Shown: positions 1-32,000 of the stretch, piece after piece | Numbering within the stretch: the stretch's first letter is position 1 | How the letters are laid out: every line of letters starts with the position of its first letter | Assembly: GCF_003231495.1 (NCBI RefSeq) | Contig: NZ_PQWO01000012.1 | Span: forward strand, 30,001 to 62,000 | Source: Acaryochloris thomasi RCC1774 | GTDB lineage: Bacteria > Cyanobacteriota > Cyanobacteriia > Thermosynechococcales > Thermosynechococcaceae | Reading direction: 5' to 3' | Length of the DNA stretch: 32,000 nucleotides | The notes under the pieces: generated by a model | Seen by the model: the letters and a program-made list of their open reading frames with translations, nothing else | Told to the model about the DNA's origin: nothing | Databases searched by the model: none | Made by a program: the position numbers and the translations under genes

Positions 1-972
1 ACATCAAACACGGTGATCCATATTCCTGAGCAGGGCATTGTGGTGCGCGAGCCGTCGATCTTGGCGATGCAGGCAGAAACGCAGGAGCCACTCGCCATCG
101 GTGCCGGTGCGCGGCAGATGCTGGGACGCAATGCCAGCGATGTGAGGGTAGAACGTCCCATCTGTAATGGTGTGGTGGCTGAATTTGATCTGGCTAAGCT
201 GATGCTGCAGCACTTCTTGGAGCGGGCTGGCGCTCGCGTCTTGAATCCGCGCATTGCCGTTGGCTGCTCCAGTGGCGCTACCGAGGTCGAACGCTGGGCC
301 TTGACTGATTTAGTACTACAGACCGGCGCGCGCAAAGCCTATCTAATTGACGAGCCAATTGCCGCCGCAATCGGAGCGGGTTTGCCGGTTAATCAACCCA
401 TGGGTAACTTGATTATTGATATGGGTGGGGGAACTACTGAAGTCTCCGTTGTCAGCCTGTTGGGCATCGTGGCCAATGCTGCGATCCCGATTGCGGGGAA
501 CAGTCTGGACCAAGCAGTTAAAGACTATTTTCGACACACCCACGACCTGCGTATTGGGGAGTTGATGGCTGAGAGTCTGAAGATCAAGTACGGCTCTGCG
601 GTGCCGGATAATGCCCTCGACAATACCCCTGTTGAAGTCGTGGGCCTGCTGTTGCGTACGGGGCTTACAGGAACCGTCAAAATTCAGCGCGGGGATCTAC
701 GGGCTGCCCTAGCTAAACCCTTATCGGCCATTGTGAAGACCGTTAAACAGGTTCTGGGTCAAATTTCGCCAGAGCTGATGTCTGATATTTGCGATCGCGG
801 TTTGTTATTGACTGGGGGCGGCGCTCTGATCCCCGGTCTTGACGCGCTGCTGCGTCAAGAGATGGGCCTGATGGTTCACATTGTCGAGAATCCGCTCGAC
901 AGCGTGGCGATTGGAGCTAGTTCGGCTCTGCAAAATCGTCACTACGAAAACGTTCTTCATTTGGCCTCTTAA
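1..972 (+). CDS. mreB: Rod-shape-determining actin homologue MreB; the 5' end runs off the window
   Basis: Frame 1 is open from nt 1 (TSNTVIHIPEQG...), so the ORF-track Met at 13 is internal. Actin/MreB motifs are visible: DEPIAAAIGAGLP, DMGGGTTEVSVVS, LTGGGALIPGLDALL, ENPLDSVAIGAS. Stop codon at 970-972. Confidence 0.85.
   Translation, partial: TSNTVIHIPEQGIVVREPSILAMQAETQEPLAIGAGARQMLGRNASDVRVERPICNGVVAEFDLAKLMLQHFLERAGARVLNPRIAVGCSSGATEVERWALTDLVLQTGARKAYLIDEPIAAAIGAGLPVNQPMGNLIIDMGGGTTEVSVVSLLGIVANAAIPIAGNSLDQAVKDYFRHTHDLRIGELMAESLKIKYGSAVPDNALDNTPVEVVGLLLRTGLTGTVKIQRGDLRAALAKPLSAIVKTVKQVLGQISPELMSDICDRGLLLTGGGALIPGLDALLRQEMGLMVHIVENPLDSVAIGASSALQNRHYENVLHLAS
791..798. repeat. HIP1 octamer GCGATCGC; one example of about 25 dispersed copies
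   Basis: Copies verified by position start at 791, 1542, 1885, 2487, 5860, 8404, 9003, 9167, 9662, 11230, 12558, 13278 and 14120. Further copies were seen near 5.51, 5.62, 18.37, 19.80, 20.74, 21.43, 26.60, 27.12, 28.32, 29.53, 30.85 and 31.85 kb. A random 8-mer palindrome would be expected about 0.5 times in 32 kb. HIP1 over-representation is a known hallmark of many cyanobacterial genomes. Confidence 0.9.
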
Positions 973-1672
973 CTTGAGGGGAGCGCAGTTTCTGGAGCTT
1001 CAGCAGCGTGACGCAGATGCTTAACCACAGAAAGCCAATGCCATAGCCGCCCATAATATCGGTGGGCCAGTGAACCCCGAGATACAGCCGACTGAGGCCA
1101 ATAGTGCTGATCAAGAGACTGGCAAGACTGTAGAAGACCACTGAAAATCGAGGGTAGAGGGTGGCTAACACATAGGCAAGAAATCCATAGAGGATCATCG
1201 ATCCCAGTGCATGACCGCTGGGGTAGCTAAAGGTTGTTTCGTTGATCAGCTGCGGCCATAGCTGAGGACGAACTTTGCCGAAGACGAGCTTGAGTCCAAT
1301 ACCCAGAATGGCTCCACCGATGCAGTTCAGACCAAAAACATAGGCTTCAGCTCGATGGCGCTGCCACCAGAGCCATGCAAAGCTGCCCACTGAAACCGGC
1401 ACGACAATCACAGGATTGCCAAGGTGGGTAATCGTGAGCATCACAGCATCCAATGTTGGATTGGCAAACTGGTGAATCCAGAGCAGTGTGGTTTGATCAA
1501 AGGCAAAAGCTTCTTGCTCTAGCACTTCGTTAGAGAGCTTTGCGATCGCAACCAGAACGAGCAAACAAGTGCCTAGCCCCACCGTGCCCAGTGTCGCGAC
1601 CAGAGTTCTCAAAGGGGAATGAAAGCTGCGGACCCAAATATTGGCAAGCCTCTTCAGCACTTGTTCAGGCAT
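917..1672 (-). CDS. PAP2-family (type 2 phosphatidic acid / undecaprenyl-PP type) membrane phosphatase
   Basis: 251-aa ORF with an ATG start at 1672. It has several hydrophobic segments and the three PAP2 signature blocks: KLVFGKVRP, SYPSGH, SRLYLGVHWPTD. Its 3' end overlaps the mreB 3' end by 56 nt (convergent). Confidence 0.8.
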   Translation of the reverse strand: MPEQVLKRLANIWVRSFHSPLRTLVATLGTVGLGTCLLVLVAIAKLSNEVLEQEAFAFDQTTLLWIHQFANPTLDAVMLTITHLGNPVIVVPVSVGSFAWLWWQRHRAEAYVFGLNCIGGAILGIGLKLVFGKVRPQLWPQLINETTFSYPSGHALGSMILYGFLAYVLATLYPRFSVVFYSLASLLISTIGLSRLYLGVHWPTDIMGGYGIGFLWLSICVTLLKLQKLRSPQVKRPNEERFRSDDFAEPN

Positions 1673-1771
1673 TAATCAGTAGAAATCTCTTAACGGCAGC
1701 CTTGACGCACTCATATCAGGCAACCCCCACCCTAACAGGATTTTCAGAAAGGATAAAATCGCCACAGGACT

Positions 1772-3871
1772 TTATCCACGGCGCTGGGGGTAGGGTTCGT
1801 TCACTAGAATCACAGAGCCAGAGAGCTGCTCTAAAAGCGTTCGGGTGCTGGTTCCCATGCGAAAACCGTTGCTGAATTGACGTTGCGATCGCAACATCAC
1901 TAAATCATAATCCTCTGCAACCCGAGCAATTACAGCCATCGATGCATCTTCTACAATCACTTGAATCTGCAGTTCACCCCCGGCAGTCGGTAACCGCGCC
2001 GCTAAAGTCTCCAGCTGTTTTTGAATGCGGGTGCGGTGGATCTCAGAAGCGCGAGGGCTGCAAACGTGCAGCATCGTAACCTGACAGTGATTCGCCACCG
2101 CCAGGACCTGGGCTAAGCGCAAAACTCTCAACATATCTGGGCTGGGATTTTCAATTGGCAGCAGAATTGTTTTGAACTGCACAGGGGAAGTGAGCAACCG
2201 TGCCACCACTACCAAACAGTGCGCCATTCGCATTACATCATCCTGAACAGAGCCCAACAAGCGGGCCCCTAACCGTGATGATTGCCCCATACCCAACACA
2301 ATCACCTTTGCCTCTTCTTCCCAGCCGACATAGCTAATGGCCTGAGCGACATGATGGTCAAGACGCAGCCGCGGAACCAGCGGTACATCAAAAGACTGAC
2401 TGATCGCCTCTGCTGCCTGCAGTCGCCGACGACAGTGAAGCATGGATCGCTCTAGCTGTGGCGCATCCATATTGGACTGAGCCAGGGCGATCGCTAAGGG
2501 CACAACTCGACCTTTTTCGTAGCTCGCCATGAGTGCAGCTAGCTCAATTAAAGACTGCTCTGTTCTGGGGTTATAGACGGGCACCACCACCGTAAAAGAC
2601 TCAGAAGCATGGCTAGGGAGAGGGAGCCAATCAAAGGAAAGATCCTGGGTCAAGCTCGTCTGGGCCGCGAGCTGGCGAGCAAATCGAGTGGTCACCAGCG
2701 GTCCCAGAATCGATGTCACTAGCATCAGCAAGATGACGCTGTTGAACATCTGAATATCAATAATGTTGGCTTCATAGCCCACCAGCGCTGCTGCCAGCGT
2801 CGCCGCCACCTGAGGGATTGACAGCGACCACATCATCCAGAATTGGGGCCAGCTATAGCCAAAGAGCAGTTTGGTGCCGAGGGACGCCAGCATCTTGGTC
2901 AGCAGCAAAGCCCCCACCACCACGAGCGGTAGCTGGATAGAGGCGAAGATGCCACCGAAAGCTTCGAGATCTAAAAGCAGCCCCATGTTGATAAAAAACA
3001 TGGGAATAAACAGCACGCTGCCTAAGAACTCTGTCTTTTCTTTGACGGGGCCATCTCCGATCACGCTGTTGATCGCCAGTCCGGCCAGGAAAGCGCCAAT
3101 GATATTTTCGACCCCAATGAGTTGTGCCACCACCGCACAGAGAAAAACTGCAAGCAGCACAAATAGGAACTGGTTGCCTTCATCTTGGCCCGTCTTGCGA
3201 AAAAAGAAATGCCCAAACCGCCGGAGACCCACGAGCACCGCAAGGGTATAGGCCGTCAGAGATCCCAGCATGATCACAAGCTTGAGGAGAGTAAAGTCCC
3301 CTTGATTAACACCCAAACAGATCGCCAAAACCAAGAGGGCACCGATGTCAGTGAAAATGGTTGCTCCGACGGTAATCGTGACCGCCTCATCTGCCATGAC
3401 GCCGAGCCGCTGGATAATGGGATAGGCCAGCAGCGTATGCGAGGCGAGCAAAGAACCAATCAAAACGGCAGCTAGCCAACCGAAGTTGAACAGCAGTCCC
3501 ACGGCAATGCCGCCCACCATGGGAATTGCGAAGGTCAGCAGCCCAAAACTGAGAGAGCGATTGCGCGTTCTCTGAAACTGCTCTAAATCAATTTCGAGCC
3601 CCGCCACAAACATGAGGTAAATTTTGCCCATCTCAGACAAGAGCTTCATCGTCTCACTGTCAGACTTGAGCCAGCCCAGACTGCCGAAAATCACCCCTGC
3701 CACTAATAACCCGACCAAGCCGGGGAGCTTCAATCGCTCAAAGATTGGCGGCGTCACTAGAACAATGGCTAGCAGCAGCACGAACGTGGCAATCGGTTCA
3801 CGAAGGGTTTGGGCGGCAGACTCCACCAGCAGTAAATACATTGGCCGTTGAGATGATGGGGCAAGCCGCAC
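1772..3871 (-). CDS. CPA2-type cation/H+ antiporter (Kef/NhaS-like) with two C-terminal USP-like domains
   Basis: 699-aa ORF. The first ~400 aa are a run of hydrophobic helices typical of the Na+/H+ exchanger fold (LPGLVGLLVAGVIFG, GLEIDLEQF, IIGAFLAGLAI). Two alpha/beta USP-like modules follow (FTVVVPVYNP...LVVVARL and ILLPIENP...VILVNE). The start is ambiguous: GTG at 3871 or ATG at 3841. Confidence 0.85.
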   Translation of the reverse strand: MRLAPSSQRPMYLLLVESAAQTLREPIATFVLLLAIVLVTPPIFERLKLPGLVGLLVAGVIFGSLGWLKSDSETMKLLSEMGKIYLMFVAGLEIDLEQFQRTRNRSLSFGLLTFAIPMVGGIAVGLLFNFGWLAAVLIGSLLASHTLLAYPIIQRLGVMADEAVTITVGATIFTDIGALLVLAICLGVNQGDFTLLKLVIMLGSLTAYTLAVLVGLRRFGHFFFRKTGQDEGNQFLFVLLAVFLCAVVAQLIGVENIIGAFLAGLAINSVIGDGPVKEKTEFLGSVLFIPMFFINMGLLLDLEAFGGIFASIQLPLVVVGALLLTKMLASLGTKLLFGYSWPQFWMMWSLSIPQVAATLAAALVGYEANIIDIQMFNSVILLMLVTSILGPLVTTRFARQLAAQTSLTQDLSFDWLPLPSHASESFTVVVPVYNPRTEQSLIELAALMASYEKGRVVPLAIALAQSNMDAPQLERSMLHCRRRLQAAEAISQSFDVPLVPRLRLDHHVAQAISYVGWEEEAKVIVLGMGQSSRLGARLLGSVQDDVMRMAHCLVVVARLLTSPVQFKTILLPIENPSPDMLRVLRLAQVLAVANHCQVTMLHVCSPRASEIHRTRIQKQLETLAARLPTAGGELQIQVIVEDASMAVIARVAEDYDLVMLRSQRQFSNGFRMGTSTRTLLEQLSGSVILVNEPYPQRRG

Positions 3872-4037
3872 AAGCTGGCGGCGTACCTTTAGCTTAGGGC
3901 TACCGTTCGCGTTGAGGAAAGCTCTCTGTTAACAGTGGTTTATGCCGTGTTTCTCTGTCGGTATTCATTAAAGGTGAAAGAGTCCATTTAGAGTGGTGCT
4001 GTTGCGATACGTCTTTGCTTCTTGAATCCGCATGGCT

Positions 4038-5237
4038 TCATCTCGTTAAATCATTGATCAGAGTCTGCAACTCCGGTTGAACTTTTGCTGGGGAGGTTTT
4101 GTGCAGCCTGAGCTTGTTGCAGTGATTGAATTGCAGGAATGATTCTAATTCCTTTCGCAAGGCAAGGAACAACGCATCAGTTCTCAAGACCGTGGGTTCC
4201 AATGCGAGATGATGAATATGCAGTAGTGACTCGTTCCTCTCATTTTTACAGTCCATTCGAGCGACCAGCCTTCCATCCCAAAGAATGGGTAGAGAGAAGT
4301 AGCCATATTGGCGTTTGGACTTAGGGACATAACACTCAATTAGATAGTCAAATCCAAACAGCGCCTTCATACGCTGGCGCTGAATGACAAGATTGTCGAA
4401 TGGCGAGAGTATTTTGAGTTTGCTGCGGGCCAACGGTTTACTGAGCAGCTCCAGTGAGGCTGGCAACACATGGTAGAGCGTGCCAGCGACACAAACCAGT
4501 AGCAGCTCTCCGGTAGAAACCATGTCCTCCAAGGTCGCAGAAACAAGCGGCTTTGTGTCCTTCAGCAAATAGGCTATTTCGGCAGACTGACCCAAGCCAT
4601 TGGCGTACAAATATCGCGTAATCAGAAATCGGGCGTATTCCTCTGGCTCAGGCATGGTGGTGTCGGTACCTTCTGGCAGTACCCGCTCGGTGAGATCATA
4701 AACCTTGTGAAAGTTGACACGGCACGGCACCATCAGATCCCCCTGCATAAACAGATATTCCAGGGCGCGTTTGGCTGGTTTGGTTTTCCATTCACCGATC
4801 TTTTTACCGGTATGCTCAAAATCTTTGGCCATTAAAGGGCCTTCGGTGGCAATGCGCTTCAGCACCCATTTCAACATCTGCTCATCGCGCTCATACCAGT
4901 GACTCTGCTTACCAGTTGCAAAAGCACGTTTGCGAGGCAGGCTGAACCGGTAGTCACGAAAGGGTAGGTAGGCAGCCGCATGAGACCAGTATTCAAAAAC
5001 CTGTTTGTCGGCAAGCAACTGCTCGAGCTGAGACGCCTTATAACGAGGATTGCGATTCCATAGGGTGTGGTGATGGGCACGCTGAACGACGGAGATGGTA
5101 TCGATCTGGATATAGCCAAGGTGTTCAATCGCCGATAGTGTCGCTGCAGATGCATGACCGGCTTGATTCCTCGGCGGCAGCCTCTGTGATAGCAGAACCA
5201 GCTTTCTGGCTTGTTGAATGGAGAGTGATTCTTGCAT
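4038..5237 (-). CDS. YcaQ/AlkZ-family winged-helix DNA glycosylase (interstrand-crosslink repair type)
   Basis: 399-aa ORF with an ATG start. Its length and N-terminal block (LSIQQARKLVLLSQRL...IEHLGYIQIDTISVVQRAHHHTLWNR) match my recollection of E. coli YcaQ. That includes a Q-hydrophobic-D (QID) catalytic-type motif followed by RAHHH. The family call is from memory of the family and not from a search. Confidence 0.7.
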   Translation of the reverse strand: MQESLSIQQARKLVLLSQRLPPRNQAGHASAATLSAIEHLGYIQIDTISVVQRAHHHTLWNRNPRYKASQLEQLLADKQVFEYWSHAAAYLPFRDYRFSLPRKRAFATGKQSHWYERDEQMLKWVLKRIATEGPLMAKDFEHTGKKIGEWKTKPAKRALEYLFMQGDLMVPCRVNFHKVYDLTERVLPEGTDTTMPEPEEYARFLITRYLYANGLGQSAEIAYLLKDTKPLVSATLEDMVSTGELLLVCVAGTLYHVLPASLELLSKPLARSKLKILSPFDNLVIQRQRMKALFGFDYLIECYVPKSKRQYGYFSLPILWDGRLVARMDCKNERNESLLHIHHLALEPTVLRTDALFLALRKELESFLQFNHCNKLRLHKTSPAKVQPELQTLINDLTR

Positions 5238-5500
5238 AGGATAGCGGTCTCCAGCGAACCGAAAGCATCAAAATCGTGCGGATACGCAGAGATTGTATTG
5301 TTGCAGAACGGTGAAGTTGAACGACGTGCCCCTATCTGTCATATCAGTTGATAGTCTTACTCCCGAAGCATCCGTTCAAGCGCTAGGCACTGAGAGGTTC
5401 GTAAGCAAATGGCTTCTATGATGAATGATGGTGCGTTATGGCTTTGGCCTAACACATCCTAGGAGATTGAAAATCTAGCGTTATCTGTCGAAATTTAACC

Positions 5501-6001
5501 ATGCCTATTTCTGGCGATCGCAACGCCTCGATACCTTGCCCCTGTGGCAGTCAAAAGTTATTGACCCAGTGCTGTGGTGTGTATATACAAGGACCGTTTC
5601 CTGCCCCCACTGCGGAGAAACTGATGCGATCGCGCTACTCTGCCTATTGTCTCAAAAATATCGATTACTTATTCAATACCGAACATCCCAGCCGACGCCA
5701 ACCCAATAGCCGACAATTGATCTCTGCTACTGCCAATAATGTGGCTTGGCTGGGTTTAACTGTACTCGCCACCGAAGCTGGACAACCCGAAGATGAAGCC
5801 GGTGTTGTTGAGTTCGTCGCGGTGTACCAAGAAGGGGAATCTGCGGCCCAACTCCATGAGCGATCGCGCTTTATCAAAGAAGAAGGTAAATGGTTTTACA
5901 CCAATGGAGATATGTTGCCACCCTTCCAACCGAAAAAGAATGAACCCTGTTGGTGTAAAAGCGGCAAAAAGTTTAAACAGTGCCACCGCAAGAAAAGCTA
6001 A
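5501..6001 (+). CDS. ychJ: YchJ-family protein (UPF0225) with SEC-C metal-binding motifs at both ends
   Basis: 166 aa. N-terminal CPCGS...CC and C-terminal EPCWCKSGKKFKQCH SEC-C motifs are present. The central LMRSRYSAY...WLGLTV...ERSRFIKEEGKWFY block closely parallels E. coli YchJ. Confidence 0.8.
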   Translation: MPISGDRNASIPCPCGSQKLLTQCCGVYIQGPFPAPTAEKLMRSRYSAYCLKNIDYLFNTEHPSRRQPNSRQLISATANNVAWLGLTVLATEAGQPEDEAGVVEFVAVYQEGESAAQLHERSRFIKEEGKWFYTNGDMLPPFQPKKNEPCWCKSGKKFKQCHRKKS

Positions 6002-6170
6002 CGAATTAAAATCAGGGGCGTGAGCGAAAATTTAAAACGCCCAGCGAGTAGCGTGATTCGAACGTTCCTTGCATTCTTGGTTAGAAATGCAAAAAACGAG
6101 TAAATCATAGAATTGTAAGTGATTGACCCGATCTGTATATTACGAAAATCATTCTGCACAGCCACAGCGT

Positions 6171-6854
6171 CTATTCAGCCACTCTATTGATAAAGTCCCT
6201 AATGTCTGCTGATCTTCTTCCACTATCTTCAGTTGTCCAAGCAACCGTCATATTAGCAGCTTTCAAATACCTGATAAGCCTAGCAATATCATCAGGATTC
6301 CCTTCAGTGTGAATATATAACTTTCTGAGTGTTTTTTCGCGTGGCTTTCCGTTAGAAACTCTTTTCTCACCAATCAAGACTGTTTTATCCTCGTCTAATA
6401 CAACTTTATCAGGGAGACTGGGTCTAATCTCCTGCCAATTTCTTCTTAAATTCACAATCTTTTCCTTTAATGAAAGCGACGTGGGAAAGGAAGAATTTAA
6501 ATCATTCAAAAATTTTTGCAATTCAAATCTTGACATTGAAGGATTGCCGGTAATCCCAAGTTCTTCTTTAATTTTATTTTCTTGCCAAGGCTTTATATAC
6601 ACATCGAACTTTTTGTGCATATGATTGCCATATAATTTCAAGTTCAGCATGTATCTGGTATTGCGCAAATACACAAAAAGTTGATCATATGTTTCGGTGT
6701 CTTCATCATCAAAAAACATCAAGAGCAGAAATCGTCCTTTCCCATTTTCAACTTCAAAGGCGAGGGTCTTCTCTTCTCTCTCTATTGCTTCAGTAAATAG
6801 CGGAAAAAGTCCTGTTAAATTAAATGCGTCTGACACATAATACTCCCAAATCAA
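6171..6854 (-). CDS. Hypothetical protein, 227 aa, AT-rich, no recognisable family
   Basis: This is the longest ORF in a markedly AT-rich stretch. Hand counts on four 60-nt lines gave 27-38% G+C, against 63% on one fadE line I counted. The start is TTG at 6854, and the first in-frame ATG is codon 45. A TATAAT hexamer lies on the minus strand at 6881-6876, about 21 nt upstream. No motif is recognised with confidence; there is only a weak Rx4H (RKLYIH, aa 177-182). Confidence 0.55.
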   Translation of the reverse strand: MIWEYYVSDAFNLTGLFPLFTEAIEREEKTLAFEVENGKGRFLLLMFFDDEDTETYDQLFVYLRNTRYMLNLKLYGNHMHKKFDVYIKPWQENKIKEELGITGNPSMSRFELQKFLNDLNSSFPTSLSLKEKIVNLRRNWQEIRPSLPDKVVLDEDKTVLIGEKRVSNGKPREKTLRKLYIHTEGNPDDIARLIRYLKAANMTVAWTTEDSGRRSADIRDFINRVAE

Positions 6855-7000
6855 CTTATCAAAATCTAACTATTAATTATACGGATGATGCCTGATAAAT
6901 CCGGCTGGAGGGGTATTATCCGCCAACTACCGTATAACTCCAAAATGCGGACATTATCAAGTTAACGACTGATAAACGCAGAGCCTGTTCGGCAGTTTGG

Positions 7001-7228
7001 TCAGGCAACACTACGCTCTTTTCTTAAGCATTGTGCTATACCTAATGCCTGCTTCAGTGCCTTATCAGCCTTATTTTCCCAATCTGGGTCCGAGATTTTG
7101 ACTGTCACTTCGGGAGATCGGGTTTTAAGTTCCTGATAGATTGCGTGAACTGCAGGAGTGCCCTTAAGCTCCCATCGCAGAGTAGTAAGCTGCTGCTTAT
7201 CTAGAGAAGTTAGGTTCGAGTGAGCCAT
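7001..7228 (-). CDS. Hypothetical small protein, 75 aa
   Basis: ATG-initiated ORF, co-directional with the flanking islet genes. No motif recognised and no clear Shine-Dalgarno sequence. Confidence 0.4.
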   Translation of the reverse strand: MAHSNLTSLDKQQLTTLRWELKGTPAVHAIYQELKTRSPEVTVKISDPDWENKADKALKQALGIAQCLRKERSVA

Positions 7229-7412
7229 ATCTCATAAAGCCTATTAATCGCATCGTAAGTATGCTTACCGTTCCACGACATGTAGCCGCTAGTCAGGGAC
7301 TGAGTGATTGCTCGTTAGTAAGACTTAAAGATTTTTGAATACGTTTCAGTCTTTGCCGACGAATCTCTTCATCAAATTTACTATTAATTGAACATCCAAG
7401 CTCTGAATTAGA

Positions 7413-7700
7413 CTAGGCAACCGATAAGCGTTTAACTTCGATACTGCCAACCGCTTGTTCAGCTTGCCAGAGGTCATACTGCATTTGTTGGTTCAGCCAA
7501 CTTTCTGCAGAAGTATCAAAAGCCTTGCCCAATCGAATCGCCATTTCAGGACTAATCCCTGCTCTACCGTTCAGAATTGCAGATAGGGTCTTACGGCTGA
7601 CTCCCAGCGCTTCAGCCGTTTCAGTCACGGTTAGATTGAGGGGCTCGATACAAAGCTCCTTAAGTACTTCTCCAGGATGTGGGGGATTATGCATTTTCAT
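7413..7700 (-). CDS. higA: HigA-family antitoxin (XRE-type HTH)
   Basis: 95 aa. HPGEVLKE...[57 protein letters not shown] is the classic HigA/VapI HTH pattern. Its ATG shares one base with the higB stop codon (TGATG at 7702-7698). Confidence 0.9.
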
Positions 7701-7978
7701 CAGTGGTAATCCTCAAGATTGACATCACAGGCATCAACGCCATCGAAAGTAAATGTAATTCGCCAATTTCCAGAGACTCTAACCGACCAGGTACCTTTCC
7801 GTTGACCCACTAGCTCGTGGAGAACGAGGCCGGGTAAATTCATGTCTTGTGGGGAGGTTGCAGCATTTAGACGAGCCAAAATCATCCGAATTCGCTTAAC
7901 GTGCTTTGCCTGAATCCCTCGGGTGGTTCCTGACTCGAAAAACTGCTTTAGCCCTCGGTGCTTGAAGCTGGCTATCAT
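7700..7978 (-). CDS. higB: HigB toxin (RelE/ParE superfamily, 'plasmid maintenance system killer' type)
   Basis: 92 aa. [11 protein letters not shown]...[45 protein letters not shown]...DVNLEDYH matches the HigB family consensus. The toxin-first gene order is typical of higBA. Confidence 0.9.
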
Positions 7979-7986
7979 TCATGAAT

Positions 7987-8012
7987 TGTAACCCATAACG
8001 TTACTAGTTACA
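7987..8012 (-). promoter_or_regulatory. Composite palindrome upstream of higB; candidate HigA operator
   Basis: TGTAAC-N3-TAACGTTA-N3-GTTACA. It is symmetric apart from the two 3-nt spacers and ends 9 nt upstream of the higB ATG. Type II toxin-antitoxin operons are normally autoregulated through such promoter palindromes. Confidence 0.45.
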
Positions 8013-8016
8013 GGCC

Positions 8017-8054
8017 ACAAAAATGATAGCGACCAAAGTAGGTCTGGGTATCAT
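8017..8054 (-). terminator. Candidate intrinsic terminator after fadE
   Basis: Minus-strand RNA reads ATGATA-ccca-GACC-tacttt-GGTC-gc-TATCAT followed by TTTTGTGG. This is a two-part stem (6+4 bp) with a short U tract, 26 nt downstream of the fadE stop. The stem is AT-rich, so the call is tentative. Confidence 0.35.
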
Positions 8055-8079
8055 GGCTAATCACCAATGTTCAGAATGC

Positions 8080-10503
8080 TTAGATAGCATTTGAAAACAC
8101 AGGAGTCTTACGATTTTTGTATCGCTGTTGATACTCCTCCAGCGTAAATGAATCAACTTGGATCATATCGGTGCGTAGTGTTTCTGCTTCTTGAATCAGG
8201 GCGGCATCCGTCTCACTAATGAGACCTGCCTCTAAGGCTGCATTGATCAGTTGAGCCGGTTTCGCTTTGGGCAGCTTCCCTAACTTGATTGCACTTTTAA
8301 CAGCTTTCGCAACAGGTTCCGCCTGAACCGATAAGCGCAGTGCTTGCTCCAGCCGCCCCAATGGTTCCTCAGGATGGTTGGGGATGTGAATATTGGCAGT
8401 GAGGCGATCGCGTCCCTCTCCCGGCGTTTGCAAGATCTGAGCCACCTGATGCCCCAACTGATCCGACGGCAATGTCCCTATCGGATTCAATTGCCACCAG
8501 CTCAGCACTAAGCCACCCAACAGCAGCGATAGATTACTGACAATTCCTTCAACCGCCTCCTGGATTTGAGCCAAGGCATACTGCATCGACCAGTGGACTA
8601 ACGGTAAATCCTCTACCTGGCGTCCCTCCGCTTCAAACCGCCGCAGTGTCGCTGACCCCAGATACATCCAAGAGAGTATATCGGCAAAGCGCCCCGTCAA
8701 CGTTTCCCGCCGCTTCAGGGAACCGCCTAACGAAAGCATGGCTAGATCGCTGAGATTGGCAAACGTCGCTGAAGCCCAAGCCAGCTTGCGATAGTAAATC
8801 GCAGTTTCATCTTGAACCGGAGAATGCACCAACCGCCCCTGAGTCAGACTTAGCAATCCAGCTCGAATCCCGCTGCGAATCATCAGACCCAGGTGGGACC
8901 AAAAGGCCTGATCAAAGGCGGCCACGTCCGATCGCTCCAGTGCCGAAATCTCCTCGTAGATATAGGGATGGCTGCGAATGGCTCCCTGACCGAAAATCAT
9001 TAGCGATCGCGTCAATATATTCGCCCCCTCTACCGTGATTGCAATGGGCATCGCTGTATAAATATTCGCCAGCAGATTCCGAGGACCGCGACAGATACCC
9101 GAGCCGCCCAAGATATCCATGCCGTCGATGACGACTGTTCGAGCGAGGTCAGTGGTTTGAGACTTTGCGATCGCACTGACAACCGCAGGTTGCTCCCCTT
9201 GATCCACCGCGCCACAGGTATACAATCTTGCGGCGTCAACAATATACGTTAATCCCCCAATGCGAGCGAGCGGTTCTTCAACCCCTTCAAAGCGACCGAT
9301 GGATAGCCCAAACTGTTTACGCACAACAGCATGAGCACCAGCAATCCGAGCGACCAGTTTTGTCACACCCGTACAGGTAGCCGGGAAGCTAATCCCCCGA
9401 CCCGCCGCTAGGGACTGCATCAACATCTTCCAGCCTTGACCGGCTTGCTCAACGCCACCGATGATTTGCTCAACAGGGATGATCACGTCATGACCTTCTA
9501 GGGGCGAGTTGTAGAACGGGACGCCCATTGGATCGTGGCGACGATTTTGAATGACGCCCGGTGTTTCTGTAGAAATCAAGGCGCAGGTGATGCCGGGGTG
9601 TTTACCTTTGCCGAGGAGATTATCAGGATCGTGGAGCTGGAAGGCCAAGCCTAGGAGAGTTGCGATCGCACCTAAAGTTATATACCGCTTCTGCCAGTTC
9701 AAACGGATATAAAGCTGGTCATCTTCGCCCTTAAATACCACACCACTAGAGGTAATGCTGGCAGCATCTGATCCGGCTTGGGGTTCCGTCAGGGCAAAGC
9801 AGGGGACCTCTTCTCCAGATGCTAAGCGGGGTAAATAGTTATCTTTCTGTTCTTCAGTCCCGTAGCGCAGCAGTAGCTTAGCAGGCCCCAATGAATTAGT
9901 AACGCCCACTGTGGCGACATGGGTGAAGGAGCGCGAGGCAAGTTTTGCCATCACAGCGCTGTAAGCCAGATTAGAGAAGCCAAGACCGCCATGTTTTTCG
10001 GGAATCATCATGCCAAAGAAACGTTCTTGCTTAAGGTATTCCCAAACTTCGGGAGGGAGATCCTGGCGCTGGTAGATTTCCCAATCACTTGCCATGCGGC
10101 AGACCTGCTCAACGGGACCGTCTAAGAAGGCTTGGATCTCTGGCGTGAGTTGTGGATAGGGTTCACTGAGAATACGCTGGAAGTCAGGCTTGCCCGTAAA
10201 GAACTCACCATCAACCCAAACATTTCCGGCTTCAATAGCCGCTCGTTCCGTCTCTGAAATCTTAGGAAAAAGCTTCCAGTCATGGATCAATTTCATAATG
10301 GGAGATGTAACCAGCCTGCAACGGAGCAGTGGAATATTCATCACCATTACTAAAGTCACGAAGACAGTCCAAAGCCAGACCGGCGCGTTGAGTGCGCCTA
10401 AAACAGCAGCACCATAAAGTGCCCAGATCCAGAGGGGAACGCCGATATACCCAAGCAAAATGAATGCTACAAGCAAGGTCGAAAAAGTGATCAGGAGCAT
10501 CAT
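8080..10503 (-). CDS. fadE: FadE-type long acyl-CoA dehydrogenase (about 807 aa, N-terminal membrane anchor)
   Basis: Strong colinear resemblance to E. coli FadE as I recall it: a hydrophobic N-terminus, then SETERAAIEAGNVWVDGEFFTGKPDF..., LTPEIQAFLDGPVEQVCRMASDWEI, LPPEVWEYLKQERFFGMMIPEKHGGLGFS. The ORF track starts at a TTG (10545). I prefer the ATG at 10503, which has AGGAGA 7 nt upstream. Confidence 0.9.
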   Translation of the reverse strand: MMLLITFSTLLVAFILLGYIGVPLWIWALYGAAVLGALNAPVWLWTVFVTLVMVMNIPLLRCRLVTSPIMKLIHDWKLFPKISETERAAIEAGNVWVDGEFFTGKPDFQRILSEPYPQLTPEIQAFLDGPVEQVCRMASDWEIYQRQDLPPEVWEYLKQERFFGMMIPEKHGGLGFSNLAYSAVMAKLASRSFTHVATVGVTNSLGPAKLLLRYGTEEQKDNYLPRLASGEEVPCFALTEPQAGSDAASITSSGVVFKGEDDQLYIRLNWQKRYITLGAIATLLGLAFQLHDPDNLLGKGKHPGITCALISTETPGVIQNRRHDPMGVPFYNSPLEGHDVIIPVEQIIGGVEQAGQGWKMLMQSLAAGRGISFPATCTGVTKLVARIAGAHAVVRKQFGLSIGRFEGVEEPLARIGGLTYIVDAARLYTCGAVDQGEQPAVVSAIAKSQTTDLARTVVIDGMDILGGSGICRGPRNLLANIYTAMPIAITVEGANILTRSLMIFGQGAIRSHPYIYEEISALERSDVAAFDQAFWSHLGLMIRSGIRAGLLSLTQGRLVHSPVQDETAIYYRKLAWASATFANLSDLAMLSLGGSLKRRETLTGRFADILSWMYLGSATLRRFEAEGRQVEDLPLVHWSMQYALAQIQEAVEGIVSNLSLLLGGLVLSWWQLNPIGTLPSDQLGHQVAQILQTPGEGRDRLTANIHIPNHPEEPLGRLEQALRLSVQAEPVAKAVKSAIKLGKLPKAKPAQLINAALEAGLISETDAALIQEAETLRTDMIQVDSFTLEEYQQRYKNRKTPVFSNAI

Positions 10504-10567
10504 GAGGAGGTCTCCTAAAGTAATTGACTGAGGAAATAGAAACAACGAAAAAGGTCGAGGGAAAACG

Positions 10568-11749
10568 CTAAAGCATCAAGTTCTCAAATACTCCTGCAGC
10601 ACCCATGCCGCCACCAACGCACATGGTCACGAGACCATAGCGAATGCCGCGCCGCTTCATTTCATGCAGTAACGTCGCGGTCAACTTCGCCCCCGTACAC
10701 CCCAACGGATGTCCAAGTGCGATCACACCTCCATTGACGTTCACAAGCTTTTCGTCCAGCCCCAACTTACGAATCACCGCCAGGGACTGCGAAGCAAAGG
10801 CTTCATTGAGTTCAATCAGACCTATATCGCTGAGCGATAGACCCACTTGCTTCAGAACTTTAGGTACTGCCTCCACCGGGCCAATTCCCATCATTTCGGG
10901 TGCAACGCCAGCAACGGCAAAGCCAATTAGCTGTCCCATCGGTTGAATACCCAGCTCCTGCACGATGCGTTCACTCATAACCACTGTGGCTGCAGCTCCA
11001 TCTGACATTTGGGAAGAGGTTCCTGCTGTCACTGTGCCATCGACCTTGAAAACAGGCTTGAGTTGGGCTAGGGCTTCTAAGCTAGTGTCAGCTCGTGGAC
11101 CTTCGTCAATCTCGAATAGTGTTTCTGTTGACTGGGTTTCGCCATTTTTATACAACGTTGTTTGTACAAGGAAGGGAACGATTTCATCCTTGAACCGGCC
11201 CTTTCGAATTGCAGCTAGAGCTTTTTGATGCGATCGCAACCCGAAGGCATCCTGATCCGCCCGCGAAATACTAAACGCCTCGGCAACATTCTCCGCCGTA
11301 ATCCCCATCGAGAGATAAGCTTCCGGGGCCTCAGATAGCAGTTCTGGATTGGGCGCTAAATCATGCCCCCCCATCGGAATCAGGCTCATGGACTCGGCCC
11401 CCCCAGCAACCATTACATCCGCATGTCCCGCGCTGATGGCCTGTGTTGCCATTGCGATTGTTTGCAAGCCAGATGAACAAAAACGGTTGACCGTACACCC
11501 AGCCACTGAGTGAGGAAGTCCAGCCCGCATTGCGATCACGCGACCCAAGTTGAATCCCTGTTCCGCCTCTGGGAAGGCACAACCAAAGATCAGATCATCA
11601 ATGCGATCGTGCTCTAGCTGAGGAACCCGTTGGAGTGCCCCTTTCACCACAGCCGCTCCCAGATCGTCCGGGCGACTATTTCGTAGCGTACCGCGAGGAG
11701 CTTTGCCGACGGCAGTACGGACGCTGCTGATAATATATGCGTTATTCAT
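10568..11749 (-). CDS. fadA: Acetyl-CoA C-acyltransferase (3-ketoacyl-CoA thiolase)
   Basis: 393 aa. Thiolase active-site blocks are present: NRFCSSGLQ (nucleophilic Cys), [35 protein letters not shown] start with GGGGA 6 nt upstream. Confidence 0.9.
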
Positions 11750-11793
11750 AATCGTCCCCTTGTCCAGTCATCATCTATATACGAGGTAGAAAA

Positions 11794-11830
11794 GGTGAGG
11801 AAGATGCAGAGGAGAGTTATCTCCCTCACC
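11794..11830 (-). other. Intercistronic mRNA stem-loop between the fadN-type gene and fadA
   Basis: On the transcribed (minus) strand: GGUGAGGGAGA - 15-nt loop - UCUUCCUCACC. This gives an 11-bp stem including one G-U pair. It sits in the 84-nt gap and could be a processing or stability element. Confidence 0.35.
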
Positions 11831-11833
11831 CGA

Positions 11834-14245
11834 CTAATTCCTCAGTGGCTTCTTCGTTCTCAACGTATGCATGATTCGCTCTTGCGTTTTCTTCTGACCA
11901 AATAAAGGCAAGAACATCTCCCGTTCTAAACCCAACAGATAGTCATCTGATACCATCGATGGTGCAGACAGGTCTCCCCCCGTAATTACATAGGCCAAAC
12001 GGTTCGCAAGGAAGCGATCGTATTCAGAGATGTAGCCCCCCTTTTGCATCAGATACGCTGCCGTCTCAAACAAAGCGCGGGCCGGTTTTCCCAGTACCTT
12101 GATTGCATTCCGCTTCGGCGGCGGCGCATAACCTTCATGGTCAAGGCGCAAGACTTCTTCCTTCGCGACATAAAGACGACGGTCGCTATTCATCACAATC
12201 TCTGCAGTTGGGGGCAGATATCCCCACTCCTGGGCTTCATAGGCACTGCCCGAGACCTTGGCTGTGCCGATAGTCTCAAAGGCTCGCTTCAAGAACGGCT
12301 GAATATCGCTGGGGTCATCCGTGGCCGCATGTTCCGCTGCCCAGGTTGCCATCGTCATAATGCCCCCAGCACCCGGAACTAGGCCGACGCTCAGCTCAAC
12401 CAAGCCAATGTAGGTTTCAGCAGCAGCTACGACATGAGGGCAGGCCATTACAAGTTCACAGCCACCGCCCAGAACACGCCCGCGAATGGCTGCCACAATG
12501 GGTTGTGGGAAGTAATGAAGCCGCAGCATCAGGGCTTGGAAGCGATCTAAGAGCTTTGCGATCGCACCATGCTCACAGTCGGCAAACACATTGACCCGAT
12601 CTTGATGTGAGAACTTCACCATATCGGCGAGGTTGGCCCCAGCCGAGAAATGCTCACCGTCGTTGCCAATCACCAGACCGCAATAATCGCCCTCTTCAAT
12701 CAGATCGAGTGCTTCAGAGAACCCATCAACGACCACCCGGCTGAGAGTATTCCCCTTTGAGCGAAACTCAAACAAGACCACACCATCGCCTATATCCAGC
12801 AGAGCGGCCTCGGAATTTTGCCACAGCGTTCGAGTAGGGTCGACCTTGAAGGGGGCCAAGGTGAATTCGTCGCGTGGCGTTTCTATTGGTCCATAGCCGC
12901 GCTGAGGTTGATACACAAAGTGGAGAGGATGGGGGGATTGGGTGAGATCCTCTTCCTCGCGGCCAATCTCTTGATAGAAGCTATGGGCACCGGCCCACTG
13001 CATCTGCTCAACCCAGCTCGGGACGGCAATGCCCGATGCCTGCATATCCTTGATGACAGTTTCAAACCCCAACACATCCCACATCTCAAAGGGACCGAGC
13101 CGCCAGCCAAATCCCCATCGCATGGCGCGATCAATCTCACTAGGGCTGTCAGCAATTTCAGGAATGCGGTGAGCGCTGTAGCTAAGAATCTTTAGGGTTG
13201 TTTGCCTGAAGAAAGTTCCTGCTCGCCCTGTGTCTTTGTAGAGAGCCTGGAGGCGTTCCGGTAGAGATTTGATTTTTGCGATCGCATCCAAGCCCCCCAG
13301 ATCTATGGGCCGAGCTTTTCGGTAGTTAAAGGTCTGAATATCCAGCGACAAGATTTTGCCGCCTACTTTTTTATAAAACCCCTCACCCGTTTTGGCCCCC
13401 AGATAACTGGCTTCCACCATTTGCCTCAAAGTCTGAGGCACTAAAAACACATCGCGGCTTTCATCGTCAGGAATCATCGGATACAGATTCTCGGCGACGT
13501 AGGTCAACGTATCGAGACCCACTAAATCTGCTGTCCGCAAAGTTGCTGACTTAGGACGGCCTACGAGTGTGCCGGTGAGAATATCAATTTCTTCGATGGT
13601 GTATCCCTGATCAGTCAGTGCTCGAATTCCCAGCAGACTCACAAACAGGCCAATCCGATTGCCAATAAAGTTGGGGGTATCTTTAGCAATCACCACCCCT
13701 TTGCCCAAATGGAGGCGACCAAACCACTCCAGCCGCTTCACAATCTCTGGATCAGTTGTAGATGTAGGAATCAGCTCTAGCAGCTTTAGATAACGTGGCG
13801 GATTGAAGAAATGCGTCCCCAAAAAGCGCTGCTGAAAGGATTTTGAACGCCCCTCAGCAATGGCGTGAATGGGTAAACCACTGGTGTTAGTAGACACCAC
13901 CGCGTCCTCACGGATGAAACCATCAAGGCGGGCCATGAGCTGTTGCTTAACGTCTAGCTTTTCAATCACTGCTTCAACCACCCAGTCCACGCTGGCGAGT
14001 CGATGCCAGTCTTCTTCAAAATTCCCGAGAATGACGCGACGAGATGTTTTTTCTGTAAAGAAAATCGGCGGCTTTTGCTTGAGCCCTTTTTTGAAGGCAG
14101 CTTCCACAAGGGCATTTTTGCGATCGCCAGCAGCAGGTAAATCCAGCAAGTAAACAATCAGACCTGCGTTGGCAAGATGGGCGGCAATCTGGGTGCCCAT
14201 GACACCTGCGCCCAGAACTGCGGCGGTGCGGAACGGTTTAAACAT
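11834..14245 (-). CDS. Bifunctional 3-hydroxyacyl-CoA dehydrogenase / enoyl-CoA hydratase (FadN-type domain order)
   Basis: 803 aa. N-terminal Rossmann motif AVLGAGVMGTQIAAHLANAG with the 3HCDH core (GTHFFNPPRYLKLLELI). C-terminal crotonase-fold region (GEHFSAGANLADM, GRVLGGGCELVMACPH). The dehydrogenase-first order resembles B. subtilis FadN, not E. coli FadB. ATG start with AGAGG upstream. Confidence 0.9.
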   Translation of the reverse strand: MFKPFRTAAVLGAGVMGTQIAAHLANAGLIVYLLDLPAAGDRKNALVEAAFKKGLKQKPPIFFTEKTSRRVILGNFEEDWHRLASVDWVVEAVIEKLDVKQQLMARLDGFIREDAVVSTNTSGLPIHAIAEGRSKSFQQRFLGTHFFNPPRYLKLLELIPTSTTDPEIVKRLEWFGRLHLGKGVVIAKDTPNFIGNRIGLFVSLLGIRALTDQGYTIEEIDILTGTLVGRPKSATLRTADLVGLDTLTYVAENLYPMIPDDESRDVFLVPQTLRQMVEASYLGAKTGEGFYKKVGGKILSLDIQTFNYRKARPIDLGGLDAIAKIKSLPERLQALYKDTGRAGTFFRQTTLKILSYSAHRIPEIADSPSEIDRAMRWGFGWRLGPFEMWDVLGFETVIKDMQASGIAVPSWVEQMQWAGAHSFYQEIGREEEDLTQSPHPLHFVYQPQRGYGPIETPRDEFTLAPFKVDPTRTLWQNSEAALLDIGDGVVLFEFRSKGNTLSRVVVDGFSEALDLIEEGDYCGLVIGNDGEHFSAGANLADMVKFSHQDRVNVFADCEHGAIAKLLDRFQALMLRLHYFPQPIVAAIRGRVLGGGCELVMACPHVVAAAETYIGLVELSVGLVPGAGGIMTMATWAAEHAATDDPSDIQPFLKRAFETIGTAKVSGSAYEAQEWGYLPPTAEIVMNSDRRLYVAKEEVLRLDHEGYAPPPKRNAIKVLGKPARALFETAAYLMQKGGYISEYDRFLANRLAYVITGGDLSAPSMVSDDYLLGLEREMFLPLFGQKKTQERIMHTLRTKKPLRN

Positions 14246-14289
14246 GACTTCAAACCTCTTTCTTATAAATAGTTGGAAATAAAACGCTT

Positions 14290-16335
14290 CTAGGAGGTTT
14301 CCAGCGTAAGCGTCGGGGATAGGGAATCGGCTGGCAAAGCTGGCTCGGGCTTCACCACCACCTGAGGAGCCGTAGCATACATCGCCTCAATGTCTGCCGC
14401 GAAAGCGGCACAGAAAGCCTCTCGATTGATTTGCCGTGTAGACGTCAGCAAGCCATTGGCGACGGTGAGGGAAGCATTGATCAATCGAAATTTTTTTGCC
14501 GTTGACCATGACGGCAGCGTTTGATTTGCCGCGTCAACCAAGGTCTGATACTCGGCAATCACCTGAGGATGTTCTAACAACGCCTCAAGATGAAGCCAAA
14601 GGCCAAGCTCTCGAGCCAATTTATGAATCTTACCCAGCCTCGGAAAGATCAGTAAGGCGCAGTAGGGCCGCTGATTACCAACGGCAACGGCTCGCTCAAC
14701 CAGTGGTGACTGCATCAAGTGCCGCTCAATCCATTCAGGAGCGACATATTTGCCGATGGACAGCTTAAATAGGCTTTTCTTGTGGCCGGTAATTTTTAAA
14801 AAGCCTTCGTCCGTCAATTCTCCGTAGTCGCCGGTATGGAACCAGCCGTTGGGCTCAATGGCATTCTGGGTTTCCACTGGATTTTTGTAGTAGCCCTTCA
14901 TGGTGTAGGGCGAGCGGGCCAAAATTTCGCCATCAGATGCGATCTCAACTTCAACCCCCGCAATCGGAACCCCCACAGTCCCGACCTGATTCAACGCCCC
15001 CCGATTGACGCAAAGAACTGCACTGGTCTGAGTGAGACCGTAGCCCTGCAACACCGGAATCCCCGCAGCAGAGAAGACCGTGGCTAACTCTGCTTTGAGT
15101 GCAGCTCCCCCACAGAGCAAATACTTCAAACGGCCGCCAAACCCCTCTCGCCACTGGCGATAGACCAACTGATCCGCCAGCTTCCGCTTCAGAGAGTACA
15201 GCCAGCCGGACTGCTGTCCTAGCTCATAGCGCTGCGCTAAATCAATAGCCCACTCGAGAATCACCTGCTTAAAACGAGGCATTTTGCGACCGCGTTCTTG
15301 AATCTTTTGATAAACCTTTTCTAGTAGGCGCGGCACCGTAGATAAAATCGTCGGCTTGACCTCTCGCAGATGCTTGACAATCCGCTGGGGTGTCGTGAAA
15401 TAAACGCTATGGCCGTAGCTAAGATGCCCGTACAGCATCACTCGTGCAAAAACATGAGTCAGTGGCAAAAAAGACAAAACCCTCTCCTCAGGCCCCGTAT
15501 TAAGACCGGGCATAGCGCTAAAGGCCGCTAGAGCATCACCCGCTAAATTTTCATGCGTAAGCATCACGCCCTTGGGCCGTTCACACACGTAGGGCGCACT
15601 GGGCTTCAGCCGCTGCTGCAGTGCTGCTACCATCCGAAAAACGGGCAGCACTTGACTTCTAAAAGCCTGACAGCGACCTGTGGGGCCTGCAACATACACA
15701 ATCGTCGCCACGTCCTGCGGAGCAATCTCAGCCCGCAGAGCCATCCTTGTTTGCTCAGAGAACTGCTCCCTTCCCCATGCCCGGACTGCGGCCAATGGAA
15801 AAAGCTGTATCTCTTCCGGCAGAGATGCCCGTAGAGCCACCAGATGATCACTCGAAACCGAATCATCTAAGCCATCAGCCACGATCATAAATTTGAGATA
15901 GGACAGCTCACACAAGCAGGGAGCCACCTGCTGTAGAACCTCAACACTAGAAACAACCAGAGCCGTTGCTTCACTGTGCTGCAAACTGAACACCATATTT
16001 TCAGGCGTCTCACCCATATAAATCGGGACGTTGACCAAATGGGCCAGCAGACAGCCCATATCCGCAAGACAGAAGTTAACGTCACTGTGCATCAACAGAG
16101 CAATCCGATCGCCCTGCGATAGACCCATCTCCCTCAGCCCCAAAGCCAGCTCTTCGACGGCAGTCCGAAACTCTTCCGTCGAGAGTGCTTGCCACCCCCC
16201 TCGGGTCCAGGTGTTGAACGCTTGAGGATTAGGATTATGTTCACAGGCTTCGTCAATCAAGGAGGGCAATGTGCGCCCCAAATACACCTCACGAGCAGTG
16301 GAAGGTGCACTATCAACCTTTTGCGACGTAAACAT
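14290..16335 (-). CDS. Long-chain fatty-acid-CoA ligase-type adenylate-forming enzyme (FadD/FACS/Aas superfamily) with an interrupted P-loop motif
   Basis: 681 aa. AMP-binding superfamily blocks are present: GWFHTGDYGELTDEGFLKITGHKKSLFKLSIGKYVAPE and QGYGLTQTS. The phosphate-binding motif is split as DVATIVYVAGPTG-[32 aa]-RPKGVMLTHENL (see findings). CoA versus ACP as acceptor cannot be decided from the sequence. Confidence 0.85.
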   Translation of the reverse strand: MFTSQKVDSAPSTAREVYLGRTLPSLIDEACEHNPNPQAFNTWTRGGWQALSTEEFRTAVEELALGLREMGLSQGDRIALLMHSDVNFCLADMGCLLAHLVNVPIYMGETPENMVFSLQHSEATALVVSSVEVLQQVAPCLCELSYLKFMIVADGLDDSVSSDHLVALRASLPEEIQLFPLAAVRAWGREQFSEQTRMALRAEIAPQDVATIVYVAGPTGRCQAFRSQVLPVFRMVAALQQRLKPSAPYVCERPKGVMLTHENLAGDALAAFSAMPGLNTGPEERVLSFLPLTHVFARVMLYGHLSYGHSVYFTTPQRIVKHLREVKPTILSTVPRLLEKVYQKIQERGRKMPRFKQVILEWAIDLAQRYELGQQSGWLYSLKRKLADQLVYRQWREGFGGRLKYLLCGGAALKAELATVFSAAGIPVLQGYGLTQTSAVLCVNRGALNQVGTVGVPIAGVEVEIASDGEILARSPYTMKGYYKNPVETQNAIEPNGWFHTGDYGELTDEGFLKITGHKKSLFKLSIGKYVAPEWIERHLMQSPLVERAVAVGNQRPYCALLIFPRLGKIHKLARELGLWLHLEALLEHPQVIAEYQTLVDAANQTLPSWSTAKKFRLINASLTVANGLLTSTRQINREAFCAAFAADIEAMYATAPQVVVKPEPALPADSLSPTLTLETS

Positions 16336-16603
16336 TACAAGCTAGAGCAGCCTAGCGCTACTCCCTCCGATAAACGACGCTGGCCCTGCCTCACAGAGGA
16401 ACCAATTGCGCTCCATCGATATATTTGCTTCTGAAAAAGCTTCGCCAGTGTGATCGCCGTGTTATTGAATTAACGCTATCTGCGGTGATGTTGAAGCGTA
16501 GCTTGAGTCACGTTGATTTCTATCAATGCAGCACGTGTTTTTCTGACTGCGACCCTAAAGTGCCTGAGCAACATAGCACGATCACTTTTAAGGTATATTT
16601 GAA

Positions 16604-16622
16604 GTATAGCATATATCTATAC
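16604..16622 (+). promoter_or_regulatory. Inverted repeat GTATAG-N7-CTATAC abutting the RHH gene start; candidate operator
   Basis: The perfect 6-bp arms end 2 nt before the ATG at 16625. A further GTATA copy lies about 12 nt upstream. RHH repressors typically bind such repeats in their own promoter. Confidence 0.3.
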
Positions 16623-16624
16623 GC

Positions 16625-16774
16625 ATGCCCCAAAATCAACTGTGCATAAGAATTCCAGAGCACGAGTTAAAAATACTCGATCGGTACGCAAAGAAGGCCA
16701 AGCGAACCAAGACAGATATTGTTCGTGAGTTCATTCGCTCCCTAAAAGAGTCCGACAAAGGCGAGCGTGAGTGA
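16625..16774 (+). CDS. Small ribbon-helix-helix (CopG/Arc/MetJ-like) DNA-binding protein, 49 aa; absent from the supplied ORF track
   Basis: My own translation: MPQNQLCIRIPEHELKILDRYAKKAKRTKTDIVREFIRSLKESDKGERE. It shows a short N-terminal beta-strand (LCIRIP), then helix-turn-helix spacing with RTKTDIVREFI, which is the usual RHH layout. It falls below the 60-aa ORF cut-off. No obvious Shine-Dalgarno sequence. Confidence 0.5.
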   Translation: MPQNQLCIRIPEHELKILDRYAKKAKRTKTDIVREFIRSLKESDKGERE

Positions 16775-17082
16775 TCCACTTGTTAATGGTTAAGTGTTGA
16801 GGTCGTCCGCACAGAGCCATTGGCGTGCTTCTTGACGTCCCACCTCAAGCATTAGTAAATCTCACGGGACTGGTAGAGGTAGGTCAATGGCTACGGTCCC
16901 CCTTTCTGTCAACAGGCCCTTTGTGGGGGGCGGTACCCAATTAGCACTCGTACTATACAAGTGCATTGATTGACATCTCTTATCACAAAATTAAATAATT
17001 TTTAATAATTTGCCGAAATATTCCGTTACATTTCTGGATGGATACGCTAGGCTAAAGGCTCACCAGCAAAAGTAATAGACCT

Positions 17083-17844
17083 ATGATTGCTAACCTACCA
17101 GTGCCTACTATGACTGCACCCCGTCAGCGCGGCGATCAGCTTGTCAGCAAGGTGGTTGAAACCGCCGTTGCTTCATTACTTAAGCAAACAGAGAAGCTAG
17201 AGGTTAAAGTCAGGGCTGAACCGGTATCAAAGCTGCTGCAGGGCAGTGTTGACGGGTTTGACTTCTCAGGTCAGGAGCTATTGATGCACAGTGGTCTCAG
17301 AGTTGACCGGATGGAGTTTTATCTACAGGCGCTCTCCATTGACTTTGGCTCTATCTTGAGGGGCCACGTCAAACTCCGGCAGCCGACACAAGCTTCAATG
17401 CGAATTGCGCTCACAGAAGACGATCTGACGGCCTCATTTAACACAGATTTTCTCAAGGAAAAGCTCCAGCAGCTCTCTTTTGAGGGGCAGCCCCTGATGT
17501 TCGAGCAGACTCAAATCACGATTAATGATGAAGATCAGTCGCTGAGGATGCAAAGTTGGGTGCGCAAGGGGCAGGCCGAGCAACTTTTTGAAATAGACAT
17601 CACAGCTCGCGTGGTGATTGAAGATCGGCATCGGCTGAAATTTGTCGATGTTAACTGTCGTGGTGATCAAGGGTCTGTAGAGCTAGGCCAGATGCTAACT
17701 CAGCATGTGAATAATCTGCTTGATTTAGACCAGTTTTCTTTAGAGGGCATGCAGCTTCGTGTGGATCAGCTGCGACTTAGAAATAAGCAGCTCACGCTAT
17801 ATGGTGTTGCCCACATTGAGAAATTTCCCCAGAGAAATGCTTAA
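17083..17844 (+). CDS. DUF2993 (LmeA-like) family protein
   Basis: 253 aa. The pattern LEVKVRAEPVSKLLQGSVDGFDFSGQELLMHSGLRVDRMEFYLQALSIDFGSILRG...LTEDDLTASFN matches my memory of cyanobacterial DUF2993 proteins. No search was run. Confidence 0.6.
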   Translation: MIANLPVPTMTAPRQRGDQLVSKVVETAVASLLKQTEKLEVKVRAEPVSKLLQGSVDGFDFSGQELLMHSGLRVDRMEFYLQALSIDFGSILRGHVKLRQPTQASMRIALTEDDLTASFNTDFLKEKLQQLSFEGQPLMFEQTQITINDEDQSLRMQSWVRKGQAEQLFEIDITARVVIEDRHRLKFVDVNCRGDQGSVELGQMLTQHVNNLLDLDQFSLEGMQLRVDQLRLRNKQLTLYGVAHIEKFPQRNA

Positions 17845-17953
17845 TGTCATGCATTGAAGCTGCTAGGCAGATTCTCACCTAACGACGTCAAGGGAAGCGC
17901 GCATAGGTCTTCATATTTAGCGGAGGCTACAGCGGTCTTGTGCCTTCCTGAGC

Positions 17954-18652
17954 TTATGCGTAATATCTCGCCTGCATTCTCTGACAGTAGGCCGCCAAGT
18001 TCTCTAACTTCTCAGCCTTATCTCTCAACGGTGAGGTGAGGGTTTCATTTAAGATATTTGCCAGCAGGCTATAGGCGGAGGCATCTAGGGTCGTAGGCTG
18101 GTCGCCCATGAAGAAAGGTTTCTCGGCTAAGAAATCAGAGAGAGCCTGCAGATCGGTTGCGCCAATCTGATAAACTTCAGCGGCTGTATGTCGTCCCATG
18201 CCGTGGCCTTTGAGATTTTGGATCACGCTCTTTCGGGCAATTTTAGGCACAAGTAGTTTGATGATTGGAGGCAGGCCAGAAAAATAGACCGCCTTCGTTT
18301 TCAGCCAGTTCTCTTCGTCAATCCAGCGACTATACACTAAAGCCCAGTAGAGGTTTTCTTCGATGAGGCGGCGCATGGCAAGTGCGATCGCAACCTCAGC
18401 AGCACTTAAATGTTCATCAACCCGATCACCATAGGTTGTCTTCAAGTACTCAAGTATCAGATTAGAGTCAGCAATAATCTGGCCATTATCTTCAATGTAA
18501 GGGAGCTTCCCTTTAGGAGCTTTTCGCACATCGGCACTGGTATCGCTCTTGTACTCAATGCCAGTCATCCGCAGATAGGTTTCTAGCTTCATACAAAAGG
18601 GACTTGCGTTGGGCAGCCCCCAAGCAGGTTCAAATTGATAGAGAGTTAGCAT
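17954..18652 (-). CDS. Glutathione S-transferase family protein (metaxin/FAXC-like subgroup)
   Basis: 232 aa. The N-terminal thioredoxin-like GST fold reads SPFCMKLETYLRMTGIEY...KGKLPYIEDNGQIIADSNLILEYL. The C-terminal helical domain includes KPFFMGDQPTTLDASAYS. GGAGG lies 4 nt before the ATG. Confidence 0.8.
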   Translation of the reverse strand: MLTLYQFEPAWGLPNASPFCMKLETYLRMTGIEYKSDTSADVRKAPKGKLPYIEDNGQIIADSNLILEYLKTTYGDRVDEHLSAAEVAIALAMRRLIEENLYWALVYSRWIDEENWLKTKAVYFSGLPPIIKLLVPKIARKSVIQNLKGHGMGRHTAAEVYQIGATDLQALSDFLAEKPFFMGDQPTTLDASAYSLLANILNETLTSPLRDKAEKLENLAAYCQRMQARYYA

Positions 18653-18687
18653 CTTGCCTCCATGAATACTCAGTCGCGAGACTCTGT

Positions 18688-18745
18688 GATACCAGTAACA
18701 TCGGTATCAACGCTGAGGAGAGAAATTGATACTATATGAGTATAC
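18688..18745. promoter_or_regulatory. Paired GATAC/GTATC inverted repeats in the GST-ClC divergent intergenic region
   Basis: GATACC-N9-GGTATC at 18688-18708 and GATAC-N7-GTATAC at 18728-18745. Two similar half-site pairs lie 40 nt apart between divergent genes. Function unknown. Confidence 0.25.
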
Positions 18746-18906
18746 AGTACAAAAATACTATTCAAGCTTTAGAAGTCGTATCCGAGTATTTTCGAGATTG
18801 TCTTTTGATCTTTTTCTCCGCAGTCGGTAATCGACAGAATGCTTTCCTGATAAGTGGCTAAATAGCTCTTTAATGGAAGGTAGGACACACCAACGAGCAG
18901 CTTCAT

Positions 18907-21519
18907 ATGTGGCGGTTGCCAACAGCAGAGCGATTCCGGTCTCAGATTGATCCCAAGCGCTTTGCCATCCTTGAAGCTTGCATTATTGGATTGGTTTCGG
19001 GCCTCGCCGCCGTCATTCTACAGGACGGGATTGGCTGGCTCGGTGGCTGGCGCATCCGTCTGGCGGCTGAGTTCCCAGCCCCTATTGCTTTGCCTCTCAT
19101 CGGTCTAGTCGGCGGATTGCTTGCAGGCTGGCTGATCAAAAACTTTGCCTCTGACGCTGCCGGTAGCGGCATCCCTCAGGTGAAAGCGGCACTGGCTCAG
19201 TTCCCGGTGGCGCTTGATTTACAGGTGGCCTTCGTCAAGCTCGTCAGCGGGATTGCCACCTTAGGCGCAGGTCTTAGTCTGGGTCGCCAAGGTCCGACGG
19301 TACAGATTGGGGCGGCCTTAGCGAGCCAACTGAGCTATTGGTTCCCCACCGCCCCAGACCATCGACGTCAGATGATCGCAGCCGGAGCTGGGGCCGGCTT
19401 AGCAGCGGGCTTTAATGCCCCGATCGCGGGCGTACTGTTTATCGTAGAAGAGCTGCTCCACGATCTGTCAGGCCTAACGTTAGGCACTGCAATTCTATCT
19501 TCGTTTATTGGTGCGGTTGTCGCTCGGGTGCTGGGGGGACAGAGCTGGTTCCTTAACCTGGAGCAGGTCGTCTCTGACACTACTTTCTCGGTCCCTGAGA
19601 TTCCTTTTTATATTATTTTGGGCGTGTTGGCTGGCGTGCTGGGCGCGTTCTTCAATCGCAGCCTGATGGCAAGCATGAACTTCAACCGGCGGATTTCGCG
19701 CTTGGACCTGCCTCTGCGAATCGGGCTGGCGGGCTGCTTTTGTGGTCTGGTGATTAGCCTGCTCCCCACGATATTTCAGGATAACGCCGGACTGCGAGGA
19801 CTGCTGGGCGACGGGACTTTAGGCTGGCAGATGACTGCGATCGCATTTATCGTTCAGTTCGCGTTAACACTGGTGGCCTATGGCTCCGGCGCACCGGGCG
19901 GACTGTTCGCCCCGAGTCTCATTTTAGGGGCAGCCCTAGGACACCTCGTGGGCCTTAGTCACGCAGGTCTCTTTGGAACAGAGGTCACCACGACCTATGC
20001 CCTGGTGGGTATGGGAGCATTCTTTGGGGCCGTGAGTCGAGTCCCTGTGACCGGCATTGTGATCATTTTTGAGATCACCACCGACTTCAATCTGGTGCTA
20101 CCTCTGATGATTAGCTCTGTCGTGGCAAACCTCGCTGCAGAAGCAATCAGTCAAGGCTCTGTTTATGACCTGTTGCTAGAACGGCAGGGGATTCAACTCC
20201 AGGCCGATCTGTCTGCGGGATCGCGCAGCATGCTCGATAGCCTAACGGCAGCAGACATCATGGAGCGACGGGTCGAAACGTTGCCCCACAATTTACCTCT
20301 AGATCAAGCTCTGAAGCTGTTCGCTAGCTCCCATCACCGAGGCTTCCCGGTGGTTTCAGAGAAGGGACTGCAGGGGATTGTTACCCGCACCGATCTCAAC
20401 CTTGGGCAGCAGCAAAATCTTAGCGCCACCGCAACGATTCAGGAAGTGATGACGCCTCACCCGATTGTGGTGCATCCGAAGGCGACCTTGAACGAAGTTC
20501 TCTATTGGCTAAACCGCTCCAATATTAGTCGTCTGCCCGTAACTGAAGGGCGCAAGCTGGTGGGCATCATCACGCGGGCCGATATCATTCGGGCTGAATC
20601 GGAGCAGATTACGGGCGAGCAATACCACCAAGGGAACTCTGGGCAGCCATCCTATCAGGTCTATAGAACCCGAGGACCAGCAACAGGACGGGGGCGTTTG
20701 CTGGTGGCGCTCTCGAATCCCGAGACGGTGGATTTGCTGTTGAGACTTGCGATCGCAATTGCCCGAGATCGAGACTATGAACTAGAGTGCGTCCAGATTG
20801 TGGTGGTACCGCGCAACTGCCCACCCTCAGAGACTCCAGTGCGGACGGCGCAAAGTCAGCGATTGCTGCGTCGTGCGGTTCGCTATGGTAAGCGAGCGCA
20901 AATCTCAGTCCATACCCAGATTCGAGTCGCTCATGACGTTGCCCAAACCATTCTAGAAATCGAAAAACAGCGTCATATTGATCTGGTTTTGATGGGCTGG
21001 CAGGGCACCTCCAGCATGGGGCCAGTCATCAATCGTTCAGTCCAAACTATTTTGAGAAAAGCGGTCAGCGATGTGTTGGTGGTCAAAGCCCCTCAGGGGC
21101 AGGTGGTGAAACAGTGGCAACGTTGGCTTGTTCCCATTTCTAGCGGGCCAAATATTCAGCAGGCGATTCAGTTGCTGCCGGCTTTGACGGCCCATAGTCC
21201 CACGACTGATATTCGGCTGTGTCAGGTCTACGCGCCGCCGGAGGTTTCTCCCCATCAAAGTCTCATCGATCGCTACACTCAGTTCCTCAACCGTCGTCTG
21301 TCAGGAAGCGTCAAAGGCATTCAAGTCTGCTCCCCCAACGTTGCCGAGGCCATTGTCGAGCTTGCAGACGTTGAACAGTCTGATGTCATTGTGTTGGGGG
21401 CCAGTCAGGCCCATCTTTGGAAACAGGTGTTGTTGGGGTGTATCCCAGATGCGATCGCAACCACCACCGACCGCGCCGTAATTTTAGTCCGAGGGCGCGG
21501 AACGACTGAGGTATCATAG
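18907..21519 (+). CDS. ClC-family chloride channel/antiporter with a CBS pair and two C-terminal USP-like domains
   Basis: 870 aa. ClC selectivity-filter motifs are present: GSGIPQVK, GRQGPTVQIG, GLFAPSL. A CBS-pair region follows (DIMERRVETL...GFPVV and VMTPHPIVV...ISRLPV...GIITRADI). Two USP-like modules complete the protein (LLVALSNPE...VLVVK and WLVPISSGPN...VILVRG). Confidence 0.9.
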   Translation: MWRLPTAERFRSQIDPKRFAILEACIIGLVSGLAAVILQDGIGWLGGWRIRLAAEFPAPIALPLIGLVGGLLAGWLIKNFASDAAGSGIPQVKAALAQFPVALDLQVAFVKLVSGIATLGAGLSLGRQGPTVQIGAALASQLSYWFPTAPDHRRQMIAAGAGAGLAAGFNAPIAGVLFIVEELLHDLSGLTLGTAILSSFIGAVVARVLGGQSWFLNLEQVVSDTTFSVPEIPFYIILGVLAGVLGAFFNRSLMASMNFNRRISRLDLPLRIGLAGCFCGLVISLLPTIFQDNAGLRGLLGDGTLGWQMTAIAFIVQFALTLVAYGSGAPGGLFAPSLILGAALGHLVGLSHAGLFGTEVTTTYALVGMGAFFGAVSRVPVTGIVIIFEITTDFNLVLPLMISSVVANLAAEAISQGSVYDLLLERQGIQLQADLSAGSRSMLDSLTAADIMERRVETLPHNLPLDQALKLFASSHHRGFPVVSEKGLQGIVTRTDLNLGQQQNLSATATIQEVMTPHPIVVHPKATLNEVLYWLNRSNISRLPVTEGRKLVGIITRADIIRAESEQITGEQYHQGNSGQPSYQVYRTRGPATGRGRLLVALSNPETVDLLLRLAIAIARDRDYELECVQIVVVPRNCPPSETPVRTAQSQRLLRRAVRYGKRAQISVHTQIRVAHDVAQTILEIEKQRHIDLVLMGWQGTSSMGPVINRSVQTILRKAVSDVLVVKAPQGQVVKQWQRWLVPISSGPNIQQAIQLLPALTAHSPTTDIRLCQVYAPPEVSPHQSLIDRYTQFLNRRLSGSVKGIQVCSPNVAEAIVELADVEQSDVIVLGASQAHLWKQVLLGCIPDAIATTTDRAVILVRGRGTTEVS

Positions 21520-21553
21520 GCGTCACGGATACAGCACAGCAGGAACAAGCAAC

Positions 21554-22072
21554 ATGCAACAGCGGCGAGTCTGGGTTTTAGCGCTAATTCTCATGCTATG
21601 GAGCGGCTTAGCAGGCTGGGGGCTAACGCAAGCTCAAAATGCAGCCGCGCAGAATCTCGTCGCCCAAGCAGAAGTCGGAACCGTTGATGTGGTGCCTCAA
21701 AGTCTGCAGCTCGCTCAAGAAGTCTATTTAGAGCAGTGCAGTTCCTGTCATGTTGCTTTGCCCGCAGAGACCTTTCCCAGTCAAACTTGGCAGCAGCTAC
21801 TCGTCGATCAAAATCATTATGGCGTTACGCTACCTCGTCTCATTAACCCCGAACTGGGATTGACCTGGAAATATTTGCAGGCTTATTCCCGTCCCCAATC
21901 TCCTGACGACCAGATTCCCTTCCGGTTTCGACAATCCAAAACCTTCAGAATTCTCCATCCTCGGGTCGAGTTTTCTGAACCCGTCACAGTTGACACCTGC
22001 GCGAGCTGCCATCCAGCGGCCTCTCAATTTAACTTTCGCCAGCTCACGCCTGAATGGGACGATGCGCCATAA
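21554..22072 (+). CDS. Dihaem cytochrome c (DHC-type), secreted
   Basis: 172 aa. N-terminal signal-like segment RRVWVLALILMLWSGLAGWGLTQA and two CxxCH haem-binding motifs (CSSCH, CASCH). It starts 34 nt after the ClC stop on the same strand. Confidence 0.75.
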   Translation: MQQRRVWVLALILMLWSGLAGWGLTQAQNAAAQNLVAQAEVGTVDVVPQSLQLAQEVYLEQCSSCHVALPAETFPSQTWQQLLVDQNHYGVTLPRLINPELGLTWKYLQAYSRPQSPDDQIPFRFRQSKTFRILHPRVEFSEPVTVDTCASCHPAASQFNFRQLTPEWDDAP

Positions 22073-22123
22073 AAAAAATCATTAGTCCCTGCTCGCTTAC
22101 GCAGTCGCAGCGGACTAATGATT
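22071..22123 (-). terminator. Rho-independent terminator for the minus-strand ccaA operon
   Basis: Perfect 12-bp arms AATCATTAGTCC / GGACTAATGATT, extended by CTGC/GCAG inside the 23-nt loop. On the minus strand the hairpin is followed by a T6 tract. The tract overlaps the stop codon of the plus-strand cytochrome gene. There is no U tract in the plus direction. Confidence 0.6.
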
Positions 22124-22294
22124 CGATGAACCCTATGATACAAACAAGACGAAAGTCTCTATGTTTCCCAGTTTGTGTGATGCAAACAGTCTGTACGCTG
22201 TCTGATGTTTTTAGATTGCCCACGGCTTTGTTTGTTATGCGTATAGAAAACGTAGACGTTCACGGCCATTGCGAAGTTATACAGAAAAAACCTC

Positions 22295-22939
22295 CTATAT
22301 GCGGCTGACCTTGGCCCTATAGAGAAGCTGGTCACCTCTCCGATAGCCCACGTATCGCACCTGCACAACATCATTCGTTTCGATAATGCCCTGCATCGGT
22401 TGGTGCTGTTGCGGATCATAGGAAGTTTCTTCGCCCACTGCACCAATGGGCCTGATGCCCCAGGCTTCCAAAAGCTGTTCCAACGGACGCAAGAGGGGCA
22501 GAATTTTAATAGCAGGTGCCTGAGGGTCTTGCTTGGCTTTATAGGCGGCAGTCGGCCAGTAGAGCAGCCACGGTTCCAGAACTTGCAGCGCAGCTTGCTG
22601 AAAGCTCTGCTCTAGGTCTTGCTGCTGTTGCTCTAGCTTCTGTTGCAGACGCTGATACTCAGTTTTTAGAGATAACAGTTCTGGAGAGCCTACCTCACTG
22701 CCAACGGGCCGTGGTTCACCTGGTGGCGTGAATTGCTCCAATAATTGAGAGAGGGGCGTTTTTAACGCGTGACTAAGCATCACTAGCGAAGCCACTGGCA
22801 ACGTCTGTATTTTCCCCTGCCGCAGGCGCCGAATTTGGCTCCGAGGCAGTCCCGTTGATTGATAGAGGGCCGAAAAGCTGGTGAGGTTCACCTGCTGCAT
22901 CAGCTGGTATAGCCGCTCTGTATAGTCAGACGAACGCAT
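22295..22939 (-). CDS. Fusion protein: XRE-type HTH N-terminus, Gln-rich coiled coil, and GrpE-like C-terminal domain
   Basis: 214 aa. The HTH region reads LTSFSALYQSTGLPRSQIRRLRQGK...LVMLSHALKTPLSQLL. The central LKTEYQRLQQKLEQQQQDLEQ segment looks like a coiled coil. The C-terminus WGIRPIGAVGEETSYDPQQHQPMQG...VVQVRYVGYRRGDQLLYRAKVSRI follows the GrpE beta-domain pattern (G.. I...G..FDP..H.A....V..V...GY......R.A.V.V). Its start lies 6 nt after the ccaA stop. Confidence 0.6.
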   Translation of the reverse strand: MRSSDYTERLYQLMQQVNLTSFSALYQSTGLPRSQIRRLRQGKIQTLPVASLVMLSHALKTPLSQLLEQFTPPGEPRPVGSEVGSPELLSLKTEYQRLQQKLEQQQQDLEQSFQQAALQVLEPWLLYWPTAAYKAKQDPQAPAIKILPLLRPLEQLLEAWGIRPIGAVGEETSYDPQQHQPMQGIIETNDVVQVRYVGYRRGDQLLYRAKVSRI

Positions 22940-22945
22940 CTCAGA

Positions 22946-23734
22946 TCAAGAAGGCACCCCAAAGCGATAGGGCACAGGCTGTTGCGCTGGATGAGCGCTG
23001 GATTCCCCTTGCTGCAGTCGTCCAGCCGGAATCTCACAGGCAACTGGGGGCGCATGGGTTCGACTATATCTGGGATGTTCAGTCTGTGGCCGAGTGGGCA
23101 GAGAGTCTGATAACAGGCTTTGGGGTGGCAAATAGGTATGGGTCTCAGCGTCGTAGGCTAAGACTTCGCCTGTCTCAATGTGGTAAACCCAAGCATAGAT
23201 TTGCAGTTTGCCCTGCTGCAGCCGCGAGCGCACCACCGGATAGGTTTTGAGATTGTCAATTTGAATTAAGACGTTCTCGGCAACTAGAATCTCGACTAAC
23301 TCTTCACCTTTGGCTTCGGGATAGTTATCGACCACCATCCGCCGCGTTGATTCAGCATGTTTAAGCCAGTCATAAACTAGGGGCATTCCTTCCTGGAGCT
23401 TGTTGAGCTTGAGTAGCCCTTTCATTGCTCCACAGTGGGAATGACCACAGATGATGACCTGCTCAATACCGAGGGCGCTGATGGCATATTCGAGGGTTGC
23501 GCCTTCTCCGCCATTGGCTGCACCGAAGGGTGGAATGATGTTACCGGCGTTGCGAATCACGAATAGCTCACCCAGGTCAGTTTGGGTTAACAGATTCGGA
23601 GAAACCCGTGAATCAGCACAGGTAATGAATAGCACACGTGGCTTTTGGCCGTGGGCGAGTTCTTCAAAGAGAGCATGATGTTTAGATACGTAGCGCTGCT
23701 TGAATTCTTCGAGGCCACGAACGAGATCTTCCAC
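22946..23734 (-). CDS. ccaA: Beta-class carbonic anhydrase, CcaA/IcfA (carboxysomal) type
   Basis: 262 aa with a GTG start. It is near-colinear with Synechococcus PCC 7942 IcfA/CcaA as I recall it: GQKPRVLFITCADSRV, ELFVIRNAGNIIPPFGAANGGEGATLEYAI, CGHSHCGAMKGLLKLNKLQEGMPLVYDWL, LVEILVAENVLIQIDNLKTYPVVRSRL. A Pro/Gln-rich C-terminal extension follows. Confidence 0.85.
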   Translation of the reverse strand: MEDLVRGLEEFKQRYVSKHHALFEELAHGQKPRVLFITCADSRVSPNLLTQTDLGELFVIRNAGNIIPPFGAANGGEGATLEYAISALGIEQVIICGHSHCGAMKGLLKLNKLQEGMPLVYDWLKHAESTRRMVVDNYPEAKGEELVEILVAENVLIQIDNLKTYPVVRSRLQQGKLQIYAWVYHIETGEVLAYDAETHTYLPPQSLLSDSLPTRPQTEHPRYSRTHAPPVACEIPAGRLQQGESSAHPAQQPVPYRFGVPS

Positions 23735-24015
23735 GGGGTTAATACTTTTTTAAGATACTCCCAACATCATACCTGTCGGAATGCGGGCAAAGAAGCAGTA
23801 ATGCCTGAGAATTGATGAACTCTGCTTATGCGGCTGATTACCTCAGTGTCAAACGCAAGTAAAAGAGAGTTTATCGCTGAGGTTTGTGCGTATGGTGCGT
23901 AATTTTGCTGAAAATCGCTGAAAAATTAGGGGGTTGCATCCCTTCAGAATGCTCACTAAGTTGGGCAGCAAGTCAGGCCCGATGTGATCACTGCCCACCT
24001 ATTGAATCGTGATTC

Positions 24016-26109
24016 ATGAAAGCAAGTGAGCTGCTGCAGCTTTATCAAGAGGGTGAACGCAATTTTGCAGGCGCAAATCTGCGGGGACAGTCGTTTGAGG
24101 GGAAAGACCTCTCGGGCGCAGACTTTACAGGCGCTGATATTCGGGGGACCAATTTCAGCCATACGACATTGATCAGTGCCAACTTCAGTAGAGCTGAGGC
24201 GGGGCTGCAGCGAAGGGGGGCCGTAGTACTCCTATTGCTTGTATGGCTTTTCGCAGCTGTCTCAGGCTTCTTTGCAGCATTTAATGGATATTTTGTGTCT
24301 TTAACTTTCAATACAGGTGATCCAGCTAGCTTTGTCGCGGGTTGGGTGGCACTCATTACCCAGTTAGCTTTTTTAGCTATTTTTCTCTGTAGAGGCGTCA
24401 CTGTTGCTATCGCGGTCACTGTTATTGGAGCGGTCGCTGGAGCAGTTGCGATAGCCGTTGCTTTTGTTGGAGCCGTTGCTGTTGCTTTCGCTGTTGCTGG
24501 AGCTGTTGTTGTCGTTGGAGCTTTTGTTGGAGCTGTTGCTGTTGCTGTTGCTGGAGCTGGAGCGGTCGTTGGAGCTGTTGCTGTTGCTGTTGCTGTTGGT
24601 GGGGCTGGGGCTGGAGCGGTTGCTGGGATTGGGGCTGGAGCAGTCGCTGGAGCGGTCGCTGCGGCCAACATACTTATCAGCTCATATATTGGTTGGCGTG
24701 CGCTAGCAGGTGATCCTAAATACTTACAAATTAGATCGGTAGCCATTTCCGTAGCGGCGTGGGGTGGGACCAGTTTTCGAGGTGCAGACCTAACCCATGC
24801 GAACTTCAACCAGGCGCATCTCAAAAGTGTCGATCTGAGAAAAGCCAAATTAGTTCGCACCTCTTGGTTACACACCCGTCGGCTAGATCGGGTTCGGCCT
24901 GGTGATTCCTTCCTAGATAATGCCCAAGTTCGCAGCCTAGTTCAAACCGGCCAAGGTCAAGGTTTAGAGTTCATCCATCAGAATTTACGTGGCATCAATT
25001 TGGCCACTGCAGATCTAGAAAATGCAAATTTCAGAGCAGCAGATCTTAGTGAGGCGACGTTAGCAGGGGCAGATCTGACAAGCGCAAGCCTGGTGCAAAC
25101 CCAGCTTGACAAAACCGATTTAACAGGGTGCACCCTCACAGGAGCCACGATCGAAGGCTGGGGGATCACGGGTAACACTAATCTGCAGGGGGTTCGCTGC
25201 GAGTACATCTTCATGCGCTGGGTCAAGCCCGGTGCCTCCAATCCCAATCCGCGTCGCAAACCTGATAACTATGAAGAGAACTTCGCTGACAAAGAGTTTG
25301 GTTACTTCATTAAGCCTATTGTCGATACCCTAGACCTCTATCACAACCAGAACGTCAATTCCCGTGCCATCGCTATTGCTTTCAAACAACTGGCTGAGAC
25401 CCATCCCGAAGCTGAACTCGAAATTGCCGCGATGGAAAAGCGGGGCCAAGATAAGTTCCTACTCAAAGCAAGAACGGCTCAGCAGGCTAACCACTCAGAA
25501 CTGAGTCAGGAGTACTTTGAAGCCTATAACCAAGCCAGGGCCTTGACTCATAAGGATGCACAGCAGCTTCTTGCAGCAGAAAAAGATGCTCGGATCCGTG
25601 ACCTAAAAAACTGTTTTGATATGGCGCTCAAGCGCCCCAGTTTCTATGCCGAAAACTATCAACAACACGGAGACCTTATGGCTGAGAACAGCGGCCCCAA
25701 CATCAATGCAGGCAACAACATCGGCGATGTCACAGGCGTGGCTAGTGGCGATATCAGCGGCGTCATTAACCTGGGCAACATTCAAGGCGACATCAACAAC
25801 GCAATTCAGCAGCTTCCTGAACGAAGTGACGCCACCCAACCCGACCTCAAAGATCTTCTCAGCCAGTTACAGACCGCCATTGTAAACGAATCTGAACTAG
25901 ATGAGGCCGAGAAAGCCGCCACCCTTGATCAGGTGAAAAAGCTAGCCGAAGCAGGGCAAGCTCCCGAAGCAGGCTCGATGAAGAAACTGGCAAACAAAGC
26001 CACCCAAATTTTCAAGGGTACCGCCGCTGGTCTGACTGAAGGCGCAAAACTGGCAACAGTCTGGGAAGCAGTCGGCCCAGTGATCATGACATTCTTCGGA
26101 TTACTCTAG
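24016..26109 (+). CDS. Pentapeptide-repeat membrane protein
   Basis: 697 aa. The domain order is: N-terminal pentapeptide repeats, a hydrophobic G/A/V-rich core, a second pentapeptide block, and a conserved C-terminal domain. A(D/N)LxG/x pentapeptide tracts occur at aa ~18-60 and ~250-400 (ANLRGQSFEGKDLSGADFTGADIRGTNF; ADLENANFRAADLSEATLAGADLTSASL). Aa ~68-225 are uninterrupted hydrophobic sequence. The C-terminal ~290 aa are hydrophilic and helical, ending in a hydrophobic tail (VGPVIMTFFGLL). Confidence 0.85.
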   Translation: MKASELLQLYQEGERNFAGANLRGQSFEGKDLSGADFTGADIRGTNFSHTTLISANFSRAEAGLQRRGAVVLLLLVWLFAAVSGFFAAFNGYFVSLTFNTGDPASFVAGWVALITQLAFLAIFLCRGVTVAIAVTVIGAVAGAVAIAVAFVGAVAVAFAVAGAVVVVGAFVGAVAVAVAGAGAVVGAVAVAVAVGGAGAGAVAGIGAGAVAGAVAAANILISSYIGWRALAGDPKYLQIRSVAISVAAWGGTSFRGADLTHANFNQAHLKSVDLRKAKLVRTSWLHTRRLDRVRPGDSFLDNAQVRSLVQTGQGQGLEFIHQNLRGINLATADLENANFRAADLSEATLAGADLTSASLVQTQLDKTDLTGCTLTGATIEGWGITGNTNLQGVRCEYIFMRWVKPGASNPNPRRKPDNYEENFADKEFGYFIKPIVDTLDLYHNQNVNSRAIAIAFKQLAETHPEAELEIAAMEKRGQDKFLLKARTAQQANHSELSQEYFEAYNQARALTHKDAQQLLAAEKDARIRDLKNCFDMALKRPSFYAENYQQHGDLMAENSGPNINAGNNIGDVTGVASGDISGVINLGNIQGDINNAIQQLPERSDATQPDLKDLLSQLQTAIVNESELDEAEKAATLDQVKKLAEAGQAPEAGSMKKLANKATQIFKGTAAGLTEGAKLATVWEAVGPVIMTFFGLL
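24394..24666 (+). repeat. In-frame cryptic tandem repeat (GCT/GTT/GGA-based hexamers) encoding a 91-aa Gly/Ala/Val/Ile/Phe run
   Basis: Runs such as gctgttgctgttgctgttgct occur, and a ~27-nt unit (gcttttgttggagcYgttgctgttgct) appears twice, at about 24460 and about 24520. The translation is GVTVAIAVTVIGAVAGAVAIAVAFVGAVAVAFAVAGAVVVVGAFVGAVAVAVAGAGAVVGAVAVAVAVGGAGAGAVAGIGAGAVAGAVAAA. Several other frames stay open across it (ORF-track entries 24045..24875 on the minus strand and 24458..24706 on the plus strand). Confidence 0.8.
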
Positions 26110-26394
26110 CCCTAAAAAGAAGCACACTTGAAGGATGATTGAGAATTCCAATATAGCCCCGCATTCGCCCCACGTGTGGCTAAGCGCTCACGTCGAAGCC
26201 CAGCCACCCAATTCTGGGGGGAGATCGCCTACTTTTCAATCAACCCCAAAGTTATTATGACTCTTTGTGTGCGCTCTAATCTCCAAATCCTCCACTGGGA
26301 AGGGCTTGAGGAAGGTAATTCAGATTTTAAAGCAACCTCTTACAATAGAAATCTAGAGCAACAACAAGCATGAAGGCAGCTTCAATCCTGTCCT

Positions 26395-26958
26395 ATGGTT
26401 CAGACACCCACTCGACCCGTCACCCTAGAAAACTTTTTGCAGCAGCCCGAAACCAAGCCTGCAAGTGAATACATCGACGGTCAAGTTATCCAAAAGCCCA
26501 TGCCTCAAGGTGAACACAGTACGCTGCAGCGGGTTTTGACGCGCGATATAGATAATGCGCTCAGTCCGTCAAAAGTTGCCCATGCCTACCCCGAACTCCG
26601 ATGTACCTTTGGTGGGCGATCGCTGGTTCCTGACGTTTCAGTCTTTTGCTGGGGCCGTATTCCCCGGCAGCCCAATGGCCGCGTTGCCAATCGCTTTGAA
26701 CTGCCGCCTGACTGGACGATTGAAATTCTATCTCCCGGCCAAAAACATACGAAGGTGCTGCTCAATATTTTGCATTGCCTAGAGCACGGCACCGAGATGG
26801 GCTGGATGATCGATTCTGAGGAATCCTGTGTCTTTGTCTATCAACCAAACCAAACACCACGATTTTTTGATCAGCCAGAGATGGCACTGCCCGTCCCTGA
26901 CTTTGCCACTCCAGTTGAACTCACGGTCCAACAGCTCTTTGATTGGCTCACAGATTGA
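26395..26958 (+). CDS. Uma2-family (DUF820) PD-(D/E)xK-like endonuclease
   Basis: 187 aa. Typical cyanobacterial Uma2 layout: EYIDGQVIQKPMPQGEHS, then AYPELRCTFGGRSLVPDVSVF, then PDWTIEILSPG. Confidence 0.85.
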   Translation: MVQTPTRPVTLENFLQQPETKPASEYIDGQVIQKPMPQGEHSTLQRVLTRDIDNALSPSKVAHAYPELRCTFGGRSLVPDVSVFCWGRIPRQPNGRVANRFELPPDWTIEILSPGQKHTKVLLNILHCLEHGTEMGWMIDSEESCVFVYQPNQTPRFFDQPEMALPVPDFATPVELTVQQLFDWLTD

Positions 26959-27041
26959 CGAGACCCATACGGTACCGAAACCTTGCCTCGCTACCTGCGT
27001 CATCTGTACTAATGCAATTCCCAATGTTGTGGAGCAATCGA

Positions 27042-27665
27042 ATGCAAAGGTACTTGTACTCTCTATGGCTCATGCCCATCAGTGGTGGCCTAATCGCAGT
27101 TGGCCTAATTTTGTTTGGGCAGGAAGCGATCGCAACCCGTGATCCCAGCCTTCACCCCAGCCGCACAGTCTCTCAAGTTACAGAGACCTCTGAAGACAAT
27201 GAAGAGGGCTTCCAGCTCACTCAACCGTCTGGAGAATCGGAGATCGCGCTTGCTCAGCATCTTAAGGCACAGGGAGCCAAACTGTATGGGGCTTACTGGG
27301 CACCTCACGTATACGATCAGCTCGAACTCTTTGGAGCAGAAGCATTTGAGTCTCTGCCCTACATCGAATGTGCGGAAAAGGTTGAGGGGACAAGAGGAGG
27401 GAGTCTGACTTCGCAATGCCAAACCGCCTTTACAGAGATTGAGCAAAAATCGGGATTTAAGGCGGGATTCCCGACTTGGGTCATTAAGGGTAAAGCTTAC
27501 TCAGGACGCACACCTTTAGCTGAACTGGCAAAATACTCTGACTACCAAGGGCCGAGCAACTTTGAGAATTCCCTGCCTGACCCGAAAAACTTCCGTCCTG
27601 GTGATCGAAAGCAGATTCTCGAAGATATCCTGAAGCCGCTCCAGCCTCGAGACGTTTTGAGCTGA
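27042..27665 (+). CDS. Membrane-anchored thioredoxin-like protein related to the Trx-like domain of cyanobacterial VKOR; CxxC motif lost
   Basis: GAKLYGAYWAPHVYDQLELFGAEAF..LPYIEC...GFPTWVIKGKAYSG parallels the VKOR-linked Trx domain (GAYWCPHCxDQKxLFG...YPTWxING), but here it reads A-P-H-V instead of C-P-H-C. There is one N-terminal TM helix (LWLMPISGGLIAVGLILFG). The start is moved from the ORF-track 26943, which overlaps Uma2, to the ATG at 27042, which has GGAG 7 nt upstream. ATG at 27012 is also possible. Confidence 0.65.
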   Translation: MQRYLYSLWLMPISGGLIAVGLILFGQEAIATRDPSLHPSRTVSQVTETSEDNEEGFQLTQPSGESEIALAQHLKAQGAKLYGAYWAPHVYDQLELFGAEAFESLPYIECAEKVEGTRGGSLTSQCQTAFTEIEQKSGFKAGFPTWVIKGKAYSGRTPLAELAKYSDYQGPSNFENSLPDPKNFRPGDRKQILEDILKPLQPRDVLS

Positions 27666-27853
27666 CTGTTGAGAGACATTCTTTGTATTCGCTCACCCCA
27701 GTTGCGATCTCGGTGATTTATCTCTCCCCCCTTTTGAGCCATCCGAATTAATGGGAGGATAGAAACATAACTTGCCCTCATGAATTGTGATGTCTATGAC
27801 CCATTGCATTTATATGAGGGCTTGGGCGCAGACTTCACAGGACGGTAATCTTC

Positions 27854-29767
27854 ATGAGCATTAATGTCGGGACGTTTCCCATTGATTTAGGAGCCTATAA
27901 GGCCGTCAAGCTTGATCCAAGTGTCAGTACTCTCACCGATGAGCAAAGAGAGGCACTCAAATTTAATATTCAGCTCTGCCGGGATGCGCTGATTTTCTTC
28001 ACAGCGACGGGTGCAGCGAGAGGTGTTGGTGGGCATACGGGTGGTCCCTATGACACGGTACCCGAGGTGATGATCCTTGATGCTTTATTCAAGAGTCAGC
28101 CTGATGACTACGTACCCATCTTTTTTGATGAAGCAGGGCACCGAGTCGGAACGCAGTATCTAATGGCAACGTTGGATGGCGATCTACCGGCAGAGCAGTT
28201 GATGCAGTATCGTGCGGCCAATTCTACATTGCCAGGTCACCCTGAGCTGGGTCTGACGCCGGGGGTTAAGTTTAGCTCTGGTCGCTTGGGACATATGTGG
28301 CCCTACGTGAATGGGGTTGCGATCGCAAATCCTGGCAAAGCCGTCTTCTGTCTCGGCTCTGATGGTGCTCAACAAGAAGGCGACGATGCAGAGGCCGCTC
28401 GTCTGGCCGTTGGGCAATATATCAACGTCAAGCTACTCATCGATGACAACGATGTCACCATCGCAGGTAACCCCTCTGAGTATCTGCCTGGCTTTAGCGT
28501 CAAGAAAACGTTAGAAGGGCACGGTCTCACAGTTTTTGAAGGTGACGGTGAAGATATCGACAGCCTCTACGCCAACATCTGTAAGGCCATCAACACACCC
28601 GGGCCCGTTGCGGTGATCAATAAGCGTCCAATGTGTCCTGGGGTTGAAGGCTTAGAAGGCTCCAACCATGGTCACGACGTTGTTCCTGTAGATATTGCGC
28701 TCAAGTATCTGGAAGCGCGGGGCCATAGTAAAGCGGTCGAGTACCTGAAGAATATTGAGAAGCCCTCGAATACTTACAAGTTCATGGGTGCCTCCGATAA
28801 GCTGGGTTCGAACCGTAACGTTTTCGGTCAGGCTGTGGTCGAAGTGTTGGGCAAAATGGGTGAAGAGGAGCGCAAAAAGAGTGTCCTTGTCGTTGATAGC
28901 GATCTTGAAGGCTCCTGTGGTTTGCAGCATATCCGGGGCGCGCATCCAGAAATTTTCATCAGCGGCGGCATTCAGGAACGGGGAAACCTCTCGGCTGCGG
29001 CTGGTTTCGGCATGGAAGAGGGTAAGCAAGGTATCTTTGCCACCTTCAGCGCCTTTTTAGAGATGTGTATCTCTGAGATCACGATGGCGCGGCTGAACCG
29101 CTCTAATCTGCTCTGTCACTTCTCCCATGCAGGAATTGACGATATGGCGGACAATACCTGCCACTTCGGCATCAACAATATGTTTGCCGATAATGGTTTG
29201 GATGACGGCTATGAAACGCGGCTGTTCTTCCCAGCAGATGCGAATCAGATGACGGCCTGCGTGAAGTCGGTCTTCAACAATAAGGGCTTGCGATTTATTT
29301 TCTCGACTCGCTCTAAGGTGCCGATGCTCTTGGATGGCGACGGCAACGAAATGTTTGGTGGCAACTACACCTTCACGCCAGGGAAAGATGATGTCGTTCG
29401 TGAAGGAAAAGCGGGCTACATTATTGCTTTTGGTGATGCCGTGTATCGAGCTTTGGATGCGGTAGAGCGTTTGAAGCAAGAGGGCATTGAGGTGGGTTTG
29501 ATCAATAAATCTACGTTGAATGTGGTTGACGAAGATGCGATCGCAAAAGTAGGCGCTTCCCCCTTCGTCCTTGTGGTGGAACCCTTCAACCGTCGAACAG
29601 GACTGGGCAGCCGTTTTGGTTCCTGGTTGCTAGAGCGCGGTCTAACGCCTAAGTTTGCCTACCTTGGCACCCACGAAGAAGGCTGCGGTGGTCTTTGGGA
29701 GCAGTATCCTCACCAAGGTATTGATCCGGCTGGCATCATGGCTAAGGTCAAGGAACTCACTGCATAA
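27854..29767 (+). CDS. Divergent transketolase-family ThDP enzyme (single polypeptide, 637 aa)
   Basis: The transketolase catalytic layout is retained with variant motifs. These are GGHTGGPYD (cf. SGHPG), EAGHRVG, LPGHPELGLTPGVKFSSGRLGH, a ThDP-Mg motif SDG-x27-N (GSDGAQQEG...LLIDDND), the Pyr-domain GGIQERGN, and HAGIDDMADNTCHFG. Confidence 0.8.
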   Translation: MSINVGTFPIDLGAYKAVKLDPSVSTLTDEQREALKFNIQLCRDALIFFTATGAARGVGGHTGGPYDTVPEVMILDALFKSQPDDYVPIFFDEAGHRVGTQYLMATLDGDLPAEQLMQYRAANSTLPGHPELGLTPGVKFSSGRLGHMWPYVNGVAIANPGKAVFCLGSDGAQQEGDDAEAARLAVGQYINVKLLIDDNDVTIAGNPSEYLPGFSVKKTLEGHGLTVFEGDGEDIDSLYANICKAINTPGPVAVINKRPMCPGVEGLEGSNHGHDVVPVDIALKYLEARGHSKAVEYLKNIEKPSNTYKFMGASDKLGSNRNVFGQAVVEVLGKMGEEERKKSVLVVDSDLEGSCGLQHIRGAHPEIFISGGIQERGNLSAAAGFGMEEGKQGIFATFSAFLEMCISEITMARLNRSNLLCHFSHAGIDDMADNTCHFGINNMFADNGLDDGYETRLFFPADANQMTACVKSVFNNKGLRFIFSTRSKVPMLLDGDGNEMFGGNYTFTPGKDDVVREGKAGYIIAFGDAVYRALDAVERLKQEGIEVGLINKSTLNVVDEDAIAKVGASPFVLVVEPFNRRTGLGSRFGSWLLERGLTPKFAYLGTHEEGCGGLWEQYPHQGIDPAGIMAKVKELTA

Positions 29768-29781
29768 CATCTGTTCTAACG

Positions 29782-29847
29782 GAGCATAGGATCAACCCTG
29801 CGGCTGATCTTTATCTAAGCCCAGCAAAATGGGGCAGTCCTATGCTC
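29782..29847. other. Long stem-loop between the convergent transketolase and ASCH genes
   Basis: Perfect 10-bp arms GAGCATAGGA / TCCTATGCTC around a 46-nt loop that has its own short pairings (CTGC/GCAG, CCCA/TGGG). No flanking U tract on either strand, so it is not a canonical intrinsic terminator. Confidence 0.35.
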
Positions 29848-29901
29848 AAGCTCACAAACTTCCTTTGCGCTGTGAATAATTTCTGTGAGGCTTTTGTGCT
29901 C

Positions 29902-30375
29902 TTAAGGTGATGGGTACACCACTCGAAATCGCTCACACACTAAAAGCATTTCAGGGCCAGGGCTTTTGCCAATTTTAGGTAAGACTCGCGAGAAATACTT
30001 CCAATGCTCCTGTCGCCAGGATTCTAGAGTCCGATCCTCTTCACCTTCGTCATAGGCAAACTGAGTATCCACTTCGCTGAAGGATCGAATATTGATCTCT
30101 ACTGTTTCAATAATGCAGATAGGGGCACCTTCACCATTCAGAATGACCGTTTTTATCCCCATCATCTCATTGGGATCCGTTTGTTCCACCTCCCATTCCC
30201 AAAGAGAGGAACAGGTGGCCGTTTTCACGCCATCTAGAACCAGTTGACCAAGGTCATTCGCGAGCTGGGCTGTATCGCCAAATTGATCAACGAGGTAGGC
30301 TGCGTCCGGTTCGGTACCGGCTGGCAGGGCTTTGAGATAGCGATGCCAGCATTGTTCGATCTGTCTCTTGTTCAT
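29902..30375 (-). CDS. ASCH-domain protein
   Basis: Starting at the internal ATG (30375), the protein begins MNKRQIEQCWHRYL...VDQFGDTAQLANDLGQLVLDGVKTATCSSLWEWE. It ends ...FAYDEGEEDRTLESWRQEHWKYF, which is the usual ASCH (YqfB-like) pattern. The 28 codons upstream in the ORF track lie inside the esterase gene. Confidence 0.75.
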   Translation of the reverse strand: MNKRQIEQCWHRYLKALPAGTEPDAAYLVDQFGDTAQLANDLGQLVLDGVKTATCSSLWEWEVEQTDPNEMMGIKTVILNGEGAPICIIETVEINIRSFSEVDTQFAYDEGEEDRTLESWRQEHWKYFSRVLPKIGKSPGPEMLLVCERFRVVYPSP

Positions 30376-31270
30376 AGCGATTCTTCGGTGACCAATGATG
30401 TTGGAGAAAGGCTCCTGCTTCTGAGATCGCAACTCTCCCCTCCTCCAACATGGGTGCAAACAACTGAAAGCAGTGAATCATGTCTTGCCAAACCTTGAGT
30501 TCTACGGCAACGTTGGCCAATGCCGCCTGATGGGCAAGCCGCAGAGCGTCGCCGAGTAAAATCTCTGCTGCCCCGACGTGAATCAGAAGCGGCGGTAGGC
30601 CAGATAGATCAGCATAGATCGGTGAGATCAGAGGGTCCTTCACGTTCTCATGGGGAGCATACCAAGCAGTAAGAGTATCCATCAGTGTCCGAGATACCAT
30701 CAGATCGAGGTGGCCATGAGTATCAATGGTGGAGCTGGTTTGGGTCAGATCGCAGTAGGGCGAGATCAGTAGCCCTGAAGAAGGCAGTATCTCTTTGGTA
30801 TCCCTTAAAGACAGCAGGGCTGCCAAAGCGAGATTGCCCCCAGCGGAGTCGCCTGCGATCGCAACTTGGCTGGGATGAAACCGACGTGTCTCAACAAGCC
30901 AGCGATAAGCCGTCAGCGTATCTTCTAGCGCTGCTGGGTAAGGATGCTCCGGTGCAAGGCGATAGTCAATCACCAACACCCTTGCGGATGACGCCTCTGC
31001 TAGATCGCTAGCAATACGTCGATAGGTTTGGCGTGTTCCCATGACAAAACCGCCCCCATGAAGATACAGAATGACGCGATCTGGATCACTATTGGGAAGG
31101 GTAATCAGCTCGGCAGGAACACCATCAGCATCGAGGGTCTGAACCTGGGCTGTGGGATGGGACGGCAGAGAAAAGCAGCGGTTAAAGTTCGCTCTCATCT
31201 CGGCGAGTGTATCGCCCCAAGAAAAATCCTGCAGCATCGAAAGAATGTTGTTCAGTTCATTTTGACTCAT
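30287..31270 (-). CDS. Alpha/beta-hydrolase, hormone-sensitive-lipase-type esterase/lipase
   Basis: 327 aa. It carries the HGGGF oxyanion motif (LYLHGGGFVMG), the GDSAGG nucleophile elbow, and distal D/H catalytic region sequence (LIHVGAAEILLGDA...DMIHCF). The C-terminal ~35 aa overlap the ASCH gene start. Confidence 0.85.
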   Translation of the reverse strand: MSQNELNNILSMLQDFSWGDTLAEMRANFNRCFSLPSHPTAQVQTLDADGVPAELITLPNSDPDRVILYLHGGGFVMGTRQTYRRIASDLAEASSARVLVIDYRLAPEHPYPAALEDTLTAYRWLVETRRFHPSQVAIAGDSAGGNLALAALLSLRDTKEILPSSGLLISPYCDLTQTSSTIDTHGHLDLMVSRTLMDTLTAWYAPHENVKDPLISPIYADLSGLPPLLIHVGAAEILLGDALRLAHQAALANVAVELKVWQDMIHCFQLFAPMLEEGRVAISEAGAFLQHHWSPKNRYEQETDRTMLASLSQSPASRYRTGRSLPR

Positions 31271-31353
31271 GATTAAGAAGGCTCCATATGAAGAACTGAA
31301 GGAAACGCAAGTACGAGGCTGTCTCTACGCTCCACTTAGCTGTTTGGTTTGGA

Positions 31354-31923
31354 CTATGCTTCGATCTGAATCTGAGGCACGATACTTACAGGGTTGGCCA
31401 TATTCCATAGGTTGGGCGAAGCCATCAGGGTCATCTCATAGATCTCTTGGAACTGTTTAGCGGTTGCGTCTCCTTTGACGATCAGTGTCCAATACAGTGA
31501 CTGACAACCAGGGACAATACTGGGATCGAGTCCAAAGAATCCACGCAGGTCTAAATACCCGCTGCTTTTAATCTCTGCCTTCTCTAGGCGAATTCCGTAG
31601 GCGGTGCAAAGCTCAGTGAAGGTTGCCAGAATGCAGGAATTAATTGCCGATAGCAGCACCTCTTGGGGATTGGGGCCCAAGTTTGAGCCACCGATTTCTT
31701 TTGGCTCATCAATCACCAGGGTGAAATCGCGATCATAGGTTTCACTGCCCCAATCAAAGGACTTGACGTGAGAGATAGAACGGGGACCGTCGACCCAGGC
31801 GCTTGAGACCTGGAAGGTTAGCTTGGCCTGGAGGGGATTGGTTGCGATCGCACCCGATAACTCTTCGAGTTCATTGAGATCAAAACCATTGAGAGTCTGT
31901 GCTTGTTGAGTTTGCATCATCAT
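31354..31923 (-). CDS. OsmC/Ohr-family (peroxiredoxin-like) protein
   Basis: 189 aa. The block EPKEIGGSNLGPNPQEVLLSAINSCILATF, with its conserved Cys, is typical of OsmC-family proteins. There are three tandem ATGs at 31923-31915, with AAGGAA upstream. Confidence 0.8.
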   Translation of the reverse strand: MMMQTQQAQTLNGFDLNELEELSGAIATNPLQAKLTFQVSSAWVDGPRSISHVKSFDWGSETYDRDFTLVIDEPKEIGGSNLGPNPQEVLLSAINSCILATFTELCTAYGIRLEKAEIKSSGYLDLRGFFGLDPSIVPGCQSLYWTLIVKGDATAKQFQEIYEMTLMASPNLWNMANPVSIVPQIQIEA

Positions 31924-32000
31924 TTTCCTTATCTAGAAATATAGAGGTCATTGAATAGAGTGATAGGTGCCCCCATTCGTTGTCTTGCTGAAGCATTGCC

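Follow-up and report, generated by a model that had tools for sequence, protein, structure and literature searches.

Four intact genes on the minus strand, at positions 8080–16335 of a 32,000-nt stretch of the Acaryochloris thomasi RCC1774 genome (hereafter the window), probably constitute an old, mostly vertically inherited cyanobacterial unit for lipid catabolism, in which a working beta-oxidation core is combined with a derived first enzyme. The pathway has been overlooked rather than being new, and the window contributes an additional ortholog, not a pathway discovery. What is new here is the motif-less 'synthetase' gene at the head of the operon, a divergent gene for a 49-aa ribbon-helix-helix (RHH) protein and an invariant candidate promoter/operator motif.

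Gene organization

The first gene (14290–16335, minus strand) encodes a 681-aa ANL protein resembling long-chain acyl-CoA synthetases (ACS-like), which carries the NCBI annotation 'FadD15' and shows 100% identity to an NCBI entry from RCC1774. It is followed on the same strand by genes for an 803-aa FadN-type enzyme with an N-terminal 3-hydroxyacyl-CoA dehydrogenase and a C-terminal enoyl-CoA hydratase (11834–14245), a 393-aa 3-ketoacyl-CoA thiolase (10568–11749) and a FadE-type, VLCAD/ACAD9-like acyl-CoA dehydrogenase (8080–10503). The fadE reading frame has an ATG at 10503 and extends to a TTG at 10545 (8080–10545, 821 aa), so that the intergenic gaps are 44, 84 and either 64 nt (ATG) or 22 nt (TTG). 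Open reading frame analysis thus bore out the tight, co-directional arrangement described in an initial annotation of this DNA, which had given gaps of 44, 84 and 64 nt, and the domains of the four enzyme types that it had named were found with Pfam and NCBIfam. Sharing one direction, short gaps and an order that is kept in 59 loci, the four genes are predicted to form one transcription unit; the joint changes of their four orthologs in Chlorogloeopsis fritschii support this indirectly. A scan of positions 7800–17100 for sigma-70 promoters and terminators returned fewer sites than shuffled sequences and no informative ones between the genes or at either end of the operon. Across the whole window, Rfam (gathering thresholds) gave no match and ARAGORN no tRNA or tmRNA, so the long 5′ region holds no known riboswitch or RNA element.

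The first protein has an ANL fold with degenerate adenylation motifs

The ACS-like protein matched the Pfam families AMP-binding (PF00501, 193.7 bits) and AMP-binding_C_3 (PF23562, 50 bits). Its top NCBIfam match, FadD11, fell short of the cut-off (242 bits versus 950), and none of the best 25 of 79 matching NCBIfam models reached its cut-off. An AF2 model (pLDDT 81.7) showed the ANL fold and matched solved ANL proteins with E-values of 1e-33 to 1e-28. The best superpositions were on structures in the thioester conformation (4g37, 4eat, 5bsr and 5mss); since AlphaFold may model an ANL protein in either of its conformations, this is weak evidence.

We then compared the motifs of 58 operon-linked cyanobacterial ACS-like proteins with those of 119 canonical relatives from the same search, taking [ST][ST]G[ST][ST]GxPKG as the canonical A3 P-loop, ITDRKK as the A8 hinge and LTPTxKxKR as the long-chain-type A10 motif. 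The canonical P-loop was present in all 119 canonical relatives and in none of the 58 operon-linked proteins. In the window, it reads YVAGPTG, followed by a 32-residue insertion (aa 221–252; 15580–15675, minus strand) and RPKGVML; an alignment to the CAR structure 5msc accordingly skips from query residue 220 to 254, and the pLDDT of the AF2 model falls below 50 at residues 220–234 and 244–249 of this region. The insertion is conserved in loci L001–L005, with similar ones in L015, L041, L055 and L068; overall, 10 of the 58 proteins have P-loop insertions of 31–40 aa, and the loop varies in both sequence and length. The A8 hinge is equally altered (ITGHKK in the window): neither its Asp nor its Arg occurs in any operon-linked protein, whereas the Arg is found in 119/119 canonical relatives. 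Similarly, the A10 motif of the window (LLTSTRQINR) has Gln at the Lys position, and the A10 Lys motif is absent in 54 of the 58 operon-linked proteins (present in four) but retained in 112 of the 119 canonical relatives.

The A7 motif TGD is kept in all 58 operon-linked proteins. At A5, 17 of them, including that of the window, have GYGLTQ, and the remaining 41 have GYGxTE. His294, Arg298, Arg445 and Lys519/520/524/529 are invariant among the orthologs, and a few of the Pleurocapsales type even retain xPKG and LKVKR. Judging by dN/dS values of 0.08–0.29, the gene is under purifying selection.

ANL enzymes cannot carry out the adenylation half-reaction without the A10 lysine and the P-loop. 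Having lost its P-loop as well as the Asp/Arg of the hinge and the catalytic Lys, the first protein is unlikely to be a conventional FadD and would instead be a derived relative of the long-chain acyl-CoA synthetases. The initial annotation had held that the four genes provide every step of beta-oxidation; this claim went too far, since with three core adenylation motifs missing, activation of fatty acids by the first protein is unproven. A degenerate first enzyme leaves activation unexplained, and this counts against a working pathway.

The gene could nevertheless encode an ordinary ATP-dependent fatty-acyl-CoA synthetase whose motifs have merely diverged, making beta-oxidation complete and conventional. 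It occupies the position of FadD in the operon, its counterpart in Rhodothermus marinus is a canonical synthetase (IIYTSGTTGRPKG, LTPTLKVRR), and in Chlorogloeopsis it is induced together with the rest of the operon. The ANL fold, the purifying selection, the A7 and, in most orthologs, A5 motifs, the many invariant residues, which suggest a real active site, and the motif-bearing Pleurocapsales-type orthologs all fit this explanation as well. It is, however, at odds with a P-loop of such variable sequence and length and with the loss, in nearly all or all orthologs, of the A8 and A10 residues that canonical relatives almost invariably keep and, in the case of the P-loop and the A10 Lys, need for adenylation. 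On balance, we consider an ordinary synthetase rather unlikely.

Another proposal, and an improbable one, is that the protein is an adenylation-dead, repurposed ANL enzyme, for example an AMP-dependent acyl-ACP:CoA transacylase fed by chains that Aas has activated. Aas is the universal cyanobacterial acyl-ACP synthetase; the Slr1609-type enzyme belongs to the same ANL/long-chain-ACS-like superfamily as the first protein and is usually what lies behind 'FadD' annotations in cyanobacteria. Since A5, A7 and the Lys-rich A8 strand (the AMP/pantetheine side) appear to be kept and the ATP-handling parts are gone, a repurposed enzyme might carry out the thioester half-reaction only. If true, this would explain how CoA-dependent degradation is possible in a phylum that relies on acyl-ACP. 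Searching the literature for lysine-less synthetases or ANL pseudo-enzymes turned up nothing relevant.

The three core enzymes retain their catalytic residues

In the FadN-type protein, Pfam placed 3HCDH_N at residues 8–189, 3HCDH at 193–292 and the hydratase domain (ECH_1, ECH_2) at 492–634. Its motifs GAGVMG (12–17), HFFNP (145–149), LLELI (155–159), GGGCE (593–597) and VELSVG (616–621) align to catalytic positions in 6dv2, the alpha subunit of the mitochondrial trifunctional protein; the GxGxxG for NAD binding, the His/Glu pair of the dehydrogenase and both Glu residues of the hydratase are all present. The thiolase, with Thiolase_N and Thiolase_C domains, exceeded the TIGR01930 cut-off (459.8 bits versus 240.55) and has the full catalytic set of Cys91 (NRFCSSG), NEAF (315–318), His347 (GHP) and Cys377 (CVGGG). 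The FadE-type protein has Acyl-CoA_dh_N/M/1 domains and ACDH_C (PF09317, 331.7 bits) and likewise passed PRK09463 (1046.7 bits, cut-off 600). Among solved structures, ACAD9 and VLCAD are its best relatives; its EGAN motif (506–509 of the 821-aa reading frame) holds the catalytic Glu, which aligns with that of EGTN in ACAD9, and hydropathy shows strongly hydrophobic segments within residues ∼1–65. The catalytic residues of all three enzymes are thus intact, and the dN/dS values of their genes are 0.03–0.14.

The FadN-type protein shares its domain order, dehydrogenase N-terminal and hydratase C-terminal, with FadN(FadB) of the FadN(FadB)-FadA-FadE systems of Bacillus subtilis and Staphylococcus aureus, and its top NCBIfam match was indeed Staph_FadB (646.7 bits, below the cut-off of 999). 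The acyl-CoA dehydrogenases of these Firmicutes, in contrast, differ from the window's FadE, which scored only 102.5 bits with AcCoDHFadEBacil and 61.3 bits with Staph_DH_FadE (cut-offs 600). FadE rather resembles its E. coli namesake in having ACDH_C, an N-terminal hydrophobic region and a similar length; at 893.3 bits with FadE_coli (NF038187; exception-level cut-off 1300), it is of the same type but not an equivalog. In E. coli, FadB has its hydratase at the N-terminus, FadD is canonical and the fad genes are dispersed rather than forming one operon.

This mix of a FadN-type enzyme with an enterobacterial-type FadE had been described as unusual, but it is not, because Rhodothermus marinus (L084) and a related MAG (L081) have the identical four-gene order and domain architectures. 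The R. marinus cluster, TetR-ACS-FadN-thiolase-FadE, encodes enzymes of 632, 803, 395 and 834 aa that are 45% (ACS), 56% (FadN), 69% (thiolase) and 61% (FadE) identical to those of the window. Apart from its canonical synthetase, it differs from the window in having a TetR regulator gene instead of the RHH gene, a GC content of 65% and no enrichment of HIP1, and it belongs to a different phylum.

The substrate range of these enzymes is not readable from sequence, and their main substrates could be CoA esters that do not derive from ordinary fatty acids, such as short-chain or 3-hydroxybutyryl-CoA (PHB-linked) or esters of branched or isoprenoid-derived acids; the operon would then not serve fatty-acid beta-oxidation in the strict sense. 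In line with this, the best equivalog models for the thiolase are of the acetoacetyl type, though below their cut-offs (PRK07661, 568 versus 633), and reviews report acyl-ACP only, not acyl-CoA, as the thioester of cyanobacterial primary metabolism. Yet FadE is a membrane-anchored enzyme of the VLCAD/ACAD9/E. coli FadE type, the first protein descends from long-chain ACS-like enzymes, most genomes link the operon to a lysophospholipase-like hydrolase, and the entire unit is homologous to the Rhodothermus fad operon. We therefore regard such a specialization as improbable.

A linked hydrolase and a candidate regulator

A Hydrolase_4 gene (lysophospholipase/monoacylglycerol-lipase-like) adjoins the operon in 40 of 60 loci, which points to acyl chains of the cell's own membrane lipids as a possible substrate. 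A. marina and two Acaryochloris MAGs carry it; a tblastn search of the 32-kb window for a remnant gave nothing better than E = 0.1. The only other conserved neighbour was an ABC-ATPase cluster (eight loci), and no ETF, ETF-quinone oxidoreductase, FadL-type transporter or auxiliary isomerase/reductase was found among the recurrent neighbours. The missing hydrolase gene in the window and the lack of recurrent ETF, FadL, isomerase or reductase neighbours count against a role in lipid catabolism.

Upstream of the operon and divergent from it lies the gene for the RHH (CopG-type) protein (16625–16774, plus strand), which matched Pfam RHH_1 with 22.8 bits (cut-off 20.5, E = 8.8e-5). The gene is present in 12 loci, where its products are 62–85% identical, and is always divergent, 278–765 nt upstream of the ACS-like gene. 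Next to it is the palindrome GTATAG-N7-CTATAC (16604–16622), invariant in six sequences of the Acaryochloris clade. It overlaps the motif ATATGCTATACT, which on the operon strand is an extended −10-like TGCTATACT, and is a candidate promoter/operator. We found 13 copies of ATATGCTATACT in 1.38 Mb of loci, 12 of which lie on the operon strand, 236–437 nt upstream of the ACS-like start. The RHH protein is a candidate transcriptional regulator of the operon; it may bind the conserved palindrome overlapping the promoter and would thereby probably control the operon in this lineage.

The missing hydrolase, the insertion in the P-loop of the first gene and the GYGLTQ variant of A5 (Glu to Gln) could also be taken as signs that the A. 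thomasi operon is a decaying relic, its hydrolase lost, its first gene further degraded and the whole perhaps silent. However, none of the four reading frames is disrupted, each of the genes has a dN/dS of 0.07–0.10 in the comparison of the window with L001, GYGLTQ and the insertion are common to the whole clade of the window, and both the RHH gene and the promoter motif have been conserved. Decay is thus very unlikely.

The operon is native and widespread in cyanobacteria

The octamer HIP1 (GCGATCGC) occurs 25 times in the window compared with 0.56 expected copies, a number reached in 0 of 100 shuffles. Of these, fadE holds four, the fadN-type gene three and the thiolase gene one, and the ACS-like gene is free of them, in agreement with the initial annotation (about 25 in total, eight in these three genes and none in the synthetase gene). 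It had also proposed a comparison with the flanks, which we ran: GC, GC3 and codon usage of the operon genes match those of the flanking genes (RSCU r = 0.85–0.91). The neighbouring genes for a beta-carbonic anhydrase, a Uma2 protein and a pentapeptide protein, all found in the window, complete the cyanobacterial context that had been described.

Of the 80 best genome matches at species level, 59 keep the order ACS-FadN-Thl-FadE, and 10 more, truncated loci are consistent with it. By record title, the operon-bearing matches are nearly all cyanobacteria, from many groups. A neighbor-joining tree of FadN, thiolase and FadE resolved clades of Acaryochloris, Pleurocapsales, Nostocales with Chroococcidiopsis, and Leptolyngbya-like strains; the gene tree follows cyanobacterial taxonomy, and the operon is probably old and mostly inherited vertically. 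Some cyanobacteria have a stand-alone FadE, so the gene set is not always one unit. The HIP1-free ACS-like gene and the same operon type in Rhodothermales might suggest contamination or recent horizontal transfer from a heterotroph, but such an origin is effectively refuted by the eight HIP1 copies in the other three genes, a composition indistinguishable from that of the flanks, nearest relatives that are all cyanobacterial (65–85% identity versus 45–69% for Rhodothermus) and a gene tree in step with the taxonomy. In agreement with the initial annotation, which had argued against both origins, the operon is native to A. thomasi.

By the same distribution, the operon is not rare in cyanobacteria, and its genes had already been named in Chlorogloeopsis fritschii PCC 9212. 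There, Ho et al. 2019 (PMC6424891) listed fadD/fadN/fadA/fadE under 'b-oxidation', and RNA-seq showed the four genes to be up together 8.6–11.4-fold in far-red light and 15–71-fold in rfpB/C mutants. We take these genes (UYEDRAFT_05556 to 05553) to be the same operon by their consecutive locus tags and annotations. In the sister strain PCC 6912 (L067), the ACS-like protein, FadN, thiolase and FadE are 47%, 66%, 77% and 70% identical to those of the window, and the first protein is equally degenerate (IYIPGVMGEPQG, ITGLKK and no A10 Lys). Unlike the window, L067 has no P-loop insertion, carries an adjacent Hydrolase_4 gene (2387–3292) and has no detected RHH gene or ATATGCTATACT motif.

The C. 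fritschii operon is known from transcript data only, and the literature we found held no enzymology or labelling that shows fatty-acid degradation in any operon-bearing cyanobacterium. Among the outcomes that would refute it, the initial annotation had listed intact fad operons being already widespread and characterised in cyanobacteria; this is largely the case, since they are widespread and, in C. fritschii, documented by transcripts. Fatty-acid catabolism goes unmentioned in the A. thomasi genome paper. Deuterated-fatty-acid labelling persisted in the strains tested by Figueiredo et al., which would speak against fatty-acid degradation insofar as these strains carry the operon. The reviews consulted (2021–2025) say that cyanobacteria lack beta-oxidation, as the initial annotation had stated for model strains.

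Proposed role and implications

We propose that the operon acts on acyl chains freed from the cell's own membrane lipids, presumably by the hydrolase that is encoded alongside it in most relatives. The first protein appears to have kept AMP/adenine and ribose-binding motifs but has lost the parts for ATP-dependent adenylation, and is thus unlikely to bring the acyl chain to CoA in the manner of a conventional FadD. The membrane-anchored FadE-type dehydrogenase would convert acyl-CoA to enoyl-CoA and could pass its electrons to the membrane quinone pool; the FadN-type enzyme would hydrate and then oxidise the enoyl-CoA, and the thiolase would release acetyl-CoA. The Chlorogloeopsis ortholog is switched on as light energy becomes limiting.

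The assumption that cyanobacteria lack beta-oxidation underlies isotope-labelling strategies for natural-product discovery, shapes ideas on the re-esterification and secretion of free fatty acids and is built into metabolic models of biofuel strains. Given a conserved, selected and taxonomically coherent operon in at least 59 species-level genomes and its transcripts in one genus, 'absent' needs to be narrowed to 'absent from the model strains'. The degenerate synthetase-like protein poses a clean biochemical puzzle, with a canonical Rhodothermus counterpart for comparison, and the operon offers a direct handle on the possible burning of membrane lipids by shade- or biofilm-dwelling cyanobacteria in limiting light.

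Structure of the operon

All four genes of the operon are intact ORFs on the minus strand, and the domains ascribed to them by the initial annotation were recovered with Pfam and NCBIfam: AMP-binding and AMP-binding_C_3 in the ACS-like gene (14290–16335), 3HCDH_N-3HCDH-ECH, the FadN order, in the FadN-type gene (11834–14245), Thiolase_N/C in the thiolase gene (10568–11749), and Acyl-CoA_dh_N/M/1 with ACDH_C in fadE (8080–10545), whose product matched the NCBIfam model PRK09463 at 1046.7 bits (cut-off 600). The longest fadE ORF opens with a TTG 42 nt upstream of the ATG at 10503; taking this ATG as the start, the intergenic gaps are 44, 84 and 64 nt. HIP1 (GCGATCGC) occurs 25 times in the window compared with 0.56 expected. 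Eight of these copies fall within the operon: fadE holds four, the FadN-type gene three and the thiolase gene one, whereas the first gene has none. Genes for a beta-carbonic anhydrase, a Uma2 protein and a pentapeptide protein lie in the flanks. The product of the first gene matches an NCBI entry of Acaryochloris thomasi RCC1774 at 100% identity. The initial annotation, which had listed these gaps, HIP1 copies and neighbours, is confirmed in location and in every observed detail.

Judged by sequence, FadN, thiolase and FadE look functional. In an alignment with the mitochondrial trifunctional protein, FadN shows GAGVMG for NAD binding, the His of HFFNP, the Glu of LLELI and the two Glu residues of the hydratase (in GGGCE and VELSVG). 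Thiolase has Cys91, His347 and Cys377, and FadE, which aligned best to ACAD9 and VLCAD, retains the catalytic Glu (EGAN) and has hydrophobic segments across residues 1–65. The dN/dS values of the three genes were 0.03–0.14 in eight close genome pairs.

After 101 nt, fadE is followed on its own strand by a HigB-like toxin gene (7700–7978 (−); PF05015, 66 bits) and an HTH_3 antitoxin-like gene (7413–7700 (−)). Next to this pair, a 227-aa ORF (6171–6854 (−)) without a Pfam match has a GC of 0.363 and a GC3 of 0.346, compared with ∼0.52 for all its neighbours, and is probably recently acquired DNA. The window also holds a dihaem cytochrome c gene (PF09626; 21554–22072 (+)) and a gene for an HTH_26 and GrpE-like fusion protein (22295–22939 (−)), which adjoins the beta-carbonic anhydrase gene.

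The operon is native and widespread among cyanobacteria

GC, GC3 and relative synonymous codon usage (RSCU) of the four genes fell inside the range of the neighbouring genes, and their RSCU correlated with the pooled flanks at r = 0.85–0.91. Using FadE as a query against one genome per species, we found 192 relatives and examined the best 80 as loci. Almost all of these 80 were titled cyanobacteria, a few just ‘uncultured bacterium’, and one ‘Gracilibacteria’ bin looks mis-assigned; they include Acaryochloris marina MBIC11017, Chlorogloeopsis fritschii PCC 6912, Fischerella, Calothrix, Chroococcidiopsis, Xenococcus PCC 7305, Pleurocapsa, Leptolyngbya JSC-1, Stenomitos, Oculatella and Symploca. 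By tblastn, the order ACS-FadN-thiolase-FadE was conserved in 59 of the best 80 loci; ten reached a contig end with thiolase directly upstream of FadE, six were too short to judge, and in five FadE stood alone. A neighbour-joining tree of concatenated FadN, thiolase and FadE (1941 columns) recovered an Acaryochloris/Thermosynechococcaceae clade, a Pleurocapsales clade, a Nostocales and Chroococcidiopsis clade and several Leptolyngbya-like clades, the pattern expected of old vertical inheritance with loss. Together with HIP1, the flank-like composition and the cyanobacterial relatives, this excludes contamination or recent import, in agreement with the initial annotation.

The stand-alone FadE homologs (L012, 10010–12448; L014, L021, L030 and L034) are ∼72% identical to the window FadE and lack an upstream thiolase, FadN or ACS-like gene. 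The one in the complete Altericista genome is surrounded by DprA, Uma2 and an NMT1-type ABC transporter. FadE alone, or a second copy of it, is thus retained in some Acaryochloridaceae-related genomes.

Reviews and papers describe cyanobacteria as lacking beta-oxidation (PMC10114076, PMC10088813, PMC11730487, PMC12596259), as the initial annotation stated for model strains. Figueiredo et al. 2021 (PMC8252387) surveyed 129 KEGG genomes; by their account some of these have beta-oxidation genes, but they judged the set incomplete. Ho et al. 2019 (PMC6424891) listed UYEDRAFT_05556 to 05553 of Chlorogloeopsis fritschii PCC 9212 as fadD, fadN, fadA and fadE under ‘b-oxidation’, with all four transcripts up 8.6–11.4-fold at 48 h of far-red light and 15–71-fold in rfpB/C mutants. 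From their four consecutive locus tags and annotations, these genes appear orthologous to the window operon, and the sister strain PCC 6912 is in our locus set (L067). The operon is thus widespread, annotated and published as beta-oxidation with expression data, so that the headline novelty does not hold: the window contains a further member of an already noticed cyanobacterial fad operon. None of the papers found reports a biochemical test of it.

The first enzyme consistently lacks adenylation motifs

We compared 58 operon-linked ACS-like proteins with 119 canonical relatives, which were found by searching 1.84 billion representative proteins. The A3 P-loop ([ST][STA]G[ST][ST][GA]) was present in none of the operon-linked proteins and in all 119 canonical ones. 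The same was true of the A8 ‘ITDRKK’ Arg, while its Asp (91/119 canonical) was likewise missing from all 58, which always read ITG-x-KK. The A10 lysine motif was found in 4/58 compared with 112/119 (window, LLTSTRQINR). A7 TGD was universal in both sets, and A5 GYGxTE was present in 41/58 and 117/119, the other 17 operon-linked proteins, including that of the window, having GYGxTQ. P-loop positions vary among the operon-linked proteins (IYIPGVTGKPQG, IYIASETKRPKG, IYIPDERGQMQG and others), with 31–40 aa inserted there in ten of the 58. Against carboxylic acid reductase 5msc, the window P-loop aligned as YVAGPTG, passing from query residue 220 to 254 across a 32-residue insertion, followed by PKGVML.

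The insertions (window aa 221–252; loci L015, L041, L055 and L068) share a weak pattern, …P[VI]F…[AT][IL][QR]xxL…, and the distant lineages that bear them branch close to the base when the ACS-like tree is rooted with an outgroup. An insertion ancestral to the cyanobacterial clade and lost afterwards may thus explain them.

ANL enzymes use the P-loop and the A10 lysine for the adenylation half-reaction, which is ATP-dependent, and the motifs retained here bind the adenosine moiety. Because the adenylation parts are lost, conventional FadD activity seems unlikely, and the initial claim of a gene set covering every beta-oxidation step is not supported. Decay can be rejected: the ORF is intact in every case, dN/dS is 0.08–0.29 in close genome pairs, numerous residues are invariant among 77 orthologs, and AlphaFold predicted a confident ANL fold (pLDDT 81.7), with disorder just in the insertion and the A8 loop.

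The closest canonical relative, P0126, is 42% identical to the window protein, and its gene is followed on a MAG contig by genes for an 803-aa FadN-type protein, a 393-aa thiolase and an 835-aa FadE with ACDH_C; its named relatives are Rhodothermales. Rhodothermus marinus has the order TetR, ACS (632 aa), FadN (803 aa), thiolase (395 aa) and FadE (834 aa), with identities to the window of 45, 56, 69 and 61% for the last four, and its ACS keeps IIYTSGTTGRPKG and LTPTLKVRR. The narrow identity ranges of the proteins of a related MAG, L081, to cyanobacterial loci (FadN 47–54%, FadE 53–61%) fit an outgroup position. FadN with E. coli-type FadE is thus a recurrent operon type rather than the unusual mix initially proposed, and the cyanobacterial form differs chiefly in its degenerate first enzyme.

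A divergent RHH gene and a predicted operator

A 49-aa ribbon-helix-helix (RHH) protein (16625–16774 (+); RHH_1 above cut-off) is encoded divergently, 289 nt from the operon start. It is 62–85% identical across 12 loci (Acaryochloris clade, Xenococcaceae/Pleurocapsa, one Leptolyngbyaceae MAG and one Pseudanabaena MAG), always in the same position, and its conservation exceeds that of the ACS-like protein between these taxa. The palindrome GTATAG-N7-CTATAC (16604–16622), invariant in six genomes, adjoins its start codon. Of the 13 occurrences of its core ATATGCTATACT across 1.38 Mb of locus sequence, 12 lay 236–437 nt upstream of an ACS-like start on the operon strand, where the motif corresponds to an extended −10 (TGCTATACT). 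We infer a divergent promoter pair under RHH control through this predicted operator. The 5′ leader (window 16540–16600, operon strand), which is conserved in the Acaryochloris clade, also holds a second inverted repeat with arms ACCTTAAA and TTTAAGGT spaced ∼28 nt, as well as the conserved block GCGCTGCATTGAT (alignment A1, columns 44–95). Neither matched Rfam; a leader RNA structure or another operator could lie here.

A Hydrolase_4 gene (PF12146; lysophospholipase/monoacylglycerol-lipase-like, ∼290–300 aa) lies just upstream on the same strand in 40 of 60 loci, and in four it immediately follows FadE instead. A. marina and two Acaryochloris MAGs have this gene, which is absent from the 32-kb window. 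The gene of another canonical ACS relative, P0139, adjoins a GDSL lipase gene (JGI contig), echoing this pairing. Just past the RHH gene, the window has a lipid-related LmeA-like phospholipid-binding protein gene (17083–17844 (+); PF11209, 122 bits), which did not recur beside the operon at other loci.

Proposed role

The analysis showed which genes are present, how far they are conserved, that catalytic residues are intact and under selection, and that the genes of a relative are co-induced. Beyond this, we propose that under energy limitation acyl chains would be released from membrane lipids (where a hydrolase gene is linked, by its product), converted to acyl-CoA and shortened by FadE, FadN and thiolase. 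Anchored FadE would pass electrons to the membrane quinone pool, and the products would be acetyl-CoA, NADH and reduced quinone. The acyl-CoA could come from an unorthodox ATP-dependent reaction of the ACS-like protein, from thioester-only chemistry (for example acyl-ACP to CoA with an AMP cofactor, downstream of Aas), or from another synthetase, the ACS-like protein being non-catalytic. The value of the finding lies in its clear conflict with what reviews still state on cyanobacterial beta-oxidation, in a first enzyme consistently without adenylation motifs, and in the newly seen RHH/operator module.
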